A stretch of DNA of 64,000 nt from Sphagnum compactum. Its lineage: Eukaryota. The position numbers were made by a program, and so were the translations under genes. Each line of letters starts with the position of its first letter. Positions within the stretch are counted from its first letter, which is position 1. The notes beneath the pieces were generated by a model. It was not told the origin of the DNA and searched no databases. It saw only the letters and a list, made by a program, of their open reading frames with translations. The DNA is taken from NCBI GenBank assembly GCA_965153455.1, contig OZ234493.1, forward strand, positions 36,880,213-36,944,212, given 5' to 3'. Positions 1 to 64,000 of the stretch are shown here, in pieces.

Positions 1-612
1 TGATGCAAAAGCAATGAAAGTTCAAAAAGATGCAGATTGTTCATTGTTGTAAGAATTGTGAAAAAAATACTTGTAATGGCTTTGCAGTCAATTTTTTTTT
101 GGTTTTGCACGCATCAAGTGTAATTCTTTAGTGGAAAAACCAGTGAAGGCTCATGGCCCCACTGAATGTAGGATAGCCGTCACCCAGCGAAGTCAACTGG
201 TCTACCATGCTCATGGACACCCTACCTTTGAACTGCAATTCTTGACCAGTTGTAACTTTTTCACCTGAGAGCAATATTGAATGTGACCTTGTTTTCCTTT
301 GCCATTTGTTTGGCTTCTAGAATCATGACTTTCTTTATTGATTACTTAAGTCAGTCTACAATGTTACATGTGTTTATGTCAATTTGTTTAGAAGGAGTAC
401 GTGCATACTATGACCTCTGTGCCAATTCTATCATTTTTGAGATAGCATGGCTTCTTTTACAGATTCGTTATGAGAGGGGGGGGGGTTTGGACGGAGGAGG
501 AGGGGTAAGGGGGTTAGCTTTTTTTCGTAAAGCTTTTTTTTCATTATTGAATGGCTAGTGAAGGGGGCCATGGGCTTTTACCAGATGCATACATTGAATT
601 GAATGTTACTAG

Positions 613-1124
613 CAAGCAGCGCTCTTCAATGATGCGGCCAGTGGGTCGGATATTTTGGTGGCTAATGATGCTGTTGGGATGGGATTAAACCTTAATATTA
701 GGCACGTCACCTTCTCCACGATTGAAAAATCTGATGGCACTTCTATGCGGGCTTTAACTGTGGCTGAAATCAAACAAAATTACAGGACACCTGTAGTGTT
801 TGTATTCTTATTTCAAGATGCTAGTTGCTTTGGTTGTTTTTAGGTTGGTGGCAGTGCCTTCTTCAACCCTTGAATGAGTTCTTTGAACTATTATATGAGG
901 CCTTCCTTGGGAAAACATACGGGATTATAATGCAGGATGTTTATGCATCAAGCACCCAGCAAATTGTTGCAAAGTTGAAGTTTGACTTGAGTGGAGGAGT
1001 GTTTTGTGCAGGTCGAGCAAGCAGATATGGATCAAAGTTTCCAGAGGGTGCAGTAACATGTTTAGACAAAGAGGATCTTCCATTACTCCACCACTCCTTC
1101 ACTGATCTGACACGCCCCCTCGAG
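613..1124 (+). pseudogene. SUV3: SUV3-like DExH RNA helicase, two exons (~613-785 and 1012-1124), probably a pseudogene fragment
   Basis: Translates QAALFNDAASGSDILVANDAVGMGLNLNIRHVTFSTIEK...EIKQ and GRASRYGSKFPEGAVTCL, matching SUV3 helicase motifs V/VI. AG acceptor at 1010-1011 and GT donor at 1125. The first exon has an extra A at KQI and lacks a GT donor (cag|gacacc). Confidence 0.8.
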
Positions 1125-1930
1125 GTGATAACAATACCTGTATGAGGGCTTCGCCAAACAACAAAGGATTGATTCTGCTGTTTGAATCTCAGTCCTTGGC
1201 TAAAAAAGTGGGCGTTGAAAACAAAGTATCTCCGGGTCTTGGTTGGTCATTCCTCACCTTGTTATGAAGAAAGAAATGACATGTAGAACTACTGGTGGTT
1301 TTTAAGGCTGCTGGACTCTTCCCATCTTTTGATTTACTGGCCCTAAATTCGGCATCACACCCAAATATGACATTCTCTACAGTCATGGTAATTTTTGAAC
1401 TCTTTCTCATTGAGCTTTGTGATCTTCGATGACCAATCCGACCCTGGGCTTTTCTGCCTAACACAAGTGTGAATACCAATGTTTCAAATATTGCACTATC
1501 TCACTTGATTATGGTGGTGGGTCTTTCTTTTGTTTTTTGGTTATATGCTAATTAACAGGAGCACCAAGGTGCTAGATTGATCAATATCTGGTTCTTGAGC
1601 ATGGCTTAAGCACAGATGTATCTCTGAAGCATCCTGATCGACATGAGTCGTTCCTTGTTGTAAAACTGGAATTTGAGGATGCAACTTTCATATAGTTAAG
1701 TCTATATTTATGTGACTGAAATATATCATCGAGTGCACACCTCTAGCATTGCTCAAAATTACTGTTGCACATTCTTACACGATAATCACGATTTCAAAAA
1801 ATATCTCACCCGGGATGCCGAATCCGTGAGCAGGGCTGTCACAACACAAATTTATACTATAATTTCGAAAGAAAAAAAACGACTCAGCCATTCTTCAATA
1901 GGAAGATACCTTTACTAAATAAAAATCAAA

Positions 1931-2903
1931 CAAACAGTGAGAAATTTAAAACGACGGGTTCATGAGGTTCTATTTTTTAAGAATCGAAGGTGAACACCTC
2001 CTGCACGCTTATTGGCCCGTACAGACTGCGAACGGTATGCAATGCCGTACAGCCCACGCCAATTGGCCCTTACAGACCACAATCGTCACTGATCGAGCGG
2101 TCTGTAATGCCATACAGCCGGTCAGGAGGTGTGCATCCGCGATAACTAAAAAACATGCCACCCTAAACCCAGAAAAGGACACACTAAAAAGGGGAGAGTT
2201 GGATGATCAAGTAAACCTGACCTTCCCTCAAGAACACATGGTTGACAAATACGGAGGGGAACCATACAAACGGTGAGAAATTTAAGGTGACGGGTTCTTG
2301 AGGTTCCATTTTTTAAGAATCGAAGGTGAACACTTCCTCCACGCTAATTGGCCCGTACAAACCGCGAACGGTCTGCATTGCCATACAGCCCACGCCAATT
2401 GGCCTTTACAGACCACGATTGTCACTGATCGAGCGGTCTATAATGCCATACAGCCGGTCAGGAGGTGTGCATCCGCGATAACTAAAAAACATGCCACCCT
2501 AAACCCAGAAAAAGACACACTAAAAAGGGGAGGGTTGGATGATCAAGCAAACCTGACCTTCCCTCAAGAACACATGGTTAACAAATACGGAGGGGAACCA
2601 TACAAACGGTCAGAAATTTAAGACGACGGGTTCGTGAGTTCCATTTTTTAAGAATCGAAGGTGAACACCTCCTGCACGCTAATTGGCCCGTACAGACCGC
2701 GAACGGTCTGCATTGCCATACAGCCCACGCCAATTGGCCTTTACAGACCGCGACCGTCACTGATCGAGCGGTCTGTAATGCCATACAACTGGTCAGGAGG
2801 TGTGCATCCGCGATAACCAAAAAACATGCCACCCACAAACCCAGAAAAGGACACACTAAAAAGGGGAGGGTTGGATGATCAAGCAAACCCGACCTTCCCT
2901 CAA
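1931..2903. repeat. Tandem repeat, 336-bp unit, ~2.9 copies
   Basis: Unit starts caaac(a/g)gt(g/c)agaaatttaa at 1931, 2267 and 2603. The third copy is cut at the CACTA end at 2904. Confidence 0.95.
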
Positions 2904-3383
2904 CACTACAAGGAAAAGGCCAAAATGTGACCATCACATTTATAACTACCTGCAACTATTTGGTCTTTGCAACTAAAGTTTTGTTATCTACGACTATTAT
3001 GACATCGTGCTGACATCAGTCAAGTCATCTTCGACTAACGTGCAACTAGTTTGCGACTAATTTTATTTTCATCTATATATGGGTTGGATTTATCATCCAA
3101 GAGGAGCCATTTAAAGTCCCATTTAGTCGTAAGCGAAATGGTGCTTAGTCATAGTTGGCGTATGTCTATATGTAAAATATCGTATTGTATGGTTTTTTAG
3201 TGAGAGTGCTATACAAAGGTGTAAAATACAAATTTGTACATGTTCAGAATATTCATATAATAAATTAAAATTAAATTCCTTGAATTTAGTGGAAATGTGG
3301 TTTGTGGACTAAATTAGTCATTAATCTATTTTGCCACCTACCTGTCTCGAGCTTCTCGGCGGAACCCTAAACCTTGGCGTTGG

Positions 3384-3392
3384 AAACCCTAA
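3384..3392 (+). promoter_or_regulatory. Telo-box (AAACCCTAA) upstream of the NEP1 fragment
   Basis: Exact motif ~170 bp upstream of ATG 3560, with a near-copy at ~3363. Telo-boxes are typical of plant ribosome-biogenesis genes. Confidence 0.55.
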
Positions 3393-3559
3393 TGGGATTT
3401 CCTTCACTCTTCTCTTGGTTGTGCACAATTTCTCGTTTGTAGATTGGGCTTTGTTAGAGGAATTGCAGAGCCCTTTTTTCTTGCTTGCTTGCTTGTTGCT
3501 TTTCCAGACTAAAAACTACTTAGGTCTGGCTTGTTTACTGTTTTTGGGAGAGTTCTAGG

Positions 3560-3755
3560 ATGGTGGGTGTAGAGGACAGGAATGAAGATGTTGCAGAGGA
3601 GGAAGCTTTTGGACCTAGCAGTGTTCCGGATGCAGTAGCTGCAGTTCCAGCTCCATCCGGATGCAACAGCTCCAGTTCCAGCTCCATCTACGGAGGATGG
3701 TGGAGTCATCTTTGTGCTGGAGAAAGCCTCTTTGGAAGCTGCCAAAGTGGGGAAG
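3560..3755 (+). pseudogene. NEP1: Exon 1 of NEP1/EMG1 18S rRNA pseudouridine methyltransferase, frameshifted orphan fragment
   Basis: Ends GGVIFVLEKASLEAAKVGK|gtaaag, matching the plant NEP1 N-terminal motif IFVLEKASLEVAKVGK. A 31-bp imperfect tandem duplication (ccggatgca...gctccat) shifts the frame from ATG 3560. No downstream exons seen. Confidence 0.8.
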
Positions 3756-4012
3756 GTAAAGAAAACAAAAGAAATCCCCTCTCCTTTTCTCTCTGGGGAG
3801 GAGGGTGGGGAGTTTTTCTTTCGAGGGAGTCGTGATCGAGATGTCCACAATGAAGGGGATTATAAAGGTGATGCCATACGGGGACGAGGATTGCGCACTC
3901 CCTTTCGTGGAAGCAAGCGGCGGGGAGCTTTGTGTGCATGTGCTGCAAGTTTTGGGTTGCCTAATCTTTTGCACTATTTCTCTTTTCAATCTCTCTCTCT
4001 CTCTGGTTTCCA

Positions 4013-5623
4013 GTCTTGAAATGTAGTTGGAATTCTTGGGAATGAATTCCAACTCAATACGCTCCTTGAAGAATTCCCATGTGTAGCCATGGGTCTTCCC
4101 TTCTTCTTGCCTCACCGTCCTCCACCATGTGGAGGCATAGCCTTTCAAATAGGATTGGGCAAGTTCCACGGCCGAATGCCGACCAACCTTGGCGGCATGA
4201 AGGTAGTCCTCCATTTCCGCAAACCAAACATCCACAACCTTCCGATCCCGGGCCCCATCAAAGTTCCCGGGCCTAGCGGGCTTGAACCCCACACTTTTGG
4301 ATGAACCTCCCTTGAGGGCCTCAACCAATTCACTAAAATCGGGCCTATTCATTTTGAGTAGGACCTCCAATTGTTCCGGGGTGAAGAGCATCGCATTAGG
4401 TTGCTCCTCTTCATTTTCATGGTCCTCATGGCTATCACGGTCTTGTTCACCTTCGGAATCCTTTTGTTCTTCCCCATTCATGGCTTGGGGTGGAACATCC
4501 GGGTCTTGGGTGGGTTCTTCCACCACGGTCTCTTGGACTATCTTACGGGACTTCTTTGGTGCCATCGGAACTCCCCAATAAGTGGATCGAGCTCACCAGA
4601 GCTCTGATACCAAATGACGCACTCCCAAGTTCCTAGTGGACCCACTTGAGGGTCCAAGTATGTGGCAATGCGGAAGGAGTTGGAACTTGGAGCACACTCC
4701 CGACTTCTAGCACTAGAGGGGGGTGAGAGGGGTGTGCTAGAAGTCCCGAGATAGACTAGGAAGAGTTGACAAGCTTCACTCACTCACACGGGCCTGCATG
4801 GAACCACACAAAGTGGTTAGTGCAAAGTTGGAGCACCCTTGGTGCTAGGACGAGCCATGGGCAACACGGACACACAAGATTCACCACGGCCCGGACTTGG
4901 GGGAAGCCACCACCTTCCCCCTTATAGTATACTTTGCAGCTCTCCATGGAGGCTACATCCAAATGGCTATTTTTCTCGGGACTCCCGAGTGGGAGTCCCG
5001 AAATCGCGCCAAATGGGACTCTCGCGACTTTGGATCCCCATAACATTGCGAGCAAACCTCGGATCGCAATGCGGTCTGAAGCAAAGTTGTAGATCTTGTC
5101 GAAACCTTTTCAACAGTATGTTGCACGTCCTCTGCAGCCTAGTATTTTGGGTCGATTCCTGACTTTTAGTGGTCGGGAGTCAAAACTTGCAGACTCCCGA
5201 GAATTTGACTACCGACCCTTCTTTTGGCCATAACTTGTGTTTCAAATGTCCAAATGAGCAATGCGAGCCCATTTTAGATATCTACGTTTCAAGAGCTTTT
5301 CAATGATATAAAGAACACCACAAGATATTGAGGTTTGACACCTGCAATTGCTCTCTGAAGTTTTGGGAGTCCACCGGGACTCCATCTCCCGAAGTGGGAG
5401 TTGCCTTGGGAGTGTGAGTGTTCACTCCCTCACACTCCCTCACACTTTCTTACACTCCCGGGAGTGTGATGTGACTCCCGGGCTTTCTCTTGCCTTAACT
5501 CCCGGGCTTCCTCTTGGTTTAACTCCCGAGCTCCCTCTTGGTTTAACTTTCGGGCTTCCACTTGGCCCGCAACCTTATAACCCCTTTGCCTTTGGTCTCG
5601 GGCCCAAAGCTAGGGTTGCGACA
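4013..5623 (-). mobile_element. Truncated Ty3/gypsy-like LTR retrotransposon: 5' LTR (4615-5623), tRNA-Met PBS (4601-4612) and 5' part of gag
   Basis: The LTR reads TGTCGCAACCCTAG...GCGTCA on the minus strand, followed by TGGTATCAGAGC. Gag from 4565 reads MAPKKSRK...FDGARDRKVVDVWFAEMEDYL...YASTWW and breaks off near 4013. Confidence 0.9.
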
Positions 5624-7062
5624 GTTCGTGTACTATAGTCGCGTATCTTGGGACTTAGGTTTTTGGAAAGCCCAAACGTCGCTTCTCGTACCTTGATAAG
5701 CATACTTTAGGAAAGGCTTGATTGTTGTGATCAAGGCGCAAGATTGGGAAAGGAGTCATGTCAAGTAGCTTAGGTCAAGATTAGGCTTGGCTTGAGTTCC
5801 TCATGAGGGGAAGGTTGAAAGAATGGCCTCCCAAATGAGGGCTTCGTCAATTAGGCTAGTTAGGTCTTTTGACGAAGTAATGGAGGGTTTCTATTGAGAC
5901 ACCCTTGGACTTGCCAAGAGAGTGTTGGAAGCTTGGGGACGCCTAAGTTAGCTTGAGGCAAGGTCCGGCCGTAAGGAGTCGGCATTCGATGGCCAAGGAT
6001 CCAAAAGAAAGCAATTGCAATTGTTGAAAGAAATTCTAAATGTCAATGAGGACATTGACCTTTTCTTTTAGTGGGGGAGAGTGTCGCAACCCTAGCTTTG
6101 GGCCCGGGACCAAAGGCAAAGGGGTTATAAGGTTGCAGGCCAAGAGGAAGCCCGGGAGTTAAACTAAGAGGAAGCCCAGGAGTCAAGGAAAGAGAAAGCC
6201 CGGGAGTCACATCACACTCCCAGGAGTGTAAGAAAGTGTAAGGGAGTGTGAGGGAGTGAACACTCACACTCCCAAGGCAACTCCCACTTTGGGAGATGGA
6301 GTCCCGGTGGACTCCCAAAACTTCAGAGAGCAATTGCAGGTGTCAAACCTCAATGTCTTGTGGCGTTCTTTATATCATTGGAAAGCTCTTGAAGCGTAAA
6401 TATTTAAAATGGGCTCGCATTGCTCATTTGGACATCTGAAACACAAGTTATGGCCAAAAGAAGGGTCGGGAGTCGAATTCCCGGGAGTCTGCCAGTTTCG
6501 ACTCCCGACCACTAAAAGTCAGGAATCGACCCGAAATACTGGGCTGCAGAGGACGTGCGACATACCGTTGGAAAGGTCTCGACGAGATCTACAACTTTGC
6601 TTTAAACTACATTGCGATCCGAGGTCTGCTCGAAAAGTTATGGGGCTCCAAAGTCGCAGGAGTCCCATTTGGCGCGATTTCGGGACTCCCACTCGGGAGT
6701 CCCGGAAAAAATAGCCATTTGGATGTAGCCTCCGTGGAGAGCTGCAGAGTATACTATAAGGGGGAAGGTGGTGGCTTCCCCCAAGTCCGGGCCGTGGTGA
6801 GTCTTGTGTGTCCGTGTTGCCCGTGGCTCGTCCTAGCACCAAAGGTGCTCCAACTATGCACTAACCACTTTGTGTGGGTTGTGTGCAGGCCCGTGTGAGT
6901 GAATAAGCTTGTCAATTCTTCCTAGTCCCATCCCGGAGCTCCAACACGCCCCTCTACCCCTCTAAGTGTTGTGAGCTAGGGAGCGGCTCCAAGTTCCAAC
7001 TTTTTCCGCATTGCCGCATACTTGGACCCTCAAGTGGGTCCACTAGGAACTTGAGTGTGTCA
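5624..7062 (+). mobile_element. 3' portion of a same-family LTR element in opposite orientation: internal 3' region, PPT (~6070-6081) and 3' LTR (6082-7062)
   Basis: AGTGGGGGAGAG lies directly before TGTCGCAACCCTAG and the LTR ends ...GTGTCA. The internal part is the reverse complement of sequence at 28279-29170. Confidence 0.9.
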
Positions 7063-10000
7063 TGCATTATCTGTAAATAAATGCATTATTTAAAACTAAA
7101 ATAAAAAACTAATTGCCACATGTCATAATCGTTATGAGTAAAATCGAACGGTCCATATATACTGTAATTATTTAATAATAGAGTAAATACCATATTAAAA
7201 GCCACGTGTCATAATCCTAGTGCTTGAATCGGACGGGTAGTATTATTAGATGTCATGAAGAATTTTTAAATCAAATATCCAATATACCACGTGGTCTCTA
7301 TGCATTGGTGAAAAATAATAACCAAAATCATTGTTAAATATTGGCACCACGTACGTATATTCGTATTTTGTCATGAATTGGTATTTGTACGCTGAACAGT
7401 TTCCGTCCACCCCGTTGTCGCCTACGACTAAGGACGCCTGTGACTTGTCCAAGGCGACTACACAATTTTTAGTTGTAGATGTCGCCTGTGACTAGAAAAC
7501 AGTCACAAAGATCAGTCGAAAAAGGCAACTTTCCTTGTAGTGATGAGTTCTTCTTCCGACAATGTCTTCTGCACAAAAAACCCTAACCAGCTCCCGAGTT
7601 TTTCCAATTAAGCTCCAGTTTGGTACGATCAGGTTGTACATTAAAAACTCCCTGAGCATCTACAACTAAGTACAACATACTACTCCCGGAGATGAGAAGG
7701 CAAACCTTGAGGAAGCCCCGCAGCAGCACATGCCATGATCACAGATCGTCCACACTCACCGATGCGATCCAAAAACCTAAAAAAACACTCATTCCTGCTG
7801 TTGCTCTTCTCTCTCTCTCTCGATGATACTTACTACACAGCTTCAAAAGGGGGCTCTCGAAGGCGGCACCACGGGAACCAAAACGACCGTTGTCAATCCA
7901 GTGCCATGAAGAGAGAGAGAGAGAGAGAGGGCGAGCGACCGAGCGTCCAAGGCGAGCTCCCTTTGTGAGCGAGCGAGAGAGGGAGGAGCGAGAAGGTGAG
8001 AAGCAAGAACGGCCATTTGTTGCTCGCCGGTAAAACTCACACACACTGGTGGCAGGCAAGGCCACCTTCAGTTAAGTTAACGGACCTACTACCATTCCAG
8101 TCCAGTTAACAATTAACTAGCTGCAAACGAGATCATGTACCTTTATGTGGCCACAGTGAACGAGCACCCACCAACGCACCATCCACTGGATGCCCGTTAT
8201 ATACTCAGTTGTGGATGAACCTCAAACTGGGTTTCACCTCAGTAACCAATTGTGTAGGAAATAGCTCTCATACATAGGTAGGCAGGTAGGTAGGAAAATA
8301 GGTAATTACTAGTTGAGTAGATGGTTTATACATGGGAAAGGGCTGTTTTTACTACCTACCTAATAACAACCTGCTTGTGGGTTGTTAGTAGGTAGGTAAA
8401 AAAAAAAGGGCAACTGAGCTAACTACCATGGTTAGCTATGGAACTGGAGCCCAACAGAAAACTGTTTCTTGAACACTTATCATTCATCCGTCATGCTGCG
8501 TTGGCAGTTGCTGGTTCACTGTGGCCCCTTGACGTACCTTACTATCTTACTACTTACCCCCCAGCGAAAGTTACTAAACGAGGTACTAACTGAACCAGGA
8601 CTCTTGACGGGTGCCGGTTAGCAGGTGATGAGCAGAGGCGGGAAACTTGAAACCTGTTAACTTCCCCCGTCCGCGGCCGCGCCCTTGCCCGTGCGGTCCA
8701 TTTCTGGGCGCATTGACCGATGGACCTGCTTTGTCCGACCGACATGGCAACAAATTTGTCGCCATTTGGGCCCACCACCAGGAGCTGACACGTCGTTATT
8801 TGGCCTCTCGAATTAGCCATTTGTAGCTGACCTTTTTAGTTGTACGTTCAATTTTATCGCCCAATGAGAACGCGCCAAGAAGTTGTGCGCCTCCAGATCG
8901 AGGAGTCCACCAGACTGGCACTAATGAGAAGTCGGCACCTGGGTTTGAACAAATGGGCTTTTTTTAGGTCATGGGGTTTCTATCTCCCTTGCTGGTTGTG
9001 TGTGAAAAGGGATTCAAATAGTTTCTCATTCAATTTGGGTAGGTAAGTGTGCCCTGGAATGGGCACGCAATTTACTCAACGGAAAAGTGTGGGGTATCCT
9101 AGGATTTCATGGCCTAGGGGAAAAAATCATTTTTAGCGGTGAGGGCCAATCAACCTGCACCAAATCAGCAAAAAAGACCCCCCTTTGGCGCCATCTTAGA
9201 TGGGAGGTTGCCCATTCGAAAGGTGTAAAAGGCTGAAAAATCAAAAGCCCGCGAAAAAGTAAACAAATACTTACGAGTTCGCACATAGGGAACACAGAGA
9301 TGATGAGGGCAAATTTTTTTGAACTGATGGACTAGGGTTAATTATGAACTGCCACTTCAGTTAGTTTTATTGGCATCACTTTTGGCCATCTCCCATTATT
9401 TGGCCCCTTTTTGACCCCATTCATGAATAAATTGCCTTTGTTACACTTGCCAGTTCTTGAGTAGTGCCGTTTTATGGTAAGTGAATGTGAAACGTGTTAA
9501 AATTTGGCATCGAGCAACGTCTAGGGGCTTGGGGGTTGGCAATCAAGCCTTTGCTTCTCATCAAATCTGGGTAGTTCAAAATGGGCTTTTGGCCAGCTCT
9601 TTGTGAGGCCAAATTTGGCTCTTGACCAGATTTGTGACGGGAAAAACCAAATAGGTATAGCTCAAATGGAAGGGAAAATGTTCCCTTCCCCCCCCCCCCT
9701 TCTTTCGGGCCTTTGAGCTTTATGACCATTTGACCCTAAACCCTCTTTCTTTTCACTCCCATCCTCTTTTCTTGTGTTTTGTTGTCATAAAGATTGGTGG
9801 GTTTACATCATTTGTCTATGGACATGGGGAAACCCATCCTATCACCTTTGCTGGACGTGTTCATGTTAGGAGTTCACTCTTTAATGGTGATTGTCAATTG
9901 AGTTTGCGTCTAATGAATGATACATTGTCAACGTCAGTAGTGAGAGAGAGATATTTAGATGGATGAATAATTTTAAGGCAAGCTTTCATTTATGTGATAC

Positions 10001-10478
10001 TTTTACGGTAGGTTTTAATACACATGGACCTCCAACATTTATTCTACATGCAAAAGGATATGCTTTGCATTTCAGGTCATGCTAGCAAAATATTCAGGAA
10101 TTTATTGAATTTGCTCTTGATTTTAAGGACCATTTTTTGGTAGTAGGTCTTCACTAATTTTCTACCCTTATATATTACCCTTAAAATAAAGCATATTCCT
10201 GAACATCAAGTTGTCCAACATGTTTTGGATGAAGATTAGTGAAAATTTGTCAGAATAGGGCTTTTATTTAAAAAATAGCTTCAACATATATATATTAAAA
10301 AAACCCCTCCCCCCCCCCCTCCCTAGCCACTAAACAATGAAAAAATAGTTTTAAGAAAAAAAGTAACCCCCTTCCCCTCTTCCTTCCACATGTCAAATGA
10401 AAGAGGAAAAAAAAAAAACATTAACTTGTACCCCCCTCCCTTTCAAGAGGAAAAGAAATTAATTTGGCCACATAATTT

Positions 10479-10796
10479 GGCCCACTTTAGACGAGGGTAC
10501 CGGGTCCAATTTCCTAAGAACCAATTTGTACTGATTTGAAGCAAATTGAATCCTTGGGTCGGACTGTACCTTGGTCCCTACCCTGATTTTTGCTTTTCCA
10601 AAACAGGAGCACTCCTTTTGGCAGTTTTTTTTAATTTTCCGTCCAAAACAAGTGCCATGTAGGTTCTGCCTCAGTTTGCCGCTTTTTGGTCTTGGACCGT
10701 CGTCTAAAGGCCTTGGAACCAATTTGAAGCTTCCGACCAACAAGATTGCTTGAATTCATTGGTCCTTGGACCTTGGACACTCGTCTAAAGTCGCCC
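10479..10796. mobile_element. PIF/Harbinger (Tourist-like) MITE
   Basis: TIRs GGCCCACTTTAGACGAG / CTCGTCTAAAGTCGCCC followed by TTA. An inverted homolog lies at 57345-57671. Confidence 0.8.
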
Positions 10797-11889
10797 TTAG
10801 ATGAGAAACCAAAATATGATATGAAATTGGGCAACACTATGGGTCTCCACTATTTGATCTAAAATATGTGGGCACTGGGATTTGCAAGAAAAGGAAAAAT
10901 TGTTCGTGAAAATGCAAATCAGCTCAGTTGCAGTGTTTTTTTTTATTGGCAAACTTTCAGCAAAGTTCCGCCTGAAAAGTATGGTTTCTTACCTTACAAA
11001 GTAGTGGTTTCTTTCATTGTCTGGCCATTTTTGATCAAAATATTTAGAAAATTTTGGGAAAATGTGCTTTTCGAGTGTACATTGAACTATTTTACCCATT
11101 TTGGGGGAAACGTTTGCTAATTCCTATATGAAATTAGTTGGTCCCTTCTGGGACCTGGAGTGGAGGTAGGCCTATCGCTGTCTTTTATTGACTACGCCCC
11201 TCTCTCTCTCTCTCTCTCAGAGTAATACTGCTCCTGCAGCACTAACCTAAATGTTGTCAGCTTGGGTCGCTAGAGAGAGTCGACACAGACAGAGCGGATG
11301 ATGATATTACACTCTTCCTCTGCAATATTACCTAGTCATTACCTATTAAGAAGAGGTGAGGACTTCGAAAATTTCACACAGCCTGTTTCCAGCAACTACA
11401 AACACAGTGAATGATTGCTAGTCACAGTATGAGACTTGGAAAAAAGAACAATACTAATTTGGGACAGTTCGACTATTTACAGGATCTTAACATACTGTTG
11501 TTCTCTAACGTTGTAGACCAAGCTGCCCAGAAAACTGAATACTACTCAGCCTACTACATGGGGGGGAGGGGGGGGGGTAAACAAGCCACCACCAGCAGCA
11601 GACATTCACATGGCATTTACATTCACATGGCATTATTTGTCTGAGGTACATAGGGTTCTTTTTTCTTTACAAGTTCCTCAAATAGGTCCAATGGGGGAGG
11701 GTCCCCCAGCATTTATTAGCATTATTACTGGCAACTGTCATTTGAGGTGGGCTGTAGCATTTTTACAAAATGGGTGTGCCTAGGTCTAGTTATGGGTAAT
11801 TTATTTATTTTCATTTCAAAAAAGGTCCAAAAAAATGGCTAAAAAATCACCCAAGTCACTCCTGCCTACCAAGGATGTTCATTGCTTGA

Positions 11890-12300
11890 TTAAACAGGAA
11901 AAAAAATTCGTGCCATATAAAATTTCCCCCATTTTTTTTTCATGGGCTTTAATGACCCAACACCCATCGGCGCACAAGCCACAAATCTTGTTTTAGGGTT
12001 CAAGGTGGACAAACTTTTCTCCTAGGGAAATTAAAGAATAGCTCGGAGAAAATGGATAAAACACACTTATCAAATTGAAAACCTTTATCATCAAAGAGGT
12101 ATATAATATGGATTTGTATGGAACAACTTAAGCCGTATCACAAAATTAATCAAGAATTATTTTTTAAAGTCTGCTTTATTGGACCCCTCAAATGTTTCAG
12201 ATATACATGTGGACCACCCAAGGATTTTTTTTTTGTCTATTTATGTTTTGTGAATACATTTAATAGGGTATAAATATTTAATGCTGTGTAAGGAATATTA
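11890..12300. repeat. Dispersed repeat, second copy at ~14735-15185 (likely TE relic)
   Basis: Shared blocks aatgacccaacacc, gacaaacttttctcc, atcaaagaggtat and aaggatttttttt..gaatacatttaa, with block order differing between the copies. Confidence 0.7.
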
Positions 12301-12513
12301 TTGGCTACCTGATAGAACTTATCATAAAAGTCTGGTGTTTTATAAACTTTTTTTTTCCCACAAAGTTTGGCCGATTTGGGACCATTTATTTTCCATGAAA
12401 AATCCTTCAAATAGGTTGAAATTTGAAATCATATATTTCAGGTGCAAAATTGGCAAAAAAATTGGCAATACAACAAATCAAGGAGCTGCATGTAGGCAGT
12501 AGTATGTACATTG

Positions 12514-13523
12514 CAGTAGTCTCCCGCTTAAGTACACAACTTGAACCTACATGGTTTGTGCGTACTTAGCCAGTCGGTGCTGCGTACTTTAGATTTGCAG
12601 CTCCCAAGTCGCTCACTTTTGGTAATCTACTTTGCAACTACACACTACCTATTGAGACACAATCACATTACCTTGTCCCTTATGGCAAGATCAGTGAAAT
12701 GTTTCCATGAAGTCTCACAAGTTAGGACACGTGGTGGACATTCATGAAAATGTGGGACCAAATGAAAAACTAGGTACATTATTGGGTGGTCCCTCCTCCC
12801 TCAGAGAGACAGAGCCACGAAAGAAAAAAACTACTTTACTTGAACTAAGTTGACATCCTGGAACTTCTCCATTTTCCTTTTTAAATTATTCCTTTGTACT
12901 GTACATTTTCGAAATCTACTGTGTGCTTATTAATAAAGTTTTGCAGGGTTTCACCACTTTACCTGATGTTGGGGTGATGCACCTGTCGCGAAGCATTTCT
13001 ATTTCTTAAGTGGGTTTTGTCTCTTCTTCTTTCTTCTTTTTCCATTTTGAGTTCTACAAAAAAGATCCCACTTGAAATCTGTGTTTTTTGGGTCCTCCAT
13101 ATTAAACCAGTGTTGGGCGGTTCTCTCCTTTTTCAAATAGAGAACTAGTGTGTAGGGTTGAGTACACGGGACCCTTCACAAGCGGTTCCCAGAAAATCAA
13201 AGAACCAGTTCAGATCCTTGACCAGCAGTTCTCAAAATAAACCCAAAACTAGAGGTTCTTCTGATGATTGTATGTTTTTGCAAAAAACTGGAACCAGAGC
13301 TTCTGTGATTGTGTCAATTTTGTGAAATCCTGAACCAGAACTTCTCCAATTCCGAAAATTTTTCAGAAAATTGGAAGCTTAGATCATTTTATCTGTAAAA
13401 TTTATTAAAAAAACGTACACCAGAGGTAATTAATAATTTTGAACCCTAATTTTTTTGCCAAAAAATGCGTACTTAACCGGGATGTGTACTTAAATGGGTG
13501 CGTACTTAAACGGGAGACTACTG
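12514..13523. mobile_element. Tc1/mariner (pogo-like) non-autonomous element
   Basis: ~24-bp TIRs CAGTAGTCTCCCGCTTAAGTACAC / GCGTACTTAAACGGGAGACTACTG. TA on the right, TG (degenerate) on the left. Confidence 0.7.
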
Positions 13524-13534
13524 TACTACACACA

Positions 13535-13827
13535 CTGGGTAGGCCAATCATGTGGTTGCCCGAAAAAGAAACTAAAAAAATATAAATAAGCGAAAATGGA
13601 GCAAGGGATGATGGGGAAGTTAATGATGGAAAGAAGGACGGACGGACGGAAGGACTGAGGGACGGATGAATAGATAGACGGAAACTAAGGAAGAAAGAAA
13701 GAAAGAAAGGAAGACGGACGGATGGATGGACGGACGTACGTAGAACTCTTTCATCCCACTGCCATGGCCACAATCCGCGAATGTCTGTGACGAACAAACA
13801 CCACCACGTTTGCTTTAATATATAGGA
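13535..13827 (-). mobile_element. Small non-autonomous Helitron
   Basis: Minus strand starts A|TCCTATATATTAAAG, contains tccg/tcca microsatellite, and ends with an imperfect hairpin and CCAG|T (degenerate CTAG). Confidence 0.65.
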
Positions 13828-16176
13828 TCTTGCAATGTGACCCGGTTTCACATGAGAAGAAATCTTGTAAATATGATCTAGTTTACTTTTACTGTCATTT
13901 GTAAGAAAAATTAAACAATATCCCCTTTAAGTAAATGTTTTTTTTCTCATCGTAAATGGCAGGGCCACCATGTGACGCATGTCGTGCCCGTCGTGTTTTG
14001 TTTGTCCTTGATGGCGAACATGTGTCGTTTGGATAAACCTTGGCCGAATTGTGTGGTGGATGAAATTGAACCCGTGAAATGCAAATTGGTCCCATGAATG
14101 AAGATTTGATGTGAGTCGTATTGGTTTACAATACAAATGTCGGTCGCGAGAATGAAAACTAATGTTAAATTATTGATAATGGAGCGGGGGAAAATCAATA
14201 TTTACTTAAATTGATGTCATATTAATTTCCTTAAAAAATTACTTTGTTTTTTCCATAGGAGGGTCCAACAAAATGGGTAGCCGATGTTTGAGTCATCGCA
14301 AGACTTCTCGATTGCATAGCTGGGAACGAACAAAACAGTAAGCACTACACTGACTGCCCCATTATGGGTCCTCGCATCAATGGTTCAACCTGGATTGTCG
14401 AGACCGGGGGGAGGGGAAGGAGGTTCAATTCCCTGCACCCCCGGTCCTCCTACTTTTATCTGAGCTCCGGTTCGATGATCAGCCTAAACCACCCTGCCGC
14501 GCCCCCCCTCCTCCCTCTTCTACTTGCGATTGGTTGCCTTTTGTTATTTTTCATCAAGCCTCATTCGTTTTCTCCCTTTACTTATTCGATTTCCGATCGA
14601 TCGAATTGTTCATTATGTTAACATGTCTCTTTTTTCCCAGCAGTTGAAATTGTTGAACTTTTTCCCTCCACGAACAAATGTAAACGCGGAGAGCCCAGAG
14701 TCCGCTTTATTGAACCCCTTAATTTTTTGAAAAATACATGGGAACCCCCTAAGGATTTTTTTTGTCTGTTTATGTTTAACGAATACATTTAACAGGGTAT
14801 AAATATTTAATGTTGTGTAAGGAGGTATTTCGTTTGAAGATCGTCATCATTTGCATCATTTTTTAGCAGGAGTATTGTAGGACTCGTGCCGTCCAAGGAT
14901 GTTCATTGCATAATTGAATGGGAAAAGAAAATCGTGCCTTCTGAAATTTCCCGGTTTTTTTTGTTTCCCGGGCTTGAATGACCCAACACCCTCCAGTGCC
15001 CCATCCGCAAATCTCATTTTAGGGTTTAGGGTTGACAAACTTTTCTCCCAAGGAAATTAATAAATGGCTCGGAGAAAACGAAAAAAGTATACTTGTAAAA
15101 TAAAAAATCTATACCATCAAAGAGGTATTTGATATGAATTTGTCCGGAACAACCCAAGCCACATCACAAAATAAATCAAGAATTGCTTTTCATGACGACC
15201 AAATAGTAATTAAGGTTGTTTTGGGAAAAGGAACATTATGGCAACGTCGCAGGGCATATCTAGCCAAATAATAATTAGGGTTGTTTTGGGAAAAGGAACA
15301 TTATGGCAACGCCGCAGGGCATACTTAAAGTATGTCATCGTGGCGAATCCCGGTTAATTTTAATTAGTAAATACCCTAGGACACTTTTGGTAAATAGTAC
15401 TAGAGTTTTCACGCTTACACAACGTTTAATATATCACACATCCTTTTTAATCTATAAACATTCATTATAACAAAGCTTTGTTGGGATGGAGGACGAATTA
15501 AATGTTTATTAAACAATGAAAATAAGAATCGGATCTATTTCCTTCCAAATATACAAAAGATAAATTGGCCATGAATCACGCATGTCCATAAATGTTATGT
15601 GATGGCCCACCATTTTGACACCCCCCCGGCCCCCCAAAAACACAATTTCCATATGCTCCTCCATCCTCTCCCAATGGCCCTTGTAAGCCCTTTAATTTAT
15701 TGTTATTTTTATATATAATGTTCTATAAAATTGTGTCAATGGCAACATTTTGATGGGTAGTCAAAAGCTAAATAGAATGCAAACGTAACTATTGAAGTTG
15801 CACACAAAAACGTAAAATAATTCGAACCACGTCCGTTACCAACTTCGCACGGTTGGCGGACGCATGCATCCGAATGCTGGAGCGGGACCATAGATGTAGA
15901 AGACGATTTTAAGATTGCAATCGTAAGTCCAACGACTGGTAGCCTCCTTCGAGCGTATTATTCGTGCCTCCTTTGGTCGTTGTCGACGTCTTGCTTCGTG
16001 CGCACCAGCGGGAAGTCGACGAGCATTCAACCGTCAAAGTTTGTAAATTAGGTGGGGTTGCAACAGCATCGAGAGCTTCTCGAAATGTTGGATTGAAAAA
16101 TCGAAGGGAATTGGATTACAATATGTGGATATCTGTTGGTTCTGCACTAATGACGAGATCGTCGTTGATATGGCAG

Positions 16177-16272
16177 CTAGCATTTCCAAAAGGACTCGGT
16201 GCTGCAGCCGGAAGACCAAGAGTAGCACCCAGCACTCCAGTGATATTTGACGTTCAATTATTGTACATACTT
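16177..16272 (+). pseudogene. Orphan last-exon fragment of chloroplast FKBP-type PPIase (FKBP16-3-like)
   Basis: After tggcag|: LAFPKGLGAAAGRPRVAPSTPVIFDVQLLYI, matching the FKBP16-3 C-terminus LAFPKG..APGRPRVAPNSPVIFDV. Confidence 0.75.
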
Positions 16273-16273
16273 A

Positions 16274-17996
16274 ATGTCTCATTTTCTATTGGTGAGTAAA
16301 AAGCTGACGACCCTAAGAACCTTCCGATTAACAGAGGAATGGGCTCACCACTCAAGTAGTGCATTCACAGATCATCTTTTTCTTAACAATGATGTTATAC
16401 AAATCGTGTGGATTCTCTCCCGAGGTTCTTTTGGCCATTTTTCAAAAGAAATTTGAAAACATTCACCAGAAATATAGAAGGTTGCCTCCCTAAAATCTAT
16501 AATTTGTAGAACTGTCGCCAATGGATGCTAGATTCTTTTGGGAATGGTCACCGACGATGCTGCAACTGCAAGACCGAAAAATAGTGGATTGCACTTGAAT
16601 TGCAGACACATTTTTTTCCCCACAGAGCATGCACCCTCTATTTTGCTTTCATGTACCAGGAAATGCAAACCACACAACTGTATCAACTTCTTCGTCCACT
16701 TTGTACCTGGAGCTTTCTTAGTGAATTGAAGATGCTTCAGTGACTCCATTCCGAGAGTTTTCTCATATCTTGCAATCTCCTAGTTTGCCAAACTTCCACT
16801 TCACCTCAATTCATTACAGATCGAAACCTCAAGGTTCTATCTGCACTCCAAACTTGACTGTTCAAAAAAGCTGGTCAGTGTTACCAGAATAACTGGCACT
16901 GTAAAGGGCGTTACTGGTTATGTTGTTCTTAACTACGCAAAATGTCACAACCGTGTTGTGATCACGAATGCTCATGCAACCTCCATTTTGACTTGTGATA
17001 GGATAGCCTCACAGAATTCTCGAAGAATTAGTAAACCGTACAGCAAAAAGATGAGCTGGCTTCACGACCAGCGGCAGTATTGTCTGAAGTGCGTTCCTCG
17101 AAGGAGCCTATTGATTCAAAAAGGTCGAAATTGACTTCAGCATGTCATTTTCTATTGGTGAGTAAAAAGCTGACGACCTTAAGAACGATTGACAGAGGAA
17201 TCAGCTCACCACTCAAGTAGTGTATTCAAAGATCATCTTTTTCTTAACAATGGTGTTATACAAATCTTGTGGATTCTCTCCTGAGGTTCTTTTGGCCATT
17301 TTTCAAAAGAAATTTGAAAACATTCACCAGAAATATAGAAGGTTGCCTCCCTAAAATCTATAATTTGTAGAGTTGTGGCCAATGGATGCTAGATTATTTT
17401 CGGAATGGTCACCGATGATGCTGCAGCAGCAGCAGGACCGAAAAATAGTGGATTGCACTTGGATTGCGGACACATTTTTTTCACCACAGAGCATGCACCC
17501 TCTACTTTGTTTTCATGTACCAAGAAATGCAAACTACACAACTGTATGAGCTTCTTCATCCACTTCGTACCTGGAGCTTTCTCAGTGAATTGAAGATGTT
17601 TCAATGATTCCATTCCGAGAGTTTTCTCATATCTTGCAATCTCCTAGTTTGCCAAACTTCCACTTCACCTCAATTCATTACAGATCGAAACCTCAAGGTT
17701 CTATCTGCACTCCAAACTTGACTGTTCAAAAAAGTTGGTCAATGTTACCAGAATAACTGGCACTGTAAAGGGCGTTACCGGTTACGTCATTCGTGTTGTG
17801 ATCACGAATGCTCATGCAACTTCAATTTTGACTTGTGATAGGATAGCCTCACAGAATTCTCGAAGGATTAGTTTAAGCCGTACAGCAAAAAGATGAGCTG
17901 CTTCACGACCAGCAGCAGTATTGTCTGAGGTGCGTTCCTTTAAGGAGCCTATTGATTTAAAAAGGTTGAAATTGACTTCAACATGTCATTTTCTAT
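16274..17996. repeat. Tandem duplication of an ~850-bp unit (2 copies plus the start of a third)
   Basis: atgtc(tc)attttctat recurs at 16274, ~17142 and ~17983. The units align throughout, and ORFs 16528-16749 and 17389-17613 are paralogous. Confidence 0.92.
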
Positions 17997-18098
17997 CGAA
18001 ATTGGACGTTCGAGGGAGTGACTCACATAAACATTCGCATTTCACCGAGGTGGGAAAGAGCCAGCAACGAATCAAAGTTCTCGTTCAAGGTGAGAGTA

Positions 18099-18299
18099 CT
18101 ACGTCGTCGGGTCAAATGGTAGGCAAGGCAATCTCTGAATCGATGCACCAAGAAGATGCAACTGGTGATCTAATTTCTCGTAGCCCGGGTCAACATGACT
18201 TACTCCTTCGATGTGTGCGGTCCCCTTAGTTGCCATACCGGTAAAGACTAGAGCAGCTCCTGCTCCCAAATCTGCGGCCAATACTGGTGCTCCATACAG
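18099..18299 (-). pseudogene. murA: Last exon of MurA (UDP-N-acetylglucosamine 1-carboxyvinyltransferase), split by a LINE; exon start at 26781-26762
   Basis: The rejoined exon after acceptor tgcag| reads SLYGAPVLAADLGAGAALVFTGMATKGTAHIEGVSHVDPGYEKLDHQLHLLGASIQR, matching the MurA C-terminus (GAPVMATDLRA...HIDRGYE). Confidence 0.85.
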
Positions 18300-18387
18300 G
18301 GTGAAGCCCTTTCGGGGGAGGGAGGCAACAGCCCTGGTGCTCCATACAGGGTGAAGCCCTTTTCGGGGGAGGGAGGCAACAGCCCCT

Positions 18388-21300
18388 TCAGTCATTAGGA
18401 AAATTAGAGAAGTATAAAGGCGGGAGGAAACGCCACCTGATGGTGGCGCTATCACTCCCAAAGATGTCCATATGAAACCATTCAGATCTAAAGGCGAGCT
18501 CAATCCTAGCTTGCATAGCAGGGTCATTGACCGGCCGAGGGGCCCTGATGGCCTTCCAGGTGGCCATGCCGACTTCGACGGTGGCCACCCAAGCTTGCGA
18601 GAGGACTTTGTCGATGGAGTAACAGTCGTCGAAGTGCTTACGGCATCTCTCGGACCAAAGGTAGTATAGGATGAAGGTGCGTAAAATGTCAAGCGGCTGC
18701 CTGAGGTAAGTGTATCCTCCTGGGTGGTACGCGTGCAGGCCCGGGGGGTAGGCCCGGGGGGTCTTCCTCGTGCTCGATGGAGGCCTCGCCCAGCAAAGCG
18801 AAGGGCCAGTTGAAGGTGACGTCTTCGGGGGCCTTCCATTCCTCCCACACTCTTTTGAAAGCGCCCCAGGCGCGTTGCGCTGGGGGGCAGTCCAGTAGAC
18901 AGTGTTGGGGGGACTCGGGAACCCCTGAGCTGCAAGTTGCGCAGGTGGGAGAGATTCCCATCACCTATAGCCAGGTGCCAGTTGGGAGGCCCTGATTGAG
19001 GGCTAGCCAAACCAGAGTGCCAACTTTCCTGGGCCGGGAGTTATGCCAAATCCTGGCAACCACTTGGGAAATTGAAGAGTTCCTGAGGTTAAGGTTGTCG
19101 ATGAATGTGATGATTCCCGGGGAGCGCGAGGAGCTCTTCACGTTCTTGTAACCCCTTTTGGCCGTGTATCCAAAGAAAGGGGCGTCGCCCAGGGGGTGTA
19201 CCTCTTTCCAGTGCCACTCCCCTGGGTCCCAGGGGAGGGTTTTGATGATGCCAGACTCAAAGATCCAGTATGTTTTGTTTCTCTGGTTGGCAAGTGGAGG
19301 GTCGTTGGCGACTTTGAGAGACGCTCCATGTCTCTCGCGCGACAGGACCCTGATTATGGATAAATTGTCTGGGCGGATGGTAAGTTTTTGAAAGTTTGTT
19401 GCCCGGATCTGTCCACTGCTAGCTATTCTTCTGAATTCTAGTACTAATACCTTGTCCGCGAGCGCCTCCAGAATGTAGTATACCCATTCCAGGGGGGTAC
19501 CCGAGCTGGGAGTACTTACCCAGTCCCCTGGCTGTGCACAGGGGCTGAAAGAGTCTGGCCTCCAGGGGATGCTCCCAATGATGATGTCTTTGGAGGACCT
19601 GTTGGATGCGTGGACGTGCATTTTCAGGTCTGAGAGGTTCTTCCAGTCCTGAGTATCGCCATTCCAGAAATCCCTGATTCTAGTGTGTCCGGCCCGCGCG
19701 AAGGCGCAACCTTCGCTGTGACCGTTGACTCCAAGGGGTTCTCCCCTTACATTGGTGAGAGATGGATTACTGAAGATAGGTTGTCTCATCAGTTCCGCCA
19801 GATTTGATGGCTCCTTCTTGGCGAGGCCAGGGCGAATGCTCATCCATGCCCCCAGAATGCTCTTCCACATTGAGCAAGGCTCCTTTTTTAGCTTAGGCGC
19901 GGCGAAAATCCAGTGGATGTCTGTAGTGTTGGGCCCTTTCCCGTGAACAGGGAGCCTGGTTTGATCAGCGTGGTGCCGGATCAATTCCTTCCAGGGTTCC
20001 CCTCCGGGTGCAAGACCCCTGACCAGAAGTTTCGCGAGGAGGGCTTCTGATTGCGATTTGGGGTCGATTATGCCCAGTCTGCCTTTAGCAATGGGCAGGA
20101 TGAGGGTGTCCCATTTCACCTTGGCCCGGGTGAACGCGGCTTTCCCCCCCCAAATAAAGTTCCTTACGACTCCGCGCACCTGGCTGCACATGCTGGGATT
20201 AGGGTTCCAGCATGCGGCCAGGTACCAAGTAGAGGCCAGTAGCACCTGGTTGGCGACTAGTACCCTACCCGCGAGGGAGAGGTTGCTGTGGCTCCAGCAT
20301 ATCAGCTTTCCTTTTAGTGCACTCAACATCTTGTTGAAGTTTGCCTCTGTTGGGAGGTGAAATCCGACTTGAACCCCTAGGTAACTGACGCCCTCGCCTC
20401 TGGGGACCCATTTGAGGCCGACTTCCTGCCCCCAATCCCAACTTCTCTCTCTCCTGCTCGCCCATATGGCGGAGGATTTGTTCCAGTTGATCTTGGCCCC
20501 TGAGGCCTTGCAAGACTTCAAGTACACCCTGGGCCCTGTTGAGGTTTTCCTCGTCACCCTTGAGATACAATGCTGTGTCATCGGCAAAGGTTTGGTCCCT
20601 GATTCTGCCCCCCTTGGGCAGTGTCAGGCCCTCAATCCCGTGCCTAGGATCTGCTAGCATGTACCCTAGGATGTCGGTTGCGATTATGAAGAGATAAGGT
20701 GTTAGCGGGCAGCCCTGCCTAACTGATCTGGCAAGCTGAAAGGTTGGTCCTACCACACCGTTGACCTTGATTGCTGAGGACGCCTCCCGATACAAGGTGC
20801 GGACCCATTTTATCCAGGTGTTGCTGAATCCGATGTGGCCCGTGGCGGAGAAAAGAAAATTCCATTCTATTCTGTCGAAGGCCTTCTCAAAGTCTAAGAG
20901 GAGGAGCACCAAGTCCTGGTTGCTCTCCTCGGCCCAGTTCAGAGAGTCTTGGGCCATGAAGACGTTGTCTAGAATACTCCTGCCTTCCACAAATCCTATC
21001 TGGTTCGGTCTGATTATGCTTGGGAGGAAGGTTTGCAGCCTTCCCACGAGCGCCTTGGCAAGAATTTTGTAGATGCATCCCAACAGGGTGATCGGTTTCC
21101 AATTTCCCAACTTGGAGCGATCTCCTGTTTTTGGAATCAGGGAGATTAAACCCCTATTGATGAAAGCCGAAGCCTCGCCTGAGTTCAGCATGGCCGTATA
21201 TGCCATGAGGAATGAAGGTGCCACCTCATTGACGCAAGATTGGAAGAATTCGATGGGAATTCTATCCTGTCCGGGTGCTTTGTTTTTGGGCAGTGCAAGA

Positions 21301-22755
21301 ATCGCCTTGACGACCTCCTCTAGCGTGAGGCTCTGGGTGAGGGAGGCATTAGTTTCCGCCGAGACTCTCGCCGGGACATTGTCCCAGCAGGAGGCTTGGG
21401 CTTCCTGGGTCCCAGGGAGGTGGGCTTCCGAGGTATAGAGTTTGGTGTAGAAATCGGTGATGTGATTGGTGAGGTCAGTGTGCCTTTTGATCAGCCCGTT
21501 GTCGGTGACCAGTTCCCTCATCAGGGTCTTCTTTTGCCCTGCTCGGTGAAAGTCAAAGAAGGTTTTGGAACAGGTGTCGCCATACCTGAACCAGTTCGAA
21601 GAGGAGAGGTGTTGGTTGTGCGGCACCTGATTTTGAAAAATTTCCTGCCAGCTTGGCTTGTGAGTCGGACAGGACGCCCCTCACTTCCTCGTTGGTCGGG
21701 TTGTTTTGAAGCTGAGCTTCCGCGAGTTGAACTCTTTTTGTGTTCATTCTAATCGTGGCTCCTCTGAGTCGCTTCTTTACCTTGGCTAGGCGGTTGTTGC
21801 AGGCCATTACCTTGCCGATGGCCGCTTCCAGCCAGAGAGTCCAATCCTGGTCGTTGGAAGGGGTCGGGAGGTCCCCTGACCATGCTTGGAGCAATTCCGC
21901 TTTGGCCTCCGCGTCTTCCAGGAGGGAGGTGTCGAAGTAGTAAGATGGATTGACTGGGTCAGTTGCCTGACCCCAAATTGAAATGAGAAGTAGGGAGTGA
22001 TCTGAAAATTTTCCAATGGAGGCAGGAGATTCGATCCTTCCTCCTCTTGATTCCAAGCCTTGCGAGATCATGTATTTGTCGATTCTGGAGACGGCTGCGC
22101 CGGATCCCGATCTCCCATTGTCAAAAGTGTACGCCTTTTTTGACATCTTTCGGAAGCTGTCTGAGACCCAAGCGTCGGACAATCCATATTGGATCGTCAT
22201 TTGATGCTAGGAGGCTGCCTCCCTCCTATGCATTCTTCTATAGCCGGCTAGACCCCCGCAGGGGATTTCCACCATATGATTAAAATCTCCCCCTAAGATG
22301 GTGTGGTCTGAATTGCATTCAGCGCTACTTATGGCTTTCCATAAATGAGCTCTTTCTCTAGAGGTTCGGGCTGCGTAGATGTTGATCACGGTTAGCGTGA
22401 CTCCGTCTGTCGCTTGGAGTTTGACAAATTGCGCTCGACCTTCTACGAGGATCCCATTGTCGACCACCAGGGGAGCTGTGGTTCTGTTTAGAAGGATGGC
22501 AATGCCAGCGCTAGTTCTCTGTGAGGTTCCCATGGGGATCCTTGGATTCCAGAAGGAAGCTCCCTTCCAAAACTCGATTCCTTTTCCGGTGCTGTCTAAG
22601 CCTTATTTTCCCAGGTGGTGTTCCTGGATGAGGAGGATTTGGGGGGGGGAAGGGAGAGAGGCTAACCAGAGCTTTATCGCCTTCTGCTTTGGCGAATTGG
22701 TCCCCAAGCCTCTCGCGTTGAGGGACGCCAGGGTAAGGGTCTTGTCAAGCATTTC
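18388..22755 (-). pseudogene. LINE ORF2: APE endonuclease, reverse transcriptase and zf-RVT, disrupted
   Basis: EN motifs LNARGL, QEHH, NIYA, GGDFN, SRID, FSDH. RT motifs DFEKAFD, RQGCPL, FADD. Zinc finger CATC...ESPQHCLLDC. Split over several ORFs and frames. Confidence 0.92.
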
Positions 22756-22997
22756 CTTGTTGACCCTGGGCGGCTGGTGAGCCGATCGATCCCAATCCAT
22801 CAAATTCGTTTTGAAGAGAGCTTGCCAGGTCCTGAGGCGCCAGCGCTAAGAGGTCGAGCTTTATGTATCTTTTCTTTTTTCTGGCCGCTTGTGGAGATGC
22901 CAGTAGGCTTGCTGACGTGCTTTTGCACGTTTGGCGATCCGTGCTTGCGGGACCGGTCTTCAGCAAGAGGCTGTGTGCCGGGCCCGAGAAGACAACA

Positions 22998-25900
22998 TCA
23001 TTGTTCATGCTGGGCATGGATTCGGGTGTCCTCTAGTGTAGATTTTTCTTCTTTTGCGCACTGATAGCACTGAGGCCAGTGTTGATGTGAGCCAGAATCG
23101 TGCATTCCTAGCCTCCCTTGACATGATCTTCTTGCCAGCTCCATTCCAAGGCGAGGCGCCCCTTGAGACTCAGGCTGAATCTGAGAATCTTTCCCTCGAG
23201 CTCTGCCTCGACGTTCCTGGTTAAGTCCGCGAGAGCGGACACAGGGGTCCATTCCTCTTCAGGTGTCCCTAAGCACCTGAGGTGCAGCGGGAGGCTTGGC
23301 GAGTCATTGCTCTTAACATTGACCAGGATCTCCTTCTGGTTGTTTCTCTCTCTGGACAGCACCGGCCAGACTATTGCTCTGGCGTGTTCTTGTCCCGGGG
23401 GCACCTGGATGCCTAGAGAAGTGAAAAAGGAACTGTGAACCTCGGAGCGCATTCTCTTTCTTCCACTCCCTGGAGTAAGGTCTTGTATTGAGGCGGGAGC
23501 TGGAGTAAGGTCTTGTATTGAGGCAGGAGCTGGAGACTGAGGCAGAGTTTGCCTTGGCAAGACAATCCTGGAGGATTGCTTCTTGCTTGCCTGGAAAGTC
23601 CAAATCTCTCCCAGTTTCCCTTGAGCGTCCTTGGGATCCTCAGCTTCTGGGCTGAGAGCTTCCAGGGCCGTGAATGGATTTGCGTTGGCAGCCGAGAGAT
23701 AAGTCTGATGAGGAGTTGCCATCTAGTAGCCAAAATTGGGTTGTTCTGCTTGAGGATGGGTGATTGCTGAACGAGTTTCAACCCTTGTACTGGGCCTGGC
23801 CTGGTTGAAACCTGATGGACTTGTCGGATCCGCCATATCCTGGTCGGCTTCCGAGGTCCCTGAAGTAGCCTTCAGGCATCGATTCCGTGGTGATGCCTCT
23901 GCGTTGGGCAGAATTGTGGAGGTACTGGCGATGTTTAGCTGAACGGGGTGATCCGAATGCTTGCTATCTTCCTTTCGATGCTGGATCGTCTCGGTTTGCG
24001 CTTGATTCCTCCTTGCATTTTGGGTTCGGAGTTGTTTGCTGGCCTGGGCTTGGATCGGTTGAGGAATTCCTCCCCCCCCTGGCTCCTTTCCTTCTGGTCC
24101 CCTGATGCTTGTGGGGGGGTATGCTGGCACCCCCTCCCACGGTTTGCTCCTATTGATCCTGCAGGCCCGTGCATGGTGGCCGAACCTCCTGCACTTTCTG
24201 TACTGGTTTGGCAAGCCGGAATACAAGATTCTTTGTGCCACAGTGTCGTTGGGCTCTGCTCCTTCCGCCATAGACGGAATTCTAATGTATCCGGGTAGCT
24301 TGGAAATATCCCTGAGCTCGATGGTGATCATGGGCCCCGCTGGCCTTTTGATGTACGAGTCTACCGCTTCTATCTCCAGGACTTCCCTGATTTTGCTCGC
24401 CATGATAGTCAGGGCCCTCGTGTTCCTGAACTGCTCGTGCAGATCGGGGAATTGAACCTTGATCGCGTGTGTGAGTTGAGCTTCCGCCCCCTGCAAGCTT
24501 GAGTCGAAATTTGGAATGTAGCGAGAGAAGGAGAGGCCCAGGCCGCTCCATTCGACTGCTGCCAGTCGTCTGGTGGCCTTGGCCCCTTCCTCATTCTCGA
24601 AGAGTACTTCGAAGTATTCTCTTGTGAGGAGGGATACTGAGTTGAAAGGGGCCGGGAGATGGAGCTTGAGGCAGTCGAGCAACGCTTTGAATGTTGCTCT
24701 GCCTCCAAGCGTTCTACCGATAACAGTTCGTCTAGCTTTCTTCGCCGCGCTTTCTTGCATCTGTCGCAACCCTAGCCTTTGGCTTGCGACCAAGGCAAGG
24801 GGGTTGTGAGGTTGCGGGCCTAGTAGTAGACCCGGGAGGCACATCACATGCTCCCGGGAGTGCAAGGAGTGCAAAGAGTCCAGAGAGTGTGAGGGAGTGA
24901 ACCCTCACACTCCCAAGTGAACTCCCACGTTGGGAGTTGGTGAGAGTTGGAGTCCCGGAGGGACTCCCGAAACTTCAGAGAGCGTTTTGAGGGGTCAAAA
25001 CTCCATGGCTTGTTTTGCACTTTATATCAATGGAAAGCTCTTGAAGCGTACATATCTAAAATGGGCTCGCATTGCTCATTTGGACATCTGAAACACAAGT
25101 TATGGCCAAAAGAAGGATCGGGAGTCGAATTCCCGGGAGTCTGCCAGTTTTGACTCCCGACCACTAAAAGTCGGGAATCGACCCGAAATACTAGGCTGCA
25201 GAGGACGTGCCACATATCGTTGGAAAGCTCTCGACGAGAGCTACAACTTTGCTTCAGACCGCATCGCGATCCGAGGTCTGCTCGCAAAGTTATGGGGCTC
25301 CAAAGTCGCGGGAGTCCCATTTGGCGCGATTTCGGGACTCCCACGCGGGAGTCCCGGGAAAAATAGCCATTTGGATGTAGCCTCCGTGGAGAGTCACAGA
25401 GTATACTATAAGGGGGGAAGTGGTTGGCTTCCCCAAGGGGGAAGGTGCTGGCTTCCCCACCAAAGGGAGTGAGGTGGTGGCTTACTCCCGAGCCCGGAGT
25501 GTGTGTGTGTTCAAAGTGAGTCCGAGTTCACCCGTGGCTTGTCCCAACACCAAAAAGGATTCAACATGAGTCCCAAGGGGGAAGGTGATGGCTTCCCCAA
25601 GGTCCGGGCCGTGGCTCTTCCTAGCACCAAAGGTGCTCCAACTTTGGACTAACCACTTGGAGTGGTTAATGGAGGGTCCGTGTGAGCGAGTCAAGCTTGT
25701 CAACTCTTCCTAGTCCCATCCCGGAGCTCCAACACACCCTTCTACCCCTCAAGTGTTGTGAGCTAGGGAGCGGCTCCAAGTTCCAACCGCTTCCGCATTG
25801 CCGCATACTTGGACCCTCGAGTGGGTCCACAAGGAACTTGGGAGCGCGTCAGCATCACTACCACTAAGTCTGTTGGAAAATCCGCCTCTATTTCCATGCT

Positions 25901-26647
25901 GTAATCTATTGGCGATGGGCCTTGGGCCGCCTCCCCCTCGGGGGAAGCGGCACCTGTCCCGCTGCCTGGTTGCACGATCAGAGAATGGGGCGAGGGGGTG
26001 ATCACTGAGCTTGTCAAATTCTTTCGCAGCGAGTTCCTCACTCTCGGCGCCTTTGCCCTGGCCGTGGAGAGGTCGATCCTCTCCGATTGCCTGGCAGCGG
26101 CGATGTCCGAGCCCTCCGAGCTTCTTCCGGGACCAATAGATACAGAATAGATTTCTGACTTGCGGGGATGGGAAGAATCTCCTTTCGGAGGTACCTGATG
26201 GGTGTGCGATCTGCCCACACCTTCGATCTCGCTCTCCCGAGGCTTCGACGCGACGTCCAGCGGAGCGATGAGCGTTGATGACCGTTGAGGAGGCTCTCCT
26301 CGAGGTCCGCCATAGCTCCTGGGCTGAAGAGCTTTCGCCTCCTTGCCTTGTTGCTGGAGTCTTGAACGATCCTGGGAGGCGACCGAAGTCGCCTGGTCCG
26401 AGCCTGCATTTCCTTCCTCCTTGCCGATCTCCTCTCCCAGAGCAGGGGAGATCAGCTTGGCTGGAGCTGCACAGAGCTCGGGCAATGCAGAATCCAAAGA
26501 GCCGTTGGAAGTCGGTGAGCACTTTCTGTCCGTTGGGGAGGAAGCGTGAGCACCATGCCCCGCTTTCCTTATCCTTCGAGAGACTAGAACGAATTCATCG
26601 AGCCCCGTGGTCTGAGAATCTGCAGTAGCAGAGCAGATTTCCATCAT
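22998..26647 (-). pseudogene. LINE ORF1 (RRM/DUF4283-like region plus zinc knuckles), interrupted by a solo LTR and stops
   Basis: ORF 25763..26647 continues into MQESAAKKARRTVIGRTLG... once 24762-25851 and one TSD copy are removed. Degenerate knuckle YRKCRRFGHHARAC. In-frame TAG at 23723 and 23108. Confidence 0.8.
24762..25851 (+). mobile_element. Solo LTR (1090 bp) with 5-bp TSD GCATC
   Basis: TGTCGCAACC...GCGCGTCA flanked by gcatc at 24757-24761 and 25852-25856. No PBS or PPT adjacent. Confidence 0.96.
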
Positions 26648-26802
26648 TAGAATGTGAAAGCGCTTAAGAATTGACTAAAAAAAAGAGCATTCGGACAACA
26701 GGATCATGGTTCTCTCTGATACGCGACTAGACAGAGAGCTCCCACCGCCGTGAACTTCATCCTGGTGCTCCATACAGTGAACTGCACCCAGTGAAATGCA
26801 AT

Positions 26803-27025
26803 AAACTCGCCGAGTGTCCTTTGGAATTTGTTACATCCTCCCAGGACCTGGTTCAATGCTCACTTTAGCAACATTAACAATATTCTGAAGACAATTAGGA
26901 GGTGTCAGATTACTAAGATAGGCGGGTACACCATGAGGAGAATAAATTCAGATCCAATATTAAGTCTTTGGAGCTTCCGATCTTTATTGGAACGTCAATC
27001 GGTTGTGGACGTGAATTCCACCATC
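26803..27025. repeat. Diverged direct duplicate of 32658-32877 (possibly decayed LRR-like coding sequence on the minus strand)
   Basis: Both start aaactcg(c/t)cgagtgtcctttggaatttg and share gaataaattcagatccaatat and gacgtgaattccaccatc. Confidence 0.8.
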
Positions 27026-27189
27026 GAAAGTTACCCACCGAATACACTTTGATTTCCATTAACCAAGTGGCATTAAGTATGCAAAGAGCCTAATTCGAGA
27101 ATCTTGAGAAGTAGGGGAGCTCCCTCAGGTCAAAGTTCGGTGGTGTCAGTGAGAACTATTTCTGTGCACCCAAAATACACAAGGGAGAG

Positions 27190-30100
27190 TGACGCGCTCC
27201 CAAGTTCCTTGTGGACCCACTCGAGGGTCCAAGTATGCGGCAATGCGGAAGCGGTTGGAACTTGGAGCCGCTCCCTAGCTCACAACACTTGAGGGGTAGA
27301 AGGGTGTGTTGGAGCTCCGGGATGGGACTAGGAAGAGTTGACAAGCTTGACTCGCTCACACGGACCCTCCATTAACCACTCCAAGTGGTTAGTCCAAAGT
27401 TGGAGCACCTTTGGTGCTAGGAAGAGCCACGGCCCGGACCTTGGGGAAGCCATCACCTTCCCCCTTGGGACTCATGTTGAATCCTTTTTGGTGTTGGGAC
27501 AAGCCACGGGTGAACTCGGACTCACTTTGAACACACACACACTCCGGGCTCGGGAGTAAGCCACCACCTCACTCCCTTTGGTGGGGAAGCCAGCACCTTC
27601 CCCCTTGGGGAAGCCACCCACTTCCCCCCTTATAGTATACTCTGTGACTCTCCACGGAGGCTACATCCAAATGGCTATTTTTCCCGGGACTCCCGAGTGG
27701 GAGTCCCGAAATCGCGCCAAATGGGACTCTCGCGACTTTGGAGCCCCATAACTTTGCGAGCAGACCTCGGATCGCAATGCGGTCTGCAGCAAAGTTGTAG
27801 ATCTCGTCGAGACCTTTCCAACGGTATGTCGCACGTCCTCTGCAGCCCAGTATTTCGGGTCGATTCCCGACTTTTAGTGGTCGGGAGTCAAAACTGGACG
27901 ACTCCCGGGAATTCGACTCCCGGGCCTTCTTTTGGCCATAACTTGTGCTTCAGATGTCCAAATGAGCAATGCGAGCCCATTTTGGACATCTACACTTCAA
28001 GAGCTTTCCATTGATATAAAGAGCGAAACAAGCCATGGAGTTTTGACCCCTCAAAACGCTCTTTGAAGTTTTGGGAGTCCTTTTGGGACTCCACTCTCAC
28101 CAACTCCCAACATGGGAGTTCACTTGGGAGTGTGAGGGTTCACTCCCTCACACTCTCTGGACTCTTTGCACTCCTTGCACTCCCGGGAGCATGTGATGTG
28201 CCTCCCGGGTCTACTACTAGGCCCGCAACCTCACAACCCCCTTGCCTTGGTCGCAAGCCAAAGGCTAGGGTTGCGACACTCTCCCCCACTAGAAGAAGAG
28301 GTCAATGTCCTCATTGACACTTAGAGTTTTCTCTCTCTCACGGTTGCACTCCCGGGAGCATGCGATGTGACTCCCGGGTCTACTATTAGGCTTGCACCTT
28401 GTAACCCCCTTGCCTTGGCCTTGAGCCAAGGCTAGGGTTGCGACACTCTCCCTCACTAAAAGAAGAGGTCAATGTCCTCATTGACACTTAGGGTTTTCAC
28501 CCACACAATTGCACTTGCTTTCTTTTGGATCTTTGGCCATCACTTGCCGACATCTTGCGGCTTGGCCCTTGTCTCAAGCTAACTCGGGCATCCCCAAGCT
28601 TCCAACATTCTCTTGACAAGTCGAGGAAGGTTTCTCTTAAACCCCCTCCCTCACTCGGGAGGAACTATTTCATCCTTCCCCTCATGAGTCATCATTTGCC
28701 GACACCTTGCGGCTTGGACCTTGTCTCAAGCTAACTTAGGCGTCCCCAAGCTTCCAACACTCTCTTGATAAGTCCGGGAGGGTTTCTCTTAAACCCCCCC
28801 CCTCACTCGGGAGGAACTCTTTCATCCTTTCCTTCATGAGGAACTCGAGCCGACACCTTGCGGCTCGGACCTTGTCTCAAGCTAACTCGGGCGTCCCCCA
28901 AGCTTCCAACACTCTCTTGACAAGTCCAAGAGGGTCTCTCTTAGACCCCCCCCTCATTTGGGAGGAACTATTTCATCCTTTCCCTCATGAGGAACTCAAG
29001 TCAAGTCTACTCTTGACTCAAGCTACTTGACATGACTCCTTTCCCCCATCTCGCGCCTCGGTCACAACAACCAAGCCTTCACGAAAAGGTATGCTTATCA
29101 AGGTACGAGGAGCAACGTTTAGGCTTTGCAAAGGCCTAAGTCCCAAGCTACACGATTATAGTACGTGAACGGGGTCATGACTCCCCGCGTTGGCCGCCAC
29201 TACCAACCAACCCTTCGGGATGCACTTTGGGCATGTGCACGTCCCCGTAAGCTCACCTTGCTTACCTCCTCTTTTGGGACCAAGATTTCTCCTAGCCTCT
29301 AAGTGGAGTCCGATTTTGATTTGGGCGTACGCGAGAGAGTTCCATTTGTCCATGCCACTTGACAACCCCTTTTTATTGTGGTTTTTTTTTTTTTTTTTTT
29401 TTTGTTTGTTTGTTTGTTTGAGATGCAATCTCTATGTTTGTGATGCAATCTCTTGTTTGTGATGCAATCTCTTGGAAGCTCAAAAACTTAGCCTTTATTT
29501 CACTTACAACTTGATGTGGTACATTTGTGTACCTTTCCGCCCCCTAAAAGAAAGGTGATGTCCTCATCACGGTCTATATTTCTTTTGCTTCTTCAAGTTG
29601 TGTGACCATGAGCACTTCCTCACTTGCATCACTTGGGGGTTGCCCAACCCAAGTTGAACTTCCTTTTGGAACTTAGTTTTCCAACATCAAGTGGATTGTG
29701 GTCCCACCCACACTAGGCACTTCATGTGCCTTCACTCGCGCGATCCCATTCTTGGATGGGATCCTAACTAGCCTATTGTGCCCTTCCATGAGCACATTGT
29801 CACGGGTGATGAATTCCATTCCCCCTAAGGTGGAAACTAAAAGTCCACCTTGCCTCTCCAATTTCCCAATTGGAGGGGCACATCTTTGGCTCACAACTTG
29901 GTGGGATGGGGAATCCCATCCGCAAAGTGCACCTCCATGGGTGCCTTGAGCTCCTCCAAGGGGAGCTCCATTCTTTTCGCACTTTCTTGGTTATGAAGTT
30001 GTGAGAAGTCCCTTAGAAACCCCACTCCCCGATTTGGGTTTGGGGCAATCCTTAGAGTAATGCCCCACTTCATTACAATTGAAGCACACTCCTTTGGGTT

Positions 30101-31801
30101 TCCCACTAGCATTTCCCTTGGGTTGGCTCCCTTTGAAAGGAGCCCCTTTCTTCACAAAATTTCCTTTGGGTTTAAAATCCGAGCCTTGGAATTGTTTGGG
30201 CTTTTCCCCCTTTGAGGTTTCTTGGCCTCGGCTCCATTCCCCTTCAATTAGGATTGGGCAAGTTCCACGGCTGAGTGCTGACCAACCTTGGCGGCATGGA
30301 GGTAATCTTCCATTTCCGCAAGCCAAGCATCCACAACCTTTCGGTCCCGGGCCCCATCAAAGTTCCCGGGCCTAGCGGGCTTGAACTCCACACCTTTGGA
30401 TGATCCTCCCTTGAGGGCCGCACTAATTCACCGAAATCGAGCCTATTCATCTTGAGTAGGACCTCCAATTGTTCCGGGGTGAAGAGCACCGCATTTGATT
30501 GCTCCTCTTCATTTTCATGGTCCTCATGGCTATCACGGTCTTCCTCACCTTCGGAAACATTTTGTTCATCCCCCATTATGGCTTGGGGTGGAACATCCAA
30601 CTCTTGGGTGGGTTCTTCCACCACGGTCTCTTGGACTACCTTGTGGGACTTCTTTGGTGCCATCGGAACTCCCCAATAAGTGGATCGAGCTCACCGGAGC
30701 TCTGATACCAAGTGACGCGCTCCCAAGTTCCTTGTGGACCCACTCGAGGGTCCAAGTATGCGGCAATGCGGAAGCGGTTGGAACTTGGAGCCGCTCCCTA
30801 GCTCACAACACTTGAGGGGTAGAAGGGTGTGTTGGAGCTCCGGGATGGGACTAGGAAGAGTTGACAAGCTTGACTCGCTCACACGGACCCTCCATTAACC
30901 ACTCCAAGTGGTTAGTCCAAAGTTGGAGCACCTTTGGTGCTAGGAAGAGCCACGGCCCGGACCTTGGGGAAGCCATCACCTTCCCCCTTGGGACTCATGT
31001 TGAATCCTTTTTGGTGTTGGGACAAGCCACGGGTGAACTCGGACTCACTTTGAACACACACACACTCCGGGCTCGGGAGTAAGCCACCACCTCACTCCCT
31101 TTGGTGGGGAAGCCAGCACCTTCCCCCTTGGGGAAGCCAACCACTTCCCCCCTTATAGTATACTCTGTGACTCTCCACGGAGGCTACATCCAAATGGCTA
31201 TTTTTCCCGGGACTCCCGAGTGGGAGTCCCGAAATCGCGCCAAATGGGACTCTCGCGACTTTGGAGCCCCATAACTTTGCGAGCAGACCTCGGATCGCAA
31301 TGCGGTCTGCAGCAAAGTTGTAGATCTCGTCGAGACCTTTCCAACGGTATGTCGCACGTCCTCTGCAGCCCAGTATTTCGGGTCGATTCCCGACTTTTAG
31401 TGGTCGGGAGTCAAAACTGGACGACTCCCGGGAATTCGACTCCCGGGCCTTCTTTTGGCCATAACTTGTGTTTCAGATGTCCAAATGAGCAATGCGAGCC
31501 CATTTTGGACATCTACACTTCAAGAGCTTTCCATTGATATAAAGAGCGAAACAAGCCATGGAGTTTTGACCCCTCAAAACGCTCTCTGAAGTTTTGGGAG
31601 TCCTTTTGGGACTCCACTCTCACCAACTCCCAACATGGGAGTTCACTTGGGAGTGTGAGGGTTCACTCCCTCACACTCTCTGGACTCTTTGCACTCCTTG
31701 CACTCCCGGGAGCATGTGATGTGCCTCCCGGGTCTACTACTAGGCCCGCAACCTCACAACCCCCTTGCCTTGGTCGCAAGCCAAAGGCTAGGGTTGCGAC
31801 A
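27190..31801 (-). mobile_element. Complete non-autonomous Ty3/gypsy-like LTR retrotransposon (4612 bp) with TSD GAGAG
   Basis: 5' LTR 30713-31801 and 3' LTR 27190-28278 (both 1089 bp, near-identical). PBS-Met 30699-30710, PPT 28279-28290. Internally a deleted gag (CFNCNEVGHYSKDC knuckle) and a protease remnant (MEVHFADG), with no RT or integrase. Confidence 0.96.
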
Positions 31802-33644
31802 GAGAGTGCCCCCGCGCGGTCAACAAACGAACCTTCAACACCAATTCCATCAAATCCACCTCGGCTGTCACGTTCACCGTACCCAGGACAAGGCAATCCA
31901 GGAGACAGATTTCCATCTCCCTTGAATGTTAAGACTTATTGTCACTGGCAATTTCCATCTCCCTTGACACCCTGTGGCTTTTTCCATCAATCGCCCTTTC
32001 CTCCCAACAAGGTGTTTCTTGTACCCTCTTCTTGAATAGATTCATAACGTTATGTATAGTTCAGTCCAGTGGTATTATATAACTCGTGTATAATTGTTGT
32101 TTTGCCTTAAACCCGCAACCTGACAGGCTCGTGGTAGTTACCCTGCAAGCAACTAAATTGGCCTTGTGGATGGCTTTAAAAAGACCTCTTTTCCATTCAA
32201 AGAGACTGCAGCTCCTTTGGAGTCCAGAGACACCGAAACTTACAATCCGTTAATAGACACAACGTCTTTTTGTTTCTTTTAGCGCGAACCTCTGTCCTAA
32301 CACGATCTCGTCGCTTCTGATGGGAGATACATATCTACACTGGTTTATCCAGAAGGTGGAAAAAACATGGGGGCGAAGGAACTGAAAGCACCGTCCATTC
32401 ATTAGCACCTGACAATCTTCGTACGAGGAACAAATCTAATGTTCCCGCTGTTGGTTGGCGTAGAAGCATTTTTACAGGATATTATGAACAAGAGGCTGAT
32501 GAACTATCAACCGGACAGATGTTGCATCTACCAAGCTTGCAACGGTCCCTGCGAAATCCGCAAGACGAGGGAGGCCCTATTGTTACGAATGGAGCCGTCG
32601 TTCCCGAAAGAGGAGGTGCTCCTGGTACTAAAATTCGCTGCCTCTTCTTCACTGCATAAACTCGTCGAGTGTCCTTTGGAATTTGCTACATCCTCTCAAG
32701 ACCTGGTTCAATGCTCACTTTGGCAACATTAACAATATTCCGAAGACGATTAGGAGGTGTCAGATGCTAACAGGCTGCTACTTCATGAAGAGAATAAATT
32801 CAGATCCAATATCAAGTGTTTAGAGCCTCCGATCTTTATTCCAATGTCAATCAGTTGGGGACGTGAATTCCACCATCCATAGAATGCGTGACCAGATTGC
32901 AACTGTCGAGGGTCATAGATGCCGATTCTCGTACATAATTTTGTCGCGCGTTCAGTAGACTTCGCATCACACTTTTGATGCATCGGACTGGCAAATTCCC
33001 GAAACCCGCAAACCATCACCAGCATGCGATATCTGAGTGATCATGGGTTGATAATATGGAGAAATGTAGACCATGTTTAAGAGCTTTGTGTAGAAGGAGG
33101 GCGTTGATAAAGTGCTCGCTGGTTTTTTCTTTTGGCCTCCGTTGGTGTGATGCACGAGAGGTTTGCGGTCCTTCCGCTGCAAATGTCCATGGGAAGGAGT
33201 ACATTTTTGCATGTCATCGTGTGGTCCAAGGTTTCACGACGTATCCGGAAGGATACCGTGAGTCTGATTTTTTCTAGGCTGCTCCTGGTGTTGGTTCCCC
33301 GTGCAGTGCAGTGGTGATCGTACGATGAACTCCGCGGGTGGTACGTGTATTCTGATCAAAGCCCGAACTGGGTGCTTGAGAATCTATAGTTGCACGCTGA
33401 AGTGTGGTGCTCGACGATTGTGGTGAATGCTCTCTCCCTTTTCGCGTTGCACGGGAGTGCTTCGGGGGCCTGATGATTCAATGTTCGTCGGCACCGCTCT
33501 CCGAATGAATTAGTAGCATCGAAATTAATTTTACAAGGATGTCACAGCACCTTGATCCGGAAAATTGCACAGCACATATAAGCTTTGAAGACGTTCTTCT
33601 CATAAATCCAGCACACTTTGACATCGTGTCTCATGTGGTACAGA

Positions 33645-36200
33645 TGCAGGGAACTCCTGTGCAAGCATGCCAGGGTCAGGTTACCTCGATAAGAATGATG
33701 AGCTGATTGATTCAATAGCAAAGGCAACCCTTGTAGCAACATCTGTGACCGGTGTGCCATGGAGGATAAGAACCATGGATTCCTGGGAGCTGGGCTTTTG
33801 GATCCAACGCAGGTTCGACTCCTTCAGAAGTTGCTGCAGGGATTCTCTTCGCAAGAGCTTCTAGGTATGGATCCCAAATCAGATGGAGCATACCTCGGTC
33901 TGCCTCTACGGCAATGATCTGGGCAATCTCAGAGATGCTATGGAGGATGTGTTTTGTCAGTCAAAAAGATCGATGATTGACTGTATGGGACAAGAAGACA
34001 TTGCCTTCAGCCAAAAGAAGGTTCAAAGTGCTGCAGACATGCTGCGGGTGGCATTCATCGACTTCTACTGAGGGCTTGGTGTGCTGAAGAGCTTTAGGTT
34101 TCATACATTTTCTACCTCTGAGGCTCAAAGTGCCTGAGACTCTGGCCTTGGGTACTCTCATCTTTTGTCTTCCTATTTGTAGCCACTCGTCATTTTCTTT
34201 TTGGGTCTCTTCTTTTTTCGCAATTCTTCAGTTCTCTGACCTGTCGAGCAGATGTTTACGTGTTTCCTTTGTCCTATCTTTGTTTTTATGCTGACCTGAT
34301 ATGTTGCAATCTACTCTTCGGGCCATTGTCACTTCAAGTTGTTGCTGCAATCAAATTTACTTCACTTGATTGTTGCATGTATCGGGAGGCATGCATCTCG
34401 ACCGGCTGTTAACTCCTCGTTTCTCTCCTGCTTACACTCACTCTAGGAGATCGCTCATCCTGCCATCATAATGTGCATCTCCCTTGTGAATGAACCAAGA
34501 CCAGAACCCTCACAACCATCGCGGGGATATTGTGGCAACTCCTTGAACATGGCTGCTTTTGCAAAAATATTGCGGAAATATGAGAAGGTTGTTGTTTGAC
34601 TTCTTCCAGCCTTTTTGATCTCATATCTTGGATATCATAATCGTATTCAAAGCACAACAGTTTCAGAAAGTCACCGTCTATCCTCCTCCAACTTCGACCG
34701 AAGTTCTAGACACCTTGCTTTGGCAACACAAACCGAGATAGGTTTTGAGTATTCAGAGCATGCACAGTGTCTACATTTCAGCTGACTGCTTATCTTTCTT
34801 GGAGTTTTCTTCTCGTGCTGCGAGCCCGGGAGGATGAATTTCTCGGAATGGATGATGTGTTTTTCACAACTTTTGTTCACAATAGTTGCAATGAGGTTTG
34901 TTTCTCAGTTATGAGTGTTTCGACTACTTTGGAGTGGTCGGGTGCTCTTTTCATACAACAGTCGCTGGGGGTTGGTGTAGGTCACTGGTTTGTTTATAGC
35001 TCTGAGCTATGTGCATCATGTGGATTGTGCTTACATCAATTCCTCTGAGAAGGTTGACGACTCTTGTTCCTGATCTGCAAGGTCAATCCTGCAACTATTG
35101 AGACAGCTGATAGAAGGACCGGTCTCAATTGGTCAACGGCCAGGAAGAACATTTGAAACCTGTATGGTATACGAACTAGAAAAAATGTGGACTTCTGAAA
35201 GTACCCAATTTGCATGGATGCGGCAGATAAGTCAACTTACGGGGAAGGCGGAGGTCACATTTGCAGAGCATTTCACGTCAGGTAATCAGCAACAGGCCAT
35301 GGCAGCACTGAGACCAATTCACCAAACAGCCCCTCACAGTCTGACGTATTTACCAGGTATGATAAAAATGATTACCATTGTCGAACATGGGTTCACATTT
35401 TCGGTGGTTTTGTGTGGAGGCATCCCTTTCACCTTAAAGAGCCAAATCCAAGTGCATAAATTGTTGTTGTCAGTGCAAAAGGGGTTGATACGTTCATAAG
35501 GCAAGAAGCATCAGAGCCTCCAATGTTGTGCTGTGCTGTGGTCGTATTACTTACGGAAAATTTGAAGCTCATTGAGATCATCCGTAGATTTCTGGTGTAC
35601 AATTATGAGTTCTAAATTCTGGTTCCATCTTGCTCTTGTGCAGGGTTTTTCACTAGGCGTTTGTTGATACTGATCTTAGCATTTAATTTGGCTGCATACT
35701 ACAACTAGGTGGGGATTACAGAAAGATGAAATATTTGACTTATTTGCGGACCATTTTCCTAACTTTCAGGCACTGTCTTATTGCCTTACTCGCATTTATC
35801 CTCTCTACCAACCAATTCGCTCAGAGATAATGACCAAATGTTTTGTCTAGGACGGCAATTTGTAGCTTTCCTTTCGAAGGTGCACACTGATAGATAGTCC
35901 GAACGTTCCTCTCCTTTGGCGTGCATGGTCTGGTGGGTGCACAACTTGGTGGCACTGATGCTTATCCATATGTACATGTATGGATGGAACCTGTACATGG
36001 GGAAGCGTGTTCGCATCAACTACACCTTCATCTTTGAGTTTTCCCGTGGTTCCGAACTTCACTATGAGGAAGTGCAGCCTCGCGGTCTGCACAGCACTAA
36101 CCACTGTGCTTATAGGAGCTATGGTGATGCATTTGAGCCATCCATTCAACGTTGTTTCATGCACAAGCATCCGCTGATGTTGACCTCATTCCTGTGGCAG
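33645..36200 (+). pseudogene. PHO1: PHO1-like SPX-EXS phosphate exporter, intron-containing pseudogene (internal part)
   Basis: Exon pieces KKVQSAADMLRVAFIDFY*GLGVLKSF, SLNMAAFAKILRKYEK|gt, VTFAEHFTSGNQQQAMAALRP and LIHMYMYGWNLYMGKRVRINYTFIFEF, in PHO1 order. TGA at 34069, further stops and frameshifts, and a lost acceptor near 34538. Confidence 0.88.
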
Positions 36201-38216
36201 TTATGTTGGTCGGTCGCAAAACTGGATATCCTCACGTTCTGAAGAGCAAATCTGGCTTGAAAAACTTCCAAACCAGATTTGCTCTAGACCAGTCGAATGC
36301 AACGCTTCTTGCCTCGTCAATTTAAGGACTTGGAAACACTTTCTCGTGGGTCAATTTCGGGGCTTCCCATGGTTTCAATGAATTACAATAGAGTTGCCAC
36401 ACGTGTTACATCTATGGCGGTCGTTCGACGTTCGATTCATTCTCCTTCCTTGCACCCTTAGGAAGGTTTGCTCCTTGTGACTCACACGCGATATTTCCAC
36501 CAATTAATAGTCGGTCGGTCAAAATGACTAACGAATGGGTGACATATTCTGTGTTGACTGGTTTCTTCTGAACAAATTTTGTTGAATGATTGATTCGTGA
36601 TGAAGCTCGTAAGCTGGCAAAGTCGGTGGATCTGGCAGTATTGGATAAATTAGAAATCCTATACTTGGGACGATGTTGAATTCGTTACAGGCAACGAACG
36701 GTATCCATATCGAGAGCAAAAGTCTTGATCACGGCGAGGATATTTGTCCGAGTAGACAAAGCAGTCATTGGATCGATGTTTTGGAACTTCGTCGGCATGT
36801 TTCTTCACGTGTTCCTTGGATATCTGGAGCTTGCTGCAGAAGAAATGCAATGTTCTTTTTTATTGTGATTCTACGCAGATGTTGAAATTTTGTGAGTTAG
36901 ACCAAATTTCGTTTTTGGACGAAGTGGTAGCTGGTGCGTGAACCAAGGTGGAGGTTTGAACCAAGGTGGAATATGTTCTGAACCGTCGCGGAGGCTCTAG
37001 GTGCAGGACGTTGCCTGCATGAAGTCTTGTAATTCCATAACTGGAGTTGTGCTTCTGTTCGACCAGGTTTTAGGGTGCGCCTTGTGAATTGGGTCAGTGG
37101 AAACATTTTCCGATAGATAGCACTGTTTATGGATGATGTCCAGTATTGATTATCGTTTGTTGAATCGATACGGACACAAAGTTTATAAACATGTTGTTGC
37201 GATATCATATGTCTTGCAACCCACCGTGCATATGCAATTTACGAATGCTTTTGCTGCGATGTGCCCATAACACATTTACAACGCCATAATATACATGAAT
37301 ACGACATGGACTCACTGTGGAACATCCTATTTGCGATTGTGTCGTTGTAACAATACAGTACATTTTGTTAGTAGACAGCTGCAATCTGCATTGCGCAACG
37401 GTGATCAATCGAGTTAAACTGAACGCATGATTCGTCGAAGAAACAAACATGTAGTCGTGTCTAGAATGAATGAAGGTTCCGTGCGAGAAACTTAAAACAG
37501 TAGAATCTGTGAAACTTGGTTGAGTCTGATGGAAAGAGGACCAAACCGATGACCCCAAGTCATTCCTCGCGAACTGAATATGACTGGCATTGACTCGAAC
37601 TACTTCTCGTTGCTTATCTCCGTTGATGTTTGTTTCGGCAGTCCGGTGGGTGAACTCTTGGGCTCCCATAACACCGAGGAAGAAGTAGCCCAGTACCGAA
37701 ATCATGCACAAGTTCCTTGGGCTCTTTACCTACAGCTCGATCGATCGAGTTTTGTTTTTCCTTTCTTATCGATCTTTGTACCCCTGGCTTAGTACAGCCG
37801 GAACCCTGGCTGCTTCAGGTCGTCTTCTCGGCCTTCCTATCGTGTGCTGTGATCGTTGCGGCCTGCATGAACCCTGCAAGTCTGCGTTCAAATTTGCGGA
37901 GAGATAAAAACAAGCATCAATAAACACTTACACTTCAGAAATTATTTCTCGTTTTGTGATTATTATTGAAGAACAAGGCTATTCGAAAATAAAAAAAATG
38001 AAAGAGAAACTAAAAAACGAAAAAAAAAAAAATAGGAAAGAAAGAATCATCAGAAAAAATATTAGTAATCTTTTTCGTTTTTTGGAAATGAAATTTCACT
38101 TTCTAATTATTATTTAGAAAACCTATTTGAAAAAAAGAAATGAAATAGAAATAGAAAAAGAGAAAGAAAAGGAATGCGAAACAGAAAGAAAGAAGAAAAA
38201 AAAAAAGAAATGGGGA

Positions 38217-38767
38217 TCTTATATTCTTATATAGTAAAGGACGTCGTGGACGAAATGAAGCTTTCCATCCATCCGTCCGTCGCGTCATCCATCCTGTCAT
38301 CCATCCAAACAAAACAAATATATTTTTTAAAAAGGGAAAAAATGTACCCATTTCCCCCCTCCTCCTTCCACATTTCCAATGAAGCGAAAAAATAACATTA
38401 ACCTCCACCCCCCTCCCCCTCAACTGTAAAAAAAAAATTAAGAAAAAAAATCAAGGTGCACCCTTTCCCCGTCGTACGATCAATACAATATAAACCCTGG
38501 CCCTTCTCCACAGTAAAAAGTAATTGTTCCAAGTTACCAACAGTAAAAAAACTAACAAAAAGTAACAAACCTTACCCCTTTCACCAATAAAAAGTAACTT
38601 ACAAAACTTACGACCAGTAAAAAAAATAACTAAAAGTAACAAAAAGTGAAAAAGGTCAACACAAACAACCCGGCATTGCATGAAAACAGCCCGGCACTCC
38701 TGTGTATTTTCTCTGGTCAAACAGCCCACAGCCCACGGCATTACACTCGTAATGCCCGGATTACTAA
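38217..38767 (+). mobile_element. Small non-autonomous Helitron
   Basis: 5' A|TCTTATATTCTTATATAGTAAAG. 3' perfect hairpin GGCATTAC-actc-GTAATGCC (38737-38756) followed by CTAA. Confidence 0.75.
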
Positions 38768-41549
38768 GATAGGGTTTCATCCAGTGGATTGATTTGCTCA
38801 CAGTTCAAACTTAAATATAATTTAGTTTCATTGTTAATAATTAAATGAAAGTCATTTCCTTAAATATAAATGACTTATATGTCTTGTTATATGTTCCTTT
38901 AGTCCTGTTATATATACACCATCACATGTGGATGGATGTATGAAGGAAAGGATGCATATTTGGAAAGAACATAAACCAGTGTAAAGAGAGTAGAAAGAAG
39001 GGAGAAATGTACTCTGGAGCAAGCCCTACCAGGCCCATTCAAATCAGGAACATGGTGAGCCCAGTAGGGCTAGTTGTTGTTGTTCCATTAGGTCATGAGG
39101 GAACCCTAGGGCTTGTTCCAAAGCATAAAATAAATAGCTAATTAATTTATGACTTAAATTTTAATTTATGACTTTGGACAACCTGGTGGATGGGATGAAC
39201 TCCATCTATTGACCACCTCCTTTAACAAGTATGTGATCATTTTATATGAATGTTATTTAAATGCATGTCTCAATAAGCTTATTGTTAAGTAAACATGAGA
39301 ATGTCACCAAGAATTCTCCAAAAATAACATCTTGTATACAAATTGTGTTTAATGAAGGAGGGGAATGAAGGTGGATACCATAGTACCTTTTTTAGGTTAT
39401 TTTCTAATTTGCCAAAAAAATTGGATATTAATAGTTAGTTATGACGAAAGTTAAAAAAATTCATGCAATCAATCAATTTTGATCCTTGAACCTCTCTAAG
39501 TGGCTTACAATAGTAACTTGTTAACCACCTAAGCACAAAAGCACTAAACTTTTCTTCTATAAGCATTCGGTTATAATAATTTTAAAGCAGAATGTCGAAA
39601 TTTTCAAAATTCAAATTTTAACCCCTAAATTAAAAATTGAAAATTAAATTAATTATTCAACATTGAGATGCCGGACTTGAAAAGGTATTGCGATATATGA
39701 TATGTGCAAAAAAATCAAAGTTTGACAAATGTTCCAAAAATGATGGCTTTTCAAAAGAACTTATATTAATATGATGGAAGCCCCTCAACTTGAGTTGTCC
39801 CTATTCACTTTCATGCTAAAATTGTAAGATGACATTATTACTATTCTCAACTTTATAACACATTTGTCAATTGTTTTCAAAAAATATTTCAAACCAAAGG
39901 TTAGTGCTCCCATTAGTGATAATGAAAAACTCAATTCTTTCAATTTTAAACAAAGAACACCATGCCAATCCAACAATGTCAACAATGTTATGGATCCAAA
40001 TATCATGTTCATATTAAAACAAAGACATTAGTAGATTTGAATTCTATATACTATGAAAGGAGTATTCGCCCTACTACCACCAATATATATATAATTGGGT
40101 AGATGGGTACAATGTAAACAATTTCAAGGAAAACTAGGACTACATATGATATAAGTAGTAACACATAAGATTTCATTCATTTTGAACATTTCTAAAGATC
40201 ACATATAATTAATTTGAGTTTCAAACATAAAATAAATTATGAAACCCATCAATATGCAGTTGATTGGTAATTGTATCATTGTGTAAAAGTAAACCAATAA
40301 TTTTATAAACATTGATTTAGAAGCCTTATTTGATATCGGATAATCATTTTTTAAATTAATTTTGAAAATCCATTTTTAAAATGTATAAATGTAAAAAAAA
40401 ATACCTAGCCCAATTATATCTTCAATGGGGAAAAAAATCATAATTTAAAAATATTACAATCATCATCTTCATTATAATATGATGTACTAACAAATGTTTT
40501 AAAAACATTTGATATGGATTTCACAACTTGAAAAGAAGTTGAAATTTTTTGTGAAAAATATTTTTTTCATCATTGGTTTTTACATGTGAAACATTTCATG
40601 GATAGACCACCATTAAATTTAGTCCTTTGTAATCTTTTTTTATAATTGTAGCATTGTGACAAGGCTATTGCAAAGTGAAAATTTATTCCAATTAATATTT
40701 CATTTTTTCATATTTGCTCTAATTTCATGATACAATGATATATTGGGATGTAAACCACCATTAATTGAAAATGTTAATTACAAAATGTTTTCCAAACATC
40801 CACCATGATATATCAAAGTTCCATAAGTATTGAAAACTATCAATAACATGCATTCATCAATTGACCCATTGAGAATGGGTTAGTGCTCCAATTAGTGACA
40901 AAAAAAAACTCAAATATTTGAGTTTCAAAGAAAGGCCACCATGCCAATCCAATAATGGCTACATTGTTTACAAATCTAAAAATATTCTTAGTAGCTTCAA
41001 ATTTTATATACCATTTCTCCTATTGGCCACAAAGTGCAACATAGTAGATTATTGATTTTAAAAAGCATGAACGAAAGGTCCAAAAAATTTAGTTTCAATA
41101 ACAAATGCAACTATCAAAATTTCACACAAGGGACACCGATGCCAACAATGAATAAGAATCAATAGAATATTAATTATGAATATTAAAAAATCATGAATAA
41201 TTTCTTTTATAACTAAATTGCATAAATAACACAACACATGAAAGGCCAAAAATGCACCTGAAACATAACAACAAAAGTGAAATAAATTAAATGATAAGAA
41301 AAACATTGAGAAATATTTCAATATTTCAAATTAACCAATATCTTATCAATGTCACCAACATACTTCACAAATTGTTTGGTGCATAATAGCTTAAATACTC
41401 ACTTTAGTTCAAGAAGCATAATTACTAATAATAGTAATTGGACTTTTGTTTGTTTTATTTTCTGAGCAAGAAAAAAAAATTGAAATATCAAACTACCATT
41501 TTGGATCAATTAAATTACATTTCCACTTGCCATTCCAACAATCTTCGTA

Positions 41550-43620
41550 CAAATGTTGTTCACTCAAATTTGACCTTTTATTTACTAAAACCCACCACTA
41601 AACCTTCACGATTTTGAAATTTTCATTTTGTTCATCCTTGGCAACATCACTTTGTGTTCTTCCCATTTGCACAAGAATGAAAATAGGATCATGTGGCCTC
41701 ATGAAAACAAAATTTCCATTTTTGAGATTTTTAGGTGAGGTGTGTGTTGGAGCATGTTTCAAGTTTTTTAGGCCCATAATAAGGACACATGATTAAGACT
41801 TCTAAATCAACAACCTTCAATGTGGCTGACACCAAAGCCTTAACATAATTAGATCTCCAATTGCTTGAAGGCTAAAAGCCCTTTAGAAGAGTGGAACTTT
41901 AAAGAAACAACAATTTTGACAAATGTAATAAAATATTTTCCCAATATTCCACATATGGATTCATCTTCATTTTGTAAGTTGCATTTTGTTCAATGCTTTG
42001 CTTCCAAAATTCTATGTATTTGGATAGTTCAACATTGATGAACTTTTCCTTTTGCACATACCTCAATGCATCATGGCCCAAAATTGGGCAATATGGAACG
42101 AGGCTTAGGATTCTAATAGGCAACTTTGGTGATCCATTGGGATTAATTTTCCAAAATTTGATTGGAGGCCCATCCATGGGACTATAAACATTTTATGGGG
42201 GTGAAATTTTGTATAACATCACATGCCAATTGGATGAATCAACAAAAAATCTAAAAATATGCATATTAGCATCCCCTACTAAAGTTTCAAGGCCATCTTT
42301 TAAACATGAGGACCTAGGTTTTAAAATATGGAATCTCTTGAATCAAGTTGTGGAATGAAAGGTCACTCGTGTGAAACCATGAAAGCCTTCATCAAATCTA
42401 CCAAAATGTAGTTGTTCTGTTTTCTCAAAATTTTGGATAAATACCCAAAACATCTATCAATATCCTCATGTGTATGATCAACTATAAGGAATCCCAATTT
42501 AACTTCCTCAAACACTTCCTTTGTGCTCAAAAATGACAAAAATGTTAACAATAACTATTTTTATTATCCTTCACACAATTATTCATTTGAAGCAATAATT
42601 TTTTTGACATAGGTTTGGGACCAATAGTTTGACTTGGTGTTTTTAATTCATAGATGCAACATGATTTTCCTTGCAAGAGACATTCACAAATGTGTTTTTG
42701 TAGAAGGTGCTCAAACAAGATCTTTGACTCACAAACTAGAGTTTTTTCCAAATTCAAAATAGCTGCAACAATGACCCAAGTGTAGAATTGGGATCATTAG
42801 GCCATAATTCATTCACATATTGTGCATTTCTTTCATTACCATGACCATGTGCTATCATATTGATAAGGGAAATGGGCAATTTTTCAAGCCCAAAAATCAT
42901 TTTGTTCGCCACTTGGAACCTTGGGAGTATAGTTTTCACATGATCCATTTTGTCATGGATAAGGCATAGGAACTCATCCTTAAAGCACATAGACTTCAAC
43001 CTCCAAGTATGGTTTGAAGCTTTTGCATGACTCTTGATGCAAGATGTGTTTTCTCAACTTTAGTTCATATTATTTCACATTAATGTTATTCTTTCCCAAT
43101 TTTGATATCAAATCCTTGAGGGATTCACACATAGTACATTTTGTAAAAATTGACCTTCTCTTTTATACATCTACATTAAGATGGTGCCTATTCTTCAACA
43201 TGTTCATTGCAAATTGAGAATACTTGCAATGTTTAACTCGCTTATTTATAAAAACATAGTGAAGAAAATAAAAACAATAAACCTCATACTAAATAACACA
43301 TTACAATACTTTACACATGAAAATATTTCACATTGATGATTAAACCAATAAACCAAGATACCTACACTAATTTTGAAAAGAAATTTAATTCACACAATAT
43401 TAACATACTGCAAATAAATAAATAAATAAAATCTTATTTCATCACTTTGTTTTTAAAGATTTTCTAGGTATCAAATAACAAACGCTAGACATCATGTTTA
43501 CCATTTTTTATACTTTTCATTTGATGTGGCATTGTGTTACCACACATGTCAATCAAGGATTGAACATTTGACTCTATATGCTTCATTGGAGTTTGTAGTT
43601 TATGTTAACCCTTGTCTCCA
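41550..43620 (-). mobile_element. Decayed DNA-transposon ORF of the DUF7869-like type
   Basis: Fragments IHDKMDH, WPNDPN, LLLQMNNCVKDNKN and FLIVDHTHEDIDRCFGYLS match the QxDNCxKDNKN...GHTHEDID signature. Many stops. Confidence 0.75.
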
Positions 43621-43929
43621 TGTAATAAGAATCTATAACCTTGTTTGCAATACTTTGTATAACATATGTGTCAATCTTGACTATGTGATCTACACAATAT
43701 GAAATTAACCTCTCTGATGTGATTTTTACAACCATCACCAATAATGATTTGTTCATTGAGCCTATTGACCACCAAGTTCAATTTGTAATTTTGAAATTAA
43801 TTTGAACTATCTAAAATTTTTAAAATTTTATTTTCATATTTTTTAAAGTTAGGAAATAATTAAATACATGTTACTTTAAAAATGTCCCACAAAAATGTCA
43901 TTTTCAATACATTTCAAGTCTTTTAAACT

Positions 43930-44950
43930 ATGAAAAACACTGGTTATGTTATTTTAGAAGTGTTTTTGGGTACTTTATACTTGATAACTATCAGCTATTA
44001 TAAAAAATTCTTGCCTTATCAATCAAGTTGTATGTGCAACTTTCCAAGGAAAAGTTGGGGTTGCAAGCAAAGGTTGATGTTGCTAAGTACATGGACATGC
44101 ACATTAAGGTGAAACAAGTTGGTGCCAACATGCGAGAGCAAATAACTATTGTTTTCAAACCCTTCTTTGATTTCATGGATTGCTTTAAGTTTTTAAAGTT
44201 CATAGTATGGTTTTAAGCCCTAGTTTAAGGATTTGAGTTTGGTAGGAGATTATGTTGGCCAAGTTTTTACAAATGAAATTGTTATTACATATAATGGCCA
44301 ATCTCTTTTCGTAAGTTTCAAGACTTTTCATTAGAAGTTGCATGGCCAACCCAATGCCCTTTCTATTTTATGTAGGAAATTATGCACAATACGAATGTTG
44401 TTTTAAAGTAGGGGTGTTGGAGGATGAAACTTATTTTGAATAAGTAAATGTTCTTTTTGTCGCATCTTTAAAAGACAATATTATGAGTTTAAATTGTTTT
44501 CTTGTTTACACACCTCAAGCTAACTTATTTGGGGATTATGTGTGTAAGTGCAATTTCAAAGGGAATTGTTATGCTTTCATATGTTTGATGTGCCATTGGA
44601 AGAAGGAAAAGACTATCTTCTTTGGTGGTCAAAGCATGAAAGACAATTTCAAACAATTGCCTCCTTAGCAAAAACAGCACATTGATCTTTTTTTTGGGTA
44701 GTCACATTGAGATTAAGAGGGTGTTTTCTATTACAAGGATCTTCACAAATCTTAATCAATGTTGCTTTGGTGCAAAAACCTAGCATATTTTAGTTATTTT
44801 AATTAAGAACTAGCATGATGATCCCATTGAATGGTGAAGATAAGGGAGGACTTGAAGATGTGGATGGGTTTGGTGAGGCTGAAAAAGATATTTTAAATGT
44901 TATATATTGCATGTTGAATTTCTTGATAAGCTTGAGGATCATGTAAAGGA
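43930..44950 (+). mobile_element. Decayed hAT transposase 3' end (dimerization domain)
   Basis: At ~44615-44780 reads LSLWWSKHERQFQTIASLAK...SHIEIKRVFSITRIFTNL, resembling the hAT-C pattern WW..HE..FP..LA...SQIETERIFS. Confidence 0.65.
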
Positions 44951-46067
44951 TTGTGTGCAAAATTGGGACAATATCCATAATTTTGGTAATGTTTTGCACA
45001 TGAGGCACAAACTAAAGAGGTACTTGAACTCCTACGCCTCCATTGTTGCTTTGTAAATGTGTTAATTCAATGTTCACAATGTTGTACATTAGTTCAATGC
45101 ATGTGTGATGTTGATAGAGTTAACAAATAGGAGATCAAGTTTAAAGTACAAACATCTTTATTGCAAAATAACTAAAAACATTAAAAAAAAAATGTTCACA
45201 ACATGGAGCATAAGATCAAAAACTCATAAAGGTTTTTATCACACTTAAGAACACAAGTTTGCAATGAGAAAAAAAAAAGTCAAAACATCAACACCAAAAA
45301 ACTTAATCAAGAAACCAAACCAAAAAAAAAAAGAAAAAAAAAGGTAAAAATAATACTAACCCAAAAAAAACCTAATTATTTTTATTCTCTTAATCTAATA
45401 ATTAATGAAAATGTAACTAGTTGAGCTTAATTTCTTAACAAGTGAAACCTTTCATATGAATGAAACCAAAGGTTGCATGTTTTGAGATTTTAAAAATCAT
45501 TTTATATTTTACACAATTTTTCACAATGTGTAAAACAATATACTCCTAAAATCATTTACACCTTTTGACAATTACACTTACATAGTTCACCTTATACATT
45601 TACAGCTACATGGAGTGTAAATCTTAAACGAAATACATGCACAACATTGCTTTAAAATGATCAAAAGAATAATAAATAGTTAAAAAGGCTATTTTATTTG
45701 GTTATGTTTTGATTTGAAAACTCCCAATATGCCAAAAGCAAATAGGAACTTATAAAGTGAGGCTGGGAGGAAGAGCAGGGAGCTGCTAATTCAACTTTCT
45801 TAAGGTGTAGGATCATTATTTAAACACATAACATATAATGCTCACTACTAAACAACACCAAAATTTGAAATATTCTTAACCCTTTTCACGTTCCCCCATT
45901 TGGGAATTGCTCAAATAATTGTGTCGAAGGTGTGCCATGAATGTGCAGTCATGGGGTAAATAAAAAATTGGTGAATTCAAAGTACACTACCTAATTAGTT
46001 GGAGGTCACAATTTTTCACCTAGTTGCGAAATTTGCACATTCTGAAAATTGGGTTTGTTGTTCAAGC

Positions 46068-47637
46068 TGGCCGAAGAATGGCTTACAAAGGCACAAATTG
46101 AGTTGAAGCATACTCTTACACTAGTGGGCTCCCGTGCCTGCAAGGCACGACGCGGCACTGGGAAAAACTGGGAGTCCAAAGGAGACCCCAAAGAACCCCA
46201 TACTCATCCATCCAGAACTCCTAATTGGACGGAACTTACGAATACATAAATATTTCATCCACATAATCAATCCATCGAAAACTCTAAGTGGACAAAACTA
46301 CAAAATCTTTAATATTTCATCCACAAATCATTCCTCCTAATTGGACGGAACTACAAATACATGATATCTCATCCTCATAACCACCCATCCAGAACTCTGA
46401 GCTCATTGCACGGAACTAAAAACGTATAATATTTCATCCACATAATCACAGAACTGCCGGGTTTTCGTGCACAGAACTGCCGGGTTTCACGAAAACCCGG
46501 AAAAGAGGAGCCAGGCAGGTTTCAGGACCTCGACCAGACGGACGGACAGGCGGGTCCCGATCTGGGTTTCAGGACCTCGACGGACGGACAGTTGGGATCT
46601 GGGTTTCAGGACCTCCACTGTCAGGACCTGGACGCACGCACGCACGGACGGACAAGGCACTTTATATATAAGATTGGCAGTTGTGAAAGAGCTGCTCACA
46701 GAAGTTGAACAGTTTTTGTGGGCAAGCCATGAGATGGACCCAGTGTGTTCCTTCTCCTGAGCAGCACAATTTGTTGTTAGTCCACCATTGTCACATGCAC
46801 CTTTGTTTGTTGTGCAATACACCTAAGATGGCAGTCCATGCAGGTGCAAAGATTGTTGGAGAGAACTTTGGCTGCTGTTTGTAATTAGGGTGAAGAAGTG
46901 GGACAATGTTGGGCCACTGTCAATAGCTGGCTGCAAGCCAAGGATAATAGACCATCAGTCAAAGTGCCATTCTCTAGGGTTCAACAGCTGGTAACTGTTG
47001 ATCCTGTGCCATCTTGCATTGTTGAAGGTTAGTGGGCAATTTTTGACATCTTTAAGCTCATGTTATTTTCAAATACTGTAAATCTTTCAGACATCAATGT
47101 TGCATCTAATGGTTTGCTAGTGAAATGATCCTGTCTTAAGAGACTTGTTTGTATTGAATAGGATTTTTTGGAAATGCACAGTCCATGCAACAGCAAATTA
47201 TCAACTTTTTGTCAATTCAACCCCCTCCCCAGGTATTTCAGCATTAATTGCACATTGTTTTCTCTGTTAAGTCCTTTTTTGGAAGTCTTTCTTTGACCTT
47301 GTTCTAGCTTTCTTAATCGTGAGAATGGACATTTCTCAATTCTCATGAGAGATATTGTTTCTCTGTATGTCCAAAGCGAAAGGGCAAAGATTGTTGCAGA
47401 GAAAAAAGATAAGTGTTTACAAAGAAGCTAGTAAGGCATAGATCGAAGGATCACCTGGATTTAGTTGTCTAGTAATTTGTCAATTCAGGTCACAATTGCA
47501 AAAAGTTCAGTAATGCTAAGGGATGGTTCTGATGTTTTCGGAAGGAGAATGTAGAGGCACTGTTGAAGGAGGCCAATAACTTTCTTTTGGAGTTTGAAGA
47601 GCTGCCATGTCTACAGCAGCTAGCGTCTCTTGGAAAG
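46068..47637 (+). pseudogene. KDM5/JMJ17-like histone demethylase fragment (PLU-1 region exons), disrupted
   Basis: Removing the Helitron gives LAEEWLTKAQIELKHTLT|LAVVKELLTEVEQFLWASHEMDPV (cf. EAEQFLWAGSEMD). Later pieces read KVPFSRVQQLVTVDPVP and VEALLKEANNFLLEFEELPCLQQ|gt. Stops present. Confidence 0.7.
46121..46673 (-). mobile_element. Small non-autonomous Helitron inserted in an exon
   Basis: Minus strand A|TCTTATATATAAAG ... hairpin CGTGCC-ttgca-GGCACG ... CTAG|T, with no TSD. Excision restores the reading frame. Confidence 0.92.
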
Positions 47638-47787
47638 GTGCCTGGCATCCTCATATTCTTGTTTGTGCAGGTTTTTGTCCACACTTTATTTCCTATTCTA
47701 AAGATGTTGAACTTTGGCACGACCATTCTTGTCAATATATATGAACAACAGGACATGTGGGCCTCGTCCCATGCATTAGGCTGTTGC

Positions 47788-48550
47788 AAATAAACTGCAC
47801 CACTTATGATTCTTTTGTACACATGGGTTGTCACATTTTATCAACAGTTCCATTAGATTCCATATCTTGAGCCACTTCATCTGCGTTACTGGATGGAGAG
47901 CCAAACAAACTGCACAATATTGTAGGATTCTTCTGGACATACAGGCTCTCACATTTTGTCAACGATTTGCTTACTTTCCAGATTATGAGCCACTCCATCT
48001 GCCTTACTGGATGGAAAGCCAAATACACTGCACCACTTATGATTCTTTTGTACACATGGGTTGTCACATTTTGTCAACGATTTGCTTACTTTCCAGATTA
48101 TGAGCCACTCCATCTGCCTTACTGGATGGAAAGCTAAATACACTGCACCACTTATGATTCTTTTGTACACATGGGTTGTCACATTTTGTCAACGATTTGC
48201 TTACTTTCCAGATTATGAGCCACTCCATCTGCCTTACTGGATGGAAAGCCAAATAAACTGCACCACTTATTATTCTTTCCTACACATGGGTTGTCACATT
48301 TTGTCAACAGTTCCATTAGATTCCATATCTTGAGCCACTCCATCTGCCTTACGGGATGGAAAGCCAAATAAACTGCACCACTTATGATTCTTTTGTACAC
48401 ATGGGTTGTCACATTTTGTCAACAGTTCCATTAGATTCCATATCTTGAGCCACTTCATCTGCCTTACTGGATGGAGAGCCAAATAAACTGCACTGTGTAT
48501 GATTCATCTAGACACATAGGCTGTCACATTTTGTCAACAATTCCATTAGT
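47788..48550. repeat. 115-bp tandem array, ~6.6 copies, plus a degenerate copy at ~48800-48885
   Basis: Unit starts at 47788, 47903, 48021, 48136, 48251, 48366 and 48481. Confidence 0.95.
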
Positions 48551-50019
48551 GTAGGATAAGGCCCTAGGTCGAAGGCATTACCAGATGAAGGGCCTGCACG
48601 AGATGGAAGCTGAGTGAATAATGCCCTTGGTTGAGGGCCTGAAGAAACGTAATGCACACGCTGAAAACTAGGTTTATGCTCTTGAAAATGCAAGGCACTG
48701 ACATATAGTGGACGTCAGATTCCACTTTAGAAGGTGCTCTCCACCTACACTCTCAAATTTTCGGCAGTGCATTTTGTTTCTAGATCATGAACCACCACTA
48801 GCTGCCTTTCTGGATGAAGTGCCAAATAAACCCCACCACATATGACTCTTCTGCACACACAAGTCGTCACATTTTGTCAATGATTCCCTTGGTTTCACAT
48901 CTGGTAGGCCATTGCCTATGCTACATGATTTGCTATGACTGAGCCAAAAGAAAGTAGGGGGCTGATGGTGGCTCCAAAGGGCACATAGAACATCTGTTGA
49001 GGATGCACACAAACCCCTTCATTGGCCTTAATGGAGGGAGAGCCTGGTAATCTGTACCATCTATGATTCCTATGGACAGAAGGATTCCCACGATTTGTGA
49101 ATGATCATCAGATTTCCATTTGGAAGCTAGGCCATTGGCTACGCTAAATAAAATGATAGTAATGGACTAAAACGAAGTCAGGGCTGCAATGCCGATGTGA
49201 TACACACAGGAACTCAGATGGGGATAATGTGCGGTAAGTAATGCCCTAGGAGCTGCCTTGTGCCAACCCTTCATTATGGAACACCCTGCTCTGGGTCAGG
49301 GTTCTTCTTTTCAATTTTTGATGTAGCTGAAGGACATCATCCATGAGATGATTTAAACAGATTTGGTTACATACTAGATATGAAAGTGATAAAACCAGAA
49401 TCGTTCTGTATTCTTGGCTACCTACTGGAAGTTATCATAAAAATTTGGAAAATTTGGGTCATTTTTTTCATGAAATATCCTTTTGCATAGGTCAAAATCA
49501 TATTTTTCAGGTTGACATTTGGCAAAATTTTGCCCAAAAAAAACACTACTGTTAGGGCATTGTTTGACATAATGTTGTCCTTGCTTTTCTTGTTTTGTTC
49601 ATGCTAGGAAAGTTTTTTTTTATTTTAAACTTTTCACTTTCTAAAATGTTCCAACATATTAGAGATATTCACATAGTTAAGAACACATTAGAGATATTTG
49701 CAAAGTTAGTAAAACCCAGAGCAAAATCTCAGGTTAAACTTAGGATAACAATCAAAATGCAAGATGAGATTGTGCCAAAGGAAAATAACAAAGGAAAAAA
49801 CTCAATTTTCTTCCTCAACCCAAAATAACTAGAGTTTGTTTCTATCTCTTTTGTTTTGCATGTGTCTACTTATGTGCCTACTTAGGTTATGGGATATTTA
49901 AAGGCTACTTAGGAGATTACACAAAATTTACTTTAAGGATTAGTTAGGGATTTTCTAAGTTAGAGAATATATTTCAAGTTTATTCAAAAGGATACCTAAG
50001 AGTGATTCATAACAAAAAA

Positions 50020-50400
50020 GAAAGCTATATAAGTTTACCTAGGGGGTTATCTAAGGTAAGGGCTATCAAAAACTTACATAAAAGATCTACCTTGAAGGTT
50101 ACCTAGGGGCCTACCTAAGGGTTTATCCATTGTAAGGGCTATCAAAAACTTACATAAAGGGTTACATAAGGTTTATCTTGAAGGTTACCAAAGGAAACAT
50201 TTAAGGAGTTATCTATTGTAAGGGTTATCAAAACTTACATAAAAGGTTACATAAGGTCTACTTTGCAAGTTACCGAGGGAAACACCTAAGGGTCTACCTA
50301 GGGGGTTATCTACAGTAAAGGCTATCAATACTTACATAAAGGGTTACATAAGGTCTACCTAGAGGGCTACCTAAGGAAACACCCTCTAGGTAAACCTTGG
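50020..50400. repeat. Degenerate ~85-100-bp tandem repeat built from ggttacataagg/tacctaggg motifs
   Basis: gtaagggctatcaaaaacttacataaa and variants recur four times. Confidence 0.7.
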
Positions 50401-51499
50401 AAGCAAGTTAAAAGGATTTTGGCGTTTTACCTTTGTTAATCTCTTATCAGTTTTTGAAGATACCAGCTGCTATTGGTATTGGGCACTTTTTGAAAACTTT
50501 CATAGCAGTCTGATAAGGTAATATGTCCAAGACTGGTCGTCGAACTTCAATAACCCAGTGATGCAGATTAGTCATCCAGCTCTAGTCTGGCACCTCCAAA
50601 TCACATGAGATTATGAAGATCATGACGGATGTCTTTCTCTTGGAATTTCCTTCTGGCTTTGGTGCTTGTCCTTGATCAATGTAGATTCCTAAAACTTTTA
50701 GATTTTGTAGATCATTCTTGAAACTTTTGTACCACTTGCTAGTATTCATCTGTCCACAACTCACCTTTAAAGTTTACACGAAAAGTGTATAGTTCAACAT
50801 TCAAAGAAAAAACATATTCATTCTTTCAAATGATTTTAATATTGTAGAATAGAGGTTCCACTCATCTTCTTTAGAAACAAAGAATTTCAATGTTCTTGCA
50901 CCATGATTTAAAGAAGTCACAGAAGAATGAAACTTTCAAAATAGAAGAAAAATCCTTAAAAAAATAACACATTAAGATTTAAAGAAAAATCTAATGAAAA
51001 ATGATCCATCAAGATTTTTAAAATAATCCAGTGAAAAATGAAAAGCCCACTAGGAAAATGAAAAATCCTCTAAATAATTTCCTTGAATTTGGAGCTAGAA
51101 AAGAATCCATGCACTAAAGATTTTAATTTGTTGATTGTAGTTTTACTACTAAATGTCTGATGCAAATGTTTTTTTTTTTTGCCTTCTTTTTCTTCCCAAT
51201 CCTATAATTAAAAACTCCAAACACTCGCAAAATAAATTCACAACATTTCGAATGAACGCTTTTTTACAGAAGGGATTTTTAGCATGGATCCATGAAATTT
51301 ACCCATGAAAAGAATGATCACTATAGAATTTTATTAAAAAAACTCAAAAACTAATTACATTTTCACCACAAAAAAAGCACCAAACTAGAGGAAAAAAGAC
51401 CCAAAAAAAAAAAATCATGCAAAAGTTCTTTTTACACAAAATTATATGTTTGATGCAAAAGAAATCAAACATTGCGCAAAAAAATGTTAATTTTTTTAA

Positions 51500-52400
51500 A
51501 TTGAACAATAAGACAACATTATATTCTTCAATATAATCATTTAGAATTTGATATTAATTATGGTAATACTTTTAGCATGAATTATGATCATTTTCAAAAA
51601 TATGTATAGTTAAAATGTGAAATTGATGAGGTTATGAGAATGCTTGTCATCTTAAAAACATTTGACATATTAAATCCAAACACATGAAAAAAATATTTTT
51701 GATGGAAATATTCAAATATATATATATATATATATATATATACATGTTGGTTTTTTTTTTAATTGAATAACTATACCAAAATATAAAGTCATTAAATTGA
51801 ACATTTATATTTTTAATGCATTTGTAGTTAAAATTTTAACTACAAATTTAACATTTAGAGATAAAGTTCATAAATCAAAAATATATATTACAACATTGAA
51901 TGACAAGGAATAAATGTAAGAAATAAACATTATATACTTTAACATAATACATTAAAAATTGATTTAAATTATATGAATACTTTTGGGATGAAATTTGAAT
52001 ATTTTAGACATGTATAATAAAGATGCGAAATTGATAATGATAAGAAAATATTTGTCATTTTAAAAACAATTACTTATTAATTCCAAGAATGTGTAGCATT
52101 AAAATGAAAATATATCACAATTTAAACTAATTAGATTTCAAAGTTTCATAAGTCAAAAAATATATACCAAAATATTGAATGACAAAGAATGAATGCAAGA
52201 AAGAGACATTATATACCTTAATTTAATAAATTAAAAATTGATGTAGATTATATGTATATTTGTGGGATGAATTTTGATTATTTTAGACATGTATAGTAAA
52301 ATGTGAAATTGATAACAACAATAAAAAAATTCATTTAAAATTTATTTTACATATCAAAATCCAAAAATTTGTAGAATTAAATTGTAAATATATCAAATAA
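51500..52400. repeat. Three diverged AT-rich repeat units, probably Helitron body
   Basis: acattatat...atgtatag/ataa..atg(t/c)gaaattgat recurs near 51515, 51925 and 52205. Confidence 0.55.
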
Positions 52401-53464
52401 TAATAATAATTAAATAATTCAAATTTCAAAATACATATATTACATAATTCAAATTGATAAAAAGAAAGAATTTACATGTATGAACCCCAATATGCATCAT
52501 CAATATACGCCTTCAAATATATTAAAATACTATTAATAATTTTTTCAAATAATTAAAGCATTATCAATAATTTGTTCGAAGAATAATTATTTTATAATGT
52601 TCTTTATTGAATTGCGTGAACACAAATTTCACATATGTACTTGGAATTTGCATTGTACATTTTATGGCATCATCATTTTCAATATAACACAATTTATTCT
52701 TTAGGGCTTACATATGTTCTCAAATTGTTGCACATGTATTTGAACTCTGAACATAAAATCAATAGAAGTAAAAATATAAGCATAAAATAGAAAATGAAAA
52801 AATCAATTGATAAAACATCATAAGGTTTATATATATTTCTTTTAAAATTAAATGTGCAAGTTTGAAAACATTAGAATGTAACATTGAAACTAATATGCAC
52901 TATCTACAATTCATAGGATTGGTATCACCAATCTCCTTTCCACTCAATGTGCAAATTGGGTGCATTTTTTATGGGTTCAAATCCCAAGTTGAGTTCTATT
53001 CTTTTGACAATTTTAAAATACATTTTCTTGCAAACATACCAAATGCATGTATCGTATATATATTTTTATAAATGTGCACAAATATTGTAAGTCATTGTTT
53101 AAGGTTAAGTCTATGACTTCAATATTTGAAAATTATAATAAATTACATTAAAGTATAAATATCAATTACAATCTATAATTGGGTACAAATGTGTGCATAT
53201 TGACATTTATCACTAAAGAAATAGTTATCCAATTCAAAGTCTTCTGCATTTGTATGTTATGAAACATCAAAATGCAAACATATCAACCAAAACACTACAA
53301 GACAATCAAAATTATTACCAAATGACATACATGTTATTTTTAAATGAAAATATTAGAATTTTCTTAATTACAACAAATTTTTTTTATAGATTCTACAAAA
53401 TATCTTGCATCTTTACTAAATTATATATTTAATTATTCTTTAGAACTATGCATATTCATTATTT

Positions 53465-55070
53465 GTGAACATGTTTATGTTAGGAACTCTTGGTAGTGGA
53501 AAGACATCTTTCATTTGGTATTTGACCAAAAACTATATGTTATTGAAGAAGAAGCTTATCCTTACTACAACAACAAGATGTGCAACATCAATGTTTACTT
53601 CAAAAGCTTCAATTATCCACAACATGTTTCATAAACAATGCAAAGGATATGTTTGGCCATTACAAAAATTAAATGTTGAATTTCAAATTTTTGAATAAGC
53701 TAACATCATCATTATTGACATGTCAATATGGTATAGGTTGAACATAATGAAATTAAGAATAATATAAGTATATATGATTTTTTATTTATTAGTTAAATAA
53801 TAGATTTAAAATAAATATAAATAATGCAATTACATTTTTAGTCATAAAATCAGTTGCAAGATGACAATGCCACATAAGCTGGTTTGGATGGATGAAAAGT
53901 TCATATAAATTACATTTTTATGCACTACCATTACAACTTGGTGTCACATATTGTCTTTTGCGAATGGAATTTTATGTGTTTTGTCCAAGGTGACTAGGCA
54001 TTGTAGTAATTCACATGTGGTAATTACGACTAAACATGAGTTGTAATATATAGTCATATATTTGCAAATTCCTTGTAGTGTTAGAAAAAAAATGTTTATA
54101 ACAATATGGCGACAATTTTTATCATGTCAAAATCATGTGATGCAGTGGTTAAGTGGGGGTTAAAAACTTTTTCCCTCAATATGAAAGTGAAGGGTTCAAG
54201 TCTTCACACTTGCAACTTCACACTTGCAACTGAGTGAACTAGCTTAACTATTTTAGTTTGTTATTTAAGTTAGCCTACATTCCTAACATATAGGCTGGAT
54301 TTTTAGCCTTTATACCATGTGGCAAATAAAAAATGCCACATGTTTACATAGCATGGGTGAAAAACATACTTATTTCATATTTAATGAATTATATCTAAGG
54401 ACCATAATTTATGGATTTCATCACACACAAATGACCTCTGTGACTTTATAATCGCAAAAGTCACAATCGTATATTGTTTTGTAACTAAGCCACAATAATG
54501 ACTAGGTGTTTTAAATGATGTGTCATATTTGACTACATAGTCATGTAATCATGGATGTCTTCCATGACGAACAACCTAGTCATAAATCAAGTCACAAAAA
54601 AAACAATTTTTGGCGTCATGAACACATTCAATCTTTGGCCAACAATAAAAGATTCAATTGCATGCAACATGTTGTATTGGGAGCATTGGTTATGTTGATT
54701 GAAAACATTAATTTAAAAGTTGGTGCTACAAATGGAACCATTGGAATCATAACAAAGTTGGAGTTCAATTTAAAAGATAACATTTGCAACATTTTGGTTG
54801 CATTCAATCCATCGAGATACATGTAAATAGTTTGGAAAAACTCAATTCAAAATAAATATGATTTTCAAGGACATTTTTACAAAACATCATTTCCTTTAAC
54901 ATTATGTTATGCAATTATAAGGCACAAATCCCAAAGTGTAACAATATCATCCAAAATAATGATACATATTCGTGAATCTTTTACAAAAGGATTAATGTAT
55001 GTAATGCTATCTAGAGTGACAAGTTGGAAAAATTTGAAAATTGTTAACAATCTTCAACCCTCGAACATAT
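53465..55070 (+). mobile_element. Decayed Pif1-family helicase (Helitron RepHel relic), interrupted by CACTA-family sequence
   Basis: Motifs GTLGSGKT, IIIID, GALVMLIENINLKVGATNGTIG, FPLTLCYAI..HKSQ and YVMLSRV, with stops. A CACTA right end TTCCTTGTAGTG ends at 54080. Confidence 0.8.
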
Positions 55071-56287
55071 AACTTATGTTGCCATGGTTTTTTAAAAATG
55101 TGAACATTGTTGTAAATTGAGATACTAACACATGTATTATTGTAATCTAGTATGCACTATGTGCAATTCTTATGATTGGTTTTACCAATCTCCTTTCCAC
55201 TCAATGCGCAAATTGGGCATATTTTTTTAGGTTCGAATAAAGAGTTGATTACTCTACCCTATTGGTTGGTCCAACTAAATATCTTCTATAGTTCCTAGGT
55301 TCAGTTATACTTTTAAAATTTTAAAGATGTTACTTTTTATGAAAATATTCTAGATATACCAAATGTTATACTTACATTTTTAGTTTACAATTTAATATAT
55401 GAAATGTTTAATAAATATTGAGTGTTAATTAATTTATCATTCAGACATATTTGTAATTGAGTAAAAACATCTCGATAATTGATATATAGGCGATTGGAAT
55501 ATAATATGTTAACATTTAGTATGAAATATTTTTACAAAATTGGCATCCAAGTTAGATAATAATATGCACATTCTATCATGTATTATAACTACATACCTTT
55601 CATGTTGACAACTTGCGTCCTTCTATAACTACTTGTTAATTTTATTTTTCTAAAAATATGAATTTCAAATTTAACAACTTTCTTTGTGTCATTATGACCT
55701 TGGTTTCATGAACCATTGGAACAAAACAAACAAACAACCTTCCCTCGTATATAGATATTTTGGTAGTTCATTTGAACTTTTATTTGAGTGATTGTTTCAA
55801 AGTTCAAATTTTTTAAAAATAATATGAGATATACCCATGTCTGATTAATAAAATTAATAATAGGCATCGCACAAGTGTGGTTCCGAATTCCAATGAGTGT
55901 TGGCTAGATTTTGGTGTTTTAGTTTCCAAACCCAACCACAATATTAAAACACACCCTACTTTTAGACCCATTACACACCTTATAGGATTTCGGTTTTTTA
56001 TAAAAATATGAATTGAACATGCACTAAATGAAAAACATTATTTAATATGTTTATTGAACATCACTTTAAGAGGGTTTTGAAACAAAATTGTGTTTGTTCT
56101 TTCTTGGCTTTGACCATGCATTGTACATCCAATTTACATGTTAGAATTTTTTTTTAAAAATGAACCAAACAATTGAAAAGAAAAAAATACCAATACCCTT
56201 CATAATATTGGGTGCTAGGCCTACTTCCACTCCAAGTCCCAAAAGGGACCAACTAGTTTTGAAATTCTTTTTTGGACCATGATTTGC

Positions 56288-56535
56288 ATTATTGAATGCA
56301 TGAAACATAAATAGTGCCCTTGCTTACTCTTCCTCCAAAGATTTCATGACCATTTTTCAATCCTCATTTACATGATATTTCAGAATTTGTCAATTTTGAA
56401 TAAATACTTTGCTTTTAGAAGTTACATTCTTAATAGCCTTTTCAATGAGAAGTTGCAAGGATGTAAGATTCTCCGCCTTATCAACATCATCCACCACCAC
56501 TAACACTTTCTTTTATATCAACCATTGCTTAATCT
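56288..56535 (-). pseudogene. Inverted NB-ARC fragment paralogous to the NLR at 63.8-64 kb
   Basis: Minus strand reads IKQWLI*KKVLVVVDDVDKAENLTSLQLLIEKAIKNVTSKSKV...QILKYHVNED*...ARALFMFHAF, colinear with 63815-64000. Confidence 0.88.
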
Positions 56536-57344
56536 TGCAGCGAGGTAGAGTAATTCATGCTCCTCTCCAATATTTATGTCCATTTGCAGTGGTCATTTTA
56601 ACCTGTTTAAAAGTTAGCATGGATTTGGACGGTGTTTATTACTGGTCCAGATATAGACATAAATGGTCTTTGAGTGTTTAAAGGGGCTTTTATGACGTTT
56701 ATGGGTGGGGACAGTGATCATTAAAAACTATTCTATTTTAACAGAAAGCATTTTTTGGGTGGAGGTGATCTTAGACAAAATCAGGGTCCCTAGTCTTTGA
56801 GTGTTTAAAGGGGCTTTTATTACGTTTATGGGTGGGGACAGTGATCATTAAAAACTATTCTATTTTAACAGAAAGCATTTTTTTGCAGTTTTTGGGGTGG
56901 AGATGATCTTAGACAAAATCAGGGTCCCTAAATCGACAAAAGACATAGTCTAAGAGCCCTCCCTCAAGAAGTGAGTGTACCAGTGTAGGTGCTGGTTCAC
57001 CCCAGCCAGTGCCTATGATTGGAGCATCCTGGGGGGAGAAGGAAAAATTACATGGGAGGTCATAGCAAATAAATCCAGAGTAGGAAAAAAAAAAAAAAAA
57101 TTGTAAAGAGGAGTGATTTTTCTTGGTGAATTTTCGCACTGTGGCTACAAAGAAAATTTAAAGAAATTGAGAAAATTCATTTTAATCGTGTGAATTTTAG
57201 AAAAAAAATGCACATAAAATGGAAAGGTCGACAAAGTTTACAAACCACAAAATTGAGAAAAGAAGGAAAGGAAAAAAACACTGATACAGAGGTATATATG
57301 TGTGCACCCTAAATAAAATATGGAAAAACATGTTGTGAAACTAA

Positions 57345-57671
57345 GGGCAACTTTAGAGGAGGGTTCAAGGTCCAGGAACCAATGAATTCAAACAATCTTA
57401 TTGGTCGAAAGCTTTAAATTAGTCCCAAGGCCTTTAGATGAGAGTCCAAGACCAAAAAGTGACAAATTGAGGCTAATATGGCACCTGTTTTGGAGGGAAA
57501 ATCAATTGGTTGGGACCAAAAGACAGTGCTAAAAGGAGAGCTCCTGATTTGGAGAACCAAGAATCAGGCTAAGGACCCAGGTACACTCCAACTCAAGAAT
57601 TCAATTTGCTTCACATGAGTCCAAATTGGTTCCTAGGAAATCGGACCCTGGATCCTCGCCTAAAGTGGGCC
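57345..57671. mobile_element. PIF/Harbinger (Tourist-like) MITE with TAA TSD
   Basis: taa|GGGCAACTTTAGAGGAG...CTCGCCTAAAGTGGGCC|taa. Same family as 10479-10796. Confidence 0.85.
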
Positions 57672-58033
57672 TAACGATGTTTACTGCAAGACCGTTTTGA
57701 CTCCTTATTTGGGGAACCGCAATCAGCACGATTGACATCTGGTGCAAAGTGCAAACATGTTGGATCCGTGATCTGAGGCCTTAACCTAGTGAAAGCCAGT
57801 AACTTTTGGGTCACTTTTGGTTTTCTAACTTGCTTTGTGCCATGGTGCCCGCAACCACCAAGTCAAGTCTGTTGTTTGTGAAGGAATTGGGGAAACCTGT
57901 AATTAATGACCAGGCTGAACCTGCACCTACATTAATGCATTCACCTTCTTGAATGAGGCCTTTCCCCCATTATCACTGCAAGACGCATAAAAGAAATGTT
58001 AAATTTGAACTCAGAGACCCTGATTTAGTCTAA

Positions 58034-58265
58034 GGCCCGCTTTACACTAGGAGTTAGGGCTGAAAAAACTTGGGGCAACTCTGAGCTTTGTTTGCTTTTT
58101 GTCTGGCCCCAAGTTATTAATAAATGCTACAACATTGGCCACAAGGGTTGCACATTGGCTTCCCAAATTCGATGGTATCCTTTTCTTTAGCCTTGGGGCC
58201 AACATAAGTTATTAGTGAAAAGATTTTTTCTTTTTTGGCCTTGACTCCTAGTGTAATTTAGCACT
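58034..58265. mobile_element. Second Tourist-like MITE
   Basis: taa|GGCCCGCTTTACACTAGGAGT ... ACTCCTAGTGTAAtttagcac. Right end degenerate. Confidence 0.6.
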
Positions 58266-59862
58266 TGAGGCTGATTTCAACTTTTGCACCATGGGTGATT
58301 TGTTGAACATCGCCCTCAACTCCTATTGTAAAACTAAAGTTTGAATGAATTCATTAGTTTAAATAATTAATTAAAAAATAATGAATTCACTGGTCTAATG
58401 AATTGCACCCACATCTTGTAATAATTAGAAACAAACACAAAGCTTTTGTAACTTGATACCAGTATAGATGCTGGTTTGGTCAAGGCATAATATTTGTACC
58501 TGGTACACCAGATACAAATATTATCAGTGTTTTTTCTTTTCTCATTTTTTTTCTCATTTTTGCGGTTTGTGACTTTGTCAAATTTTTTCTATTTATTGGG
58601 CATTTTTTTCTCGAATTCACACTATTAAAACGAATTTCCCCAATTTCTTCAAAAAACGTTTAGCCATAGCGCGAAAATTCACCCCAAAAAATCACTTTTC
58701 TACACAGAATTTCTTTTGTTTTTCGACTCCAAATTTATTTGTTATGACTGTCCATGTAATTTTTCCTTCTCCCCCCCAAGCTGCTCCAATCATAGCCACT
58801 GGCCAGGGCGAACCAGCACCTACACTGGTACACTCACCGTCTTGAGGAAGGCGTCTTAGAGGCTGTCTTTATCGATTCAGAGACTCTGATTTTGTCTAAG
58901 AGCATCTCCATCGCAAGACTGTAAAGAACTCCTTTACGTTATACTAGAACAGTGTTTAATCATCACTGTCCCCACCCACAACCGTCATAAAATTCCCATT
59001 AAACACTCAAAGACCATTTATGTCTTTACATCTGGACCACTAATAGTCACTGCATGTCCAAATTCATAGTAGAAAAAAGCTTTTAAAGGGGTTAAAATAG
59101 CCACTGCAAAATTGAAAACAATACCGGAGCGGAGGAGGAGTTACGCTATCCTGCTGCAAGATTTAATGAAAAGGGGTGTTTGCAGGTGTAGGGTGGCCGG
59201 TTCACCCAAGGCCCAATTAATCATCCATTGCCTGCAGCATGAGCTCTGGCAGAACGCTTCAATAATGCACTGGGTGAAATCAGCCAACAGCAGGAAACGT
59301 GTGGAGCAATCTTTTTTGGGTGAGTTTTGAGATATAGCCCAAGTGGCTATCATCGGTAGGAAGATTTAGTCAGATTTGGCTATGAGCTAAATATCGCATT
59401 AGAAAATCTTCAATATGTTTCTCTTATTTTTGGCTACCTACTTGAAAATCATGTGTGGATATCTGACGATTTTTCTTTGGATTTGGTTGAATTTTGGCTC
59501 ATGTGTGAAAATCTCAAAAAGCATTTGATTTTAGCACTTTCTAAATTTATGACTTAGCTTTTTTTCGGCGACAGTTTATTGGTAAAAGAAAGGTCGGTGT
59601 GTGGATGTGAACAAAAGTCATGATGTTAATAATGGAGGAGGCCAGAGGGAAAACGTAGAAAGCGCGTTTGACAAGTCTCAAGCTGACATGAGTAGAAAAT
59701 AGAGACACGTGTTCCAGAAAAGAAAGTAATGAATTGTTCAGTGGCCAAGAAATCGGTAAAGCGCGTATGCTAGAATCTGAAGAGTCACGGCAAAATCCTT
59801 CTAGAAGTTTCTACATTTTGAAGAAGAGGTCCTGAAGAGGAAAGGGGTTGGTGTTCTTTGGA

Positions 59863-60187
59863 GAGATCTAGTGGAAATATCAGCTTGCGAGAATCTGTGA
59901 TGTGAGTGACACCCATCATACCCTGTGTATACTATTGGGATGGCAGAGGATTTCTAGCAGGTTTTATGAGAGCTTCTTCTTCTGTGAGAAAAGTCGAAAA
60001 AGGGATAAGAAGAAAAGAGTGTGAGAATTCCAGGGAGTTCGTGAAGAGAAAAGCAGTTGATGTTTGCTGGCGAGATCTAGTGGAAAGATCAGCTTAGCTT
60101 GCGGGGATCCGTGATGTGAGGGACACCCATCATACCCTGTGTATGCTATTGGGATGGCAAAGGATTTGTAGCAGGTTTTATGAGAGC
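59863..60187. repeat. ~110-bp direct repeat (59863-59972 and 60072-60187) upstream of the NLR
   Basis: gagatctagtggaaa...gacacccatcataccctgtgtat...gcaggttttatgagagc occurs twice. Confidence 0.85.
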
Positions 60188-61269
60188 AAAAGGTTAAGAG
60201 AAAAACATTTATGAGAGCAGTGAGCAAAAGGAATTTCAGTTGTGCGAAATATGGTAAAGCGAAAAGGAGTTGATCTTCCACAATGGTCTTCAAAAAGAAA
60301 GAGAGATGTTGTGCGGACCCCTGCTGCGATTAAGAGACCTTTGGTCCCAGCTGAAAATGCTCCTTCAAGCTCTAGATGGCACAACAATGTGGTGCTTCTT
60401 CTTAATCTTATGATGAGCTTTCTTTGCACAGTTTTTTCTTGGGCTTTCCCAAGTTACACATTGAAGTTTGATTTTTCTTTGCTTTTAAAAAAAAATTTGT
60501 TTGGGTGTTGACGAATGTCCTTGACCCTTACAACCATGATAGTTTATTGTCCTCACAAAGCATCAGGATAAGGAGGTCTAGTTCAGATTTGAACTCCCCA
60601 ACCAACAACTTCACAACCATACCTTTTAGTCACTAGGGTACTTGAATGTCCCCAATCATTTACAAGTTTCCTTGTCATACATTTTTACTTTGCTTACTTT
60701 CTAGTATGGTTGTTTAGATAAAAACAATATGAAATAATGTTTAAAACAATATGAAATGGAGTCATCATATTAGCCTCTTACATTAGGTCGGTGACTCATT
60801 TGCTAACAAGTAGAATTGGTGAAATGACAATTTGTCAAAAATTGGTATTGACTAAGAATATTTTGAACTTGTCAAGATTGGAACTTTCATTATAGATTAT
60901 GAGTTAAGTTCAATGTGTAGTCTTGATTCAACAACCTAAAGCAAATTATTGAAATCCGGAGCATTAACCTTTATTGTTTGGCATGCGTTCCACCTACTAT
61001 GTAACAACGTTTGCTTGTTGAACTATGTTTTCAAACTTTGAGGTCTATGACAAGTGAATGATCTTCACTTGTTAGTCATACAAGCTAGATTTGGTATTCT
61101 TTGATTCATCTATTATTGTCATCTTGTTAAACTTAATCTTTTCGACTAATTATTGCCTTTGTTTAACTACTGTAATTTGTATATTGCATTTCTCTTATTT
61201 CATGTACAGTCTAATAATTTCCAAGAAAGGTATGAAGAATTGTGTTGACTCATTTCATTTTCTTTGCAG

Positions 61270-64000
61270 AAATATCTAGTGCATGATTTAAATCCCACCT
61301 GCAATTCCAATAATCCAAACTTCACCATCATTTTTTTTCATGGGATTGTTTTTGGCACGAATGATGCGTGGAAGGAAACATGGACAACACGTCCCACCAA
61401 TGATAGAGAAGAGTGCATATGTTGGCCAGAAAAGTGGCTACCTGAAGACTTGAACAACAATGTTCGAATTTTATCATTGTCCTATGATTCTCACATTGTG
61501 GCAAGTGTTCACGATGATGTGACTGAAATTGGCAAAAACCTCATCCAAAGTTTGATTGTAAATTCAAGGTGTGAAAATCTCCTCTATTTATAAACACATT
61601 AATTACTATTCCTTGTGTACATTGAAGCTAATTTTTTACATCTTTAGAATTTCTTACATGTTTTGCACGAGTTAATTGTTCATGTGTATTAGTACTGCGA
61701 TACACACCAACAAGTTTCAATTTTCTTAAATTGTTAGATTCATGTAGGAGAACATAAAATGGGGCTTGAATGAAAATGTTCTTGTTTGAGGATAATAGCA
61801 AAGTCTATGTTCATATTATAAATTCATGGTAGAACTAGTTTGGTTTTTATGGCAATTTTTAGTTCGTGTTTTTTGAAGTTTTATCTTTGCTAATGCAATT
61901 GAATTAAATTAAATTAATACATGTGTAGATAATTTTCATCCATTTCATTGCAAAAAAACTTATTTAAAAACATATATACATATACAATTTTAAATTTTCA
62001 ACTATATTTCCAACGGAACAAATAGAAGATGAGTTGTACATTAACAAAAGAATGTACACACTTACATACTTGTGCATAATAATTGTTTTACCAAAACATG
62101 GTTGTCACATTTTCTAGGTAGATTAAAGGAATCAATAAATGAAAAATGACGTAGGACAAATAAATCAATTATGAACTTATGGCTTAAGTCATGTGTGAAT
62201 TGGAAAATTGCCCCAAGTATAATAGGATGAATTTGTACATGTTAATACAATGTTGATATGGGATTTTGGTGCATTGTTGAATATTTTGTAGTTATCAATC
62301 CCTTTGGAATGGACCAGTGGCATTAATTGCTTATAGTTTTGGAGGTCTTGTACTCAAAAGCTTGGTGGTTGAAGCTCGCAAACGTGTATATCAAAGGCTC
62401 ACAAATGGTTTGGATGATGAAATACAAAAATGTTGTAAAACATTTTTGAACAATGTCAAAGGTGTAGTATTTTATGGTGTACCACATTCTGGTGCTGACA
62501 ATTTATTAAAATATTTCGAATGGCAATGTCAACAAATCAAGACGTCCAACAAACATTTTGCCCAACTTGGTTTTGCAAGAAATTTAGAACCTTTCAATAA
62601 ACAAATGCAGTCCCTTTCAAAGGAGTTTAAAGATGCCGTTCATGAAGACTTCAACATTTATGAATTCGGTGAAGGATTACCAATCAACAAGAATTGGGTA
62701 AAATTTTCATTGTGTCACATTGAAAATTATCCAACTTGGTTCATTAATTAAACATTTTTTGTATTGTCAAAACTTGTGTGGGATGATGTATTCAATACTT
62801 CTAAATATGTCAATGTGGTGAATGGGTCATGTGTTTTATGAACTTTGTTTCATGAATTACTATCGATGGAAATGAAATGTGATTGATTTCAAACATTAGG
62901 AAATAGGTTTAAATTTTCCTTTCATCAAATCAATTCCACATAAATATTTTAAAGGAAATCATAACATCATTAAAACATGTAAGATTCCTAAGATTAAAAA
63001 CCAATAACTTTGTGATGTATTTATATAAGTTGTTTGCCAAAGGGTTGAAGGAAATTGCTTGTATAAAATATTCCATTATTATTCAAACATCAATAGTTAT
63101 TAAGTTATTGTTTCCACTACCATTTGGTTTATAAGTTAAATGATAAGTGAACAAACAAATCAATGAGTTTCATTAACTTAATTTTTTGCACGTGCAGGGA
63201 ATTTTAGTGCCATATGTCTCAGCTACTCAGTTGTCAAACAACAACCATTACAAAATTGAGGATGCTAATCACTTGACAATTTGCAAGCCACTAAGCAAGG
63301 ATCATTCAAGTTATTCTTTATTGTTAAATTGTTTAAAAATATATATGCAGGTAAAAACATCAAATCTAATTTTTCTGATTTCATATATGTTCATGTAATT
63401 TGAAACACATTAGGTCATAGCACACTTGATGTGTATCACATATGCAATATCATATATATTGATTATCAAATAAGAAATATAGCATAATGACCTATATTTT
63501 GTGAATTTTGACAGAAAAATATAGAGCTTCCGCCTTTGCCATGTCATGAGGTGGCGTTGATTGACAAAGCAAAAGACATAAACATTTTGTTACAAAAGGA
63601 ATCTATTGTTGGTTTGGTTGGAATGGGTGGGATTGGGAAAACCACTTTGTGCAAAAAATTCTATCATTTGTTCCACAACCAATATGAGAAATCTAGTTTT
63701 TTGGAGAACGTGAATTCAAAGGACAATATCAATGATGTCATAAAACAACTCTTGCATGATTTATGTGACAAAAATTTATGCAAAGATGAAAATGTGAATA
63801 AAGAAAACCTCGACAAAATTAAGCAATGTATGATATCGAAAAAAGTGTTAGTGGTGGTGGATAATGTTGGTAAGGCGGAATACCTTACACTTTTGCCAAT
63901 TCCCATTGATAAAGCTGCCAAAAATCTAGCTTCTAAAAGCAAAGTACTTGTGAATTGTCGAAATTGGCAAATTCTAAAATCTCATGTAAATGAGGATGGA
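61270..64000 (+). CDS. alpha/beta-hydrolase-NB-ARC (HNL-type NLR) immune receptor; exons 61270-61568, 62292-62697, 63198-63350 and 63515->64000; start exon uncertain (candidate ATG 60251), 3' end outside the window
   Basis: Four GT-AG-joined exons stay in frame with no stops. Hydrolase motifs IIFFHG, WPEKWLPEDL..VRILSLSYD, AYSFGGLVLK, GVVFYGVPHSG and DANHLTICKP. NB-ARC motifs GMGGIGKTT, FLENV, KVLVVVDNV and SKVLVNCRN. Confidence 0.9.

Follow-up and report, generated by a model that had tools for sequence, protein, structure and literature searches.

The class of plant immune receptor in which a hydrolase precedes the NB-ARC and leucine-rich repeat (LRR) regions was named HNL in 2012 (PMC3352924), and the hydrolase-NLRs of Sphagnum were listed by Chia 2024 (PMC11218826), with a minor Sphagnum hydrolase clade placed inside the CC group in the relevant passages. 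The same passages describe two Marchantia hydrolase domains that cause an HR-like death in N. benthamiana, and describe no catalytic mutant of them. A 2023 review (PMC10952240) proposed that lipids are hydrolysed or bound and, in the part concerned, called the biochemistry unknown, and a 2026 review (PMC12856790) goes no further than listing the class where it treats it. Catalytic tests of bryophyte hydrolase NLRs were looked for in titles and abstract openings and none was found there. It is apparent from the relevant parts of these sources that the class is already known, having been published for Sphagnum, in which it is reported to be abundant, and that the lipase idea has been stated (PMC10952240).

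Receptors of a similar build are also found in fungi, where SesB-like NLRs and internally conserved repeats have been described (Dyrka 2014, PMC4986451; 10.1101/2022.03.16.484565), and a passage of PMC4986451 links SesB, SERAC1 and the bryophyte hydrolase domain. The fungal SesB-like NLRs and the gene described here both have a predicted lipase head and near-identical C-terminal repeats, which in the fungi vary in number and carry signs of shuffling; however, the fungal repeats treated in PMC4986451 are WD, ANK or TPR repeats with positive selection reported, whereas here they are 24-aa LRRs with a pN/pS below 1. The LRR array works like the NLRs of high internal conservation (Dyrka 2014), but is not filed with them because its repeat type is LRR and not WD, ANK or TPR. 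Within plants, melon Vat also has near-perfect repeats in its LRR region, the number of which varies and for which unequal crossing-over has been proposed, although the relevant part of PMC8012345 gives Vat 1-7 repeats, each 65 aa long and set in an ordinary LRR, whereas here nearly the whole LRR consists of 88 single 24-aa units and belongs to a receptor of the hydrolase type. In rice Xa1, another plant NLR, the LRR region likewise carries near-perfect tandem repeats (PMC7748011, in the passage concerned).

The locus described here lies within the 382-Mb genome of Sphagnum compactum, and its 5' part falls in the window, by which is meant the whole 64,000-nt stretch analysed (OZ234493.1 36,880,213-36,944,212). 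It almost certainly is an intact Sphagnum hydrolase-NB-ARC-LRR immune receptor (HNL/Hyd-NLR); the preliminary description had taken it for an apparently intact hydrolase-NB-ARC receptor. Set against the relevant passages on the class (PMC3352924, PMC11218826, PMC10952240), it has the same hydrolase-NB-ARC-LRR order and, on sequence likeness, a TNL-like NB-ARC, and has in common with them a phase-0 intron between hydrolase and NB-ARC, plus an intron behind the NB-ARC; its phase-0 intron within the hydrolase may correspond to the one of Marchantia genes. It differs in having two extra 5' introns, a basic leader and 88 homogenised LRR units, and those passages hold neither a triad assignment nor an LRR count. 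The closest named homologue is S. fallax BDL97_01G004100 (P0001), whose hydrolase region shows 90% identity over 300 residues, with 89% over exon 3, and which is annotated as a full receptor; it has ~20 LRR units against 88-89 here and starts MGNS as opposed to MVKR. What sets this copy apart is the LRR exon, with its 88 homogenised units, among them an 11-unit block in three exact copies, and the decayed units that follow.

A six-exon gene and its splicing

The gene is made up of six exons on the + strand that, when conceptually joined, give 2,910 codons with a single terminal stop. Its features are as follows, positions being those of the window unless the contig is named.

60251..60388, + strand: exon 1, aa 1-46; ATG and basic leader with two basic clusters (KRK...KRKR), without Gly2
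61270..61568, + strand: exon 2, aa 47-146; N-terminal part of the hydrolase, including FFHG
61339-61341, + strand: His70 codon in FFHG, exon 2
62292..62697, + strand: exon 3, aa 146-281; holds the nucleophile elbow, the cap helices and the candidate acid
62335-62337, + strand: Ser161 codon, nucleophile position in AYSFGG (motif 62329-62346)
62671-62673, + strand: Glu273 codon in FGEG, candidate triad acid, exon 3
63198..63350, + strand: exon 4, aa 282-332; carries His306
63270-63272, + strand: His306 codon in DANHLTICKP (motif 63261-63290)
63515..64000, + strand: in-window part of exon 5; NB-ARC, Pfam E 2.3e-16
63620-63643, + strand: P-loop GMGGIGKT, exon 5
63698-63712, + strand: RNBS-A FLENV, exon 5
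63851-63868, + strand: Walker B VVVDNV, exon 5
OZ234493.1:36944788, + strand: end of exon 5, past GLPL and IHD, outside the window
OZ234493.1:36944975-36951649, + strand: exon 6, the LRR exon of 2,224 codons, outside the window

Exons 1-5 are 138, 299, 406, 153 and 1062 nt long, the intron between exons 5 and 6 is 186 nt, and all ten splice sites are GT or AG. The introns that separate hydrolase from NB-ARC (63350/63515) and NB-ARC from LRR are both of phase 0, as is a further one within the hydrolase (62697/63198). The four exons of the region previously described (exons 2-4 and the in-window part of exon 5) are bordered by GT..AG and, once joined, read through 448 codons without meeting a stop, compared with 28 and 38 stops in the two alternative frames, which together with the Pfam match bears out the claim that a hydrolase is spliced in frame to an NB-ARC. 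When the sequence was extended beyond the window the frame continued through GLPL and the IHD motif of the ARC2 region into the LRR exon, with no stop or frameshift before LRR 88, so that the receptor appears as intact as had been supposed. Exon 1, for which a search had been recommended, lies upstream of the region previously described, where it had been missed, and agrees with the N-termini of the homologues P0001, P0004 and P0006. The NB-ARC exon is open at the 3' window edge, and an ORF track listing closed frames only would for that reason leave it out. Telomere-type TTTAGGG repeats end the contig ~9.6 kb beyond the stop.

Evidence for the splicing comes from RNA contigs of four runs (three recorded as RNA, one guessed), matched at 90% likeness. 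In contigs of relatives the GT..AG joint 60388>61270 and the joints 62697>63198 and 63350>63515, the last of which had been named as a check on the model, are found in all four runs, and the NB-ARC/LRR intron is joined in three of the four. The joint 61568>62292 is absent among the 15 of 32 joints listed; this intron is crossed by the continuous proteins P0092 and P0094, from contigs of 1,416 and 1,418 nt that are too short for the introns. The contigs carry fixed differences from the locus and come from relatives or paralogues, thus what they support is the gene model, and they do not speak for expression of this particular copy.

Exon 1 has an alternative donor 3 nt downstream, and the corresponding joint 60391>61270 occurs in contigs of relatives in two of the four runs. 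A membrane-anchored isoform produced by reading through intron 1, which encodes a hydrophobic 19-mer (mean 2.03), was considered and rejected, as there is a stop at 60511 and the in-frame donors here are weak. The two basic clusters of the leader are ~10 residues apart. An MG start, a pattern which we take to be of the myristoylation type in the N-termini of the homologues, is seen in 26 of the 116 homologues; this copy starts MVKR, and both membrane and nuclear targeting are possible roles for its leader.

On sequence likeness the NB-ARC is TNL-like, its closest solved sequences being Roq1 (E 5e-40) and 7crb (E 1e-21), with CNLs behind at 1e-16, in keeping with the TIR-type RNBS-A (FLENV) that had been noticed. 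Roq1 and the 7crb NADase are TNL resistosome proteins with a TIR NADase head where this gene has an alpha/beta-hydrolase, and in such resistosomes the enzyme head is switched on by oligomerisation. The motif set is complete, with P-loop, RNBS-A, kinase-2 (VVVDNV), GLPL and an MHD-like motif (IHD). Walker B reads DNV, with Asn for the second Asp; the same reading is seen in 9 of the 36 loci in which the motif was found and in 14 of 74 matches from the database. The MHD position is IHD in this gene, whereas 30 of 37 loci have IHE there. P0001 shares both the Walker B Asn and the IHD. That second Asp is tied to ATP hydrolysis, and the change to Asn may alter the ATP switch.

The hydrolase domain and its candidate catalytic residues

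The N-terminal domain is, according to structural modelling of a relative, an alpha/beta-hydrolase fold. Taken alone, the hydrolase exon gives a weak Pfam match (DUF676, E 0.053), but DUF676 is found at E<=0.01 in 23 of 26 aligned relatives. The fold was modelled on P0017, which is 80% identical to P0001 in the hydrolase domain, using 65 alignment rows, and this model (pLDDT 85.9) replaced an earlier one on 26 Sphagnum-centred rows in which the His loop had a pLDDT below 50. In the P0017 model S138 sits at a strand-turn-helix elbow (strand 132-137, helix 140-156), the Glu equivalent to Glu273 ends the second strand after the nucleophile, and H284 follows the last core strand (276-279) in a block of pLDDT 97. 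This order of Ser, acid and His is the one expected of the alpha/beta-hydrolase fold. The best fold matches overall are a phospholipase, esterases and lipases (Z 16-17, identity 8-18%), headed by PlaB (6zth, Z 17.3), BlEst2 (6wpx, 16.6) and a feruloyl esterase (7ebo, 16.6), these three with an rmsd of 3.4-3.9 over ~220 residues and 11-18% identity; as the matches are tied and of low identity they do not name a substrate. Against solved sequences, a Sphagnum-only profile had no match at E<=1, and a deeper profile found BlEst2 at E 1.7e-4.

Conservation of the candidate residues was followed in three sets of sequences. The nearest are 116 homologues of exon 3, from a database search covering proteins of up to 2,000 residues, and all those with an organism name are Sphagnum proteins. 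Ser161 is kept in 111 of the 115 with a residue at that position, Glu273 in 112 of 113 and His306 in 96 of 102. Among 30 loci of this genome both Ser161 and Glu273 are kept in all 30, and His306 in 25 of the 26 in which the motif was found. The most distant set derives from a profile search with 4,310 matches, the best 150 of which gave 149 new proteins and, from these, 61 full-length domains at 21-52% identity. In these 61 domains the nucleophile position is Ser in 46, Cys in 11, Gly in three and Lys in one; Glu273 is kept in 55 and His306 in 59, and in the FFHG motif, presumably the oxyanion-hole loop, H70 is kept in 59 and G71 in 56. A Cys at the nucleophile position can still act as the nucleophile. 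Ten proteins of the distant set were looked up, being four from Calypogeia, one from Marchantia paleacea, one from Sphagnum, one fungal cluster and three without a name, and the profile matches include a fungal hydrolase cluster (P0252, E 1.7e-25). Liverwort and fungal relatives alike keep the candidate triad residues and the HG loop. Elsewhere the hydrolase domain is fused to kinase, caspase, lectin and DnaJ domains.

The preliminary description had the catalytic Ser and His retained, which holds, since AYSFGG and DANHLTICKP are where it placed them and are conserved in the homologues. It had also expected an Asp to complete the triad, and here it has to be corrected. No Asp is conserved at the usual lipase acid position, and the NDGAV stretch of BlEst2, which we take to be its lipase acid motif, aligns to non-acidic positions; judged by conservation and by the model, the triad acid is most likely Glu273. 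The other positions considered were set aside: at position 305 this copy has Asn where 52 of the 61 distant domains have Asp, at position 287 it has Tyr where 48 of 61 have Glu, and its Asp at position 303 falls below the conservation cut in the distant set. The triad of PlaB, as given in part of a preprint, is Ser-Asp-His, compared with the candidate Ser-Glu-His here.

Selection on the domain was estimated on a tree of 21 stop-free copies out of 30 from this genome, on which Ser161 and Glu273 are unchanged. Core segments have a dN/dS of 0.22-0.39 and codons 203-211, nine in all, one of 0.60, while the cap helices stand at 0.71-0.73, where the intervals take in 1; positive selection on the cap found no support on this tree.

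The LRR array and its paralogues

Exon 6 consists, after one divergent repeat, of 88 regular 72-nt units in a single frame, each encoding a 24-aa LRR, and it is followed by a frame shift, a stop and a tail of 13 units with eight stops and two frame shifts. The 88 open units have no stop. Of these, 64 are distinct, and the distinct units have no indel and a mean identity of 88% in DNA and 79% in protein. Exact recent copies make up 22 of the 88, and units 30-62 are an 11-unit block of 792 nt present three times, exact over 1,613 nt, a triplication that could be either a recent expansion or an assembly error. With the extra block copies removed 66 units are left, in which 6.4% of 1,653 pairs of 120-aa blocks are at least 85% identical (best 93%, mean 80%), thus an identity of 85% or more over 100 aa or more is reached by repeats both through the exact triplication and without the extra copies.

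Variation between units peaks at positions 7, 9, 11, 12 and 15, with an entropy of 1.3-2.1 bits compared with less than 0.9 elsewhere, and these correspond to the x residues of LxxLxLxxC that are exposed. The pN/pS of the strand positions is 0.31/0.41 compared with 0.044/0.078 elsewhere, although pairwise counts of this kind are weak under recombination. Positive selection at the LRR surface codons finds no support, with pN/pS below 1, and therefore the pattern is better read as a small codon alphabet being mixed. All four gametes are found at 28 of 36 informative site pairs among the units, and there are 45 distinct surface codes. Exact sharing of a 72-nt unit with other genes was looked for in 39 loci and found in none. 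Papers describing giant homogenised arrays of LRRs in Sphagnum were sought by title and abstract opening, and none was found there; supplements may hold LRR annotations.

This gene is one of many. The NB-ARC DNA has 130 candidate matches in the genome, the 40 of these that were scored being 89-100% identical, and the hydrolase exon has at least 150 matches (all 150 scored, of 246 candidates), the weaker of which may be more distant hydrolase genes. Decay is common in the family, with a stop in the hydrolase exons of nine of 30 copies and an NB-ARC exon that is not open in 11 of 40. Of the arrays of the 39 nearest paralogues, 38 have lesions or a decayed tail and many break early, with 0-58 units before the first lesion (median 20, hand count), so that, of the 40 copies examined, none has a longer open array than the 88 units here. 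Exact duplicate units occur in 17 of the 39 paralogue arrays, with 1-10 in each (hand count).

Proposed mechanism and alternative readings

It is possible to propose how such a receptor would work. The LRR solenoid would bind a microbial effector or an altered host protein, and the ligand on the LRR face would release the NB-ARC, allowing ADP to be swapped for ATP. The receptor would then oligomerise, probably as a TNL-like tetramer, and the clustered hydrolase heads would cleave an ester, most likely of a membrane glycerolipid, by means of Ser161, Glu273 and His306, with a lipid signal or membrane damage leading on to cell death. The whole of this mechanism, from LRR sensing through oligomerisation to Ser-Glu-His ester hydrolysis, with catalysis included, is on balance slightly favoured. 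In its favour are the single open frame, the conserved triad candidates, the modelled fold and the cell death caused by the two Marchantia domains; against it stand the missing lipase Asp, the 15 of 61 distant domains without Ser at the nucleophile position, the Walker B Asn and lack of Gly2 in this copy, and the many broken copies in the family. The array itself would grow, shrink and mix by unequal crossing-over and gene conversion between the 72-nt units, a turnover that the telomere-adjacent position may help, and units behind the first lesion would decay.

Another reading of the hydrolase fold, thought to be rather unlikely, is that it signals without turnover, either by binding a small molecule or a partner, as the EDS1-family lipase-like proteins do, or by acting as a bait for effectors, with the triad kept for binding. 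The faster change of the cap helices (dN/dS ~0.7, with intervals reaching 1) and the Gly or Lys at the nucleophile position of four of the 61 distant domains are what might be seen if this were so, binding and EDS1-like roles are named as options in a passage of PMC10952240, and there are preprints dealing with the triad of EDS1 and with DM3, a hydrolase connected to autoimmunity through NLRs. However, the commonest replacement of the Ser is Cys (11 of 15), liverwort and fungal relatives keep all three candidate triad residues as well as the HG loop, and the fusions to kinase, caspase, lectin and DnaJ domains are as expected of a portable effector module, all of which count against it.

Doubt may also attach to this copy rather than to the family. 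That the family works as described and this copy is a young, over-expanded paralogue, silent or non-functional and yet to gain a stop, is unlikely, although 38 of 39 paralogue arrays have lesions, the copy has the Walker B change from Asp to Asn and lacks Gly2, 22 of its 88 units are exact recent copies, and no read or contig from the four runs, matched at 90% likeness, is proven to come from it. Yet its 64 distinct units are without a stop or indel next to a tail that has many, all ten splice sites are GT or AG, and BDL97_01G004100, which shares the Walker B Asn and the IHD, carries the annotation of a full receptor. It is more unlikely still that the assembly has inflated the LRR count and the 11-unit block is present once and not three times, which would give ~66 regular units and leave the rest of the reading unchanged; the block of 792 nt is exact over 1,613 nt and its count is that of the assembly, but exact duplicate units are also found in 17 of the 39 paralogue arrays, and 66 units would still exceed the 58 of the longest paralogue examined. 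The most complete form of the preferred reading, in which this copy is a functional NLR with a solenoid of ~89 LRRs built from one 72-nt cassette, a reshuffled surface alphabet and a Ser-Glu-His lipase switched by a TNL-like resistosome, is put forward tentatively and has to be regarded as doubtful.

As one gene of many in its genome, this locus is of value as an example and does not amount to a new system. It names three residues for mutation, Ser161, Glu273 and His306, with the expected Asp corrected to Glu, and its 88-unit array is a good test of the limit on the length of an NLR sensor and of the speed of reshuffling. If the reading is true, peat mosses would have a fungal-style, fast-recombining receptor repertoire built on LRRs, and its enzyme output would be one that plant immunity had not been seen to use before.

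Repeats around the HNL gene and the contig end

Several probable pieces of retroelements lie in the window upstream of the hydrolase-NB-ARC-LRR (HNL) gene, and these are as follows:

18965-24904, minus strand: long frames like those of a LINE-type retroelement, with endonuclease-like and reverse-transcriptase-like stretches as judged by eye
3615-4592 and 30244-30690, minus strand: two gag-like frames
25027-25527, 27514-28014 and 31037-31537, plus strand: three near-identical stretches of 500 nt

The LINE-like frames are broken up across several reading frames and sit within a G+C-rich block, with the two gag-like frames and the three 500-nt stretches probably being pieces of LTR retrotransposons. 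On the other side of the gene the contig is closed by telomere repeats some 9.6 kb past the HNL stop (OZ234493.1 near 36,961,244; the end of stretch L007 and L008), with no frame longer than 156 codons found between the stop and these repeats.

Paralogues and other carriers of the hydrolase

Within the genome itself the MHD motif takes a variant form, reading IHE in 30 of the 37 paralogue loci (L041-L079) where the motif was found. The hydrolase domain is not limited to the HNL arrangement: among the homologous proteins it is also joined to protein kinase, caspase, B-lectin, Armadillo, DnaJ or Roc domains, or is found as tandem copies (P0057, P0067, P0134, P0149, P0153, P0169, P0206, P0209, P0226 and P0249). 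The S. magellanicum protein CY35_18G078000 (P0003) has a hydrolase 89% identical to that of the copy under study, followed by LRR blocks that recur about four times, and NB-ARC is absent from its Pfam list.

The 5' end of the gene

Two features of the window flank exon 1:

59826-59973 and 60035-60187: a segment of about 150 nt present as two tandem copies, 82-92% alike, at a spacing of about 210
60389-60445: hydrophobic 19-mer encoded by the 5' end of intron 1

The duplication lies directly upstream of exon 1, a location that is likely to be 5' UTR or promoter. At the start codon (60245-60260) about five codons of the relatives, including Gly2, are absent from this copy, which shares a short MVKR start with several homologues; the longer form is seen in loose ends of RNA contigs from relatives. 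In seven homologues (P0027, P0030, P0039, P0042, P0043, P0045 and P0108) the leader is duplicated and the 19-mer lies inside the predicted protein, where it could act as a membrane anchor.
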